This document shows positions 1 through 64,000 of a DNA stretch of 64,000 nucleotides, one piece after another. The position numbers and the translations under genes are program-made. The DNA is from an uncultured Bacilli bacterium. Lineage in GTDB: Bacteria > Bacillota_I > Bacilli_A > RF39 > UBA660. Within the stretch, counting starts at the first letter, position 1; each line of letters begins with the position of its first letter. Under the pieces are notes generated by a model. The model was not told the origin of the DNA. It worked only from the letters and a program-made list of their open reading frames with translations, and searched no databases. The stretch covers positions 37,344 through 101,343 of the forward strand of contig CANRCZ010000001.1 in the NCBI GenBank assembly GCA_947629265.1, written 5' to 3'.

Positions 1-82
1 TGAATTAAAAGCCGACATTAAAACGTCAGGTAAAGGACTAGATGAATTCGGTCAAGAAGCATGGCGACTTATACCACAATAA
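1..82 (+). CDS. 3' end of an upstream gene entering the window; product not assignable from about 27 codons
   Basis: Only frame 2 is open from position 2 to the TAA at 80-82. Too short to name. Confidence 0.25.
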   Translation, partial: ELKADIKTSGKGLDEFGQEAWRLIPQ

Positions 83-193
83 TACCGCAAAATGGTAGTA
101 TTGTGTATAGATATAAAAAAATATAAAAGATATAGTATCAAATACTATATTTTTTTTTGATATTTTGATATAATTTATAAGAGGAGCATAGCA

Positions 194-1216
194 ATGAGTA
201 TATATGATTTGACACTTGAAGAACTAGAAAATTATTTTATTGGTATTGGTGATAAAAAATTTAGAGCTGTTCAACTATATGATTGGCTGTATAAAAAAAG
301 AGTTACTAGTTTTGATAATATGCCCAATATCAAAAAAGAAATAATCACTAAACTAAAAGCTGACTTTGTTATAAACGAAATAGAATTAATAAATAGATTA
401 GATGGTAAAGACGTATCAAAATTTCTATTTAAACTAAAAGATAACAACGTCGTCGAAGCTGTTTTAATGCATCATGATTACGGCAATAGCTTATGCGTAT
501 CTAGTCAAGTAGGGTGTAATATGTCATGTACATTCTGTGAAAGTGGTAGAAGAAAAAAAGTTAGAAATCTAGAAACCAATGAAATGGTTTTACAACTGTT
601 AGAAATCGAAAAACAACTAAACATACGAATATCTCATGTTGTCTTAATGGGAATTGGTGAACCATTCGATAACTACGATAACATAATAAACTTTATCGAT
701 ATCATCAATAGTGGTAAAGGTATCGACATTGGAGCTAGACATATAACCGTATCAACCTGTGGAATTATCCCTAAAATAGAAGAATTTATGAAAAGGAAAG
801 TACAAATTAATCTAGCGATAAGCTTACACGCTCCAAACGATGAACTTAGAACTAAATTAATGCCCATCAATAAAGCATATCCTTTAAATAAATTAATTCC
901 TGTCTTAAAAAAATATATCCAAGTTACTAATAGAAGAGTAACTCTAGAATATATATTATTAGATAATATCAACGATACCACTACCAATGCCTTAGAACTT
1001 TGTAATCTAATTAAAGGTATGAATGCCTATGTTAACCTAATACCATATAACGAAACAAGTCATATTGAATATAAAAAAAGTAGCCATGACAAAATAATGA
1101 AATTTTACGATATCCTTAAAAAAAATAAAATAAACGTTACCATCAGAAAAGAATTCGGTAGCGAGGTAATGGCTGCCTGTGGACAATTAAGATCTAAATA
1201 TGAGGAGGAAAGATGA
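194..1216 (+). CDS. rlmN: 23S rRNA/tRNA adenine-C2 methyltransferase RlmN (radical SAM)
   Basis: Contains the radical-SAM CxxxCxxC motif (CNMSCTFC). Typical RlmN length. The stop overlaps the stp start. Confidence 0.85.
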   Translation: MSIYDLTLEELENYFIGIGDKKFRAVQLYDWLYKKRVTSFDNMPNIKKEIITKLKADFVINEIELINRLDGKDVSKFLFKLKDNNVVEAVLMHHDYGNSLCVSSQVGCNMSCTFCESGRRKKVRNLETNEMVLQLLEIEKQLNIRISHVVLMGIGEPFDNYDNIINFIDIINSGKGIDIGARHITVSTCGIIPKIEEFMKRKVQINLAISLHAPNDELRTKLMPINKAYPLNKLIPVLKKYIQVTNRRVTLEYILLDNINDTTTNALELCNLIKGMNAYVNLIPYNETSHIEYKKSSHDKIMKFYDILKKNKINVTIRKEFGSEVMAACGQLRSKYEEER

Positions 1217-1956
1217 TGGAATATTATTATATAACCGATCCTGGAATGGTGAGAGATCATAACGAAGATAGCGTTATCATCGTAAAAAACGATAACGATG
1301 AATATTTACTAGCTGTAGCTGATGGCATGGGTGGGCACTTGTGTGGTGAGGTAGCATCTAGTATCGCTATTCAACACTTAGGTGAAAGATTTAAAAAAAT
1401 CAGTTCCATCGGTAACAAAGAAGACGCTATAAAATGGTTACATGAGGTCGTAAACGAAATCAACGTCCTAATCTTTAAATATACCGATGAACATGAAGAA
1501 AGTAAAGGTATGGGAACAACCTTAGTTCTTGCCGTTTATACCAAAGATTTCCTAATATACGGAAATATCGGTGACTCTTCTGGCTTCGCTATCAAACAAG
1601 GTCACTTACATAAAATAACAACTGACCATACCCTAGTTAACGTTTTAGTTAAATCTGGTGAACTTACCCCAGAAGAAGCTAAAAATCATCCTCAAAAAAA
1701 CGTATTAATGCGTGCTTTAGGTTCAAGCGTAACTGCCGAACTTGATATTTTCGATGTCGAAACCGATGTCGAGGGTGTTCTACTTTGTAGCGATGGTTTA
1801 ACCAATATGTTAGAAAAAGAAAAAATCGAAGACGTCTTAGATGAAGACTTATCACTAGAAGAAAAACTTGAAAAACTTATTTATAAATGTAATAACCGTG
1901 GGGGAAACGATAATATATCAATAGCATGTTTAATGAAAGATGGTGAAAATAAATGA
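1213..1956 (+). CDS. stp: PP2C-family Ser/Thr protein phosphatase
   Basis: Has the ADGMGGH motif and the C-terminal DGLTN motif. It is the classic partner upstream of the PASTA kinase. Confidence 0.85.
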   Translation: MMEYYYITDPGMVRDHNEDSVIIVKNDNDEYLLAVADGMGGHLCGEVASSIAIQHLGERFKKISSIGNKEDAIKWLHEVVNEINVLIFKYTDEHEESKGMGTTLVLAVYTKDFLIYGNIGDSSGFAIKQGHLHKITTDHTLVNVLVKSGELTPEEAKNHPQKNVLMRALGSSVTAELDIFDVETDVEGVLLCSDGLTNMLEKEKIEDVLDEDLSLEEKLEKLIYKCNNRGGNDNISIACLMKDGENK

Positions 1957-3704
1957 TCGATAAAGGACAAAAAATAAATGATCGTTATGAAATTATTAGA
2001 CTTATTGGTGAGGGAGGAATGGCTAACGTCTATCTAGCACAAGATACGATCCTAGACCGTAAAGTAGCCGTTAAAATACTAAGAGGTGACTTAGCTAGCG
2101 ATGAAAAATTTGTCAAAAAATTCCAAAGAGAAGCTATATCAGCTAGTAGCTTATCCCACCCTAATATAGTCGAAATGTACGACGTCGGTGAAGATGGTGG
2201 ATTATACTATATCGTCATGGAATATGTCGAAGGAAAAACCTTAAAAAATTTAATCAAAAAAAGAGGTGGATTAACCCTTTCCGAGGTTGTCGATATCATG
2301 TTACAACTTACGAGCGCTATCGCTTGTGCCCACGACAGCTATATCATCCATAGAGATATCAAACCCCAAAACGTCTTAATTATGGACGATGGTTGCGTTA
2401 AAATAACCGACTTTGGTATAGCGCAAGCTTTAAACAACGTCGAAATAACCCAAACCAATTCAGTCATGGGAACAGTTCACTATCTTCCACCAGAACAAGC
2501 TAGTGGACGTGGCGCTACTAAAAAAAGCGATATCTACTCATTAGGTATCATGATGTATGAACTTTTAATAGGTAAACTACCATTTAGAGGCGAAAACGCT
2601 GTTGAGATAGCTTTAAAACAGATGAAAGAACCAATACCAAGTGTTTGTGAAGAAAAAGAGGGTATACCTCAATCGATCGAAAATATCATTTTAAAAGCTA
2701 CCGCTAAAAACCCTAAAAATAGATACGATAGCGTAAGTGAAATGCACGAAGATTTAAGAACCGCTTTAGATAAAAATCGTAAAGATGAACCTAAAGTAGA
2801 ATTTATCTATTCCGAAACCGATGTCGATAGCGATGAAATAAAAGAAAGTAGGAGTCGATTAAACAAAAATAGCGAAAAAGTCGAAGAAAAGAAAAAAAGT
2901 AAAGCTCCATTTATCGTAGCTGGTATCATTCTATCGATTGCTATCATCGGTGTCATTGTATTCATGCTTTTAAATATCGGTAAAGTACCAGATGTTAAAG
3001 TACCAGATGTTAAAGGTATGAGTATCGAAGAAGCCGAAGAAACATTAGAAGATGAGGGATTTGTTGTCGCTGATAAAGACGTCGAAGAATATTCGGAAGA
3101 TATCTTAGAGGGAAACGTAATTAGTACCGATCCTAAAGCTGGACATAGTGTTAAAAAAGGTACGACTGTAACATTACATGTATCTAAAGGTATGGAGGGT
3201 TTCCTATCAGAAAATTACGTTAACCAAAACTACTTAACCGTAAAAGCTACCTTAGAGGGTAAAGGTATAATCGTAAAAGCTGAAGAAGAAGAACATACTA
3301 AAGATGAAGAATATAAAGAAAATATCATCATCAAACAAGATGTTAAAGAGGGAACAACCTTAAAATCAGGTGATACAATAACATTCACTATTCCAAAATT
3401 TATAACTACTTATCCTGATTTTGTTAATACCGTAGCAACCGTTGAAGAGGTAGAAAAATTCTGTAAAGAAAACAATATCGAACTAGTTAAAAAGGAAAAA
3501 GAATCAACAACCGAAAAAGATGGAACGATCGTATATCAAAGTCAACCAGCTGGCAAAAAAGTTGTATCAGGTGTAACCTTAACCATTACCGTTATTAAAA
3601 AAATTGAAACACCTGAGGTAACAACACCATCTAGTACCGATAGTACAGAAACTAGTACTAGCACTAGTACTCAAACAAGTACTAGTACAACACCAGGTGC
3701 TTAA
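1953..3704 (+). CDS. pknB: Ser/Thr protein kinase with a TM segment and extracellular PASTA repeats (PknB/PrkC type)
   Basis: Kinase motifs HRDIKPQN and DFG. A TM helix near aa 320. Repeated PASTA-like modules and a C-terminal Ser/Thr-rich tail. Confidence 0.88.
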   Translation: MIDKGQKINDRYEIIRLIGEGGMANVYLAQDTILDRKVAVKILRGDLASDEKFVKKFQREAISASSLSHPNIVEMYDVGEDGGLYYIVMEYVEGKTLKNLIKKRGGLTLSEVVDIMLQLTSAIACAHDSYIIHRDIKPQNVLIMDDGCVKITDFGIAQALNNVEITQTNSVMGTVHYLPPEQASGRGATKKSDIYSLGIMMYELLIGKLPFRGENAVEIALKQMKEPIPSVCEEKEGIPQSIENIILKATAKNPKNRYDSVSEMHEDLRTALDKNRKDEPKVEFIYSETDVDSDEIKESRSRLNKNSEKVEEKKKSKAPFIVAGIILSIAIIGVIVFMLLNIGKVPDVKVPDVKGMSIEEAEETLEDEGFVVADKDVEEYSEDILEGNVISTDPKAGHSVKKGTTVTLHVSKGMEGFLSENYVNQNYLTVKATLEGKGIIVKAEEEEHTKDEEYKENIIIKQDVKEGTTLKSGDTITFTIPKFITTYPDFVNTVATVEEVEKFCKENNIELVKKEKESTTEKDGTIVYQSQPAGKKVVSGVTLTITVIKKIETPEVTTPSSTDSTETSTSTSTQTSTSTTPGA

Positions 3705-4528
3705 TGCAAGGAAGAATTGTCAAATTAATAAGTGATGACTTTACCGTTTTAAGTGGTGATAAATTATATACTTGTAAATGTCGAGGCGTCTTTAGAAATA
3801 AAGCCATTAAACCCCTAGTTGGTGATCTAGTTTTATTCGATAACAATATTATCAATCAAGTATTAGAACGTAAGAACTCTTTAATTAGACCACCAATTAG
3901 CAATATCGATAATGCTTACATTATAACAAGTGTCAAACACCCTAACTTTTCAACTAACTTATTAGATAAAATGCTTAATATCATAACTTATAACAATATC
4001 GAAGCTATCATCTGTTTAACTAAATTAGACCTATTAAATAAAGATGAATTTGAAGAAATCAAAAAATATCAAGATTACTATCAAAAAATAGGTTATAAAG
4101 TTTATACCAATAGCGATATCGAACCATTAAAAGCTACCTTTAAAAATAAAATAAGTGTTTTCACAGGTCAAACAGGAGCGGGTAAATCAACCTTATTAAA
4201 TAAATTAGATCATAACTTAAACTTAAAAACTAATGATATATCCTATGCCTTAGGTCGTGGTAAACATACGACAAGGCATGTAGAATTAATACCAATTCAT
4301 CAAGGATTTGTCGCTGATACACCAGGTTTTTCGGATATTAGTTTTATTGATATGACTAAAGAAGATATAAGAGATAACTTTATCGAATTTGAAAAATATA
4401 AAGATAAATGTAAATACCGTGATTGTATGCACGATAAAGAAGACGATTGTGAAATTAAAAGACAAGTAGATAATGGTAACATATTAAAAAGTAGATACGA
4501 TAATTATATTAATTTTATTAGGAAGTGA
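3704..4528 (+). CDS. rsgA: ribosome small-subunit-dependent GTPase A
   Basis: Walker A GQTGAGKST. C-terminal zinc-finger cysteines (CKYRDCMH...DDC). Sits in the conserved stp-pknB-rsgA-rpe order. Confidence 0.85.
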   Translation: MQGRIVKLISDDFTVLSGDKLYTCKCRGVFRNKAIKPLVGDLVLFDNNIINQVLERKNSLIRPPISNIDNAYIITSVKHPNFSTNLLDKMLNIITYNNIEAIICLTKLDLLNKDEFEEIKKYQDYYQKIGYKVYTNSDIEPLKATFKNKISVFTGQTGAGKSTLLNKLDHNLNLKTNDISYALGRGKHTTRHVELIPIHQGFVADTPGFSDISFIDMTKEDIRDNFIEFEKYKDKCKYRDCMHDKEDDCEIKRQVDNGNILKSRYDNYINFIRK

Positions 4529-4532
4529 CTAA

Positions 4533-5147
4533 ATGATTTCAGTATCAATATTAAATGTAAATGATAATCAAAATGTTTTAAAATTTAATAATACAACTAT
4601 AAAATATATTCATCTAGATGTAATGGATGGTTACTTTGTAAGTAATAAAACATTACCTATCGATGAAGATTTAAAGAGATTAAAAGGTTTAAATAAAAAA
4701 ATCGATGTTCATTTAATGGTTAATGATATAAAACAATATGTAGATCGATATAAATACCTAAATCCCGAATATATTACTTTTCATTTAGAAGCTACTAAAG
4801 ATGTAAATGATATAATATCTTATATAAAAAATTTAGGTATAAAAGTAGGTATTTCCATTAAACCAAATACACCAGTTGAAAGTTTAATACCATATTTAAA
4901 CGATATTGATTTAGTATTAGTGATGAGTGTTGAACCAGGTCAAGGTGGTCAAAAATTTATGACTAGTACCATCGATAGAGTTTTAAAATTAAAAAAATTA
5001 AGAGAAGATAATCATTTTAATTATGTCATCGAGGTTGATGGTGGTATTAATAATGAAACGATCAAATTAGTTGATGCTGATATCTTTGTTGTTGGAAGCT
5101 ATATTACTAAAAGTGATGATTATCAAGCAAGAATAGATGAACTCTAA
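4533..5147 (+). CDS. rpe: ribulose-phosphate 3-epimerase
   Basis: HLDVMDG and VEPGQGGQKF motifs. Confidence 0.85.
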   Translation: MISVSILNVNDNQNVLKFNNTTIKYIHLDVMDGYFVSNKTLPIDEDLKRLKGLNKKIDVHLMVNDIKQYVDRYKYLNPEYITFHLEATKDVNDIISYIKNLGIKVGISIKPNTPVESLIPYLNDIDLVLVMSVEPGQGGQKFMTSTIDRVLKLKKLREDNHFNYVIEVDGGINNETIKLVDADIFVVGSYITKSDDYQARIDEL

Positions 5148-5177
5148 TTTAGAGTTCTTTATTATATAGGAGGGAAC

Positions 5178-6281
5178 ATGATTGTAAAAATAGAAAAACT
5201 AGATCATCAAGGACGTGGTATCGCTTATTTAGATAAACCTATTTTTATTGATAATGCTTTAATAGATGAAATGGTTGATATTGATATAATTAATGAATAT
5301 AAAAAGTACATGATAGGTAAGGTTAATAATTATGTTAAAGTTAGTGATAAAAGAGTAAAACCTATATGTAAGTACTTTGGTATATGTGGTGGTTGTAAAC
5401 TAATGCATATGAGTTATGATGATCAATTAGTTTATAAAAAAAATAAGGTTAGGGAAATTATGAATAAGTTTTTTAGTAGTAATGTTAAGATAAATGATAC
5501 TATATCTAGTACTAATCTTTTTTATAGAAACAAAGCTACTTTTAAGGTTAATCAAGTTATAGGTTATTTTAAGTCTAAAAGTAATGATATCGTTAAAATT
5601 GATAAGTGTATGATCGTTGATGATAGAATTAATGAGGTATTAAATGATCTACAAAAGATGAATATTGATACTGATGAGGTTATGGTAAGGTGTGGTAATG
5701 ATATAATGAATACTTATAATGATAATAAGGATATTTTAATTGATATCGATGATTATCATTTTAATGTATCACCTAATTCTTTTTTTCAAGTTAATAGTTT
5801 TTTAGTAGGTAAACTATATAATAAGGTAGTAACTTATTTAGATTTGAATAAAGAGGATAGAGTTTTGGATTTATATTGTGGGGTAGGTTCGATAGGTATT
5901 TATCTTAGTAAGTATTGTAAGTATGTTTATGGTGTTGAGATAAATGAAAGTGCTATTTGTAATGCTAATAAAAATAAGGTTATTAATGATATAGATAATA
6001 TTGATTTTAAATGTTTGGATGCTAAGGATATTGATGATTTAAATTATAATGTTAATAAGGTGGTAGTTGATCCACCTAGAAATGGTTTAAATAAAAAAAC
6101 GATCGATTATTTGAATAAAAATAATTTTGATAAGATAGTTTATGTTTCATGTGATCCTGTTACTTTAGCACGTGATTTAAAACTACTTGCAGATAAATAT
6201 AGTGTGTTAGAGATAACTCCTTTTGATATGTTTCCTCATACTTATCATGTAGAGTGTGTATGTGTTTTAAACTTAAGATAA
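5178..6281 (+). CDS. rlmD: 23S rRNA (uracil-5)-methyltransferase, RlmD/RumA family (TRAM + Fe-S + SAM MTase)
   Basis: N-terminal TRAM-like domain. Fe-S cysteines CKYFGICGGCKLMH. SAM motif DLYCGVGSIG. Conserved C-terminal Cys. Confidence 0.8.
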   Translation: MIVKIEKLDHQGRGIAYLDKPIFIDNALIDEMVDIDIINEYKKYMIGKVNNYVKVSDKRVKPICKYFGICGGCKLMHMSYDDQLVYKKNKVREIMNKFFSSNVKINDTISSTNLFYRNKATFKVNQVIGYFKSKSNDIVKIDKCMIVDDRINEVLNDLQKMNIDTDEVMVRCGNDIMNTYNDNKDILIDIDDYHFNVSPNSFFQVNSFLVGKLYNKVVTYLDLNKEDRVLDLYCGVGSIGIYLSKYCKYVYGVEINESAICNANKNKVINDIDNIDFKCLDAKDIDDLNYNVNKVVVDPPRNGLNKKTIDYLNKNNFDKIVYVSCDPVTLARDLKLLADKYSVLEITPFDMFPHTYHVECVCVLNLR

Positions 6282-6396
6282 GTTTTTATAAAAGTATTCA
6301 CTTTTTAACTGATAAATGATAAAATTTCAGTTAGAAAGTGAATAGTGTAAAATTATGAATTATGATAATTTAAATATAAAATAAAGGAGTATAAAT

Positions 6397-7425
6397 TTGA
6401 AAAATGAAAATAACAAAAACATAATGATAAGAAGTAGTGTATCTGAATTTTTGATTTTTGAACAACAAAAAGGTGAAAAAGGTATAGAAGTAAGATTTGA
6501 AGATGGGGATTTGTGGCTAACTCAAAAAGCAATAGCTGACTTGTTTGATACTAGTAAACAAGATATAAGTTATCATTTGAAAAATATATTTGATACTCTT
6601 GAATTAAAAGAAAATTCAGTTGTCAAAAAATATTTGACAACTGCAAGTGATAACAAAAAATATAATACTAATTATTATAATCTTGATGCAGTTATAGCTA
6701 TTGGCTTTAGAGTAAATTCAGATAGAGCAATTCAGTTTAGAAGATGGAGTATAAATATTCTTAAAGAATTTTCTAAAAAAGGTTATATTATAGATAAAAA
6801 AAGAATGGAAAATGGAACATTTTTTGATGAAGATTACTTTGAAGAATTACTTGCAGAAGTTAGAGAAATAAGACTATCAGAAAGAAGATTTTATCAAAAA
6901 GTAACCGATATATATGCAACAAGCATTGACTATGACCCTAATTCCCCTATTACAATAAATTTTTTTAAAAAAGTACAAAATAAAATGCACTATGCTGTTT
7001 CAAAACAAACTGCTGCTGAAATAATTTATAATAGAGCTGATAATAATAAAGAACATATGGGGTTAACTTCGTGGAAACACTTTCCTGATGGAAAGATTTT
7101 AGAAACAGATGTAGTAGTTGCAAAAAACTATTTAAGTAAAGAAGAATTAGAAGATTTAGAAAGAATAGTAAGTGCCTTTTTAGATTTAGCAGAAAATAGA
7201 GCAAGAAGATATATCCCAATGACTATGGAAGACTGGGCAAATAGAATAGATAAATTTTTATTAGCGGATGATAGAGATATATTAAAAGATGCAGGCAAAA
7301 TATCACATGAGATAGCTTGTGATAAAGCATTAACAGAATTTGAAAAGTATAGAATAAAACAAGATAAACTTTATAAATCTGATTTTGATAAGTTATTATT
7401 AGAAACAGAAGATAAAAATGTATAA
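6397..7425 (+). CDS. rhuM: RhuM-family virulence/DNA-damage-inducible protein (COG3943-like)
   Basis: N-terminus IEVRFEDGDLWLTQKAIADLF matches the RhuM/DinD signature. Likely TTG start with a GGAG RBS. Confidence 0.6.
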   Translation: MKNENNKNIMIRSSVSEFLIFEQQKGEKGIEVRFEDGDLWLTQKAIADLFDTSKQDISYHLKNIFDTLELKENSVVKKYLTTASDNKKYNTNYYNLDAVIAIGFRVNSDRAIQFRRWSINILKEFSKKGYIIDKKRMENGTFFDEDYFEELLAEVREIRLSERRFYQKVTDIYATSIDYDPNSPITINFFKKVQNKMHYAVSKQTAAEIIYNRADNNKEHMGLTSWKHFPDGKILETDVVVAKNYLSKEELEDLERIVSAFLDLAENRARRYIPMTMEDWANRIDKFLLADDRDILKDAGKISHEIACDKALTEFEKYRIKQDKLYKSDFDKLLLETEDKNV

Positions 7426-7487
7426 AAAAATAATCATCCGTTCATAATACTTTTAGTACTTGCTTAAGTACATGAAAGGATGATAAT

Positions 7488-7868
7488 ATGAGTTTAATAC
7501 CAAGTAGATTTTATTTAGATGATATGTTTGATGATTTTAATACTAAATGTAATAGTATGAAATGTGATATATATGAAGAAAATGGTGATTATCACATTGT
7601 AATGGACGTACCAGGATTTAATAAAGATGATATCAAAATAGAGTCTGATAATGGTTATTTAACGATAACAGCTTCAAAAGAAAATGATAGTACCGAAGAA
7701 AAAAATTATATAAGACGTGAAAGAAACTATGGTAAATATGAAAGAACCTTTTATTTAGGTGAGGTTGAATTAGATAATATAAAAGCTGAATTTAAAGATG
7801 GTATTTTAAGAGTTATTGTTCCTAAAAAAGAGGTTGAATCATCTAAAAAAATAATAGAAATCGATTAA
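7488..7868 (+). CDS. Hsp20/alpha-crystallin small heat-shock protein
   Basis: Alpha-crystallin domain (VPGFNKDDIKIE...GILRVIVPK) in a 126-aa protein. Confidence 0.85.
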   Translation: MSLIPSRFYLDDMFDDFNTKCNSMKCDIYEENGDYHIVMDVPGFNKDDIKIESDNGYLTITASKENDSTEEKNYIRRERNYGKYERTFYLGEVELDNIKAEFKDGILRVIVPKKEVESSKKIIEID

Positions 7869-7909
7869 AAAAGACAAATTATGAGTTGATACTTGAATTT
7901 GTCTTTTTT
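7867..7909. terminator. bidirectional rho-independent terminator between hsp20 and the XRE regulator
   Basis: aaaaaagacaaatt...aatttgtctttttt perfect hairpin with U-tracts on both strands. Confidence 0.7.
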
Positions 7910-8397
7910 ACTTTGTTTAATAATACATCCATTGAGACGTTATATATACAAGATATTCCATATAATATACTGATTGGTAAGGTCCTATTACCTAATTCAT
8001 AGTTGTTTAATGTTTGAGGTGTAACATTCAATTGTTTCGCTAAAATACGTAATGTATCATTGTGACTTAATCTTAATTCTCTTATATTGTTTAATAATTT
8101 ATGATAATTCATTTTTCTAGATTTTTCATATCTCTTTTGTTTGGTTTTTCCAAACAAAAAGTCGACACTTACATTTAAGTTAGTAGCTACCTTATCTAAC
8201 ACCTCAACAGGCATACTCCTAGTACCGTTTTCATATAGATTATATGTTTTGTAATTAATATTAAGTATTTTTGCAAATTCATATTGCTTGATATCTAAAT
8301 CTTCTCTAGTATTTTTGATTTTTATGTATAATTCATTCATATTTGTCACCAACTTAATTTTATACTGTAAAGACCAAAAGATAAAATTAGTCTTCAA
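7879..8397 (-). CDS. tandem-HTH XRE-family transcriptional regulator, divergent from the pilin-like gene
   Basis: Two HTH_XRE-like units (QYEFAKILNINYKTYNLYENG and LRILAKQLNVTPQTLNNYELG). Confidence 0.7.
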   Translation of the reverse strand: MKTNFIFWSLQYKIKLVTNMNELYIKIKNTREDLDIKQYEFAKILNINYKTYNLYENGTRSMPVEVLDKVATNLNVSVDFLFGKTKQKRYEKSRKMNYHKLLNNIRELRLSHNDTLRILAKQLNVTPQTLNNYELGNRTLPISILYGISCIYNVSMDVLLNKVKKTNSSINS

Positions 8398-8435
8398 AGT
8401 GCATAAAATATGCTAACATTTTATATTATACATAC

Positions 8436-8464
8436 TTGTAATTTAAAAATACTAGTGATATAAT
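8436..8464 (+). promoter_or_regulatory. sigma-70-type promoter for the pilin-like gene
   Basis: TTGTAA, a 17-nt spacer, then TATAAT, about 85 nt upstream of the ATG at 8551. Confidence 0.5.
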
Positions 8465-8550
8465 ACATTTATAATATCAACATAGAGAAGATAAATTATC
8501 TGAATATCAATCAAAATATGGTTAATAATAAAGTAGTAAAGGAGAATTAT

Positions 8551-11500
8551 ATGAAGAAGAAAGGTTTTACTTTAATTGAATTGTTAGCAGTAATCGTAAT
8601 ATTAGCAATCATAGCAATGATAGCAGTGCCAATAGTATTAAACTTAATTGAAAAATCTAGAAGAAATGCCTTTAAAGATAGTGTCTATGGCATTATGGAA
8701 GCAGCCGATCTATTTGTAGTATCAGAAAATTATAATACAAACGATGAAATAGAATTTGTCTGCAATGGAACATCTTGCTCTTTAGATGATGGTAGACAAC
8801 TATCATTTAAAGGAGATGTTCCTATAAGTGGAAGCATTCAAATAAAAGATAAAAATACTTTAGCATATTTTATAAAAAGTAATGAATATTGTGCTTTAGG
8901 TACAAAGGAAAGTTTAGATGTAAATAAAGATTGTACAGAACTAGATTATACGGGAGCTGACTTAGAATTAAAGTTAGTAAAAGCAACAACAAATAGTATA
9001 ATAGTATCATATAAAGCTACAGATGTTGAATCAGGAATATCTAGTGTAGAGGTTAAATTAAACAGTGATGTAAAAAAATTTACATATGATGATAAACCAT
9101 CTATTGTAACTAATGGTGGTACTGGAATATTATTTGATAAACTAGAAAACAATAAAGATTATACAGTAACTTTAACTGTAACAAATGGAAATAAAATAAC
9201 TAAAACTCAAGATTTAAAAGTATCAACTAAAGAAATGAAGAATCCTGATTTAATATCTGTAAACGATCCAACAGATGCTCAAGATGGATATTTTAAAACT
9301 CAAACTATACAAATAGATTTTGATACAGAAACTAAACCAGATTCAGCAAGATACTTTGTTAAAACTACTAAACAAGGTACAAGTAATATAGAGGTTACAA
9401 AGAAATGTGATACTAATGCTGATACAGATACACCAAATATCAATAGTTGTGAAACTATAGATAGTATAACTACTTTAGAAGAAAATGTATGGTATGAAAT
9501 ATCAGGTAACTTAGATGTAAAATACGATAGTACAGATAAAAATAAAGATAAAAATTTATATGCAATGACATATGATGGTACTAACTTTAGTGGAGTAGCA
9601 ACATATAATTTATCTATGATAGATGGAACTAAGCCAACATTAAAATTGGGTGAAATAATATCTAAAACAGATAAATTATCAATAGGATATACCGCAACTG
9701 ATGATGAGTCAGGAATAAAAACAAGAACATGTAATTATGGAACAGAAAGTGGAAAATATACTGAAACAGGTGTGGCATCTGAAACAAATTGTAGTATTAC
9801 AAAATTAAAACCATCAACAACATATTACTATAAAATATGTGTACAAGATAAAGTAGGAAATGAAGAGGTATGTCATGAGGGAAATACAATGACAAATGCC
9901 TTTGTAAATCCAGATCTACAGTCAACTATAAGTCCAGAAAAAGATGTTGATGGCTTTGTAAAAACACAAAGTATAACAGCAAAATTTAATAGTGAAAATA
10001 TGGATGAACCAAATCACTATATAAAATCAACAAGAGAGGGAACAGCAAGCGATAATGTAAAAGAAAGCTGTGGAGATGGTGAAAATCCAAGTAGTTGTTC
10101 AAGCATATCAGAAACAAAAACATTAAGTGCAAATACGTGGTATAAAGTAAATGGAGATACAATTACAGTAACATATGATAAAGCTAGTACAGAAACTAAA
10201 GATACTTTAACAGCCATAACATATGATGGAACTAATTATAGTGGAGTAGCAACATATACATTATCAAAGATAGATGCAACTAAACCATCATTTACAATGG
10301 ATAAATCAAAAATTACATCAACAACAAATAGTATAAAAATACCATATACAGCATCGGATACTGAAACAGGTGTAAAAGTAAGTTGTAAATATGGAACAAC
10401 TGATGGAAATTATGAAAATAGTGGAACATCAGTTGATAATACATGTACAATGTCAGGATTAACAGCAGGTACTAACTATTATTATCAAGTATGTGTTAGT
10501 GATGGTGTAGGAAACGAGGTACCATGTCAAACAGGAAATACATCAACAAATTCAATAACAGCACCAAGTATAACATTAACAACAAATACAACTGGAACTT
10601 TAACAGGTTACGCATTAAAACAAGTAGCAGCAGTAACATTTACAAATACTAATATAACCACCCCAACACATTATATAAAAACAACGAAAGCTGGAACAAG
10701 TAGTTCAAGTGTAACAGAAAGTTGTGGAAATGGAGATAAACCTGGAACATGTACAGGTATAACAAGTACAACAGCATTAGGAGCAAATACATGGTATAAA
10801 GTAAGTGGAAATACAGTATCAGTAACATATGACACACCAAGTACAGCTACTGGAACATTATCAGCCATAACCTATGATGGAACAAACTATAGTACAGTAG
10901 CAAATCAAGATATAAGTAAAATAGAACAACCAGCAACAGGAATAACATTAAATCAAACAAGTGCTACAATAAAAGTAGATGGAACAGTAACATTAACAGC
11001 AACGATACAACCAGCAAATGCAACAAATAAGAATGTAACATGGACAGCAGATAGTTCAGGTGTAGCATCAGTATCAAATGGAAAAGTAACAGGTCTAAAA
11101 GTAGGAACAGCTACGATAACAGCAAAGACAGCAAATAATCATAGTGTAACAGCAAGTATAAAAGTAGAAGCCAAAGGTGAATTATTATATGATAAAGTAT
11201 CTGTTGGAGATTACGTGGCTTATGATGCAGGTGTTTGGAATGAAACTGTAGAAAAAACGACATATAACTCATTTGGCGGATATACAAAAGGCAAAAGTAA
11301 AAATGAAACTGTAATATGTGACAATGATTCTATTTCAATGTATAAAGGTTGGAGAGTGTTGAAAAAAGATGCAGCAACTAAAAAAGTTACTATAATCCAT
11401 GCGGCAACACCTGAATGTTACTATCATGATTGGACAGATGACAGTGTAACTAACTTAAATACACGTGCAAATGAACAATATAAAAACTCATATGCCGATT

Positions 11501-19860: not shown

Positions 19861-20754
19861 ATGCTAAATTTTGATAATATTTTAAGTTGTTACAAAGAGG
19901 TAATGCGAAATACTAGAAACAAAAAAGCTGTTTTAAAATACGATAGTTTAAAATGTGTACACATATATGAAATATATAAAATATTAAAAAATAAAAACTA
20001 CAAAATGTCATCATATAACATATTTAAAATATATGAACCTAAAGAAAGAATAATCGTATCACTAAAACTAACCGATAAAATCATAAACCATCTAGTAACT
20101 AGATGCATCCTTATACCATCTATCATACCTATTTTAATTGACCAAAACGTTGCAACAAGACCTAATATGGGGACTAGTAAAGGAATAGAATACTATAAAA
20201 AATATCGTCAACGTTTTAACTATAAATATGGTAAATATTACATACTAAAATGTGACATAAAAAAATATTTCGCTAGTATCAATCATGATATACTAAAACA
20301 AATGTTAAAAAAAGTAATAAAAGATAACGACGCTTTAAATATTATAAATACCATCATCGATAGCTATCCAACCGGTTTAGCAATCGGATCAATGACAAGT
20401 CAGATTTTAGCGATATTTTACTTAAACGATTTTGATCATTATGTAAAAGAACAATTAAAAATAGAGGGTTATATCAGATATCAAGATGATATACTTTTAT
20501 TTCATAATGATAAACAATACTTAGTTGAATGTTTAGAAAAAATAAAAAATTACCTAAACGATAATTTAAAATTAGAACTAAATAATAAAACAAGAATATA
20601 TCATAGTCATGAAAAACTAATATTTATCGGTTATAACAAAAGTAAAGGTAAAATAAACAATAAAAAACATAAAAGAAGAAAAATATACGATAAAGGTTAT
20701 ATAACCTTAAACAGCTACATATCAAGTATTATGAGTTATAATTATATATCATAA
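19861..20754 (+). CDS. DGR reverse transcriptase
   Basis: YEPKERII and ATRPNMGTSKG (compare bRT YEPKPRLI and ACRPDKGTHAG). Motif-4 IGSMTSQ, the DGR hallmark I/LGxxxSQ that replaces QGxxxSP. Catalytic YQDD. Roughly 300 aa. Confidence 0.9.
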   Translation: MLNFDNILSCYKEVMRNTRNKKAVLKYDSLKCVHIYEIYKILKNKNYKMSSYNIFKIYEPKERIIVSLKLTDKIINHLVTRCILIPSIIPILIDQNVATRPNMGTSKGIEYYKKYRQRFNYKYGKYYILKCDIKKYFASINHDILKQMLKKVIKDNDALNIINTIIDSYPTGLAIGSMTSQILAIFYLNDFDHYVKEQLKIEGYIRYQDDILLFHNDKQYLVECLEKIKNYLNDNLKLELNNKTRIYHSHEKLIFIGYNKSKGKINNKKHKRRKIYDKGYITLNSYISSIMSYNYIS

Positions 20755-20917
20755 TCTAAAAACTATATCATAAAATAAAATAGGAGTATTATTAATGTTG
20801 TATTACATATTGACAAATAATAAATAAAAGGTATAATAATGTAAAAAAATTACATTATTATTTAAAACAATTGTAATTTTTTTACATTTTGTATATAATA
20901 TTATTGGAGATGATATT

Positions 20918-22069
20918 ATGTTGGAAAAAATAAAATTAGATAATTATACAACATTTTTAACACCTACCGACATTGATTTTAAAGCTACTAATTATAAATT
21001 TTTAGAAGATGAAAACGTTGGAAATAATAGAATATTAAAAGGATGTTTATTCGTTGGTGAAAATGCTTCTGGTAAAACCCAAATTCTAAAAAGTATTACC
21101 TTACTACTTGATTTGCTATTTGGTAATAATGAGGTAAATTTAATCGCTAATAAATGTTTTTATACCGATAAACCAACCTATAAACTAGAATATACATTTA
21201 TCGAAGAAAAAGAAATTGTCTACTCAATTGAATTAGGTCCTAATGAAATTGTTTCTGAAAAACTTATACTTGATAAACAAGTTATCTTAGAAAGATTAGG
21301 TAATACCGCTAAATTTAGTTTAAACGAAGAAAAAACATTTAATGATATTTCAAATAAACTACTATTCTTACGTAGAATATACTTTGATACTAATTTTTAT
21401 GAAAATAAAATTTTAAATAAATGGTTTGAATATATGAAAAAATCAGTATATATTAACTGTTACTACCGAACCGTTTTAACCTATTCAGGAACTAGTTTAT
21501 TAGTTCATGAATACCTAAACAATAATAATGTCGATACGATCAATAACTTTTTAGAAAAAATAAACTATAAACAAAAAATTGAATATAGTACTGAAAACTC
21601 TAGTTTAAACAATAAATTTTCTATTAAATCAAATGATAATACCAAGTTTATTTCCTTTAATAAACAAGGTACGGATATTTATATTCCTGAAATGTTTGAA
21701 TCAACAGGTAATATAACATTAATGGAGCTATTACCATCATTTTTACATGCTATCAATAATGAATGTATGATTATTATTGATGAATTTAGTAGTGGCTTTC
21801 ATAACGAACTAGAAGAATGTATAATAAAATATTTCTTTCATTATTCAAAAAATTCGCAATTGTTCTTTACATCACATTCTACAAACATATTAAATAATAC
21901 AATCATAAGACCAGATCAAATATATGCTGTTAATTTTGACTCTAAAAAAGGATCTATATTAAAAAGATTTTCTGAAGAAATGCCAAGAGAGTCACAAAAT
22001 ACAGAAAAAATGTATTTAAAAGGCATTTTTGATGGAATGCCAGATTATAACAAAGTCTTTAAAGACTAA
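20918..22069 (+). CDS. standalone AAA_21/ABC-type ATPase (possible defence or abortive-infection family)
   Basis: Walker A GENASGKTQ. Walker B-like IIIDEFSSGFHNELEE. H-loop region LFFTSHSTNILN. No partner gene adjacent. Confidence 0.5.
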   Translation: MLEKIKLDNYTTFLTPTDIDFKATNYKFLEDENVGNNRILKGCLFVGENASGKTQILKSITLLLDLLFGNNEVNLIANKCFYTDKPTYKLEYTFIEEKEIVYSIELGPNEIVSEKLILDKQVILERLGNTAKFSLNEEKTFNDISNKLLFLRRIYFDTNFYENKILNKWFEYMKKSVYINCYYRTVLTYSGTSLLVHEYLNNNNVDTINNFLEKINYKQKIEYSTENSSLNNKFSIKSNDNTKFISFNKQGTDIYIPEMFESTGNITLMELLPSFLHAINNECMIIIDEFSSGFHNELEECIIKYFFHYSKNSQLFFTSHSTNILNNTIIRPDQIYAVNFDSKKGSILKRFSEEMPRESQNTEKMYLKGIFDGMPDYNKVFKD

Positions 22070-22178
22070 TTAATTTGTTTTTAAGGTTTAAGCATTTTAA
22101 CGTATGATACTATCAAATATTATCAGTAATTTGACTATTATATGAAATTATGGTAAAATTTATTTGTGAGGTGAAAAT

Positions 22179-22916
22179 GTGAAACCACAATCGGTTGGCC
22201 TTGTAATGAGTGTTGCCACTGGATTGGTAATATTATTTGCATCTATATTTTGTATTAATGTTATCAATGATGACACACGAAATTACTCTAGTTCATTAGA
22301 TACATCTAAGATTTTAGATAGTGTGGATAATGTTCTAGACAACGAAAACGAAAAATTAATGCTTGATCGTAGTAAGATTTTGTCTTCAGTTGCTACCGGT
22401 GAAATCATCAAAGGTACAGAAGAAGAAATCAAAGCTTCACAACAAAAAGCTATTGAAGAAGCTACTTTAAAAGCTATTGAAGAAGAAAAGAAACGTAAAG
22501 TTTATAATAATCTTACTTTAGAAGAATTAAGTAATAAAATAAATAAAGTATTTAAAGGCTCATATTTAGCAAATACAGGTGAGTTATTTGCAAGCTATTC
22601 ATTAGAAAAAAAAGTTGATACTTATACAGCTGTAGCGATTGTTTTATTAGAAACCGGTTGCTATAGTAACTGTAGTAAACAAGTAAGAACTTGTAACAAC
22701 GTTGGTGGTATGAAAGGTGGACCAAGTTGTAATGGTACGTCATATAAGTACTTTAAAACAAAAGAAGAGGGTATTAAAAGCTTTATAGATAATTTATCAA
22801 AAAATTACTATAAACAAGGCTTAGATACTCCAGAAAAAATGAATAAAAAATATGCAGCAAGTAGTACTTGGGCCAAAAAAGTAAATAAATATATTGATAT
22901 AATAAAAAAAGTCTAG
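22179..22916 (+). CDS. secreted glucosaminidase-domain-like cell-wall hydrolase (GTG start)
   Basis: N-terminal TM/signal. The C-terminal segment AIVLLETG...KYFKTKEEGIKSFIDNLSKNY resembles mannosyl-glycoprotein endo-beta-N-acetylglucosaminidase domains. Confidence 0.45.
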   Translation: MKPQSVGLVMSVATGLVILFASIFCINVINDDTRNYSSSLDTSKILDSVDNVLDNENEKLMLDRSKILSSVATGEIIKGTEEEIKASQQKAIEEATLKAIEEEKKRKVYNNLTLEELSNKINKVFKGSYLANTGELFASYSLEKKVDTYTAVAIVLLETGCYSNCSKQVRTCNNVGGMKGGPSCNGTSYKYFKTKEEGIKSFIDNLSKNYYKQGLDTPEKMNKKYAASSTWAKKVNKYIDIIKKV

Positions 22917-22937
22917 TTTATTTAAACTAGGCTTTTT
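22913..22937. terminator. bidirectional terminator between convergent genes
   Basis: ctagtttatttaaactag hairpin followed by a T-run. Confidence 0.6.
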
Positions 22938-22950
22938 ACTTAATTATAAC

Positions 22951-23778
22951 TTAATAAGCTATTTTCCAAGCTTTTTGACCAAATTGATCTTGTCCCTCAC
23001 CAGTTGTTAAAATACCAGTTTTAAGAACTATTACAGGACGGAAACCATTTAAGCCACTTGCAGTGGATGGACGACCATCAGCAAGCATGTAATATAGACC
23101 AGTACCACCACTAGGATTTGCTAGCCAATAAACTGTTCCTATGCTTCGTAATGGATCACTCTGATTAAGATTTTCAATTTCTTCTAATTTAATTGAATGA
23201 GCTGAATCTGCAAATGTGTCATTTACATACAGTTTTTGAGCTCTATCATTTAATTTATTTATACTATCAGTTGAATTGCTTCCAAAATAATAACATTCAG
23301 GTATTCCAGCATGAATTAATGTTACCGTTTTATTGACTGTATCTTTTGATAAAATCCGCCAGCCTTTTAATGTAGTTTTATGAGTGTCACTATAACATTG
23401 ATCTATACTATCATTTTTACTATTACCTATTGTGTAGCCACCAAATTCATCTCTATTACTTGGTATTTCTTTTGTTTCATTCCATTTACCAGCATCATAC
23501 GCAACATAATCTCCTACATTTGCCACATCCGCTAAATATCTGGTTACCTTTCCACAAGCATTTACATTTTCTTCCAACTTATCAATTTTAACAATGGATG
23601 TATTGATTAAATCATCCAAAGCTTGTTTAACAGTAATAGTTTTATTATCTTTAGTATAACTAACACTTTCACTACTTAATTGACTAACACCATATGTAAT
23701 ACTAGTCGCTAATACAGCACCACATATAGATCCAACAATAAATTTTTTTTGACTTAACAACTTGTTAATAAGTTTCAT
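22951..23778 (-). CDS. DGR-target family paralog (intact signal peptide plus CLec-like C-terminal domain; VR-like region diverged from the TR)
   Basis: N-terminus ...ITYGVSQLSSESVSYTKDNKTITVKQALDDLI matches the frame-restored N-termini of the two G-tract genes. C-terminus YWLANPSGG...GFRPVIVLKTGILTTGEGQDQFGQKAWKIAY. Confidence 0.75.
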   Translation of the reverse strand: MKLINKLLSQKKFIVGSICGAVLATSITYGVSQLSSESVSYTKDNKTITVKQALDDLINTSIVKIDKLEENVNACGKVTRYLADVANVGDYVAYDAGKWNETKEIPSNRDEFGGYTIGNSKNDSIDQCYSDTHKTTLKGWRILSKDTVNKTVTLIHAGIPECYYFGSNSTDSINKLNDRAQKLYVNDTFADSAHSIKLEEIENLNQSDPLRSIGTVYWLANPSGGTGLYYMLADGRPSTASGLNGFRPVIVLKTGILTTGEGQDQFGQKAWKIAY

Positions 23779-23881
23779 AAACTTAACCTACTTTCTAATC
23801 ATATCTTCATTTTAGATTATACAGTCGCAAAAGTCAATACATTTTGCGCAATAAATCAAAATGTTGTTAGGTGATGTTTTA

Positions 23882-24343
23882 ATGAAAGTTAATAATCTAA
23901 ACTTAAAATATAAAAGCTTAAGAGAAGATAATGATAAAACTCAACAAGAAATCGCTGATTTTCTAAACGAAAAAAGAAGCACATATTCAAAATGGGAAAG
24001 TGGTTATAACGATATACCACTAGAAAAAGCTAATGAGCTTGCCAATTACTACCATACCTCCCTAGATTATCTTCTAGGATTATCAAATAAACATCTAAAA
24101 ATAGACAAAAACTTAAATATAGATTGGCAAAAGATATCAAGTAGACTTAAAACATTAAGAAAAGAACATAAACTAACCCAAACAGAACTAGGTAATAAAG
24201 TAGGTTTTCTACAGAAGACGTATTCACAATACGAGAATGTTACCTTTAAAATAACGACCAATAAACTACTTTATATCGCGAAATTCTATAACGTATCTAT
24301 GGATTACTTAACCGGACGCTTAGATAAAAAACATATAATATAA
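23882..24343 (+). CDS. tandem-HTH XRE-family transcriptional regulator, divergent from the paralog at 22951-23778
   Basis: Two HTH_XRE units (QQEIADFLNEKRSTYSKWESG and QTELGNKVGFLQKTYSQYEN). RBS AGGTGA before the ATG at 23882. Confidence 0.65.
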   Translation: MKVNNLNLKYKSLREDNDKTQQEIADFLNEKRSTYSKWESGYNDIPLEKANELANYYHTSLDYLLGLSNKHLKIDKNLNIDWQKISSRLKTLRKEHKLTQTELGNKVGFLQKTYSQYENVTFKITTNKLLYIAKFYNVSMDYLTGRLDKKHII

Positions 24344-24690
24344 TTACTATGTTGACGATATAATAGAATTATGATAATTTAAAAAAGAGGTGTATTATAT
24401 ATGAAAAAAAGTACAAAAAAAGTTAATAAAAAAGACGAATTAACTAATCCAAAACCTAGTAAAGAACTACTAGAATCTTTAGAAGAGGGAAAAAAGATCA
24501 TACAAGAGATAAAAAAAGGAAAAAGACAAGGATATAATAACGTTAATGAAATGATGAGGAATATACTAAATGATTAACGTTAAAATAAAATATTAATAAA
24601 AAGATATCTACTAAAATGTCGATAAATGACTTACGAAAGTTATTCTAAAATGGCGATACCCTAACTATATTTAAGTATAGGAGGTATTCC

Positions 24691-27267
24691 ATGACAAACA
24701 TTAAAATCGGACTTACTAGTACAGAGGTAATAAAAAGAAGAAACGAATTTGGAACTAATGCACTATCAAATAATAACACCAATAGCTTCACTAAAAAACT
24801 TATTCAAAGTTTAGCAGATCCAATCATCAGAATTTTATTAATAGCCTTAGCTGTAAAAACAATATTCCTATTTAAAAACTTTGATTGGTATGAAACAATC
24901 GGTATCGTAATCGCTATACTGGCAGCCTCTTTAATATCTACCATATCAGAATACGGTAGCGAAAAAGCTTTCATAAAATTACAAGAAGAATCATCAAAAA
25001 TAAACTGCCGTGTTAAAAGAGATGAAAAACTACAAGAAATAAACGTCGATGAGGTCGTTGTCGGTGATATCGTCTACTTACAGTCAGGTGACCGTATACC
25101 AGCCGATGGAATCATTAGAGAGGGTGAAATATCCGTCGACGAGTCAATGATAAACGGTGAAGCTAAAGAAGCTTATAAAGATACAAAAAATAACATTTTA
25201 TATAAAGGAACAGTCGTCTATTCCAAAGAAGCTATCATGGAGGTAACTAAAGTTGGAAAAGATACCATATACGGTAAAATAGCACTTGAACTACTAGAAA
25301 AAGAAGCACCTAGTCCTTTAAACCTAAGACTAAAAGATCTAGCGAAAACGATCAGCAAAATCGGTTATATCGGAGCTTTCCTAGTAGCCCTATCCTACCT
25401 ATTTGCTGTCGTCGTTTTAAAAAACAACTTTGAAATACCTAAAATGATAGCCGAATTAACTAACTTTAAAATCATGTTTGGCCATATCCTATACGCTATG
25501 ACCTTATGCGTAACCATTATCATCGTCGCCGTACCAGAAGGACTACCGATGATGATCACTTTAGTATTATCATCCAATATGAAAAGAATGTTAAAAAGTA
25601 ACGTCCTAGTTAGAAAACTAGTCGGTATCGAAACATCAGGTAACTTAAATATCCTCTTTACCGATAAAACAGGAACCCTAACCAATGGTAAATTAAATGT
25701 CATCGGTGTTGTAAATGGTAACCTAAAAGAATATAGTAGTATATTAGAACTTGAAAAATATAGTAGATACTATAAACTAGTTACAATGTCGATGATCTGT
25801 AATAACGGAGCTACCCAAACCGAAAACGGAATTATCGGTGGTAACCTAACCGATAGAGCTATACTAAAATTTGCAAGTAATATAAAACTAAACTATAAAA
25901 AAATCGATACCGTACCTTTTAATAGCAAAGACAAAATGATGAAAACAACTATCGATATCGGTAAAAAAATTGAGCTAATCAAAGGAGCTCCCGAAAAAAT
26001 AATCAGTAGCTGTACCTATTACTATAACGAATTCGGTGAAAAAAAACTTATAAACCGTCTAAAACTAAACGAACAATTAGAAAAATATACCAAATGTGGA
26101 ATCCGTGTTTTAGCAATGGCGATAAACGAAAACAAAATATCTAAAAACTATACCTTTGTTGGACTAGTTTTAATCAAAGATGAAATAAGAAAAGAAACCA
26201 TCCAAGGTATCAATATGATAAAAGATGCCCATATCGATATCGTTATGATAACCGGTGATAACAAAGATACCGCCTTAAGTATCGGTAAAGAAATCGGATT
26301 ATTAGATAGTGAGTACGACGTCATTTTAACAAGCGAAGAGATGAATAGACTGAATGATGAAGATCTAAAAAGAATTATCCCTAACCTAAAAATAGTCGCT
26401 AGAGCCTTACCTCAAGATAAAAGTCGCCTCATCAAACTAAGTCAACAAATGGGACTAGTTGTCGGTATGACTGGCGATGGCGTTAATGATGCCCCAGCCT
26501 TAAAAAAAGCTGACGTTGGCTTCGCTATGGGAAGCGGTACCGAGGTAGCTAAAGAAGCTAGTGATATCGTTATTTTAGATGATAATATACTATCGATATC
26601 CAATGCTATTTTATATGGTAGAACCATCTTTAAAAGTATCAGAAAATTTATAATCCTCCAGCTAACTATCAACCTATGTGCTATGGGATTATCCCTAATT
26701 GGACCATTCATCGGTATCGATACTCCAGTAACCGTTATCCAAATGCTATGGATAAATATGATTATGGATACCTTAGCTGGCGTCGCTTTCGCCTTTGAAC
26801 CACCAATGAAAGAATACATGAAAGAATACCCTAAACGAAAAGATGAACCGATCATAAATAAATACATGCTAAACGAAATCGGTTTAACCGGTCTTTACTC
26901 AACCATCCTATGTATCCTATTTTTAAAACTACCTATATTAAATAAAATATATGAAAGTGAAAGTTCTCTATTAACAGCCTTTTTTGGACTATTCATCTTC
27001 ATCGATATCTTTAACTGTTTAAACGCTAGAACTGAACGGATGAATATCTTAAAAAATATCAATAAAAACAAAGTATTCATCATTATTATAACGTTTATCA
27101 TCGTCGTTCAATTAGGTTTAATCTACTTTGGTGGATCGGTCTTTAGAACCTCAGGATTAAGCTTCATCGAGCTAGAAATTATGATTTTAATCGCTAGTAC
27201 GGTTATTCCTTTTGATATGTTAAGAAAATATATGTTAAAACATCAAAACAAAATTAACCATGTATAA
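24691..27267 (+). CDS. P-type ATPase, P2-type cation (probably Ca2+) transporter
   Basis: DKTGTLT phosphorylation motif, GDGVNDAPAL hinge and 10-TM topology. No HMA or CPC motif. Confidence 0.8.
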   Translation: MTNIKIGLTSTEVIKRRNEFGTNALSNNNTNSFTKKLIQSLADPIIRILLIALAVKTIFLFKNFDWYETIGIVIAILAASLISTISEYGSEKAFIKLQEESSKINCRVKRDEKLQEINVDEVVVGDIVYLQSGDRIPADGIIREGEISVDESMINGEAKEAYKDTKNNILYKGTVVYSKEAIMEVTKVGKDTIYGKIALELLEKEAPSPLNLRLKDLAKTISKIGYIGAFLVALSYLFAVVVLKNNFEIPKMIAELTNFKIMFGHILYAMTLCVTIIIVAVPEGLPMMITLVLSSNMKRMLKSNVLVRKLVGIETSGNLNILFTDKTGTLTNGKLNVIGVVNGNLKEYSSILELEKYSRYYKLVTMSMICNNGATQTENGIIGGNLTDRAILKFASNIKLNYKKIDTVPFNSKDKMMKTTIDIGKKIELIKGAPEKIISSCTYYYNEFGEKKLINRLKLNEQLEKYTKCGIRVLAMAINENKISKNYTFVGLVLIKDEIRKETIQGINMIKDAHIDIVMITGDNKDTALSIGKEIGLLDSEYDVILTSEEMNRLNDEDLKRIIPNLKIVARALPQDKSRLIKLSQQMGLVVGMTGDGVNDAPALKKADVGFAMGSGTEVAKEASDIVILDDNILSISNAILYGRTIFKSIRKFIILQLTINLCAMGLSLIGPFIGIDTPVTVIQMLWINMIMDTLAGVAFAFEPPMKEYMKEYPKRKDEPIINKYMLNEIGLTGLYSTILCILFLKLPILNKIYESESSLLTAFFGLFIFIDIFNCLNARTERMNILKNINKNKVFIIIITFIIVVQLGLIYFGGSVFRTSGLSFIELEIMILIASTVIPFDMLRKYMLKHQNKINHV

Positions 27268-27342
27268 TTGACAAAAAATTAACAACCATATCACTAATTG
27301 TCGGTACTATTGCATTTATTTGTAATAAATGTTAAAATGTAA

Positions 27343-27897
27343 TTGGTGATATATATGATTATGCTTCACAAAAACTTACAAGAACAAGGATTTAGTAATT
27401 ATCAAATTCAAAGTTTAGTTAAAAAGAAAGCCCTTTATTTTGTCGATAAAGGCATATATTCAACAACCAAAGAAATCGATTACCTAGAGGTAATATCAAA
27501 AAAACACCCAAATGGTGTCTTTACCCTAGAAACAGCATGTTATATCTATGGTTTAATAAATAAAAATACAGAACCATATGTCATTGCTACTAAACAAAAA
27601 GATCGAAAAATAAAAGATGAAAAAATCAAACAAATATTTATGAAAGATAACTTATATGAAATAGGAATTAATCAAGTTAAATTTAGAAATATCAATATCA
27701 GAGTTTACGATCTAGAAAGAGTTTTAATCGACGTCGTAAGAAATAAAAAAAACATGGACTTTGATACATATAGTGAGATAATTCAAGCATATAAAAGAAT
27801 ATCAAAATTATTAAACAAAAGAAAATTAGAATTATATCTACCTAATTTTAAAGATAAAAAAATAATTACCCGTATTCAAAATGAGGTATTTAATTAA
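27343..27897 (+). CDS. orphan AbiEi-family (type IV TA antitoxin-like) wHTH protein
   Basis: LVKKKALYFVDKGIYS...ACYIYGL and the LERVLIDVVR motif resemble AbiEi N-terminal and ERTLLD segments. No AbiEii partner nearby. Confidence 0.4.
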   Translation: MVIYMIMLHKNLQEQGFSNYQIQSLVKKKALYFVDKGIYSTTKEIDYLEVISKKHPNGVFTLETACYIYGLINKNTEPYVIATKQKDRKIKDEKIKQIFMKDNLYEIGINQVKFRNINIRVYDLERVLIDVVRNKKNMDFDTYSEIIQAYKRISKLLNKRKLELYLPNFKDKKIITRIQNEVFN

Positions 27898-27903
27898 AAG
27901 GAA

Positions 27904-28758
27904 CTAGTTATATAGTTCCTCTTTTAAATACTCGATATTTTCATTCATAAGACTAATATAGTCTTCTTTATTTTTAATTTCTTCTTCTGTTAAAGTAGAT
28001 AATTTATTTAATTCTACTACCTTAGCATTAGTACTATTAACAATATTTTTAACTGTACTATTTAAGTGATCTTTATCTAAAGTATATATATAATCTAAAT
28101 CACCATTTAATAAGGTTGTAGCATCACTTATAACTTTATCAGTTAAGTTATCATTTTCTTCTAAAGAAATAATCGTAAAACCATATTTTTCTAAAAATTT
28201 TAAAGCATTATTATCAACTATCAATGTAGGATTAGTACTATTTTCACTCATCAATTTTAAATTAGCATCGATATTTGATATAGTAACCTTTAAATTATCA
28301 TAATTTTGATTGATTTCTTCGATTAGATAATGGTTATCAATATATTTAAGTAGACCATTTTTAATGTTTAAAGCGATCATTAAAAAGTTAGATGGATCAA
28401 GCCATAATTCATTGATATCATAATTCATTTCCATACTTTGGGTTGCATCGATAATCATTAGATCTTTATTGTATTTAAACATATCGTTGACATAACCTTT
28501 TTCAGTACTAATTCCATTAAAGATATATAGATTAGTACGACTGTATTCTTTTATCTGTTTTTTGGTTAGGTTATAACTTGATATATCACTACCAGCTGGA
28601 TAGATACTAGAGATAGTACTATGTTCACCATATAAAGTGTTAGTTATATATTCGATTGGATAAGTAGTTGTATAAATATTAATACCATCTAAATTGTCTT
28701 TTTTAAAACATCCTGTAACGAGAAACAAACTAATCATCAGTACAATTATCTTTTTCAT
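27904..28758 (-). CDS. lipoprotein, divergent TroA/ZnuA-like substrate-binding fold
   Basis: Lipobox LVTGC. YTTTYPIEYITNTLYG...IYPAGSDISSY...LYIFNGI parallels cluster-9 SBPs, but the metal-ligand His residues are replaced. Confidence 0.45.
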   Translation of the reverse strand: MKKIIVLMISLFLVTGCFKKDNLDGINIYTTTYPIEYITNTLYGEHSTISSIYPAGSDISSYNLTKKQIKEYSRTNLYIFNGISTEKGYVNDMFKYNKDLMIIDATQSMEMNYDINELWLDPSNFLMIALNIKNGLLKYIDNHYLIEEINQNYDNLKVTISNIDANLKLMSENSTNPTLIVDNNALKFLEKYGFTIISLEENDNLTDKVISDATTLLNGDLDYIYTLDKDHLNSTVKNIVNSTNAKVVELNKLSTLTEEEIKNKEDYISLMNENIEYLKEELYN

Positions 28759-28976
28759 TATATCTTCCTTTCTGGTACGGGATCAAAACCGTATTTACCT
28801 AGTGGCCTACAGCGAATTATTCTTCTAATACCTAAATAACCACCTTTGATGACACCAAATCTTTCGATAGCGGTTATCATATATTCTGAACAAGTTGGCG
28901 TAAAACGACATAAGTTATGTAAGTGACTAGGTGTATTTTGATAGCACTTAATAAGCTTTATGATTATTTTTTTCAT
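28758..28976 (-). CDS. yidD: membrane protein insertion efficiency factor YidD
   Basis: CRFTPTCSEY motif in a 72-aa protein. Confidence 0.8.
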   Translation of the reverse strand: MKKIIIKLIKCYQNTPSHLHNLCRFTPTCSEYMITAIERFGVIKGGYLGIRRIIRCRPLGKYGFDPVPERKI

Positions 28977-29041
28977 ATAATCAATTATACTAAAAAAATA
29001 CTTGTTTGTAAATATGAACGAGTGATATAATCTTTATAGAA

Positions 29042-29716
29042 ATGAGTGAGAAGATGAAAATACTTGATGAACTTGGTATTAAAACCGATCAATTAGAATT
29101 ATATGAAACCGCTTTTACCCATACGTCGTACGCTAATGAGCATGGACTTACTAGTTATGAAAGGTTAGAGTTTTTAGGCGATGCTGTTTTAGAGCAAGTG
29201 ATGAGTGAATATTTGTATAAAAATACTGATTATAATGAGGGTAAGATGACTAAGATGCGAGCTCACTATGTCTGTGAAAATGCCTTATATGAATATTCTT
29301 TAAAGTTAGGACTTAATGATTATTTAAGATTAGGTAATGGTGAAAGTTTAAATGGTGGTAAATATAGGAAAGCTATTGTAGCAGATATCTATGAAGCTTT
29401 TATTGGCGCTTTATTTTTAGATCAAGGTATCGAAACCGCTAAAGCTTTTATTTATCAAACCGCCATTCCTTGTTTAGAAAACCATACGATCGACTTTTTT
29501 GATGATTATAAATCGAAACTACAAGAACTCGTTCAAACTGATAAAAGGAGTTTAGAATACGTCATAACTAAAGAGGAGGGACCAGCTCACAACCGAACTT
29601 TTACCGCTATTGTCAAAATCGATGATATTATCTATGGTGAGGGTGTCGCTCATAGCAAAAAAGAAGCTGAACAAGAAGCTGCTAAAAACGCTTTAGAAAA
29701 AAGTGCTAGTATATAA
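29042..29716 (+). CDS. rnc: ribonuclease III
   Basis: ERLEFLGDAVL signature and a C-terminal dsRBD. Confidence 0.85.
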   Translation: MSEKMKILDELGIKTDQLELYETAFTHTSYANEHGLTSYERLEFLGDAVLEQVMSEYLYKNTDYNEGKMTKMRAHYVCENALYEYSLKLGLNDYLRLGNGESLNGGKYRKAIVADIYEAFIGALFLDQGIETAKAFIYQTAIPCLENHTIDFFDDYKSKLQELVQTDKRSLEYVITKEEGPAHNRTFTAIVKIDDIIYGEGVAHSKKEAEQEAAKNALEKSASI

Positions 29717-29751
29717 ATGATAATTTAACCAATAATAATATTGGTGATATA

Positions 29752-31101
29752 ATGATACAAAGTCATACGATAAAATATGAAAATAATGAAGAAATTTTAT
29801 ATTTGTATTTAGATTTTTCTAATGAGTTCGCTAAAGAATTAGGTGATAAAAATAAATCTATTTTTAGCAACATAAAAAAATATTTAAAAACTCTTAAAGA
29901 TGATTTTAAGGGTACAAAGGTAGTTATTGTAGCAAGTGGTATTGTCCTTGCTACTTTAACTTTAAATACTGGTTTAATGCGTCAAAATGCAGTCGCTAGA
30001 AATGATAATAATTTATATATTACATCCGTTCATTTTAATGAACCTAGTGTTGTTGTAAAGGATGATAATGTTGAAGAAACAGTAGAAACTAAAAAGGTAG
30101 AAACTGTTAAACCGGAGGTTAAAACTAGTCAAACTAATACGAATAAACAGACTACTACTAAAACGACTAGTCAAAAAAGTACTAGTAATAAAACTACTAG
30201 TACAAATAGTAATACAACTAAGTCAACTACTAAACAAGAAACTAAATCAACAACCAAAACGACAACTAAAACTACTAATCAAACAACAAAACAATCGACA
30301 AATCAAACAACTCTTAAAAACCCTATAACTATCTATCGCAGTAATGGTGATATCTTAAAACTGGAATTTGAAGATTATATAATCGGTGTCGTAGCCGCTG
30401 AAATGCCAGCTTCCTTTAATACAGAAGCTTTAAAAGCCCAAGCTGTTCTCGCTAGAACATACGCTTTAAAAACAGTTAAACAAGGTAAAAAACTAACTGA
30501 TACTGTAGCTACCCAAGTTTATAAAGATAATAACCAACTTAAAAAATTATGGGGTAGTGAATATTCCAAATACTATAACAAAATAAAAGATGCTGTAAGT
30601 AGTACCAAAGATTTAACTGTTAAATATAACGGTGAATATATCGAAGCTGTCTATCATTCGATAAGTAATGGTAAAACCGAAGATGCTAAATATGTATGGG
30701 GTAATAGTTTTCCTTATTTACAAGTTGTGGATAGTGCTTATGATGCAAATGTCAAAGACTATAGTAAGACTGTAACTAAATCATATACGGATGTATCATC
30801 TAAACTAGGTATTACCGTAACTAAAAATAGCAATATCGAAATATCTAGAAACGATAGTGGTAGAGTTAGTAATTTAACTATCGATGGAACAAGCTTTACT
30901 GGTGTAACTATCAGAACTAAATTGAACTTAAGATCAACTGACTTTGATATCGAACAAGGTGAAGATAGTTTAAAAATAACTACTAGAGGTTATGGTCACG
31001 GTGTCGGTATGAGTCAATATGGCGCTAATGAATACGCTAAAAAAGGTTGGACTTATAAACAAATAATAAATCATTATTACCCAGGTGTTAATATATCGTA
31101 G
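29752..31101 (+). CDS. SpoIID/LytB-domain protein with a Thr/Ser-rich linker
   Basis: C-terminal SpoIID domain (GYGHGVGMSQYGA). N-terminal TM. Low-complexity linker TTKTTSQKSTSNKTT... Confidence 0.7.
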   Translation: MIQSHTIKYENNEEILYLYLDFSNEFAKELGDKNKSIFSNIKKYLKTLKDDFKGTKVVIVASGIVLATLTLNTGLMRQNAVARNDNNLYITSVHFNEPSVVVKDDNVEETVETKKVETVKPEVKTSQTNTNKQTTTKTTSQKSTSNKTTSTNSNTTKSTTKQETKSTTKTTTKTTNQTTKQSTNQTTLKNPITIYRSNGDILKLEFEDYIIGVVAAEMPASFNTEALKAQAVLARTYALKTVKQGKKLTDTVATQVYKDNNQLKKLWGSEYSKYYNKIKDAVSSTKDLTVKYNGEYIEAVYHSISNGKTEDAKYVWGNSFPYLQVVDSAYDANVKDYSKTVTKSYTDVSSKLGITVTKNSNIEISRNDSGRVSNLTIDGTSFTGVTIRTKLNLRSTDFDIEQGEDSLKITTRGYGHGVGMSQYGANEYAKKGWTYKQIINHYYPGVNIS

Positions 31102-31145
31102 TTGCAAATATAAATATAATAATTTATAATTAAGTAGGTGATATC

Positions 31146-31616
31146 ATGCAAGAAATAGTTAAAAAACTTACAGATTTACATAAGACTATATCAGTAATGG
31201 AGTCATGTACTGGTGGAGCTTTAGCAAGTAGCATAACCGATATATCAGGTGCTAGTGGAATATTAAAATTTAGTGCTGTAACCTATTCTAATGAATACAA
31301 AATTAAAATGGGTGTTAGTGAAGATATTATTAAAAAATATACCGTATATAGCATCAATGTCGCTAATGAAATGAGTAAAAATATCGCTAATTATGCTAAT
31401 TCTAACTATGGAATTGGTATAACTGGACAATTAAATAAATACGATCCCAACAACATAACAAATGAAAATAATGTCGTCTATATAAGTATCTATGATAAAG
31501 ATAATGATAAATTTATAAATGATATTATAAAGGTTGATAAAAAAACAAGAAAAGAAAATAAACAGATTATTGTTGATAGAGTAATTATATTATTAAAAAA
31601 TATTCTTGATATTTAA
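31146..31616 (+). CDS. cinA: CinA C-terminal domain protein (NMN deamidase PncC-like)
   Basis: MESCTGGALAS motif in a 156-aa protein. Confidence 0.7.
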   Translation: MQEIVKKLTDLHKTISVMESCTGGALASSITDISGASGILKFSAVTYSNEYKIKMGVSEDIIKKYTVYSINVANEMSKNIANYANSNYGIGITGQLNKYDPNNITNENNVVYISIYDKDNDKFINDIIKVDKKTRKENKQIIVDRVIILLKNILDI

Positions 31617-31696
31617 TAATATAATTTTTTTTCATTTACAAATAACGTATAATATGTTAAAATTTAATTGTAAAATAAGGAAAGGAAAGATAAAAA

Positions 31697-32792
31697 ATGA
31701 AAGAAAAAATAAGGCTTGGGGGGGGGTTATTTACTAATAATTTTAATACTATTAGTGGTAACTAATGGTATAACATATGGTGTAACTAGCCTACAAAGTG
31801 AAAGTGTTAGCTACACTAGAAATGGCCAAACTAAAAGTGTGAAACAAGCACTAGATGATTTAATTGTTAAGGTTGATCAAAAGAGTGGTAACTTTAATAT
31901 TGAGTTAAAAGAAAGAAATCTAGCAGTAAATTTTACGGAGAACGTATCAACTTATAAAACAATTGTTGATAATGTATTAAGTAAAATGATAACTGCAATG
32001 GGTAGTGATGTTAGTACTGCAGAGTTAACAGCATTAAAAAGTGCAACGTTAACATGGACAAGTCAAAATAATGGTATTGCAACTGTGGTTAGCGGAACAA
32101 CAGTAAAAGGTGTTGCAGCAGGACAAACAAAAATAATAGGAACAGCACCTAGTGGACAACAGGTAATAGTACCAGTAAAAGTAATAAGTGCAGTATATTT
32201 AGCCCAAAAAGCAACAGTTGGAGATTACGTGGCGTATGATGCTGGAACATGGTCTTCAGCAGTAACAACTAAACCAACAGGTCAAGGAACTTTTGGAGGA
32301 AACGCAGCAAATAATAAAGGAAATAGTGTATCATCATGCTTAAGTAGTAGCTACTCTACCTCATTAAAAGGTTGGCGCGTTTTAAAAATTGAAGGTAATC
32401 AAGTCTACCTAGTCCATGCCGGTCAACCCGAATGTTACTATCATGGACAAGACCAGAGTGCTAGTATAACTAAATTAGATGCACGAGCAAAAGAATATAT
32501 GAATTCATATGCCCAATCAGCTCATGCTATTACTAAAGACGAGGTTGATGCTATTACCAATACTAGTGATACCTTACGGAAGACTGGAGATTATTATTGG
32601 TTGGCAACTCCATATAATGGCCTCAGCGGTGGCTACTTGTATTGCGTGCACCCGGATGGTAGCATAGCCAACTACTGCCGCAACAGCTCGGACGGTTTCC
32701 GACCTGTAATTGTTCTAAAATCTACAATCCTAACCACTGGACAAGGATCAGATGGTTTTGGACATAATGATGCTTGGTTAATAACAATTTAA
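31697..32792 (+). CDS. DGR-target family paralog. Frameshifted at a G9 tract, so phase-variable or OFF. Big_2-like middle domain plus CLec-like C-terminal domain.
   Basis: ATG at 31697 with RBS AAAGGAAAG reads MKEKIRLGGGLFTNNFNTISGN*. Removing one G gives MKEKIRLGGGYLLIILILLVVTNGITYGVTSLQSESVSYTRNGQTKSVKQALDDLI..., continuous with ORF 31716-32792. The 5' region is about 80 percent identical to 17440-17640. Confidence 0.72.
31718..31726 (+). repeat. G9 homopolymer tract in signal-peptide codons (candidate phase-variation switch)
   Basis: Nine consecutive G. The frame is restored by -1 G. Confidence 0.65.
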
Positions 32793-32835
32793 CAAATATC
32801 TATTCTAAAATTCATAAATTAAACAATATTACACT

Positions 32836-32857
32836 AAAGGACTAATGTCCTTTTTTA
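32836..32857 (+). terminator. rho-independent terminator
   Basis: aaaggac taat gtcc hairpin followed by a T-run. Confidence 0.6.
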
Positions 32858-32982
32858 AATTAGTCTAATTACTTGTAAAAAAATATCAAAAAATGTCGAC
32901 TTTTTAATAAGTAAATCAGTCTTTTTAGCTTGTATAATGAATATAAATATGGTAGAATGATTATAGAATGGGTGGCGTTAAT

Positions 32983-33495
32983 ATGAAGATACCAAAAAAA
33001 AATTACATTGTTTCAATCTTAATCATCATAGCAACCATTTTATCGGTTCTTTTAATCAGAGATAAATATCTAGAACAAAAAGAATACGATAGTATGACTA
33101 ATGAAAGAATCGATTTTATGTTTGAAATAAAAGAAGATGAACTAGAAAGTTATCTAATGGAAAATCGCGAGGTTGTAATATATATGGCATCTAGTAGCGA
33201 TGAAAGTATTGTCAATTTTGAATTAAGTCTAAAAGATTACGTTTTAAAACAACAGCTGGGTAAAGATATGGTCTACATAAACTTAAACAATGTATCCAAT
33301 AAATTTTTAGATAAACTAAAAGATAAATACTTTAGTGACGAATTAAAAAATAGTGATATCAGCTTAGGAAATTATCCTAACATGTTGATCGTTGAAAACG
33401 GTGTTATCGTATCAGCAATGTATACCAAAGAAAAAACAATCAATATCGATGATGCTAAAAAATATCTAAACAAATATATCGATGAGGTTTTATAA
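32983..33495 (+). CDS. hypothetical membrane-anchored protein
   Basis: N-terminal TM helix and no recognisable motif. Confidence 0.4.
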   Translation: MKIPKKNYIVSILIIIATILSVLLIRDKYLEQKEYDSMTNERIDFMFEIKEDELESYLMENREVVIYMASSSDESIVNFELSLKDYVLKQQLGKDMVYINLNNVSNKFLDKLKDKYFSDELKNSDISLGNYPNMLIVENGVIVSAMYTKEKTINIDDAKKYLNKYIDEVL

Positions 33496-34001
33496 TGTTA
33501 AATGTAGTTTTATACGAACCAGAAATCCCAGGTAATACCGGTAATATCATGCGAACATGTGCTGGAACTAACGTAAAACTCCATTTAATCGAACCCCTTG
33601 GTTTTAAATTAGATGAAGCAAGTATCAAAAGAAGCGGTGTCAATTATATAAAATATTGTGATTATAAAGTATATAAAAATTACGATGAATTTAAAGAACA
33701 AAACAAAGGAACATATTACTATCTAACAAGATATGGTAGTAAACCACATACCTCATTCGATTATAGTAATCTAGATGAAAATATTTACTTTATCTTCGGT
33801 AAAGAAAGTACTGGTATACCAAAAGAAATATTAAAAGAAAACCTAGATAACTGTATGCGAATGCCTATGAATGGTAATATTAGAGCTTTAAACCTATCAA
33901 ATACTGTTGCCATAATGATATATGAAGCTTTAAGACAGCGTAACTTTGAGGGATTATCGTTAGTTGAAACCTTTAAAGGTGAAGATTACTTGATTAAATA
34001 A
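33495..34001 (+). CDS. trmL: tRNA (cytidine/uridine-2'-O-)-methyltransferase TrmL (SpoU family)
   Basis: LYEPEIPGNTGNIMRTCAGT and a SPOUT C-terminal region in a ~168-aa protein. Confidence 0.8.
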   Translation: MLNVVLYEPEIPGNTGNIMRTCAGTNVKLHLIEPLGFKLDEASIKRSGVNYIKYCDYKVYKNYDEFKEQNKGTYYYLTRYGSKPHTSFDYSNLDENIYFIFGKESTGIPKEILKENLDNCMRMPMNGNIRALNLSNTVAIMIYEALRQRNFEGLSLVETFKGEDYLIK

Positions 34002-34042
34002 CAAAAAAATGTTATAGTAATTAAAGAATAAGGAGGATGTAC

Positions 34043-34459
34043 ATGGATGTTATATACAATTTTATTATAGATAATACAGTCATGATAATTATTGTAACCA
34101 TTATTTTACTTATGGCAGTAATAGGTTACGTGGCTGAAAAAAACGGTTTTAAACCAAATAAAGAAGACTTTGATGAAGATGAACCTTTAGAACCAGTTTA
34201 TGAAGAACCTGAAAAAGTTACCGAAAATATCGAACCTGAACCAACCAAAGAAGAAACTACTAAAGAAGAACCAATTACTGAAGAAAAAGAGGATGTAAAA
34301 GAAGAGGTAAAGGAACCTGAAGAAGAAAAACCTAGCAAAGAAAATTTGAATATCGACAAAGATTTCAGTAAACTTTTAGATGATGAAGATGAAATCGTCG
34401 TAGGAGATACTGATGATACCTCCCTAGCTGATATAGATGACGATTTATGGAAGTTTTAA
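34043..34459 (+). CDS. hypothetical membrane-anchored acidic protein (E/D/K-rich)
   Basis: AAGGAGG RBS. N-terminal TM then a highly acidic low-complexity tail. Confidence 0.4.
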   Translation: MDVIYNFIIDNTVMIIIVTIILLMAVIGYVAEKNGFKPNKEDFDEDEPLEPVYEEPEKVTENIEPEPTKEETTKEEPITEEKEDVKEEVKEPEEEKPSKENLNIDKDFSKLLDDEDEIVVGDTDDTSLADIDDDLWKF

Positions 34460-34513
34460 TGAATATTAAAGCTTTTTTTCTACCATGATGATATAATAGA
34501 AATGAGGTGTAAT

Positions 34514-35098
34514 ATGGAAGCTTATATTAATAACTTTATCGAGATTGTTAAAAGTGTTATAACCACCTATCCTCCTATCTTAGGACTATTTTTAGGTATC
34601 TTTATCGTTTTTATCGAATCGATAATTCCCGTATTACCCCTTAGTGCCTTTGTAGCAATCAACGTCATCGTCTTTGGTAATATCATCGGTATTATAATAT
34701 CGTATATTGGAACGATCATCGGTTGCTTAACAAGTTTTACCTTATTTAGAAAAGTCATAAGTAAAAAACTAAAAAAAAGAATGCAAAAGAATAAAAAAAT
34801 ACAAAATTTAATGGATAAAATAAGTCACTTTAACTTTTCAACCTTAGTTATTTTAATGGCTTTCCCATTTACCCCAGCCTTTTCGATCAATATAGCCTGT
34901 GGTCTATCCGAAATGAGCTATAAAAAATTTTTCATCGCTTGCTTAATCGGTAAACTACCCATGATCTATTTCTGGGGATATATCGGTATGACATTCGTCG
35001 AAAGCTTAACCAACCCATACGCATTAATAAATATAATCGCGATCGTTTTATTATCATATATCGTATCAAAAATATTTATGTGCAAATTTAAAATATAG
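34514..35098 (+). CDS. DedA/TVP38/TMEM64-family membrane protein
   Basis: Multi-TM protein with a DedA-like region (FIESIIPVLP). Confidence 0.45.
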   Translation: MEAYINNFIEIVKSVITTYPPILGLFLGIFIVFIESIIPVLPLSAFVAINVIVFGNIIGIIISYIGTIIGCLTSFTLFRKVISKKLKKRMQKNKKIQNLMDKISHFNFSTLVILMAFPFTPAFSINIACGLSEMSYKKFFIACLIGKLPMIYFWGYIGMTFVESLTNPYALINIIAIVLLSYIVSKIFMCKFKI

Positions 35099-35107
35099 GA
35101 GGCCTTT

Positions 35108-36208
35108 ATGGAGTATGTATTGCTGAGTTTAATAATAGTAATTTTAATAATTTTAATAATCATTTTAATAAATAGCAAAAAAGAAAAAGATGATTCCTTT
35201 AAAATAAGTGAAATAAGTAACAACATGATTAAAGAATTAGGAGATTTTAGAAACACTTTCACTAAAGAACATGGTGAATTTAAAACCGATTTAACCAAAA
35301 ATCTAAATGATGATTTCAATCTACTAAACGAAAAAATAGAATACCGTTTAAACCTAATCAACGATAAAGTAACCGAAAGATTAGATCAAAACTTTGAAAA
35401 AACCAATAAAACCTTTAATAACGTACTAGAAAGACTTTCTAAAATCGATGAAGCTCAAAAGAAAATAGATAGTCTATCAACTGATATCGTATCATTACAA
35501 AGTATTTTAACCGATAAAAAAACAAGAGGAACCTTTGGAGAGGTTAATCTATATCACATTATGAACAATATATTTGGTGATAACGATAAAATATATAAAA
35601 TGCAGTATACCTTACCTAACGATACTAAAGTAGACTGTATGTTGTTTGGACCAGATAAATTAGGATGGATCGGTATCGACTCTAAATTTCCTCTTGAGAA
35701 TTACCGTATAATGGTCGATAAAAACGAAACAAAAGAAAATCGTCTATTAGCGGAAAAAAAATTTGTCGGTGATATTAAAAAACATATCGATGATATCGCT
35801 AATAAATATATCATCCCAGGCGTTACCGCTAATCAAGCTATCATGTTTTTACCAGCCGAAGCTATCTTCGCTGAGGTAGTGGCATACCATACTAATTTAA
35901 TCGATTATGCTTACGAAAAAAGAGTCATGATAACAAGTCCAACCACCTTAATCAGTACCCTATCGACCTTACAACTTATGATTAAAGACTTAGAACGTAA
36001 TAAATATGCTAATATCATTCAAAATGAACTTAAATTGCTAAGTGAAGAATTTAAAAGATATAAAATACGTTGGGATAAACTCGCTAAAAATATCGACACT
36101 GTAAGTAATGATGTTAAAGAATTACATACAACTGGTGAAAAAATAACTAAGAGGTTTAATAGTATTAATCAAGTGGAAATGAGGGAAATAGATGAAATTG
36201 ATGAGTAA
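35108..36208 (+). CDS. rmuC: DNA recombination protein RmuC
   Basis: N-terminal TM, coiled coil, and the RmuC motif around IDSKFPLENY. Confidence 0.7.
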   Translation: MEYVLLSLIIVILIILIIILINSKKEKDDSFKISEISNNMIKELGDFRNTFTKEHGEFKTDLTKNLNDDFNLLNEKIEYRLNLINDKVTERLDQNFEKTNKTFNNVLERLSKIDEAQKKIDSLSTDIVSLQSILTDKKTRGTFGEVNLYHIMNNIFGDNDKIYKMQYTLPNDTKVDCMLFGPDKLGWIGIDSKFPLENYRIMVDKNETKENRLLAEKKFVGDIKKHIDDIANKYIIPGVTANQAIMFLPAEAIFAEVVAYHTNLIDYAYEKRVMITSPTTLISTLSTLQLMIKDLERNKYANIIQNELKLLSEEFKRYKIRWDKLAKNIDTVSNDVKELHTTGEKITKRFNSINQVEMREIDEIDE

Positions 36209-36791
36209 ATTGATTATCTTAATATCGATTATCGGCGCTATATATTATGGCATTCCATTATTACAAGATGGTAATATCTATGGATTTTTAGTTAAAATGG
36301 CCATCATTATAACCATGTTTCTACCTAACATATTAGAAAAAATATTAAAAACAAAATTTCCAACTGGTCTAAAATTTGTATATATCGTTTTTGTTTTTAT
36401 GGCTCATTATCTAGGTTCAATCATCGATTTATATCATAAAGTATCTTGGTTTGATACCTTTACTCATTTTTTAAGTGGTATTTTAGTTTCTGTTTTAGCA
36501 ACTTATTTAATCGTTAAAACTAAAGTATACAATAATCAACACTTAATAATATGGTTTTTATTTATCATATCCATGTCGACCTTAGTAGCAGTATCATGGG
36601 AAACATTTGAATTTGTCTGTGATAAAATATTTAGTGCCGATGCTCAAAATGTTTTAACTACCGGCGTTAACGATACGATGATCGATATGTTAGTAGCCCT
36701 ATTAGGCTCTATGATCTATGGTTTTATGCTTATGTTTGAAAAACTATATAACCTAAATGGCATAATCAGCAAGTACATAAAAAGTATTTAA
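36192..36791 (+). CDS. hypothetical integral membrane protein
   Basis: Five to six TM segments and no motif. Confidence 0.4.
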   Translation: MKLMSKLIILISIIGAIYYGIPLLQDGNIYGFLVKMAIIITMFLPNILEKILKTKFPTGLKFVYIVFVFMAHYLGSIIDLYHKVSWFDTFTHFLSGILVSVLATYLIVKTKVYNNQHLIIWFLFIISMSTLVAVSWETFEFVCDKIFSADAQNVLTTGVNDTMIDMLVALLGSMIYGFMLMFEKLYNLNGIISKYIKSI

Positions 36792-36802
36792 AGGAGGAAA
36801 AA

Positions 36803-37021
36803 ATGAAAGAATTAGAATTAAAAGTTAAAAATATCGAATGTGTTGGATGTGAAAATAGAATAAAAAATGGTCTATCACAATTAGAAGAGATTAAAAAAGT
36901 CGATGCTAGTTGTAAAAGTGGTAAAGTTAATATCCAATTAAAAAAAGATATCGATGAAGATACTAAAAATAAAATAATAGATACCATCCAACAATTAGAT
37001 TTTGAAATAGAAGATATCTAA
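36803..37021 (+). CDS. copZ: heavy-metal-associated (HMA) domain metallochaperone, CopZ-like
   Basis: ECVGCE (MxCxxC-type) motif in a 72-aa protein. Confidence 0.6.
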   Translation: MKELELKVKNIECVGCENRIKNGLSQLEEIKKVDASCKSGKVNIQLKKDIDEDTKNKIIDTIQQLDFEIEDI

Positions 37022-37111
37022 TGATAGTAATACTATCTTTTTTTTATATTGACAATTGAATACATATTCAACTATAATTATGATAGTTGATAATAACATG
37101 TAGGTGATATT

Positions 37112-37474
37112 ATGGCCAAAAATGAATTTATATGCGATTGTAACATTATTCATAAAGAGACAGTTGATCAAATATTAAAAACGATGGAAAAAGATGAAAC
37201 ATTCAATAAATTAGCCGATTTTTTTAACATACTTAAAGATCCAACGAGATTAAAAATAATGTTTGTTCTAGATAAAAAACAAGTATGTGTATGCGATATC
37301 GCTAATATATTATCCATGTCTAAATCAAGTATATCCCATCAGTTAAGTACCTTAAGAAAAAGTGGTATCGTTAAATGTTATAAACAAGGAAAAGAGGTAT
37401 ATTATACCCTCGATGATGATCATATCAATAAAGTGTTTGAAATAGCTTTAAAGCACATTAACCATAAAAAATAA
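37112..37474 (+). CDS. cadC: ArsR/SmtB-family metalloregulator (CadC-like)
   Basis: ArsR wHTH (LKDPTRLKIMFVL...ISHQLSTLRKSGIV) with N-terminal CDC and CVC metal-sensing cysteines. Confidence 0.7.
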   Translation: MAKNEFICDCNIIHKETVDQILKTMEKDETFNKLADFFNILKDPTRLKIMFVLDKKQVCVCDIANILSMSKSSISHQLSTLRKSGIVKCYKQGKEVYYTLDDDHINKVFEIALKHINHKK

Positions 37475-37487
37475 AAGGAGCTGAATT

Positions 37488-39311
37488 ATGAAAAATAACT
37501 TAATTAAAATTGTTGCTAGTATTTTAATGTTTTTAATTACTTTGTTTATTTCAGAACCATTAATTAAAAAAATTTTATTTATCATAGCCTACCTTATTGT
37601 CGGTTTTAATGTTTTAAAAAAATCAATTAAAAATATATTAAAAGGTGAGATTTTCGATGAAAATTTTCTTATGTCGATAGCAACCTTAGGAGCTTTTTTA
37701 ATCGGTGAAGATGAAGAAGCTTTAGCCGTTATGTTATTTTATCAAATAGGTGAACTATTTAATGACTATGCTGTCGATAAATCAAAAAAATCCATTTCAA
37801 AACTAATGGATATTAGACCTGATTACGCTAATCTTTGTATTGATGATGACATTAAAAAAGTAGATCCATCATCAGTTAAAATCGGCGATATTATAATAGT
37901 AAAACCCGGTGAAAAAATACCTTTAGATGGAACTATCATATCTGGTGATACAATGATCGATACCCATGCCTTAACCGGTGAAGCAGTTTTAAAACATGCT
38001 ACCATTAATCAAGACGTTTTAAGTGGTTGTATCAATGTTAACGGTGTCATAAAAATTGAGGTTAAAAAGAAATTTAAAGAATCGACTGTAAATAAAATAT
38101 TAGAACTAGTCGAAAATGCTAGTAATAAAAAATCAAAATCCGAAAGTTTTATTACTAGATTTTCTAAAATATATACTCCTATAGTTGTTTTTATAGCTGT
38201 CCTTTTAGTTATTATTCCAACTTTATTAAATGGTAACTTTAGCCAGTGGTTTTACCGAGCTTTATCCTTTTTAGTCGTATCATGCCCTTGTGCTTTAGTT
38301 ATTTCAATACCACTATCTTTCTTCTGTGGAATAGGATCTGCATCAAAAATTGGTGTTTTAGTTAAAGGTAGTAACTACCTAGAAAAATTAGCCAAAACCG
38401 ATATCGTCGTATGTGATAAAACCGGTACTTTAACCGAGGGTGTGTTTGAGGTTCAAAAAATAAATACTAAAAAATTATCAGATGAAAAATTATTAATGTA
38501 TGCTGCCTATGCTGAAAACTATTCCAATCATCCAATTTCCTTATCATTAAAAAAAGCTTATAATAAAAAAATAGATGAAGATAAAATAAAAGATTTTAAA
38601 GAAATATTAAGTAGAGGAGTTAAAGCTAGTATAGATGGTAAAAAAGTCTTAGTTGGTAATGAACAGATGATGATCGAAAATAAGATCGACTTTGAAAAAA
38701 ATAACGACATTGGAACTATATGCTATATCGCTATAGATAATCAATTTTCAGGTTCCATATTAATATCCGATAAAATAAAAGATGATGCCTATGAAACCAT
38801 TAAAATGTTAAAAAAATATGGTGTTAAGCGTTTTATCATGTTAACCGGTGATAGAAAGAAAATCGCTCTTGACGTATCAAATAAATTAAATATCGATGAA
38901 TGTTACTACGAATTATTACCTAACGATAAAGTTTTAAAAGTAGAAGAACTGTTAAAAATTAGAAAAAATAACCTAATCTTTATCGGTGATGGCATCAATG
39001 ATGCCCCAGTTATTACGATCGCTGATATTGGTATTTCGATGGGTGGAATTGGTAGTGATGCCGCTATTGAAGCTAGTGATATCGTTTTAATGACCGATGA
39101 ATTATCTAAAATACCGAAGACTATCAATATCGCTAAAAAGACTCTTAAAATAGTTAAAGAAAATATCATCTTTATCATAACTGTTAAAGTAATCGTCTTA
39201 TTATTAAGTGCCATAGGTATATCGACAATGTGGGAAGCTGTTTTCGCTGATGTCGGTGTATCAGTTATCTCAGTATTAAATGCCTTTAGAATTTTAAAAA
39301 CCAAAAAATAG
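37488..39311 (+). CDS. cadA: P1B-type heavy-metal (Cd/Zn/Co-type) translocating ATPase
   Basis: CPC transmembrane motif, DKTGTLT, GDGINDAP. No N-terminal HMA domain. Confidence 0.85.
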   Translation: MKNNLIKIVASILMFLITLFISEPLIKKILFIIAYLIVGFNVLKKSIKNILKGEIFDENFLMSIATLGAFLIGEDEEALAVMLFYQIGELFNDYAVDKSKKSISKLMDIRPDYANLCIDDDIKKVDPSSVKIGDIIIVKPGEKIPLDGTIISGDTMIDTHALTGEAVLKHATINQDVLSGCINVNGVIKIEVKKKFKESTVNKILELVENASNKKSKSESFITRFSKIYTPIVVFIAVLLVIIPTLLNGNFSQWFYRALSFLVVSCPCALVISIPLSFFCGIGSASKIGVLVKGSNYLEKLAKTDIVVCDKTGTLTEGVFEVQKINTKKLSDEKLLMYAAYAENYSNHPISLSLKKAYNKKIDEDKIKDFKEILSRGVKASIDGKKVLVGNEQMMIENKIDFEKNNDIGTICYIAIDNQFSGSILISDKIKDDAYETIKMLKKYGVKRFIMLTGDRKKIALDVSNKLNIDECYYELLPNDKVLKVEELLKIRKNNLIFIGDGINDAPVITIADIGISMGGIGSDAAIEASDIVLMTDELSKIPKTINIAKKTLKIVKENIIFIITVKVIVLLLSAIGISTMWEAVFADVGVSVISVLNAFRILKTKK

Positions 39312-39364
39312 TCTTTGAAATAGATACCATATAGTGTATAATCTTGTATAGAGAGGATGATTTC

Positions 39365-40123
39365 ATGAAAAAAGTTGCCATAGTATTAGTACTATTAATC
39401 TTGTTGATCGGTGGTTATTTTGGTATAAAAGGTTTCTATCTATATTATTATGATATTCATAATATGGTAGCCCAAGACTATAATTCCGTTAAAGAGGGTT
39501 TAAAAGTTAAAGATACCATGACTATAAAAAAATCTGATTCTGACTATGAATATTTAACTTATAAAGATGTTAAAATTAAAAACGAATTTAAAGATTTTGA
39601 ACTATCTAAAGAAGATGATGATAGTAGTGATAAGTATATATTATATGGTGAAAATAAAAAAGTTAAAGCTTCCTTTTGGATAGGAACAACTGATAGCTAC
39701 GTTTACAGTCTTACTAATGATTCAACTTTATTCGGTACTGGTGATAAAAGAATTACCAATGCTAATATAAGTAATATCTTAAAAAAGAACAACATAAATA
39801 ACGACCTTGAATTATTTAAATTTTTATCTCAAAACGAAGACGTTAAAAGCAACATATTTACACCAATAAAACAGATGAAAGAAAACTATGTATTACAATT
39901 TATGACTTGGGTCGTAATGCCTAAACTTGATAGTATTACCTTAATCGATGGTGATTACGAGGGTTATATCTTAAATTTAAAAGTTGCAAGTGGTAGTAGT
40001 GTTAGAGAAGCTAGAATTATCCATGATGATAAAACTTATATGTTCTTATTCTTAAGTAATGATAACGATTACTTTAAAGATGAAGATATTAATAACCTTT
40101 TAAATACCGTTGTTTTTGAATAA
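39365..40123 (+). CDS. hypothetical N-terminally anchored protein
   Basis: RBS AGAGGATGA. Signal/TM MKKVAIVLVLLILLIGG. Confidence 0.4.
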   Translation: MKKVAIVLVLLILLIGGYFGIKGFYLYYYDIHNMVAQDYNSVKEGLKVKDTMTIKKSDSDYEYLTYKDVKIKNEFKDFELSKEDDDSSDKYILYGENKKVKASFWIGTTDSYVYSLTNDSTLFGTGDKRITNANISNILKKNNINNDLELFKFLSQNEDVKSNIFTPIKQMKENYVLQFMTWVVMPKLDSITLIDGDYEGYILNLKVASGSSVREARIIHDDKTYMFLFLSNDNDYFKDEDINNLLNTVVFE

Positions 40124-40189
40124 TTTATTTAAACAGTAACCTATAAAAAAGAATTACATACTATAAATTACATAGTATGTTTTTTAATT

Positions 40190-40217
40190 AAAAAAGGCAC
40201 ATTATGCCTTTTTAAAG
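40190..40217. terminator. bidirectional terminator
   Basis: aaaaaaggcacattatgcctttttaaa hairpin. Confidence 0.6.
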
Positions 40218-40849
40218 TAATATACAAGTCCACATCCACTAAATACAATAAGTCCTAAAATTAAACCTAAATTGATATCTGATGTTTTAGGATTTTCCTT
40301 ATCTAAAACATCTTGAGCGATATCTGGTGACCATTCTTCTTCATTATCTTTAGATAATAATGTAAGTCCTTTAGGATCTATTTGAATGATGACATATTGA
40401 TCAGCGGTACCATTTTCATCCCAATCAAATGAATATTTATAAGTTAAAGTAGTACCATTTAAAAGCACTTTTTTAAGATTAGAAGGTGTAATTCCAACAT
40501 AGTCTCTAAAAGAAGAACCTTTTACTTGCGTAGTTTTATTATCAGGTGCAGTAACTTTGAAACTTGAATCACTATCATCAGTTGGTGTTGTTACCTCAAA
40601 ACCGATCCAAGCTGCAGGACCTGGTCTATCACCATCAGCGGCACTTTCATCAGCATCTAACATTTTAAACGTTGCAGCTGAATAACGGATCGTTGTTGTA
40701 TCACCTTTAGTTTCGATCGTACCTTTTCCTGAAGAAAGCGAATCACCAGTAGTTTCAGTAATATCGGTTACTTTTCCATATCCGATCGCTGATACGGATG
40801 GTATTATCATCAACATTATAGCAGTGATAAAAAACATAATTTTTTTCAT
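40202..40849 (-). CDS. cell-wall-anchored surface protein with an NPKTS sorting signal (sortase B substrate type)
   Basis: N-terminal signal peptide. C-terminus ENPKTSD followed by a hydrophobic stretch and a KKA tail. Confidence 0.65.
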   Translation of the reverse strand: MKKIMFFITAIMLMIIPSVSAIGYGKVTDITETTGDSLSSGKGTIETKGDTTTIRYSAATFKMLDADESAADGDRPGPAAWIGFEVTTPTDDSDSSFKVTAPDNKTTQVKGSSFRDYVGITPSNLKKVLLNGTTLTYKYSFDWDENGTADQYVIIQIDPKGLTLLSKDNEEEWSPDIAQDVLDKENPKTSDINLGLILGLIVFSGCGLVYYFKKA

Positions 40850-40911
40850 AAATTAACTCCTTTTGCATAATAATATTTTAGCCATTATTTTATGTTTGAG
40901 GGTGATCATGG

Positions 40912-41781
40912 ATGAAAAAATATATGACTATCGAAGAGTATTACAAGACACAATCACAATCTGGAAAAAAGAATAGTAAAAAGAAAATACTACGTCATAG
41001 TTTCGGTATATTGTGTCTAATTATTATTCTCTTCTCACTAAATACTATATTTAAATGGTATAAAGATAATTCCAAAATTCGACAAATTAATCAACAAATT
41101 TCTAAAACAACTGATATCGATATAGTATCTATCGATGGTGAATTAGTTAATCCACCTATTAATGAAGATAGCAATTACTACTATTATATTACTTTTCCTT
41201 TTTATCAAGCTGATTTTAAAACATTATTAAAAGATAACGAGGATACAGTAGCATTCATTAAAATGAAAAATACTAATATTAATTATCCAGTCGTTCAAGC
41301 TAAAGATAATAAATATTATTTAGCTCATTCTTTTGATAAAAAAGCTAATAGTGCTGGATGGGTATTTATGGATTATCGTAGTAATATCGATACTTTAGCA
41401 GATAACACCGTGATTTATGGTCATGCTAGATTAGATAAAACGATGTTTGGATCATTAAGGTATGCCTTATCTTCTAACTGGCAAAAAGATTTAGATAATT
41501 ACGTTATCTATTTATCGACTTTAAAAGAAAATATGATATTTCAGATCTTTTCTATTTATACGATTAAAAGTGAAAACTACTACATAACACCAAATTTTGA
41601 TAATAAAAACGATAAACAAAAATGGATTAATACGATGAAAAAAAGAAATACAGCCCCAATCGATACAGAGGTTAATGTAAACGATAAATTTCTTACCTTA
41701 TCTACTTGTCAAAATAATCAAGGTGGTAGGATCGTTGTTCATGCTAAATTGATTAAAAGACAAAAAATAAAGAACTCTTGA
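40912..41781 (+). CDS. srtB: class B sortase
   Basis: N-terminal TM. Motifs GWVFMDY, VIYGHA, LTLSTC catalytic Cys and the conserved Arg region. Paralog of the two sortases below. Confidence 0.75.
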   Translation: MKKYMTIEEYYKTQSQSGKKNSKKKILRHSFGILCLIIILFSLNTIFKWYKDNSKIRQINQQISKTTDIDIVSIDGELVNPPINEDSNYYYYITFPFYQADFKTLLKDNEDTVAFIKMKNTNINYPVVQAKDNKYYLAHSFDKKANSAGWVFMDYRSNIDTLADNTVIYGHARLDKTMFGSLRYALSSNWQKDLDNYVIYLSTLKENMIFQIFSIYTIKSENYYITPNFDNKNDKQKWINTMKKRNTAPIDTEVNVNDKFLTLSTCQNNQGGRIVVHAKLIKRQKIKNS

Positions 41782-41860
41782 TTTTAGTCAAGAGTTTATT
41801 ATTTGATAAAAATAGACATTAAAAAGTGTATAATTATAAGTATATGATAAAGGAGTATCT

Positions 41861-43051
41861 ATGAAAAAAATATCTTTTTTAATATTATTATTTTTATTAG
41901 TTACAAGTTTTATTTTATTAGTAAGTTTTAAAAGAAAAGATGATATTGTATTTAAAGAGATGAGCATCGATGAAAGAGTTAATAATCAATTAAAACATAT
42001 GACTATCGAGCAAAAAATAGCGCAGATGCTGATTATTGATTATGAAAGTGATACTGTTGATGACCCACTAATTTCGTTATTACATAATTATCCAATTGGT
42101 GGAGTAATACTTATGAAACCTAATATTACAACTTATGATAAAACTAAAAAATTTGTTCAAGATCTACAAACTAACAGCGCGATTCCTTTAATTATCAGTG
42201 TCGATGAAGAGGGTGGTTCGGTACAGCGTTTAAAATATTTAACGGATATTGAAGCAACTGATATACCATATATGTACGACTTAGGCAAGACTAATGATGA
42301 AAAACTAGCTTATAATGTCGGTAAAATTATGGCTCAAGAATTAAGAACTATCGGTGTCAATGTCGCTTTCGCACCTGTTGTCGATATTTATTCTAATCCA
42401 AATAATAAAGTTATTGGAAAAAGAAGCTTCAGTAATGATCCTAACTTAGTTTCTAAGATGGCTAATAGTCTAGCCAAAGGTTTAGAAGATAACGGCGTAA
42501 TAGCTACCTACAAACATTTTCCAGGCCACGGTGATACCGATATTGATTCACATTATAATTTGCCGATTATTTCTAAAACATATGACGATTTAAAAAATCT
42601 AGAATTAAAACCTTTTAATGATGCTATCGCTAATGAAGCTAAAATGATCATGATCGGTCATATATCCTTACCGAATATAATAGGTGATAATACTCCAGCT
42701 AGTCTATCTAAAAAAATAATAACGGATATATTAAAAAATGATATGAATTATCAAGGCTTAGTTATTACTGATGCTTTAAATATGGGAGCTTTAACTAATG
42801 ATTATTCAGATGATGAAATTTATATAAACGCTATTGAAGCTGGTGTCGATCTATTATTAATGCCAAACAATGTTGAAGAAGCTATCAAATGTCTTAAAGA
42901 TAATATAGATGAAAAGAGGATCGATAAATCAGTCTATAAAATATTGAAATTTAAGTACGAGTATTTAAGTAAACAACAGTGGTTAGATAAAAGCTATCTA
43001 GGTAGTAGTGACCATCAAAAAATAATATCGAATATACCAGTAAGTAAATAA
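41861..43051 (+). CDS. nagZ: glycoside hydrolase family 3 beta-N-acetylhexosaminidase (NagZ-like), secreted or membrane-anchored
   Basis: KHFPGHGDTDIDSH signature. Confidence 0.8.
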   Translation: MKKISFLILLFLLVTSFILLVSFKRKDDIVFKEMSIDERVNNQLKHMTIEQKIAQMLIIDYESDTVDDPLISLLHNYPIGGVILMKPNITTYDKTKKFVQDLQTNSAIPLIISVDEEGGSVQRLKYLTDIEATDIPYMYDLGKTNDEKLAYNVGKIMAQELRTIGVNVAFAPVVDIYSNPNNKVIGKRSFSNDPNLVSKMANSLAKGLEDNGVIATYKHFPGHGDTDIDSHYNLPIISKTYDDLKNLELKPFNDAIANEAKMIMIGHISLPNIIGDNTPASLSKKIITDILKNDMNYQGLVITDALNMGALTNDYSDDEIYINAIEAGVDLLLMPNNVEEAIKCLKDNIDEKRIDKSVYKILKFKYEYLSKQQWLDKSYLGSSDHQKIISNIPVSK

Positions 43052-43208
43052 AAAAATTTATTATGTTTTATCTTAACTTTAATATATCTAAAATTAATAA
43101 CAGAATTAGATATAATTATTGACTACAATACGTAAAGATGCTACAATTAAATTGTTTATAAGGTTAATAAAATTTTTAGTAATTTTTGATATTAGAAAGG
43201 AAGATAAA

Positions 43209-44447
43209 ATGAAAAAATCAAGTAAAATTTTATTATCGATGTTAGCAGTATTTAGTATGATTTTTACTGTAAATGCTAATGCTGAGGTACAAGATCAGGT
43301 AACGTCTGATCAATCACCAATTATCGAGGAGGGTACTAAACTTTTTGAAGATATAACTAAAGAAAAATTTGATAGTATCGTTCCAAACACCATCGATATT
43401 GATATAACTAAAACTGACTTTGCAAATGCGATTATCGAAAGTGAAAAAAGTGGAGATTATGATATCTTCGATAAAAAAATAGCAGAGGTAAACGAAAAAG
43501 TTCAAACTAAAATTATCGACTTAATTGAAAATGCTGGATATATGGATGAAGCAGCTGTTCAAAAGGAAACTATCCAAGCTATGATGTATGATCCATATTC
43601 TGATTTTAGTAGCATAACTATTTCTTTAGTTATCAATAAAGAGACTAAAGCTACTAAAACTATAACTATTAATTATGCTAAAGAAAGTAATTATAGTGAA
43701 ACTGATGCAACTTATGTTAAAAATAAAGTAAACGGTATTAAATTTGCTACATACAATGGTATGGATGCTGTATTTACTGTTTATAACATAAACGATAAAG
43801 CAAATGCTGATAAATGGAATGAAAAAACTTACGATTTTACTAAATTATTAAACGATAATTCCATAACTATCAAAGCAACTATGGCTGCTGGTGGTTTCGG
43901 TGGTAGTACTCCTTGGGGTGTTAGCACATTAGTACATTTTTATAAAAATGGCGTATTATATGAAACTAAACTAGTTTATAATTTAGGTGCTTATGGAACA
44001 ACTTTAGAAAATGGTACACCTGTTAATGTTGCAACTATCGAAAAAGAAGATGCAATTTATAAAGAAATGCAAAAACAATTACAAGATAAAAAATTAACTA
44101 ATATTATCGGTGCTTATGAATTAACAGCATATGGAACAACTTACGATAATATGCAAGTTACATTTAATGTAGATAGCAAATACAATGGTAAAGAGGTTGT
44201 TATATTACATAAAAAGAAAGATAACACTTATGAGACATTTACTCAAAAGGTAGCTAATGGTAAAGTAACTATTAAAGTTGATGAATTTTCACCATTTATG
44301 ATAGCTTTAAGTAATACTAAAACTGAAACTGTAAATAAGGCTCCTAATAATGCTCAAACCTCTTCAATGAATATTGGATTATATTCTATATTAGCACTTA
44401 GCTCTTTAATAGGAATAGCTTATATAGTTAAAAAGGAAATAGCTTAG
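43209..44447 (+). CDS. cell-wall-anchored surface protein with a PNNAQTS sorting signal
   Basis: RBS GAAAGGAAG. Signal MKKSSKILLSMLAVFSMIFTVNANA. C-terminus KAPNNAQTSSMN followed by a hydrophobic stretch and KKEIA. Confidence 0.7.
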   Translation: MKKSSKILLSMLAVFSMIFTVNANAEVQDQVTSDQSPIIEEGTKLFEDITKEKFDSIVPNTIDIDITKTDFANAIIESEKSGDYDIFDKKIAEVNEKVQTKIIDLIENAGYMDEAAVQKETIQAMMYDPYSDFSSITISLVINKETKATKTITINYAKESNYSETDATYVKNKVNGIKFATYNGMDAVFTVYNINDKANADKWNEKTYDFTKLLNDNSITIKATMAAGGFGGSTPWGVSTLVHFYKNGVLYETKLVYNLGAYGTTLENGTPVNVATIEKEDAIYKEMQKQLQDKKLTNIIGAYELTAYGTTYDNMQVTFNVDSKYNGKEVVILHKKKDNTYETFTQKVANGKVTIKVDEFSPFMIALSNTKTETVNKAPNNAQTSSMNIGLYSILALSSLIGIAYIVKKEIA

Positions 44448-44471
44448 TTGCTATTTCTTTATATTTAAAGT

Positions 44472-45224
44472 ATGAAAAAGAAAAAATTAAAAATTAAAAA
44501 CATTTTATTAGTTTTATTTATAGTATTATTTTTGTTTTCTACGATAAAAATTACGTTGTTTTGGCGTGATTTAAAGAGTAATAAAAAGGAAACAAAGGAA
44601 TTACTTGAAGAGGTTATCGATATAGAAATAGATAAAGATAGCAATGAAAAGGTAAAGATAGATTTCGATAAATTATTATCCATCAACGATGATACTGTTG
44701 GCTGGATTAGATTTAATAGTGATAAAGTAAACAATCCGATCGTCCATACGAGTGATAATGCATATTATTTAAACCGTTCTTTTGAAAAGAAAAATAATCA
44801 ATCAGGAACGATCTTTATGGACTATCGCAATAAATCTTTTGATGATAAAAACGTCGTATTATTTGGTCATTCAATGTTGGATAAAACGATGTTTGGTTCA
44901 TTAAGTGATGTATTTAAAAAAGATTTCTTTAATACTAAAGAAAACAACTATATTCAAATTATCAATACTGATAATGAGATCCTTACTTATCAAATTTTCA
45001 GCTATTACATAATCGAAAAGGAAGAATACTATATAACTACCTCATTTAATAGTGATAGTGAATTTAAAAAATTTATTGATACGATTAAAAAAAGAAGCTA
45101 TAAGAATTTTAAAATAGATGTGACAACTAGTGATAAGATATTAACTCTTTCAACTTGTTCAGGAACAGGTGAAACATCTAAAAGAGAGGTAATTCATGCT
45201 AAGCGAGTTGAAAATAAAGAATAA
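44472..45224 (+). CDS. srtB: class B sortase
   Basis: SINDDTVGWIRF, GTIFMDY, VVLFGH and ILTLSTCSG align closely with S. aureus SrtB (KINKDIVGWIKL, GSIFMDF, TILYGH, IMTLSTCED). Confidence 0.85.
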   Translation: MKKKKLKIKNILLVLFIVLFLFSTIKITLFWRDLKSNKKETKELLEEVIDIEIDKDSNEKVKIDFDKLLSINDDTVGWIRFNSDKVNNPIVHTSDNAYYLNRSFEKKNNQSGTIFMDYRNKSFDDKNVVLFGHSMLDKTMFGSLSDVFKKDFFNTKENNYIQIINTDNEILTYQIFSYYIIEKEEYYITTSFNSDSEFKKFIDTIKKRSYKNFKIDVTTSDKILTLSTCSGTGETSKREVIHAKRVENKE

Positions 45225-45290
45225 TTTTGATAAATATAATTCAAAATTATTTTTTTATAAGCAATAAAACAAAATATAAATATTAGGTCG

Positions 45291-45440
45291 AATAACACTG
45301 TACAAGTAGAAAAAATTGGTGTATAATGGTCTTACGCTAATTGGGGCTTATGGCATCAATTAGTCTTATTGTTGCTAGGTGGAGTGTGGTATATGAGTAA
45401 GTGAAATTGTTGTTATGTTGAAAGACTACTAAAGGAAAGT
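45291..45440 (+). promoter_or_regulatory. conserved about 150-nt promoter/leader element, copy A (upstream of the DUF5011-like gene)
   Basis: About 75 percent identical to 46982-47130. Has a TATAAT -10, a hairpin and the mini-ORF ATG AGT AAG TGA at 45393-45404. Confidence 0.45.
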
Positions 45441-45543
45441 ACAACTGATGACAATATCCTTACTCTTTTTACTTATTCTGGTCTTGGAAATATTTCTAAA
45501 GACAGGTTATTCATGATAAAAAGGTAGAAAGATGAGGTATAAT

Positions 45544-46443
45544 ATGAGATGGATGATAAGTGTGGGGACATGGTTTAAAAGTCATTTTTTAGTTTCAATT
45601 TTAATTGGTGTATTAGCTGTTGGTGGTACTGTATCTGGTGTTGTAGTTTTAAACAAAGCATTTAATAAAACTAGTATTGTGTTAAAAGAAAAATTGGATT
45701 TCGAAATAAATAGTGATGTTTATTTAATATCTTTAATAAATAAAGTCAGCAATGGAGAATTGTTGACAGATAATTATAAGATTGATACGTCAAAGTTGGG
45801 TAAACAAGAATTGACTATTAAATATCTAAATCAATGGAAAAAGAAAGATGAGTATAAGTTCAGTATTAACATTGTAGATACAACTAAACCTACGATAGAG
45901 TTTAAAAAAGACTTGTCCACTACCATGGGGACAGAAATTGATTTATTAAAAGGGGTAGTGGTTAAAGATAACTCTAAAGAAGAAATAAAAGCTACTGTTG
46001 ATGGAAAGTATGATTTTAACAAAGCTGGAACATATAAACTTAAATATGTGGCTGTAGATAGTAGTAATAATAAGATAGAAGAGGAGTTTACTTTAAAAGT
46101 GGATGATATTATTACCAAATTTATTGGTAAATATGTAGGAAAAGACGGATCCGTTGGTTCTAAAAAGTCGTATGTAAAGTTAAAAAGTAATAACGAAGCT
46201 GAATTAAATATAAATTATTGTGAGGGTTTTACTGAATATAGAGGAACTTATAATATAAAGTATGACAAAACGACTGGTAACTATAGTTTAAACATAACAT
46301 CAATAAAGCCTTGGAATGGGGTAGGTGTTAGCACACCAGAAACCTTTAAATTTAAAATCCAAAATAATGTATTGATTGTTTTAGAAGGAAATTTAGGTGA
46401 AATTTTTGATTGTAGTGGGGTTACAAAACTTGTTAGAGAATAA
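45544..46443 (+). CDS. membrane-anchored protein with a bacterial Ig-like (DUF5011-type) domain
   Basis: N-terminal TM. The central segment TKPTIEF...YKLKYVAVDSSNN resembles DUF5011/Ig-like domains of Firmicutes surface proteins. Confidence 0.5.
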   Translation: MRWMISVGTWFKSHFLVSILIGVLAVGGTVSGVVVLNKAFNKTSIVLKEKLDFEINSDVYLISLINKVSNGELLTDNYKIDTSKLGKQELTIKYLNQWKKKDEYKFSINIVDTTKPTIEFKKDLSTTMGTEIDLLKGVVVKDNSKEEIKATVDGKYDFNKAGTYKLKYVAVDSSNNKIEEEFTLKVDDIITKFIGKYVGKDGSVGSKKSYVKLKSNNEAELNINYCEGFTEYRGTYNIKYDKTTGNYSLNITSIKPWNGVGVSTPETFKFKIQNNVLIVLEGNLGEIFDCSGVTKLVRE

Positions 46444-46459
46444 TTAGAAATGATTTTAT

Positions 46460-46540
46460 TATGTATTATGGAATGGATGATATGGTTTAAAAGTGATTTA
46501 TTAGTTTCAGTATTGATTGGTACTTTAGTGATTGAAAAGA
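46460..46540 (+). pseudogene. 5' fragment duplicate of the 45544 gene (MEWMIWFKSDLLVSVLIGTLVIEKT*)
   Basis: Nucleotide similarity to 45544-45640 and a stop after 26 codons. Confidence 0.4.
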
Positions 46541-46688
46541 CGTAGAGGAATTAATAAAGATTAAGTATAATTTGGTAATGGTAAAAGATAAACCTCTAGT
46601 TATTAAACCGATAATTAATAATATAAAGTAATATCCTTGGTATTTTTAATAAAAAAATATAGTCAATAAAAATTTAACTATATTTTTT

Positions 46689-46925
46689 TTATTTTTCTTT
46701 AAGTAATTTGTCGATAGATATTTGTAGAGCATCAGCGATTCTTCCTACCGTTTCTAAAGAAAAGGTTTTATTTTTTACTTTACTCTCAATTTCACTTATA
46801 AAATGTGCTGATAACTCCGAAGCGTCAGCCAGCTGTTGTTGGGTCATTTTCTTTTCAAGACGATATTTTCTAATGTTTCTTCTACATATATCATAGTAAT
46901 AGTTACTTGGTTTTAGTTGGGCCAT
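46689..46925 (-). CDS. XRE-family HTH transcriptional regulator
   Basis: HTH KKMTQQQLADASELSAHFISEIE. RBS AGAGGTGAGG before the ATG (MAQLKPSNYYY...). Confidence 0.65.
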   Translation of the reverse strand: MAQLKPSNYYYDICRRNIRKYRLEKKMTQQQLADASELSAHFISEIESKVKNKTFSLETVGRIADALQISIDKLLKEK

Positions 46926-46981
46926 AGACCTCACCTCTCTATAAATAATTTTCCCATTTTTAAAAAAATATGTATTGGGGC

Positions 46982-47130
46982 GAATAGCACTATACAAATG
47001 TGAAAATTTGGTGTATAATGGTCTTGTACCAATTGAGGCCAATAGCATCAGTTAATCTTGGTATTGGTAAAAGGAGTGTGGTTAATGAGTAAGTGAAATT
47101 GTTGCTTCATGGAGAGATTACTAAAGAAAT
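46982..47130 (+). promoter_or_regulatory. conserved promoter/leader element, copy B (upstream of surface protein 47157)
   Basis: Same element as 45291-45440. Mini-ORF ATG AGT AAG TGA at 47085-47096. Confidence 0.45.
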
Positions 47131-47156
47131 TTAATAATGATGAAAGGATGAAAAAA

Positions 47157-48695
47157 ATGAAAAATAAATTTATGTTCTTCTTTGTACTTGCAGCAGTATT
47201 TTTATTAGGAAATACACAAGTAAATGCTAAGAGTTTTTGGGACGATTATTTTGAAAAATATGGACCTAATTACTTTAGATGGGGTCAGGAGGTACCAAAT
47301 ATTCAGAGCTGGACAAATAAAGAAGGTTATTACGTGAACATTAACTGGGGTGGTAAAGGTGTTTCATGTAAGGATTTTGACACAACTGAAGTTAATGGAA
47401 ATGAGGTATATGCTTTTTGTCCAGATTTTTACACACCATATGATATTTATATGGATGTTGAAGATTTGACAGCTAAAAGTAGTAATACAGACGTTATGAC
47501 TGTAACAACAAAAAAATATGATTTCAGTAAAGAAAAAGAATACTTTAACAATTATAGGAGTGCTTATGAAAAACTAACATTAAACGAAATCAATGAATAT
47601 ATGGATAAAAATAAAAAGGAACGTTTTCAAGAAAAACCAAGTTTTGGAGAGTTTTTAAAGTTAACATATAATGGTGTTGGTGATCTTGATGTTACCGATG
47701 TAACAGCTTGGTGGCAAGCTTTTGGGTTTAAAAGTGAACCAACAAATGTTTACGAGGTAATTTATACTGGTCATGATTTAGGTAAGACCACTGTTACACT
47801 TAGTGCAAAAGGCAAAGATGATATCAAAGTCGACTGGACTATTCAGGCCCTTTCTTTCTGGGGTGGAAATATGGGTCAAGGTTTAGTAGAAATACTAAAT
47901 AATACAGAAAAATATAAGGATATAATACGTAAATCTTATAATTACTATATTGGAGAAAATGAGGATATTTCAGATGTTATAAATGCTTTAAAAGGAAAAG
48001 ATATAACAGTTAATTTCTATAATCAACAAAACGGTATTACCTCAAAATCCGTTTTAAATGGTAAAGATATTAAAAATGAGGTTAGTAAAGGTTTTACTTA
48101 TAGTCATAAAATAGGATTAAATAGTTCAGTTAATAAAGAAAAGATAGATGGTATTTTAGAAGCTGAAAACGAGTTATTTATTGATTTTGCATATCATGGT
48201 AGTCTTCCAGCTCCATATACAGTTGAGGTTAATATAAAGAGGGAAATTACTGCTGAGATATATGAAAAATACATAAAAAAATATAATTGTTCTGATGTTG
48301 ATGATGTGTGTCATGAGAAATTGGATAATGATGTAAATGAAGAGATAGAAAAATTCTTTAAGAATGCTGTATTCACGTTATTATATTATAATCCTGAAAC
48401 TGATAAGATGGAAATAATTAAGAATGATTATAAGCCTAATGAGGATGGAAAGATAACTCTTTCATTTGATCATTTTTCAACTTATGTTTTAGTTAAAAAT
48501 AATGAATATACAACTAAGAAAAGAGAAATTGTAAAGAATGAGTCTGAGGTTAAACCAGTTGCTAATAATAAAGCAGATAAAGCACCTAATAATGCTCAAA
48601 CATCTTCAATGAATGTCGTATTCTATTTAAGTATGGCTTTAGTATCTTTAGTAGGCATAATTTATATAATAATTAAGAAAAGGAAAATAGCTTAA
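47157..48695 (+). CDS. cell-wall-anchored surface protein with a PNNAQTS sorting signal
   Basis: Signal MKNKFMFFFVLAAVFLLGNTQVNA. C-terminus DKAPNNAQTSSMN followed by a hydrophobic stretch and KKRKIA. Confidence 0.7.
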   Translation: MKNKFMFFFVLAAVFLLGNTQVNAKSFWDDYFEKYGPNYFRWGQEVPNIQSWTNKEGYYVNINWGGKGVSCKDFDTTEVNGNEVYAFCPDFYTPYDIYMDVEDLTAKSSNTDVMTVTTKKYDFSKEKEYFNNYRSAYEKLTLNEINEYMDKNKKERFQEKPSFGEFLKLTYNGVGDLDVTDVTAWWQAFGFKSEPTNVYEVIYTGHDLGKTTVTLSAKGKDDIKVDWTIQALSFWGGNMGQGLVEILNNTEKYKDIIRKSYNYYIGENEDISDVINALKGKDITVNFYNQQNGITSKSVLNGKDIKNEVSKGFTYSHKIGLNSSVNKEKIDGILEAENELFIDFAYHGSLPAPYTVEVNIKREITAEIYEKYIKKYNCSDVDDVCHEKLDNDVNEEIEKFFKNAVFTLLYYNPETDKMEIIKNDYKPNEDGKITLSFDHFSTYVLVKNNEYTTKKREIVKNESEVKPVANNKADKAPNNAQTSSMNVVFYLSMALVSLVGIIYIIIKKRKIA

Positions 48696-48713
48696 TGCTA
48701 TTTCTTTTAAATT

Positions 48714-49472
48714 ATGAAGAAAAAATATAGATTAAAACCTAAAATTAAAAATATATTATTAGTATTTTTAATAATTATATTTGTTTTTTCAGTTATGAAA
48801 ATTACTATATTTTCTAAAGATTTAAAAGAAAATGAACATAATATAAAAAAACTAAATGATGAGGTAATAGATATAACTATAGAGGATGATAGAGAAAAAA
48901 TAAAGATAGATTTTGATAAATTATTATCTATCAATGATGATACTGTTGGCTGGATTAGATTTAATAGTGATAAAGTAAACAATCCGATCGTCCATACGAG
49001 TGACAACAGCTATTATTTAAACCGTTCTTTTGAAAAGAAAAGTAATCAATCAGGAACGATCTTTATGGACTATCGTAATAATTCTTTTAATGATAAAAAC
49101 GTCGTATTATTTGGTCATTCAATGTTGGATAAGACAATATTTGGTTCATTAAGTGACGTATTTAAAAAAGATTTCTTTAATACTAAAGAAAACAACTACA
49201 TTCAAATTATCAATACCGATAATGAAATCCTTACTTATCAAATCTTCAGCTATTACATAATCGAAAAGGAAGAATACTATATAACTACCTCATTTAATAG
49301 TGATAGTGAATTTAAAAAATTTATTGATACGATTAAAAAAAGAAGCTATAAGAATTTTAAAATTGATGTAACAACTAGTGATAAGATACTAACTTTATCA
49401 ACTTGTTCAGGAACAGGTGAAACATCGAAAAGAGAGGTCATTCATGCTAAGCGAGTTGAAAATAAAGAATAA
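48714..49472 (+). CDS. srtB: class B sortase (near-duplicate of 44472-45224)
   Basis: Nearly identical to the 44472 sortase over the C-terminal ~190 aa at both DNA and protein level. Confidence 0.85.
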   Translation: MKKKYRLKPKIKNILLVFLIIIFVFSVMKITIFSKDLKENEHNIKKLNDEVIDITIEDDREKIKIDFDKLLSINDDTVGWIRFNSDKVNNPIVHTSDNSYYLNRSFEKKSNQSGTIFMDYRNNSFNDKNVVLFGHSMLDKTIFGSLSDVFKKDFFNTKENNYIQIINTDNEILTYQIFSYYIIEKEEYYITTSFNSDSEFKKFIDTIKKRSYKNFKIDVTTSDKILTLSTCSGTGETSKREVIHAKRVENKE

Positions 49473-49628
49473 TTTTGATAAATTCAAAATTATTTTTTTA
49501 CAAACAATAAAAAATAAATTATTTTAGATAGATAATAAGTGTTTTATTATGATAAATGTAATAATAAATTAATGATAATATGGTATAATAATTAAGGCAA
49601 GTTAACGTTTTTTGAAAGGAGTTTTTCA

Positions 49629-51356
49629 ATGATAAAAAAGATATTAAAATCGGTTCGCGAATATAAATTATTAAGTATTTTAACAGTTGTTTTTATTTCA
49701 TTAGAAGTCATACTAGATGTTTTAATTCCTATTTTAATGACTAAAATTATTGATAATGGAATTAATCAACAAAATCTTAATATTGTATTTTTAATTGGCG
49801 GAATTTTAGTTTTAGTGGCACTTTTTTCTTTACTATTTGGATGGTTTTCTGGAAAATTCGCAGCTATTTCCTCTTCAGGATTTGCCAAAAACTTAAGACA
49901 CGACATGTATTATAAAATACAAGAATATTCTTTTGAAAATATTGAAAAATTTTCCTCTTCTAGTTTAGTTACCCGTCTTACTACAGATGTAAATAATGTA
50001 CAAATGACTTATCAAATGTTAATCCGAATTGCAATTCGTGCCCCAATGATGTTTTTATTTTCTTTACTTATGGTATTTACCATTCATACAGAATTAGCTA
50101 TTATATTTTTAATAGTTGCACCTATTTTGGGATTTTTATTATTCTATATTGCTAATAAAGCTCATCCATTATTTGAAAGAGTTTTCCATACCTATGATGA
50201 TTTAAATAATCGAGTACAAGAAAATGTAAGAGGAATTCGTGTTGTAAAATCTTATGTACAAGAAGATACAGAAATTTCCAAGTTTAAAGCGATTTCTAAT
50301 AAAATTTATCAATATTTTATGAAAGCCGAAAAATTAGTAGCACTCAATACTCCTATCATGCGTTTATGCATTTATTCTTCCATTATTCTTATTTCTTATT
50401 TAGGTTCTAGGTTTGTTATAGAAGGAACACTTAGCACAGGAGAACTAACGGGAGTTATTACTTATGCAGCTCAAATTTTAAATAGCTTAATGATGCTATC
50501 TATGGTCTATGTAACTTGTATTATTTCAATCCCATCTATGGAACGTATCGTCGAAGTACTAGAAGAAAAACCAACGATTCAAAATGTAAAAAAACCTATT
50601 AAAGAAGTAGCGAATGGTGAAATAGAGTTTAATCATATGAGTTTTTCTTATGTCAAAGATAAACCTGTATTAAAAGATATTAATTTAGCGATTAAATCTG
50701 GAGAAATGGTTGGTATCATTGGTGGAATTGGATCCAGTAAAAGTACATTGGTTAATTTAATTCCAAGACTTTATGATGTAACCTCTGGAAATATTAAAGT
50801 TGCAGGAAAAGATGTGCGAGATTATGATATCAACGTTCTTCGTGATTCTGTTGCAGTTGTTCTTCAAAAAAATGTATTATTTAGTGGCACGATAAAAGAA
50901 AATTTACAATGGGGTAAAAAAGATGCAACATTAGAAGAGATAAAACAAGTTTGTGAAATTGCTTGTTGTAATGAATTTATTTCTAAATTTAAAGATGGAT
51001 ATGATACTTATATTGATCAAGGTGGTACTAATGTTAGTGGTGGTCAAAAACAAAGACTATGCATTGCAAGAGCATTATTAAAGTCACCAAAAATTATTAT
51101 TTTGGATGATTCAACCAGTGCCGTAGATACAAAAACAGATGCAATGATTAGAAAATCATTTCGCGAATATATTCCAGAGGTAACCAAAATAATCATCGCT
51201 CAAAGAATTTCTAGTGTAGAAGATTGTGATCGTGTTATTGTTTTAGATAATGGAGAAATTTCAGCTTTTGATACTCCAAAAAACTTATTAAAGCATAATA
51301 AAATTTATCAAGAAGTTTATTATTCTCAAGTAAAAGGAAGTGATTCTGATGAGTAA
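49629..51356 (+). CDS. ABC transporter permease/ATPase (type I exporter half-transporter)
   Basis: Six TM segments plus an NBD with Walker A, signature LSGGQKQR and Walker B ILDD. Confidence 0.85.
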   Translation: MIKKILKSVREYKLLSILTVVFISLEVILDVLIPILMTKIIDNGINQQNLNIVFLIGGILVLVALFSLLFGWFSGKFAAISSSGFAKNLRHDMYYKIQEYSFENIEKFSSSSLVTRLTTDVNNVQMTYQMLIRIAIRAPMMFLFSLLMVFTIHTELAIIFLIVAPILGFLLFYIANKAHPLFERVFHTYDDLNNRVQENVRGIRVVKSYVQEDTEISKFKAISNKIYQYFMKAEKLVALNTPIMRLCIYSSIILISYLGSRFVIEGTLSTGELTGVITYAAQILNSLMMLSMVYVTCIISIPSMERIVEVLEEKPTIQNVKKPIKEVANGEIEFNHMSFSYVKDKPVLKDINLAIKSGEMVGIIGGIGSSKSTLVNLIPRLYDVTSGNIKVAGKDVRDYDINVLRDSVAVVLQKNVLFSGTIKENLQWGKKDATLEEIKQVCEIACCNEFISKFKDGYDTYIDQGGTNVSGGQKQRLCIARALLKSPKIIILDDSTSAVDTKTDAMIRKSFREYIPEVTKIIIAQRISSVEDCDRVIVLDNGEISAFDTPKNLLKHNKIYQEVYYSQVKGSDSDE

Positions 51357-53202
51357 AAGGAGCAAAAAAAATACTCTTCTTCGTTTGTTAAAATATATTG
51401 CTGTAAGATTTAAAAAACAATTAGTGATTATTATTTTAGCGATTATTATTAGTTCAATTTGTCATGTATATGGTCAATTATTTTTACAAACATTAATTGA
51501 TGACTATATTGCTCCGTTAATTGGAAAAGAAAATCCAATTTATACTTCCTTATTTCAAGCGATTGGGTTTATGGGATTTGTTTATGCCATCGGTATTTTT
51601 ACAACATGGTTATACTCACGATTAACAGTAAATGTAAGTCAAGGTGTATTAAAACAAATTCGTGATGATATGTTTGAACACATGGAAACACTACCAATTC
51701 GCTATTTTGATGATAATAATCATGGGGATATTATGAGTTATTATGTTAATGATACAGATGCTTTAAGAGAAATGATTTCTCAAAGTATTCCAAACTGTGT
51801 ATCTAATGCAGTATTAATTTTAGTTGCATTTATTTCTATGTTAACATTAAATGTATATTTAACTATGATGATTGTTGTTAGTGTTAGTATTATGCTAATT
51901 GTAGCAAGGTATATTGCTAAAAAATCAGCGACCTATTTTATTGCAAGACAAAAGACAGTAGCTAAAGTAAATGCTTATATAGAGGAAATGATAGATGGTC
52001 AAAAAGTAATTAAAGTATTTACCCATGAAGAAGAATCAAAGAAAAAGTTTGACAAATTAAATGAAGAATTATATGAAAATACAAAAAACGCTAACATATA
52101 TGCCAATATCATTATGCCAATCATGGGTAATATAGGATATTTAGTGTATGTAGCAATCGCTATTTTAGGTGGATTTCTTGCAATCAAAACAACAACATTA
52201 TCCGTTGGAGCAATTGCATCTTTTCTACTATTAACAAGAGGATTTACAATGCATATTAATCAATTATCCCAACAGTATAATTCAATCGCTTTAGCATTAG
52301 CAGGTGCTGATAGAATTTTTAAATTAATTGATGAAGAAAGTGAAAGAAACGATGGAAAAATTACTTTAGTAAATGCTTTACATGAAGAAGATGGAACCTT
52401 AAAAGAATCAGATATTTATACTGGTATTTGGGCTTGGAAAAATCCAAAAAGTAAGGAATTAATCGAATTAAAAGGAGATATTCGCTTTGATTCAGTTGAT
52501 TTTTCTTATGTAAAAGGTAAAGAAGTATTAAATAATATTAGTTTGTATGCAAAACCTGGTCAAAAAATAGCTTTTGTTGGAGCAACAGGAGCAGGCAAAA
52601 CAACCATCGCTAATTTAATTAATCGGTTCTATGAAATTGAAGCAGGTACTATATTATATGATGGCATTAATATTAAAGATATCAATAAGAATGACTTAAG
52701 AAAGTCACTTGGTATGGTGTTACAAGATGTTAATTTATTTACTGGAACCATCATGGAAAATTTACGATATGGAAGAGCTGATGCTAGTGATAAAGAATGT
52801 ATTGAAGCAGCCAAACTTGCAAATGCAGATAAATTTATTGAAAAATTACCAAACGGTTATGATACAATCATTACCGATAATGGAGATAATTTATCTCAAG
52901 GGCAGCGTCAGTTACTAGCAATAGCAAGATGTGCCGTAAGTAATCCACCCGTTATGATCTTAGATGAAGCGACTTCTAGCATCGATACCCGTACGGAAAA
53001 AGATATTCAAGATGGAATGGATAAATTAATGGAAGGACGAACAGTATTTGTCATTGCCCATAGATTATCAACTATTCGTAATGCTCTAGCAATTATGGTA
53101 TTAGAAAATGGAAGAATTATTGAACGTGGAAATCATGAAGATTTGATGAAAGAGAAAGGAAAATATTACGAGTTATATACTGGTGCTTTTGAACTTGAAT
53201 AG
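51349..53202 (+). CDS. ABC transporter permease/ATPase (partner half-transporter of a heterodimeric exporter)
   Basis: Six TM segments plus an NBD with GATGAGKTT, LSQGQRQ and MILDEATS. Overlaps the upstream stop. Confidence 0.85.
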   Translation: MSKRSKKNTLLRLLKYIAVRFKKQLVIIILAIIISSICHVYGQLFLQTLIDDYIAPLIGKENPIYTSLFQAIGFMGFVYAIGIFTTWLYSRLTVNVSQGVLKQIRDDMFEHMETLPIRYFDDNNHGDIMSYYVNDTDALREMISQSIPNCVSNAVLILVAFISMLTLNVYLTMMIVVSVSIMLIVARYIAKKSATYFIARQKTVAKVNAYIEEMIDGQKVIKVFTHEEESKKKFDKLNEELYENTKNANIYANIIMPIMGNIGYLVYVAIAILGGFLAIKTTTLSVGAIASFLLLTRGFTMHINQLSQQYNSIALALAGADRIFKLIDEESERNDGKITLVNALHEEDGTLKESDIYTGIWAWKNPKSKELIELKGDIRFDSVDFSYVKGKEVLNNISLYAKPGQKIAFVGATGAGKTTIANLINRFYEIEAGTILYDGINIKDINKNDLRKSLGMVLQDVNLFTGTIMENLRYGRADASDKECIEAAKLANADKFIEKLPNGYDTIITDNGDNLSQGQRQLLAIARCAVSNPPVMILDEATSSIDTRTEKDIQDGMDKLMEGRTVFVIAHRLSTIRNALAIMVLENGRIIERGNHEDLMKEKGKYYELYTGAFELE

Positions 53203-53476
53203 ATAACTCGAATTTTTTCTAATTATATATTTTATAAATCAGAAAGAAAGTCATTTTTATTTTAACAAAGATAAAGCTAGCATTTTTAAAATCTTAGCTG
53301 CAGACTGTTACAAATAAAAAAATTTGAAAACAGTCTTTTATTATTTTTCAAAATATAGTATAATGAAGATGCGAGAGAAAATGATCCTTATTTTAACCAA
53401 AAAAGTCATTGATAACTCTCGCTTTTATTGTGAAAAAATGTTATAATAAAAGTGGTTAAAGTAAGGAGTGATAAAA

Positions 53477-53728
53477 ATGTCAATGACTAAAAGACCAATA
53501 AGAAATTATTCATGTGAAATAGTAAATTTAGATAGTATGGTACCAGAAGATCATTTTTTAAGAGTGATAGAAAAACATTTTGATTGGAACTTTGTATATG
53601 ATGAATATAATGATATATATATTTGTCCAAATGAAAAAGACTTAATCCCAACAGGTCGAATAGATAAAAATGGATATATAATTTATAAAGCATGTGAAGA
53701 AGATTGTAAGAATTGTCCATTAGTCTGA
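53477..53728 (+). pseudogene. truncated IS transposase (InsH/DUF4372-type N-terminal domain only), an IS remnant
   Basis: LDSMVPEDHFLRVIE matches the IS5/IS1182-type transposase N-terminal motif. Only 84 codons. Followed immediately by a copy of the sortase 3'-flank repeat. Confidence 0.55.
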
Positions 53729-53846
53729 ATAATTTTGATAAATTCAAAATTATTTTTTTATAAACAATAAAACAAAATATAAATATTGATGATTTATAAT
53801 GATTATCATGGTACAATATAGTTAATATGTGAAAGTGGTGTTATAT

Positions 53847-54668
53847 ATGGAAGAATATCGTTTAATTGAAAAAAGTATAATCAAAAAGTATCGTAAGGAA
53901 ATATGGCATCCTTTTGTTAAAGCAATCGATGAATATCAAATGATTAAAGAAAATGATAAAATCGCCGTATGTATTTCTGGTGGTAAGGATTCTATTTTAT
54001 TAGCAAAATGTATGCAGGAATTACAAAGACATGGTCGTATTCATTTTGATTTAGAGTTTATCGTCATGGACCCAGGTTATAATAAAGAAAATCGTCAGTT
54101 GATCGAGGATAATTGTAAACTTTTAAATATTCCTATTACTATATTTGAAACTGATATTTTTAATAGTGTCTACAATATCGAAAATAATCCATGTTATTTA
54201 TGTGCTAGGATGCGTAGAGGTAATTTATATAGCAAAGCTAAGGAATTAGGATGTAATAAAATAGCACTAGGCCATCATTTTGATGATGTTATTGAAACTA
54301 TTTTGATGAGTTTACTATATAGTGGTGAATTTAAGACGATGATGCCTAAATTACATAGTACTAATTTTGAAAATATGGAATTGATTAGACCATTATATTT
54401 AGTTAGAGAAAAGGATATTATAAGTTTTAAAAATTATAATCATTTAACTTTTTTAAATTGTGCTTGTCGTTTTACAGAAGACGCTAGTAAAAAGGAGGGT
54501 TATTCTAAAAGGCAAGAAATTAAAGAACTTATAAGAGAACTAAAGAAAGTTAATCCATATGTTGAATATAATATATTTAGAAGCGTCGAAAATGTTAATT
54601 TGAATACCTTAATCAGCTATAAAAAAGATAATAATGCAACTAATTTTTTGGATAATTACGAAAAATAA
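53847..54668 (+). CDS. ttcA: PP-loop ATPase, tRNA 2-thiocytidine synthase TtcA family
   Basis: SGGKDS PP-loop. CYLCARMRRG and NCACRF cysteine motifs. Confidence 0.65.
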   Translation: MEEYRLIEKSIIKKYRKEIWHPFVKAIDEYQMIKENDKIAVCISGGKDSILLAKCMQELQRHGRIHFDLEFIVMDPGYNKENRQLIEDNCKLLNIPITIFETDIFNSVYNIENNPCYLCARMRRGNLYSKAKELGCNKIALGHHFDDVIETILMSLLYSGEFKTMMPKLHSTNFENMELIRPLYLVREKDIISFKNYNHLTFLNCACRFTEDASKKEGYSKRQEIKELIRELKKVNPYVEYNIFRSVENVNLNTLISYKKDNNATNFLDNYEK

Positions 54669-54735
54669 ATAAAAAACTATTGCATAACGGTTAAAAATGA
54701 TATATAATTAATTATGTCGAAGCCAATTCGATATG

Positions 54736-54825
54736 TGCCTGAGTGGCGAAATTGGTAGACGCACAGGACTTAAAATCCTGCGGGAGTCAAATCCCGTGCC
54801 GGTTCAAGTCCGGCCTTAGGCACCA
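54736..54825 (+). tRNA. tRNA-Leu (anticodon UAA)
   Basis: GCCTGAGTGGCGAAATTGGTAGACGC 5' end, long variable arm, anticodon loop CTTAAAA, encoded CCA. Confidence 0.8.
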
Positions 54826-54861
54826 ACTTGTAATTAAACTCGAATTTTCGAGTATAAATAT

Positions 54862-54890
54862 AAAAACGACTTGTCAAAAGGTCGTTTTTA
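54862..54890 (+). terminator. rho-independent terminator after tRNA-Leu
   Basis: aaaaacgac ttgtcaaaag gtcgttttt. Confidence 0.65.
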
Positions 54891-55089
54891 TGATATTATG
54901 AATGTGTCTAGGAAACTTGCATAAAATAAAAAAGGGAATATTCAGTTTTTCGAGTTGAATGTCTACCCAATTTATATTGAACTAGACGCTTATTCTAGCG
55001 AATGAGTGTCATTTTTTATAACTACTATCATAATGATAAGGAGAAATAAAATAATTTTAGATAAAATTATATAAATTGTTTAAAAAGTA

Positions 55090-55119
55090 TTGACTTTACT
55101 ATCAATAAGATGTTATAAT
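55090..55119 (+). promoter_or_regulatory. sigma-70-type promoter for the tRNA cluster
   Basis: TTGACT, a 17-18-nt spacer, then TGTTATAAT, about 60 nt upstream of tRNA-Ser. Confidence 0.55.
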
Positions 55120-55176
55120 TTTAATGCGTTTTAGTTAAGGACGCATAATTATATTTGATTTGTATATAATTATTAT

Positions 55177-55267
55177 GGAGAAATACCCAAGTGGTTGAAG
55201 GGTCCGGTCTTGAAAACCGGTAGGTCGGGCGACCGGCGCCTGGGTTCGAATCCCAGTTTCTCCGCCA
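55177..55267 (+). tRNA. tRNA-Ser (anticodon UGA)
   Basis: GGAGAAATACCCAAGTGGTTGAAGGG start, long variable arm, anticodon loop CTTGAAA, CCA end. Confidence 0.8.
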
Positions 55268-55277
55268 TTTATAATAT

Positions 55278-55354
<77 letters not shown>

Positions 55355-55358
55355 ATGT

Positions 55359-55434
55359 GGTCTCGTGGTGTAGCGGTTATCACGTCTGCCTGTCACGCAG
55401 AAGATCGCGAGTTCAATTCTCGTCGAGACCGCCA
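55359..55434 (+). tRNA. tRNA-Asp (anticodon GUC)
   Basis: GGTCTCGTGGTGTAGCGGTTA... with anticodon loop CTGTCAC. Confidence 0.8.
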
Positions 55435-55442
55435 TTTATTTT

Positions 55443-55518
<76 letters not shown>

Positions 55519-55539
55519 TTTATATATATACTTACTTAT

Positions 55540-55616
55540 CGGAAAATGGCTCAACTTGGTAGAGCACTTGGTTTGGGACCAAGGGGTTGCAGGTTCAAAT
55601 CCTGTTTTTCCGACCA
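55540..55616 (+). tRNA. tRNA-Pro (anticodon UGG)
   Basis: CGGAAAATGGCTCAACTTGGTAGAGCA... with anticodon loop TTTGGGA. Confidence 0.8.
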
Positions 55617-55626
55617 GTTAGTTTAT

Positions 55627-55653
55627 TAAACCTTGTTAATTCAAGGTTTTTAT
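55627..55653 (+). terminator. rho-independent terminator after the tRNA cluster
   Basis: aaaccttg ttaattc aaggttttt. Confidence 0.65.
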
Positions 55654-55769
55654 TATGTCATAAACACTTTTAAAATATAACAAAATTATTTATTTTTTAC
55701 CTGAACAATCTTTATTTTTAATTAAAAATAATGTATACTAGTTATATAGAATAGGGGAAGGATGATTAG

Positions 55770-57347
55770 ATGATACTTAAAAGGCCATTTGCATTTTTCA
55801 TTAAACATTTTAGATTAATTCACTTTATACTTGCGATAGTAACAACTTATCTAACTTACAATACAGTTAATATCATAAGTTTCTTTAACGAGTATATGAA
55901 AGCGACAACTGCCTTAGTTGATAAAGATGTAACTCATCAGCTATTTCCAGTCGTCATATTTATTTTTCTATTTATAGCATTAATTACGTCGACTGTTATT
56001 TTAATGCTTATGAAATGGAAAGATAAACCAATTATATTCTATGTAATAAATATCATAAACAACGTCTATACATGGGGTATATATATCTATTCAAGTCAGA
56101 TTGTAAAAACCCTAGAAACTAGTTTTGTCAATCTTCGAACCTTAAAATTGGTTCACGATTTATTAGTTATAGCCTTGATATTTCAAACGGTAAGTATAAT
56201 CATCACCATGATAAGATCCACTGGTTTCGATATTAAAAAATTCAATTTTGATGATGATTTTGATTTAAAAATAGATGAAACCGATAACGAAGAATTTGAA
56301 TTTGATGTAAATGTCGATACTGATGACTTTAAACGTAATTTGAAAAAGAGTATCCGTAATCTAAAGTATGTCTACAAAGAAAATAAATTGTCGATAACCT
56401 TAGCGGCTTTAGTTGTAATGAGTATTATCTTTACCGCTATTTACTTTAATTCAGGCGTTTATAAAAAAATTTACAAAATCGGTGATACCGTAAGAACAAC
56501 TTATTTTAGTTTTGGGGTAATCGATTCATATATAACCAAAGAAGATTATCATAGCAACGTCATAACTGATGATAATTTAGTTGTAGTAAAAGTTAAAGCT
56601 CGAAATATGGCCACCTACGATCTAAAATTAGAAACTGGTAAAATATCATTAACAAATAATAACGTAGCATACTATTCTAATTCCAACTATCAAGGTAAAT
56701 TTAATGACCTTGGAAAAGTCTATGTTAGTGATGAGGTAAGTCAAGATAAATTTACAGAATACTTGTTAGTTTTTGAGGTTCCAACCGAGATATCTAAAGA
56801 TAAACTATATTTAAAATATTATGATAATCGGGATAAAACAGTAACTATCAGGCTTCAACCTAAAGATTTTACTCAAAATGTTAAAACTAAAGACTATAAA
56901 TTAAAAGATAAGGCTGATTTTAAAGATAGCGTCTTAGGTAATACTAGTATGATTATCAACGATATTGAAATTAATAATCGATTTAAAGAGGATTATAAAT
57001 ATTGTGTAACTGATACTGATTGCTATGATTCTTATGAATACATAAATCCTACTGTAGCGGATAATTATCAAAAGAAACTTTTAAAATTAAATGGTGAATT
57101 CACCTTTGATAGTGATTTAAAAATTAATAAAATTTCTTCATTAGGTGACTTTATCGCTAATTATGGTGAAATACGTTATAAGATAAATAATCAAGAGAAC
57201 ACGATGAAAAATTTAAAACAAGTATCACCTAAAAAGGTTAGAACTAATAATACCTATATAGAGGTTTATGATGAAATCGCGAATGCTGATGAAATTACTT
57301 TAGTTATTAAAATTAGAAATAAAGTGTATAATTATAAATTAAGATAA
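55770..57347 (+). CDS. hypothetical polytopic membrane protein with a large extracellular C-terminal region
   Basis: Multiple N-terminal TM segments. No motif recognised. Confidence 0.45.
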   Translation: MILKRPFAFFIKHFRLIHFILAIVTTYLTYNTVNIISFFNEYMKATTALVDKDVTHQLFPVVIFIFLFIALITSTVILMLMKWKDKPIIFYVINIINNVYTWGIYIYSSQIVKTLETSFVNLRTLKLVHDLLVIALIFQTVSIIITMIRSTGFDIKKFNFDDDFDLKIDETDNEEFEFDVNVDTDDFKRNLKKSIRNLKYVYKENKLSITLAALVVMSIIFTAIYFNSGVYKKIYKIGDTVRTTYFSFGVIDSYITKEDYHSNVITDDNLVVVKVKARNMATYDLKLETGKISLTNNNVAYYSNSNYQGKFNDLGKVYVSDEVSQDKFTEYLLVFEVPTEISKDKLYLKYYDNRDKTVTIRLQPKDFTQNVKTKDYKLKDKADFKDSVLGNTSMIINDIEINNRFKEDYKYCVTDTDCYDSYEYINPTVADNYQKKLLKLNGEFTFDSDLKINKISSLGDFIANYGEIRYKINNQENTMKNLKQVSPKKVRTNNTYIEVYDEIANADEITLVIKIRNKVYNYKLR

Positions 57348-57358
57348 GGAGGCTATTT

Positions 57359-57997
57359 ATGAAAAAAATATTGTTAATTGCATTGCTGTTATTATTACCT
57401 TTTAGTGCAAAAGCTAGATGCACAGATGCTGAAAAAATCAAACTTAATAAGTTAGCTTCCAACGTATCCTTTACCTATAATTACACTGAAAAAAATGGTA
57501 AAATAACTTTTGATGTAACTGTTACCAATTTAACTAAAGATTTGATATTATATGATAGAGATAAAGATACTCAACATAATGTTAATGGTGAAATTACTAT
57601 TAAAGGTTATGAACCAGCATCATCCGCTAGCTTTTATGTATTCGCTAAAGATGATACTTGTATTTATTCAGCGATTGCCACTAATACGATCAATTTTCCA
57701 AGTTATAACCCTTATTATAATGATCCTCTATGTAAAGAGGCTCCAAACTACGAATATTGTAAAAAATGGGTAAATAATACCTCTGATTATAATACGTTTA
57801 AAAGTAATATAACTAAGTATATTAAAGATAAAAAAGCAGAAGAGGTAGTAGATAATAAAGAAGAAGAAAATGTTTCAGGAATATTTGATTATGTTTTTGA
57901 ATTTTATGTTAGGTTCTATTTTATAATTTTACCACTTATTATAATAACATGTCTTTCTTTGATTTATTACTTAAATAAAAAGAACAGTTTGATATAA
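57359..57997 (+). CDS. hypothetical secreted protein with a C-terminal TM anchor
   Basis: Signal peptide MKKILLIALLLLLPFSAKA and a C-terminal hydrophobic segment. Confidence 0.45.
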   Translation: MKKILLIALLLLLPFSAKARCTDAEKIKLNKLASNVSFTYNYTEKNGKITFDVTVTNLTKDLILYDRDKDTQHNVNGEITIKGYEPASSASFYVFAKDDTCIYSAIATNTINFPSYNPYYNDPLCKEAPNYEYCKKWVNNTSDYNTFKSNITKYIKDKKAEEVVDNKEEENVSGIFDYVFEFYVRFYFIILPLIIITCLSLIYYLNKKNSLI

Positions 57998-58181
57998 AAA
58001 CACTATAAAAGAATGATTTTTAGTCATTCTTTTTTAATAATGTTGATTAAATTTTATAGATATGTTACCATTTAATTCGGAGGGGTTTATGAAGAAAATT
58101 TAAGACTACCTAATGGTGGTCTTTTATAATAAAAAAACACTAGTTTTTAGTGTTTAAATTTTAACTTTTATATATAATATC

Positions 58182-59198
58182 TTATAATTCCCATTTCATT
58201 ATTGTTTTAAAATCATTAGTTAGATCGTTTTCAAAAGCTTCGTATATATCACTTGTTTGTTTAACGATTATTTTTTCAGATATGATAGTTCGTAAGTAGT
58301 TTATTACATCTTCATTATTTTCAATAAATTCAACTGATTTAGCGAAATCTTCATAACCGCTTCGGCTGTTTCCTAGTAATGTTAAACCTTTTTCTAAGAC
58401 CATTCTAGTGTTGATTTGAACATTGTTTTCACTAACACCAAGTAAGGCGATAGAACCCTCAGGATTAATTAAATCGATTATTTGGTCGATAGCTTTTTCA
58501 CTACCTTTACCACCGACACATTCAAAAGCGTGATCTATTGTTAAATCTTCAGGAATATTATCGATTGTATATGTTTCATCTGCAAATGAGAAATATGATA
58601 GTTTTTGTTCGTTAGTACCAAAGACGATCAATTTGGCATTAGGGAATGTCTTTTTAAGAACTAAGGCCATAACAAATCCTACGTTACCACAACCCCATAC
58701 GCCTAATGTTTGTTTTTTTAGATGACTATATTTATCAAAATGTTCTAAGGCATTCATTGCTACACTCAATAATTCAAGTAGAACAGCTACCTCAGGATCG
58801 GCTTTAAAAGGGATTATTCGATCTTTTTTAATTTTTACAAAACTTTGCATAAAACCATCAAAACCACTAGCTCTGAATTTGCTGCTTCTTAAATAATTTT
58901 CTTTAATGTACTTGTCTTTTTCGATTGGTGTATTAGGTATCATAACGACGTTTGTACCTTTTTTTAATTCACCAGTTGGATCATAAATTACTTTACCGAC
59001 AGCTTCGTGAATTAAAGCCATAGGTAATTTGCGCTTTAACACCTCTTTATCGCGACTACCTGTATAATATCTTTGATCAGCTGCACATATTGATAGATAA
59101 GTTGGTCTTACGATAACACTGTTGTTATCGATCTGTTCATCGATAAAGTCGACTCTAATTTGTTTAGGTGCTATTAGTCGATATGATTGATTAATCAT
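58182..59198 (-). CDS. tarJ: zinc-type alcohol dehydrogenase family, ribitol-5-phosphate 2-dehydrogenase (TarJ-like)
   Basis: MDR/ADH fold with a GxGxxG region (GVWGCGNVG). Overlaps and follows the tarI-like gene. Confidence 0.65.
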   Translation of the reverse strand: MINQSYRLIAPKQIRVDFIDEQIDNNSVIVRPTYLSICAADQRYYTGSRDKEVLKRKLPMALIHEAVGKVIYDPTGELKKGTNVVMIPNTPIEKDKYIKENYLRSSKFRASGFDGFMQSFVKIKKDRIIPFKADPEVAVLLELLSVAMNALEHFDKYSHLKKQTLGVWGCGNVGFVMALVLKKTFPNAKLIVFGTNEQKLSYFSFADETYTIDNIPEDLTIDHAFECVGGKGSEKAIDQIIDLINPEGSIALLGVSENNVQINTRMVLEKGLTLLGNSRSGYEDFAKSVEFIENNEDVINYLRTIISEKIIVKQTSDIYEAFENDLTNDFKTIMKWEL

Positions 59199-59907
59199 TT
59201 TCTTTCCTTTCTGCTAAAATAGCGTTGCTGATTTTTAAATCGTGAAGCGTAGTTATTTTAATATTGTAAATTTCTCCCTCGACAATTTTAACCTCTTTGC
59301 CTTTTAATATGAAAGCTTTACATGCATCTGTCAATATGTTCTTTTCGTCGGTAGTTAAGCTTTCAAACAAAGTCATTAGTTCTTTTAAGTTAAAACTTTG
59401 AGGTGTTTGACCTAAGTACATATTCTTTCTAACTGGTATATTTGATAATACCTTACCATCGGTAGATTCGACGATCGTATCAGTTGCAGGTATGACTGTA
59501 TCGACAGCGATACCTTTTTTTAAAGCTTTAATATTGTCGTCGATAATTCTTTGGGTTACGAAAGGTCTAACTGAATCGTGAGTGATGATTATATCTTTAT
59601 CGTTAATTCCAAATTCTTTTTCGATGAATTTACAACCGTTGATGACCGTTTCTTGACGATTGCTACCGCCCTCGACAACAAAAATATTTGTCGTATCACC
59701 AATATATTTTTTAATTGTATTTCTAGCATGTTCCATCCAAATTTTTGGACAACATAGTATGATTTTATCAATTTGAGAGTTTAGTATAAATTGTTCTATT
59801 GTATGAATAAAGATAGGTTTGCTTCCTAACATTAAAAATTGTTTAGGCATGTCGGTGTTACCCATTCTGGTACCTTTACCACCAGCTAAAATTTCTGCAT
59901 ATATCAT
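59191..59907 (-). CDS. tarI: IspD-family cytidylyltransferase, ribitol-5-phosphate cytidylyltransferase (TarI-like)
   Basis: N-terminal AEILAGGKGTRMG...PKQFL signature. Paired with the TarJ-like ADH. Confidence 0.7.
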   Translation of the reverse strand: MIYAEILAGGKGTRMGNTDMPKQFLMLGSKPIFIHTIEQFILNSQIDKIILCCPKIWMEHARNTIKKYIGDTTNIFVVEGGSNRQETVINGCKFIEKEFGINDKDIIITHDSVRPFVTQRIIDDNIKALKKGIAVDTVIPATDTIVESTDGKVLSNIPVRKNMYLGQTPQSFNLKELMTLFESLTTDEKNILTDACKAFILKGKEVKIVEGEIYNIKITTLHDLKISNAILAERKEND

Positions 59908-60095
59908 ATTTTACCTCCTAGTTATGTATGAATTAATTATACAATAATTTGAAATTTTAAACAACATGTTTAATAAAAGAACTATAAATTGGTTAATATT
60001 AAAAAAATTATATATAATAATAAATATATGATAAATATGGTTTTAATTATGTAAATGTGGTATAATTATTAGTGTGCTAGGAGGAATTAGTAAAA

Positions 60096-62714
60096 ATGTA
60101 TAAGTATGATGTTTCTATTGTTATTCCCATATATAATGCTGAGTTATATTTAGAAGAATGTATAAATTCTATTGTCAATCAAAAATATGATTTAGATAAA
60201 ATTGAAATGATTTTAGTTAATGACGGCAGTACTGATAATAGTGTGAAAATATGTGAAAATTTAAAAAGAAAATATAAAAACATAGTCATTATTAATCAAA
60301 AGAATGCAGGTGTATCAAATGCTAGGAATAATGGTATAAAATCATCTAAGGGTAAATATATAATGCTATTAGATCCAGATGACATGATAGGTGATAAAAC
60401 TGTTAGAAATTTAGTTAGATTTTTTGATAAACACTATGATGAGGTTGATTTAGTGACTTATCCAATTTATTGGTATAAAGATGGTTCTGTTACTAAACAT
60501 GTTAGATACGCAGCTTATGATAAAGGTACAGATGTGTATGATTTCGAAGAATATCCTCATTTAAATCAATCAACTGTTAATATAATAATTAAAAATGAAT
60601 ATGAGAAGACCAATTTGTATAACGAAAATATGAAATTATCTGAAGATCAAAAATTTAATACTGATATTTTGATGAAAAAACAAAAAATTGGTTTTGTAAA
60701 GGATGCTACATATTATTATAGAAGACATGGTGAAGGTGTTTCTCAAACTAAAAATAATCCATATTATTGTTTTGAAGATATTATGAAATATAATGAGTCA
60801 TTAATAAATCAGTATAAAAACGGTAAAGATGTACCAAAATATATTCAGTATTTAGTTGCTAATACTATTAAATGGCGAATTAATTCTGATGAAATATTTC
60901 CATATCACTACGATAAGCCTGAATATAATAAAGCATTAAAGAGAATTGTTAATTTGTTAAAATATATTGATAATGATACTATTATGAATTTAGAAAATGC
61001 AAATATATATTTAAAATTTTATATATTGAATTTAAAAGGTGAGAAGGTAGAGATAAAAAAAATAGACAATACTTATGCTGTCTTTGATAAGTGTAATAAC
61101 TTATTATTTCAAAGTGATAATTTTGAAATAGCTATTTTAAGATTTAAGGTCAAAAATAATCAATTATATATTTTTGGTGACGTAAGAAGCCCACTTTTAA
61201 ACTATGAAAATTTAGATTCATTAAAAATAGTTACTATAGATAAGACAGGAAATATTAAGAGAAAATCAATAAAAACATTTAAATCAAACTTTAGTTGTTT
61301 TAAAACAAATATTGAGATAGCTAAGATGTATGGTTTTGAATATACAATTAATTTAGACAACATAAGTAAATTTTATTTTGAGGTTTGCATAGGAGAATTT
61401 AGTTTACCAATAAAGATTGTTTTTGGAAAATGGTCAGGTTATAGTAAGCAATATCATAGATATACTATTTTTAAAGAAAATAAGTGTATAAAATATTGTG
61501 ATGATAAATTAGGAACATTCAAAATAAAAAATGAAGGAATATTCAATAGAACTACAAATTTTTTAAGAACTTTACCTAGATATGTTAAGAAAAATTTTAA
61601 TATAATTTCATATCGAATGCTAGGTAGAAAAAAAGAAAAAATTTGGTTGTATTATGATTCTAAAGGTGTTGTTGATAATGGTTATTTACAATTTAAACAT
61701 GATATCAAGAAGAATGATGGCATAAAGAGATATTATATTAATCTGAGTGATGAGGAATTTGCAAATAAATACTTTAGTGATGATGAGAAGAAACATGTTA
61801 TTAATTTTAAAAGTTTTAAACATAAGTTAAGCTATTTAAGATGTGAGAAAATATTTGTATCATATTTATCTGATTCGATTTATATTCCGTTTAAGAGTAT
61901 TGTTTGGTATACTGATATAATTAATTATGATCTAATATATTTACAACATGGTATTTTGCATGCTGATTTATTAAAAATGTATGCAAAAGAGTTTACTAGT
62001 ATTGATAAATTCATTATATCTTCTAACTTTGAAAGAGAAAATTTAATTAATAAGTACCATTATAATAGTAATGATTTACTTAATTCTGGTATGCCTAGAG
62101 CTACAAATGATGAGAATGATAATAATCCTAAAAATAAAATTTTATTTGCTCCATCTTGGAGAAAATATCTCATAGGACCACTTATTAATAATGAACGTAT
62201 TTTAAGAGAAAAAGATTTTATAAATTCTTCATTTTATACAAAAATAAATAATTTTATTAATTCCAAAGAATTACAAAAATTATTGAAGGATAATAATTTG
62301 ATTTTAGATTTTAAACTTCATCCTATTTTTAAAGGTTATAAAGATTATTTTAATACAAATGATTATATTAAAATAAGTTTTGGTGAAACAAAGTTGAGTG
62401 AGTATAATATATTTATTACCGATTTTTCTTCATATCAGTTTGATTATATAAAATATAAACGCCCAATAATTTATTTTTTACCTGATATTACTGAATTTAA
62501 AGCTGGTTTACATACATATAAGTCTTTAGATTTACCTTATGATAAGGCATTTGGTGATTTATGTTTGACAAGTGAAGAACTTTGTAATAAAATAGCATAC
62601 TATGTAAAAAATGATTGTAAAATGGAAAGTAAGTACGTAAAAAGAGTTGACAATTTCTTTGATATGAGTGATAATCCTTGTGAAAAAATATATAAAAGTG
62701 TTTTTAATAAATAG
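60096..62714 (+). CDS. bifunctional GT2 glycosyltransferase and TagF-like CDP-alditol phosphotransferase (teichoic acid polymerase/primase type)
   Basis: N-terminus VSIVIPIYNAELYLEECINS...VNDGSTDNS (GT-A/GT2). C-terminal TagF-family motif ILFAPSWR and a HP(I/L)F region. Confidence 0.7.
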   Translation: MYKYDVSIVIPIYNAELYLEECINSIVNQKYDLDKIEMILVNDGSTDNSVKICENLKRKYKNIVIINQKNAGVSNARNNGIKSSKGKYIMLLDPDDMIGDKTVRNLVRFFDKHYDEVDLVTYPIYWYKDGSVTKHVRYAAYDKGTDVYDFEEYPHLNQSTVNIIIKNEYEKTNLYNENMKLSEDQKFNTDILMKKQKIGFVKDATYYYRRHGEGVSQTKNNPYYCFEDIMKYNESLINQYKNGKDVPKYIQYLVANTIKWRINSDEIFPYHYDKPEYNKALKRIVNLLKYIDNDTIMNLENANIYLKFYILNLKGEKVEIKKIDNTYAVFDKCNNLLFQSDNFEIAILRFKVKNNQLYIFGDVRSPLLNYENLDSLKIVTIDKTGNIKRKSIKTFKSNFSCFKTNIEIAKMYGFEYTINLDNISKFYFEVCIGEFSLPIKIVFGKWSGYSKQYHRYTIFKENKCIKYCDDKLGTFKIKNEGIFNRTTNFLRTLPRYVKKNFNIISYRMLGRKKEKIWLYYDSKGVVDNGYLQFKHDIKKNDGIKRYYINLSDEEFANKYFSDDEKKHVINFKSFKHKLSYLRCEKIFVSYLSDSIYIPFKSIVWYTDIINYDLIYLQHGILHADLLKMYAKEFTSIDKFIISSNFERENLINKYHYNSNDLLNSGMPRATNDENDNNPKNKILFAPSWRKYLIGPLINNERILREKDFINSSFYTKINNFINSKELQKLLKDNNLILDFKLHPIFKGYKDYFNTNDYIKISFGETKLSEYNIFITDFSSYQFDYIKYKRPIIYFLPDITEFKAGLHTYKSLDLPYDKAFGDLCLTSEELCNKIAYYVKNDCKMESKYVKRVDNFFDMSDNPCEKIYKSVFNK

Positions 62715-62725
62715 GTGATGATGAA

Positions 62726-63616
62726 ATGAATAATAAAAATAATTTTCTTTATTTATATCTTGTTCTTGCAGTATTTCTTTCATGTTTATTTATTAATATA
62801 AACCACAAATCAACATTAGAATATAATGAAAATAAATATACTAAAGATGATAAAACCACTAATGTAGTTGGTAATGATATTAAAAATATTGTTTATACTG
62901 ATAAAATAGCGGTTTTAACCTTTCATAGAGTGGCTGAACATGATATTAAGGAAAAAATTTTTAAAGATAATGAATGGGTAAACGACATGGAAATTTTTGA
63001 ACAACAGATGCAATATTTATATGATAATGGCTATGAAACTCTTAGTAGTGATGAATTTTATTGTTGGTATAAAAAAGAATGTGAATTCTCTAAAAAGACA
63101 GTTTTATTGACTTTTGACGATGGTGATGCTGAGCTTTATTATAATGTTTTGCCAATATTACAAAAATTTAATTTTAAAGCAACAGCATTTATAATTGGTG
63201 AATATGTTAAAGACATAACGGCACCATTTGATGGAATAACGAAAAATTATATAGGTAGGGATCTTATTAATGAAATACAAGTGGTTTATCCAAATATTGA
63301 ATTTCAAAGTCATACCTATGGACTACATCGTATGGTTTCTGATAAAAAACCATATGGTAAAGTTAAAAGTGTTGAGTATATTAAAGAGGATTTTAATAAA
63401 AATTCTGAATTTCAATTTGATAAACTTGCCTACCCTTATGGTATATATGATGACAAGTTAAGAACAGCTACCAAAGAGGCTGGATATAAGTTAGCATTTA
63501 GATTTTATCCTGCTAAGAAAGCTACAAGAAATGATCCACCATACGATATAAATCGTATTAAAATTAATGGATTTATGACACTAGATGACATGGTGGAAAA
63601 ATTAAATCAGGACTAA
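62726..63616 (+). CDS. polysaccharide deacetylase (CE4/NodB homology domain)
   Basis: LTFDDGDAELYYNVLPIL motif and the catalytic His region HTYGLH. Confidence 0.7.
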   Translation: MNNKNNFLYLYLVLAVFLSCLFININHKSTLEYNENKYTKDDKTTNVVGNDIKNIVYTDKIAVLTFHRVAEHDIKEKIFKDNEWVNDMEIFEQQMQYLYDNGYETLSSDEFYCWYKKECEFSKKTVLLTFDDGDAELYYNVLPILQKFNFKATAFIIGEYVKDITAPFDGITKNYIGRDLINEIQVVYPNIEFQSHTYGLHRMVSDKKPYGKVKSVEYIKEDFNKNSEFQFDKLAYPYGIYDDKLRTATKEAGYKLAFRFYPAKKATRNDPPYDINRIKINGFMTLDDMVEKLNQD

Positions 63617-63672
63617 AAATCCTTTTTTTCTTTATATCAAAATGTTATAATATTAATATAAGGAGTTTAAAA

Positions 63673-64000
63673 ATGAAAGAAAGTATAAAAAATTTTTTGC
63701 GACCAATCGCTCAACGGCTAAAAAGGTTGGATTATATAATATTTTATGATTTTTATAAATTAACTACTAAACAAGATGAAAAGAAAGTAGCTATGTTATC
63801 TGATTCTAGAGAATCACTATCAGGAAATTTAGAATTTATAAAAAAAGAATTAGATGGTACTGATTATGAGGTTGTCTTCTTTGGAAAAAAGAATTTATCA
63901 GTTAAAAAAACACTTAAAGAAAAAAAAGAATTAATGCGTTTAATAGCTGTATCAAAGTATGTTTTAGTCGATGATTTTTATCCGATTATATATCCCTTAA
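63673..64000 (+). CDS. TagB/TagF-family CDP-glycerol glycerophosphotransferase, N-terminal part (runs off the window)
   Basis: Open frame to the window end. RBS AAGGAG before the ATG. The N-terminal segment is typical of TagF-family enzymes. Confidence 0.5.
   Translation, partial: MKESIKNFLRPIAQRLKRLDYIIFYDFYKLTTKQDEKKVAMLSDSRESLSGNLEFIKKELDGTDYEVVFFGKKNLSVKKTLKEKKELMRLIAVSKYVLVDDFYPIIYPL

Follow-up and report, generated by a model that had tools for sequence, protein, structure and literature searches.

The window, the 64,000-nucleotide stretch of DNA analyzed here, carries two related genes that are headed by a guanine homopolymer, copy 1 (W1, 17472-18546) and copy 2 (W2, 31697-32792); L-numbers denote other loci of the same family. 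Upstream of copy 2 lies a sigma-70-type promoter (31635..31663, plus strand) composed of TTTACA, a 17-nt spacer and TG-TAAAAT, with 10 of 12 consensus matches and an extended -10 element. The Shine–Dalgarno region AAGGAAAGGAAAG (31677..31689, plus strand), which the paralogs keep, is placed 7 nt before the ATG at 31697-31699. This ATG opens a zero-frame short ORF (31697..31765, plus strand) that encodes the signal n-region MKEKIRL, GGG and 12 out-of-frame codons, and in its present frame reads MKEKIRLGGGLFTNNFNTISGN, 22 codons ending at TAA 31763-31765. The G9 homopolymer, the proposed slippage switch (31718..31726, plus strand), starts 21 nt after the ATG; beyond MKEKIRL and G9 the frame continues as LFTNNFNTISGN up to the TAA, and the leader would be in frame with the main ORF at G8 or G11. 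The main ORF of copy 2 (31716..32792, plus strand) occupies the +1 frame, contains a TTG at 31716, and encodes the anchor YLLIILILLVV, a helical/Big_2 region and a C-terminal C-type-lectin-like domain. When one G is removed, the repaired translation reads MKEKIRLGGGYLLIILILLVVTNGITYGVTS and so on for 364 aa, open through the stop at 32790-32792, and its N-terminus MKEKIRLGGGYLLIILILLVVTNGITYG joins n-region, anchor and ectodomain. A terminator-like hairpin followed by a T-run (32836..32853, plus strand) lies 3' of the gene. The initial annotation had already described the ATG, RBS, tract and 22-codon stop and had proposed that loss of one G fuses the leader to the ORF at 31716-32792; on re-reading, all of these sequence statements are correct.

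Copy 1 is preceded by a promoter (17410..17438, plus strand) with TTGAAA, a 17-nt spacer and TATAAT, an architecture also found at L064 and L065. Its zero-frame short ORF (17472..17540, plus strand) encodes MKEKIRFGGGVFNNDFNTISSN followed by a stop and contains a G10 homopolymer (17493..17502, plus strand) that would be in frame as G9 or G12; the tract is G10 in the independent contig L041 as well. For this copy the earlier reading needs amending: the tract is G10, and the ATG lies at 17472 instead of 17473. The copy 1 main ORF (17503..18546, plus strand) has no start codon in its frame from the stop at 17485 to the TTG at 17638, that is, before residue 56 and beyond the anchor. Thus, the anchor of copy 1 is obtainable solely through a change of frame.

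Removal of one G from copy 1 yields a protein of 357 aa that is 58% identical to repaired copy 2, and the 5' regions of the genes (31653-31780 in copy 2 and 17428-17555 in copy 1) are 84% identical, close to the roughly 80% estimated earlier. The tracts share alignment columns (G10+TATTTA in copy 1 vs G9+T+TATTTA in copy 2) and differ in the final position of the tract, where G is replaced by T, so that both keep an excess of 1 nt. Because they occupy the same columns, the tracts are homologous and represent a single shared frame state rather than independent slippage outcomes. The column-for-column alignment agrees with the suggestion that the tract was inherited along with the gene and contradicts the description of the copy 2 tract as independent.

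Apart from the tracts of the two copies, the 64-kb window, which has 27.9% GC, contains no G or C run of at least 6, and base composition predicts only 0.003 runs of at least nine G per window. Of the 822 Gly codons in the long ORFs of the window, only 19 (2.3%) are GGG, and GGT makes up the largest share (58%). The low expectation and the rarity of GGG together exclude a chance origin of the tracts. Three GGG codons are kept in every tract locus, and the retention of the run in spite of this codon bias indicates that the run is selected. The run has survived even though W1 and W2 have diverged to a dS of 0.69. Between these copies the repaired frame evolves under purifying selection, with a dN/dS of 0.43 as a whole and 0.17 over its initial 28 codons, among which the tract lies. 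The paralogs likewise keep the promoter, RBS and ATG. The leader MKEKI(R/K)(L/F) is kept in W1, L064, L065 and L066, and MKEKI(R/K) is maintained at the protein level despite a synonymous GAA/GAG change.

Directly 3' of copy 1, on the plus strand, lie a MutS_I-domain (MSL) accessory gene (18617..19063), a bAvd-like accessory gene (19041..19415), a template repeat (TR) of 104 nt (19466..19569) and a reverse transcriptase (19861..20754; RVT_1, E = 2.4e-15). This cassette is a diversity-generating retroelement (DGR) of the MSL-Avd architecture (Wu et al., 2018; PMC5758913), so that reverse transcriptase, TR and Avd are all present in the genome. Copy 1 is its cognate target: the C-terminal variable region (VR, 18368-18471) differs from the TR exclusively at TR adenines. 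The DGR-target status of the family to which both genes belong had been overlooked in the earlier reading. Copy 2 carries a VR-like patch (32600..32712, plus strand) homologous to the VR of copy 1, with 54% GC and 21% A in a gene body of 35% GC and 39% A. Compared with the TR at 19466-19569, this patch shows indels and many non-A mismatches, unlike a DGR-target VR, and therefore the VR of copy 2 is not currently templated by the TR in the window. As the patch keeps the composition signature of a VR, a second TR elsewhere is possible. Two further family members in the window are free of a tract: the C-terminus of a 1084-aa prepilin-type ORF (8518-11772) and a gene at 22951-23778 on the minus strand. 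The remaining neighbors are ordinary chromosomal genes (AddAB-like helicase-nuclease, RNase III, SpoIID, CinA and SpoU), the closest relatives are gut MAGs labelled uncultured Bacilli, and an Rfam scan of the window returned tRNAs only, with no match at the tract.

Both copies are members of a large protein family that combines Big_2 and C-type-lectin-like domains with a membrane anchor or a prepilin-type N-terminus. An AlphaFold model of repaired copy 2 (pLDDT 85.5) has three parts, including an N-terminal helix and a Big_2 Ig-like domain, and the variable residues fall on the C-type-lectin-like (or Ig-like) fold. A type IV prepilin is recognized by the cleavage and methylation motif G↓F-T-L-I-E followed by a hydrophobic helix. 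Copy 2 does not have the form of a type IV prepilin (PF07963), as GGG-YLLIILILLVV is without Glu5 and gives no PF07963 match. Conversely, KGFTLIELLAVIV follows the tract in L066, L067, L001, L020, L027, L029 and L068, and the run of these pilin-type members forms part of a bona fide prepilin signal (ending in KKGFTLIELLAVIV), within the leader that is cleaved off. In the W-type members, the run follows the basic n-region and precedes the hydrophobic anchor. At both positions, glycines gained or lost should be harmless. The MKEKIRL leader of copy 2 recurs unchanged in L066, which is a true prepilin.

A search of 5.8 billion proteins recovered 74 homologues of repaired copy 2, many per contig. 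About 25 of these are tract-free and have ordinary N-termini with basic residues followed by a hydrophobic stretch, for example MKRILTRIFDKKRFVFVFGLLIG. Another 37 are truncated calls, which begin with MGGGY (13 proteins, called from a TTG or GTG start at the tract), with MVTNG(I/S)TYG (19), with MTSDGVSY (4) or further in (copy 1). In this collection, no tract-type close homologue among the 37 is annotated with an in-frame leader-GGG-anchor, the tract lengths of most having been deduced from annotated N-termini and not read from DNA; with random phase, such a result would be expected at (2/3)^37, about 3e-7. With no in-frame call among the 37, switching is something that we infer rather than observe.

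At the DNA level, a module of promoter, RBS, short basic leader and poly-G heads 14 distinct family loci, with W-type anchors as well as bona fide prepilin signals, in the window, in rabbit-gut MAGs and in several ENA samples (gut metagenomes). The suggestion that the family shares a leader-plus-poly-G design is thereby borne out, and the anatomy is that of a contingency locus. The runs are G6, G8, G9 or G10 in length, with G9 at 10 of the 14 loci. Eleven loci are out of frame (9 of the 10 G9 loci and both G10 loci), of which nine would be corrected by -1 nt and the other two by +1 nt. The frame is restored by -1 nt in W1 (G10), W2 (G9), L064, L065, L066 and L067 (all G9 then T-TAT), and L012, L027 and L029 (all G9), and by +1 nt in L001 (G10) and L020 (G9). 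Conversely, the tract of L068 (G8, coverage 11) leaves the main ORF in frame with the ATG that the RBS serves, and L070 (G6) is in frame too; L069 (G9) is ambiguous, since its RBS-proximal ATG is out of frame and a second ATG is in frame. A single 1-nt change of the tract gives an uninterrupted ORF of 357-707 aa at 10 of the 11 out-of-frame loci, the lone exception being L012, which has a second frameshift. As the tract is the sole lesion in these 10 loci, they are not decaying pseudogenes. The in-frame L068 and the out-of-frame L020 are identical over the 78 nt 5' of the tract and encode proteins that are about 73% identical. Judged from these sequences, the promoter-leader-poly-G module is apparently portable between otherwise diverged genes.

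The module was sought more widely. A family alignment scan of genome contigs found solely distant relatives (24-41% identity) with the tract in 5 of 40 loci, and about 270 kb of these genome loci (L001-L040) held no further G or C runs of at least 7. Among 17 metagenome loci from the protein scan (L047-L063) there was no G-run of at least 7, a single G6 in L056 being the sole run of at least 6. A DNA pattern of tract plus anchor codons had 0 matches in metagenome contigs. A leader-plus-tract scan of viral contigs likewise had 0 matches, and the module is therefore no phage element in that collection. Within single loci no length variation was seen: W2 has G9 in the window, L042 and L044, and W1 has G10 in the window and L041, the independent contigs having only about 2x coverage and accessions from one ERZ27249xxx series.

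We consider it fairly probable that the G9 at 31718-31726 is a simple-sequence-repeat phase switch that operates by replication slippage and is OFF by default. Transcription and translation would start normally, from the promoter at 31635-31663 and the strong RBS at ATG 31697. With G9, the ribosome would exit the tract in the wrong frame and halt after 22 codons, leaving the gene OFF. Slipped-strand mispairing during replication would occasionally produce G8 (or G11), which would join the positively charged MKEKIRL-GGG to the hydrophobic anchor and ectodomain and turn the gene ON, a state that would be heritable, reversible and confined to a minority of cells. With nearly all copies OFF by default, a population would carry rare cells displaying one or a few paralogs, and the DGR would separately rewrite the ligand-binding tips of the paralogs displayed. 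The tract of copy 2 is long enough for a contingency locus (about 7-8 or more G or C in an ORF or promoter), and a change of the repeat toggles the product between truncated and full-length forms, G9 giving 22 aa and G8 giving 364 aa. The anatomy, the run kept against codon bias, the intact downstream ORFs, the in-frame G8 and G6 elsewhere and the DGR context form the basis of this reading. The switch is further favored by the identical upstream module of the in-frame G8 at L068 and the out-of-frame G9 paralog at L020, and corrections of both signs among the OFF loci are expected of slippage around an ON length. That length changes occur frequently at the copy 2 locus, and that these rather than RNA-level slippage give rise to expression, we infer. 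Against the switch stand the lack of same-locus length polymorphism in three assemblies for W2 and two for W1, at about 2x coverage, the very uniform tract length, with G9 predominating, and the W1/W2 substitution, which preserves the OFF frame exactly as a permanently out-of-frame design would. The absence of any ON allele among the 37 close homologues means that a switch would need strong selection or mutational bias toward OFF; ON cells may be rare or strongly counter-selected, so that consensus assemblies are always OFF.

Since no length polymorphism was seen and no close homologue is ON, slippage in transcription or translation remains a real rival, even if on balance an unlikely one. Under it, the genes would be permanently out of frame by design and would yield a constant, low and noisy amount of full-length protein with the DNA unchanged. 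RNA polymerase could slip on G9 or G10, a length equal to that of the RNA–DNA hybrid, or the ribosome could shift +1 at the rare and slow GGG, for instance from GGG in the P site with a hungry GGG in the A site to GGG-GGU. The close W-type clade, taken alone, has a uniform need for a frameshift: all 37 protein calls share it, and all six loci with DNA have a 10-nt unit (G9+T or G10) that needs -1 nt, the offset being unchanged through the W1/W2 substitution. Given the rarity of GGG and the abundance of GGT, G9-T also resembles a +1 site of the hungry-codon type, and frameshift suppression at phase-variable repeats has been described for M. bovis mod1 expressed in E. coli (bioRxiv 10.64898/2026.04.01.715767). 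However, the shift is not in a single direction across the family, as L001 and L020 need +1 nt, and in-frame alleles exist in L068 and L070. The zero-frame tails vary in length and sequence, unlike those of dual-product recoding genes, and no stimulatory element appears to be shared: a hairpin of 11-13 bp that lies 16-19 nt past the tract (19 in W2; z -3.7 for W1 and -0.7 for W2) is probably too distant and is found in W-type loci only, being absent from the pilin-type loci. As for transcriptional slippage in particular, efficient cases are documented mainly at A/T runs. DNA-level switching and slippage of RNA polymerase or ribosome are not mutually exclusive.

It is very unlikely that the upstream ATG is irrelevant and that translation starts at a TTG (31716 in copy 2) or GTG overlapping the start of the run, in which case MGGGYLL and so on would be made and the gene would simply be ON. 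Such a codon does stand immediately 5' of the run in W2, L064, L065, L066 and L067, gene callers use it in the 13 MGGGY homologues, and MGGGYSTLKNKGFTLIE would still be plausible as a prepilin leader in the pilin-type members. The Shine–Dalgarno spacing is nevertheless unusable, because the nearest candidate, AAGG, ends 1 nt before the TTG and is AAAG in L064 and L065, and the strong RBS is positioned for the ATG, whose leader is conserved as protein. Moreover, W1, L012, L020, L027 and L029 have no canonical start codon at this place, and the product would be without the basic n-region that all tract-free paralogs have. The leaky expression from TTG 31716 suggested in the initial annotation is accordingly weak for copy 2, and the start-free main frame of copy 1 speaks against it there. 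We give just as little credence to the idea that the genes are inactivated relics or silent cassettes that merely donate sequence by recombination. All close homologues are frameshifted, L012 has its second frameshift and the W2 VR mismatches the local TR, but the tract is otherwise the only lesion, it always falls at the same homopolymer, itself kept against codon bias, the dN/dS values are low (most of all over leader and anchor), and promoter, RBS and ATG are conserved. Least credible is a miscount of the homopolymer in sequencing or assembly, with G8 as the true length. Homopolymers are error-prone and the independent contigs have low coverage; however, the same length recurs in independent assemblies from different samples and studies, offsets of both signs occur, and the in-frame G8 of L068 was called at 11x coverage by the same kind of pipeline. 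The tract records whose names reveal the assembler (L001, Lapin and ERZ 'NODE_') are of SPAdes-style short-read origin, L070 being a scaffold and the method for the window being unstated.

Several other readings of the region were rejected. Termination and reinitiation at the zero-frame stop would use a TAATG overlap (31763-31767) that leads into the wrong frame, and the product of a nearby GTG is without the anchor. A role of the tract in DGR homing was set aside, as the tract is about 900 nt upstream of VR and IMH, and a G-quadruplex was dismissed because there is a single G-run only. A prfB-like arrangement, with the SD-like AAGG before CTT, is unconserved, being AAAG in L064 and L065 and AGACGT in L067.

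Poly-G phase variation in 5' coding regions, with an example from a gut Gram-positive bacterium, is already known, as are multi-target DGRs of the MSL/Avd type. Classical contingency loci comprise poly-G/C tracts in genes of Campylobacter, Neisseria and Haemophilus and the CTCTT repeats in the signal-peptide region of the multi-copy opa genes of Neisseria. Such loci, which have been reviewed (PMC8355987; PMC5084427), resemble the tract genes in having a simple sequence repeat near the 5' end of the coding sequence of surface-exposed proteins, within a leader tolerant of additional residues, and in forming a family of genes that are switched copy by copy, with most of them OFF at any time. The tract genes differ in their lineage, uncultured gut Bacilli and not Proteobacteria or Campylobacterota, in that the tracts are confined to one gene family in the DNA examined and form no genome-wide phasome, and in that strain-to-strain length variation is so far undocumented for them. 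By analogy, the closest documented case of the tract design is the sortase-dependent pilus G-tract of Bifidobacterium breve UCC2003, in whose genes, bbr_0113 and bbr_1889, an intragenic G-tract separates a signal-peptide ORF from the main ORF (Penno et al., 2022; PMC9187656). There, the reference strain carries the OFF genotype, pili are restored by in-frame lengths (-1+3n), which become enriched in the mouse gut, and the annotated internal starts have neither SD nor signal peptide (PMC9187656). The likeness extends to the setting, a Gram-positive gut commensal with poly-G between a signal-peptide short ORF and a surface-protein ORF, to a reference state that is OFF and would be turned ON by -1+3n, to internal starts without SD or signal peptide, and to conservation of the tract across related strains. 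In contrast to B. breve, a G-run is much less to be expected in the 28% GC genome here, dozens of paralogs and not just two operons begin with the tract, and the proteins, which are DGR targets, have a lectin fold and are TM-anchored or resemble type IV prepilins instead of being LPXTG pilins; switching is here a proposal made from the sequence.

Wu et al. (2018; PMC5758913) have described multi-target DGRs whose accessory genes are MSL (MutS-like) and Avd, and cite Treponema denticola TvpA as a case of remote DGR targets. The element in the window shares with them the order target, MSL, Avd, TR and RT, the adenine-only TR-to-VR changes at the C-terminus of a lectin-fold protein and the scattered paralogous targets, and departs from them in the W2 VR, which the local TR does not template. 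Gut Bacteroides likewise diversify adhesive pilus-associated proteins by DGR, although these are adhesins of type V pili in Bacteroidota (bioRxiv 10.1101/2024.11.15.621889); the full text of that report mentions neither phase variation nor homopolymers nor frameshifts. More broadly, no description of DGR targets gated by a homopolymer frameshift was found in full-text searches of the one library of papers used. Programmed recoding, such as prfB-type +1 frameshifting and transcriptional slippage at homopolymers (Baranov et al., 2005; PMC1088944), is similar in the conserved need for a frameshift among homologues and in a slippery run with rare codons, and differs in that the direction here is mixed, in-frame alleles exist and there is apparently neither a conserved second product nor a shared stimulator. 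What would be new is the combination, in an uncultured Bacilli lineage of 28% GC, of DGR diversification with a conserved module that, to judge from sequence, controls around half the members of a large family.

The near-universal OFF state is the most intriguing point of the family, and the uniform out-of-frame state provides a natural test case for slippage at poly-G at the level of DNA as opposed to that of RNA or the ribosome. A broader proposal, which we advance tentatively and think rather unlikely as a whole, is two-tier hypervariation, in which the portable module would stochastically pick the displayed paralog among dozens, the DGR would rewrite its binding, and an evolved default-OFF state would be partly read by slippage of RNA polymerase or ribosome on rare GGG. 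On the practical side, automated annotation truncates the tract genes, half of the family being called as MGGGY or MVTNG proteins, and surveys of DGRs that demand intact target ORFs would under-count or mis-describe them. If the tract works as a switch, one family would combine two ways of diversifying that are otherwise separate, stochastic ON/OFF expression of many paralogs and retroelement rewriting of their binding sites. These uncultured gut Bacilli would then have a very large range of surface specificities that could be explored at low cost, be it for adhesion or to evade IgA or phage.

Copy 1, the W-type paralog with the G10 tract, is the target gene of a complete diversity-generating retroelement (DGR) cassette at window 17472-20754. 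Besides this target, with its variable region (VR) at 18368-18471, the cassette holds an MSL gene with a MutS_I domain, a bAvd-like gene, the template repeat (TR) at 19466-19569 and the reverse transcriptase gene. All mismatches between the TR and this VR fall at TR adenines. Directly 3' of the reverse transcriptase gene lies an ORF for an AAA_21 (AbiEii-like)/SMC_N ATPase (20918-22069). Copy 2, the gene at 31697-32792 with the G9 tract, has a VR-like patch at 32600-32712 that is rich in GC and poor in A, as is typical of a DGR VR. Aligned against the in-window TR, the patch shows 9-nt and 3-nt indels and numerous non-A mismatches. Copy 2 is either templated by a second TR elsewhere in the genome or an orphaned DGR target. 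Two additional family members in the window have no poly-G tract: a prepilin-type protein of 1084 aa (8518-11772) with N_methyl, fn3-like and Big_2 domains and the homologous C-terminal domain, and a minus-strand gene (22951-23778) whose 275-aa product is identical to the homologous protein P0043. Elsewhere in the window, the SpoIID-domain ORF at 29752-31101 contains imperfect tandem repeats (30124-30207) that encode a Thr/Ser/Asn/Lys/Gln-rich stretch (TSQTNTNKQTTTKT…), and six tRNA genes (Leu-taa, Ser-tga, Met, Asp, Phe and Pro-tgg) cluster at 54737-55616; no tRNA-Gly gene was found within the 64-kb window.

W-type copies, which encode a hydrophobic anchor after the tract, share a conserved 11-13-bp hairpin that starts 16-19 nt 3' of the tract (window 31746-31771 and 17519-17548) and encloses the TAA of the ATG frame. 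The hairpin segment of copy 1 has a z-score of -3.7. Because the hairpin overlaps conserved anchor codons, it may be incidental; it is absent from the pilin-type loci, where the tract lies inside the leader of a prepilin signal.

Among homologous loci from other assemblies, contigs end 30-80 nt 5' of the tract at L020, L066, L067 and L068, and 9 nt short of it at L043; the contig ends of L068 and L020 have 78 identical nt in common. Such ends near the tract fit a promoter-leader module that is a multi-copy repeat and breaks short-read assemblies. The copy-2 locus in an independent assembly (L042, 1158-1167) has a tract of unchanged length, with G9 followed by A, not T; with coverage of only ~2x, this A may reflect either a genuine substitution or a sequencing error after the homopolymer. 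The sole degraded-looking tract locus is L012 (3124-3400), a homologue with a second frameshift ~60 codons downstream. A further subgroup, comprising L069 (1480-1530) and the proteins P0082, P0084 and P0086, has two ATGs in different frames 5' of G9: the RBS-proximal ATG is out of frame, whereas the other, 9 nt 5' of the G-run, opens the correct frame (MSIWGGV...). Since the two ATGs differ in frame, members of this subgroup could make a product in two of the three phases of the tract.
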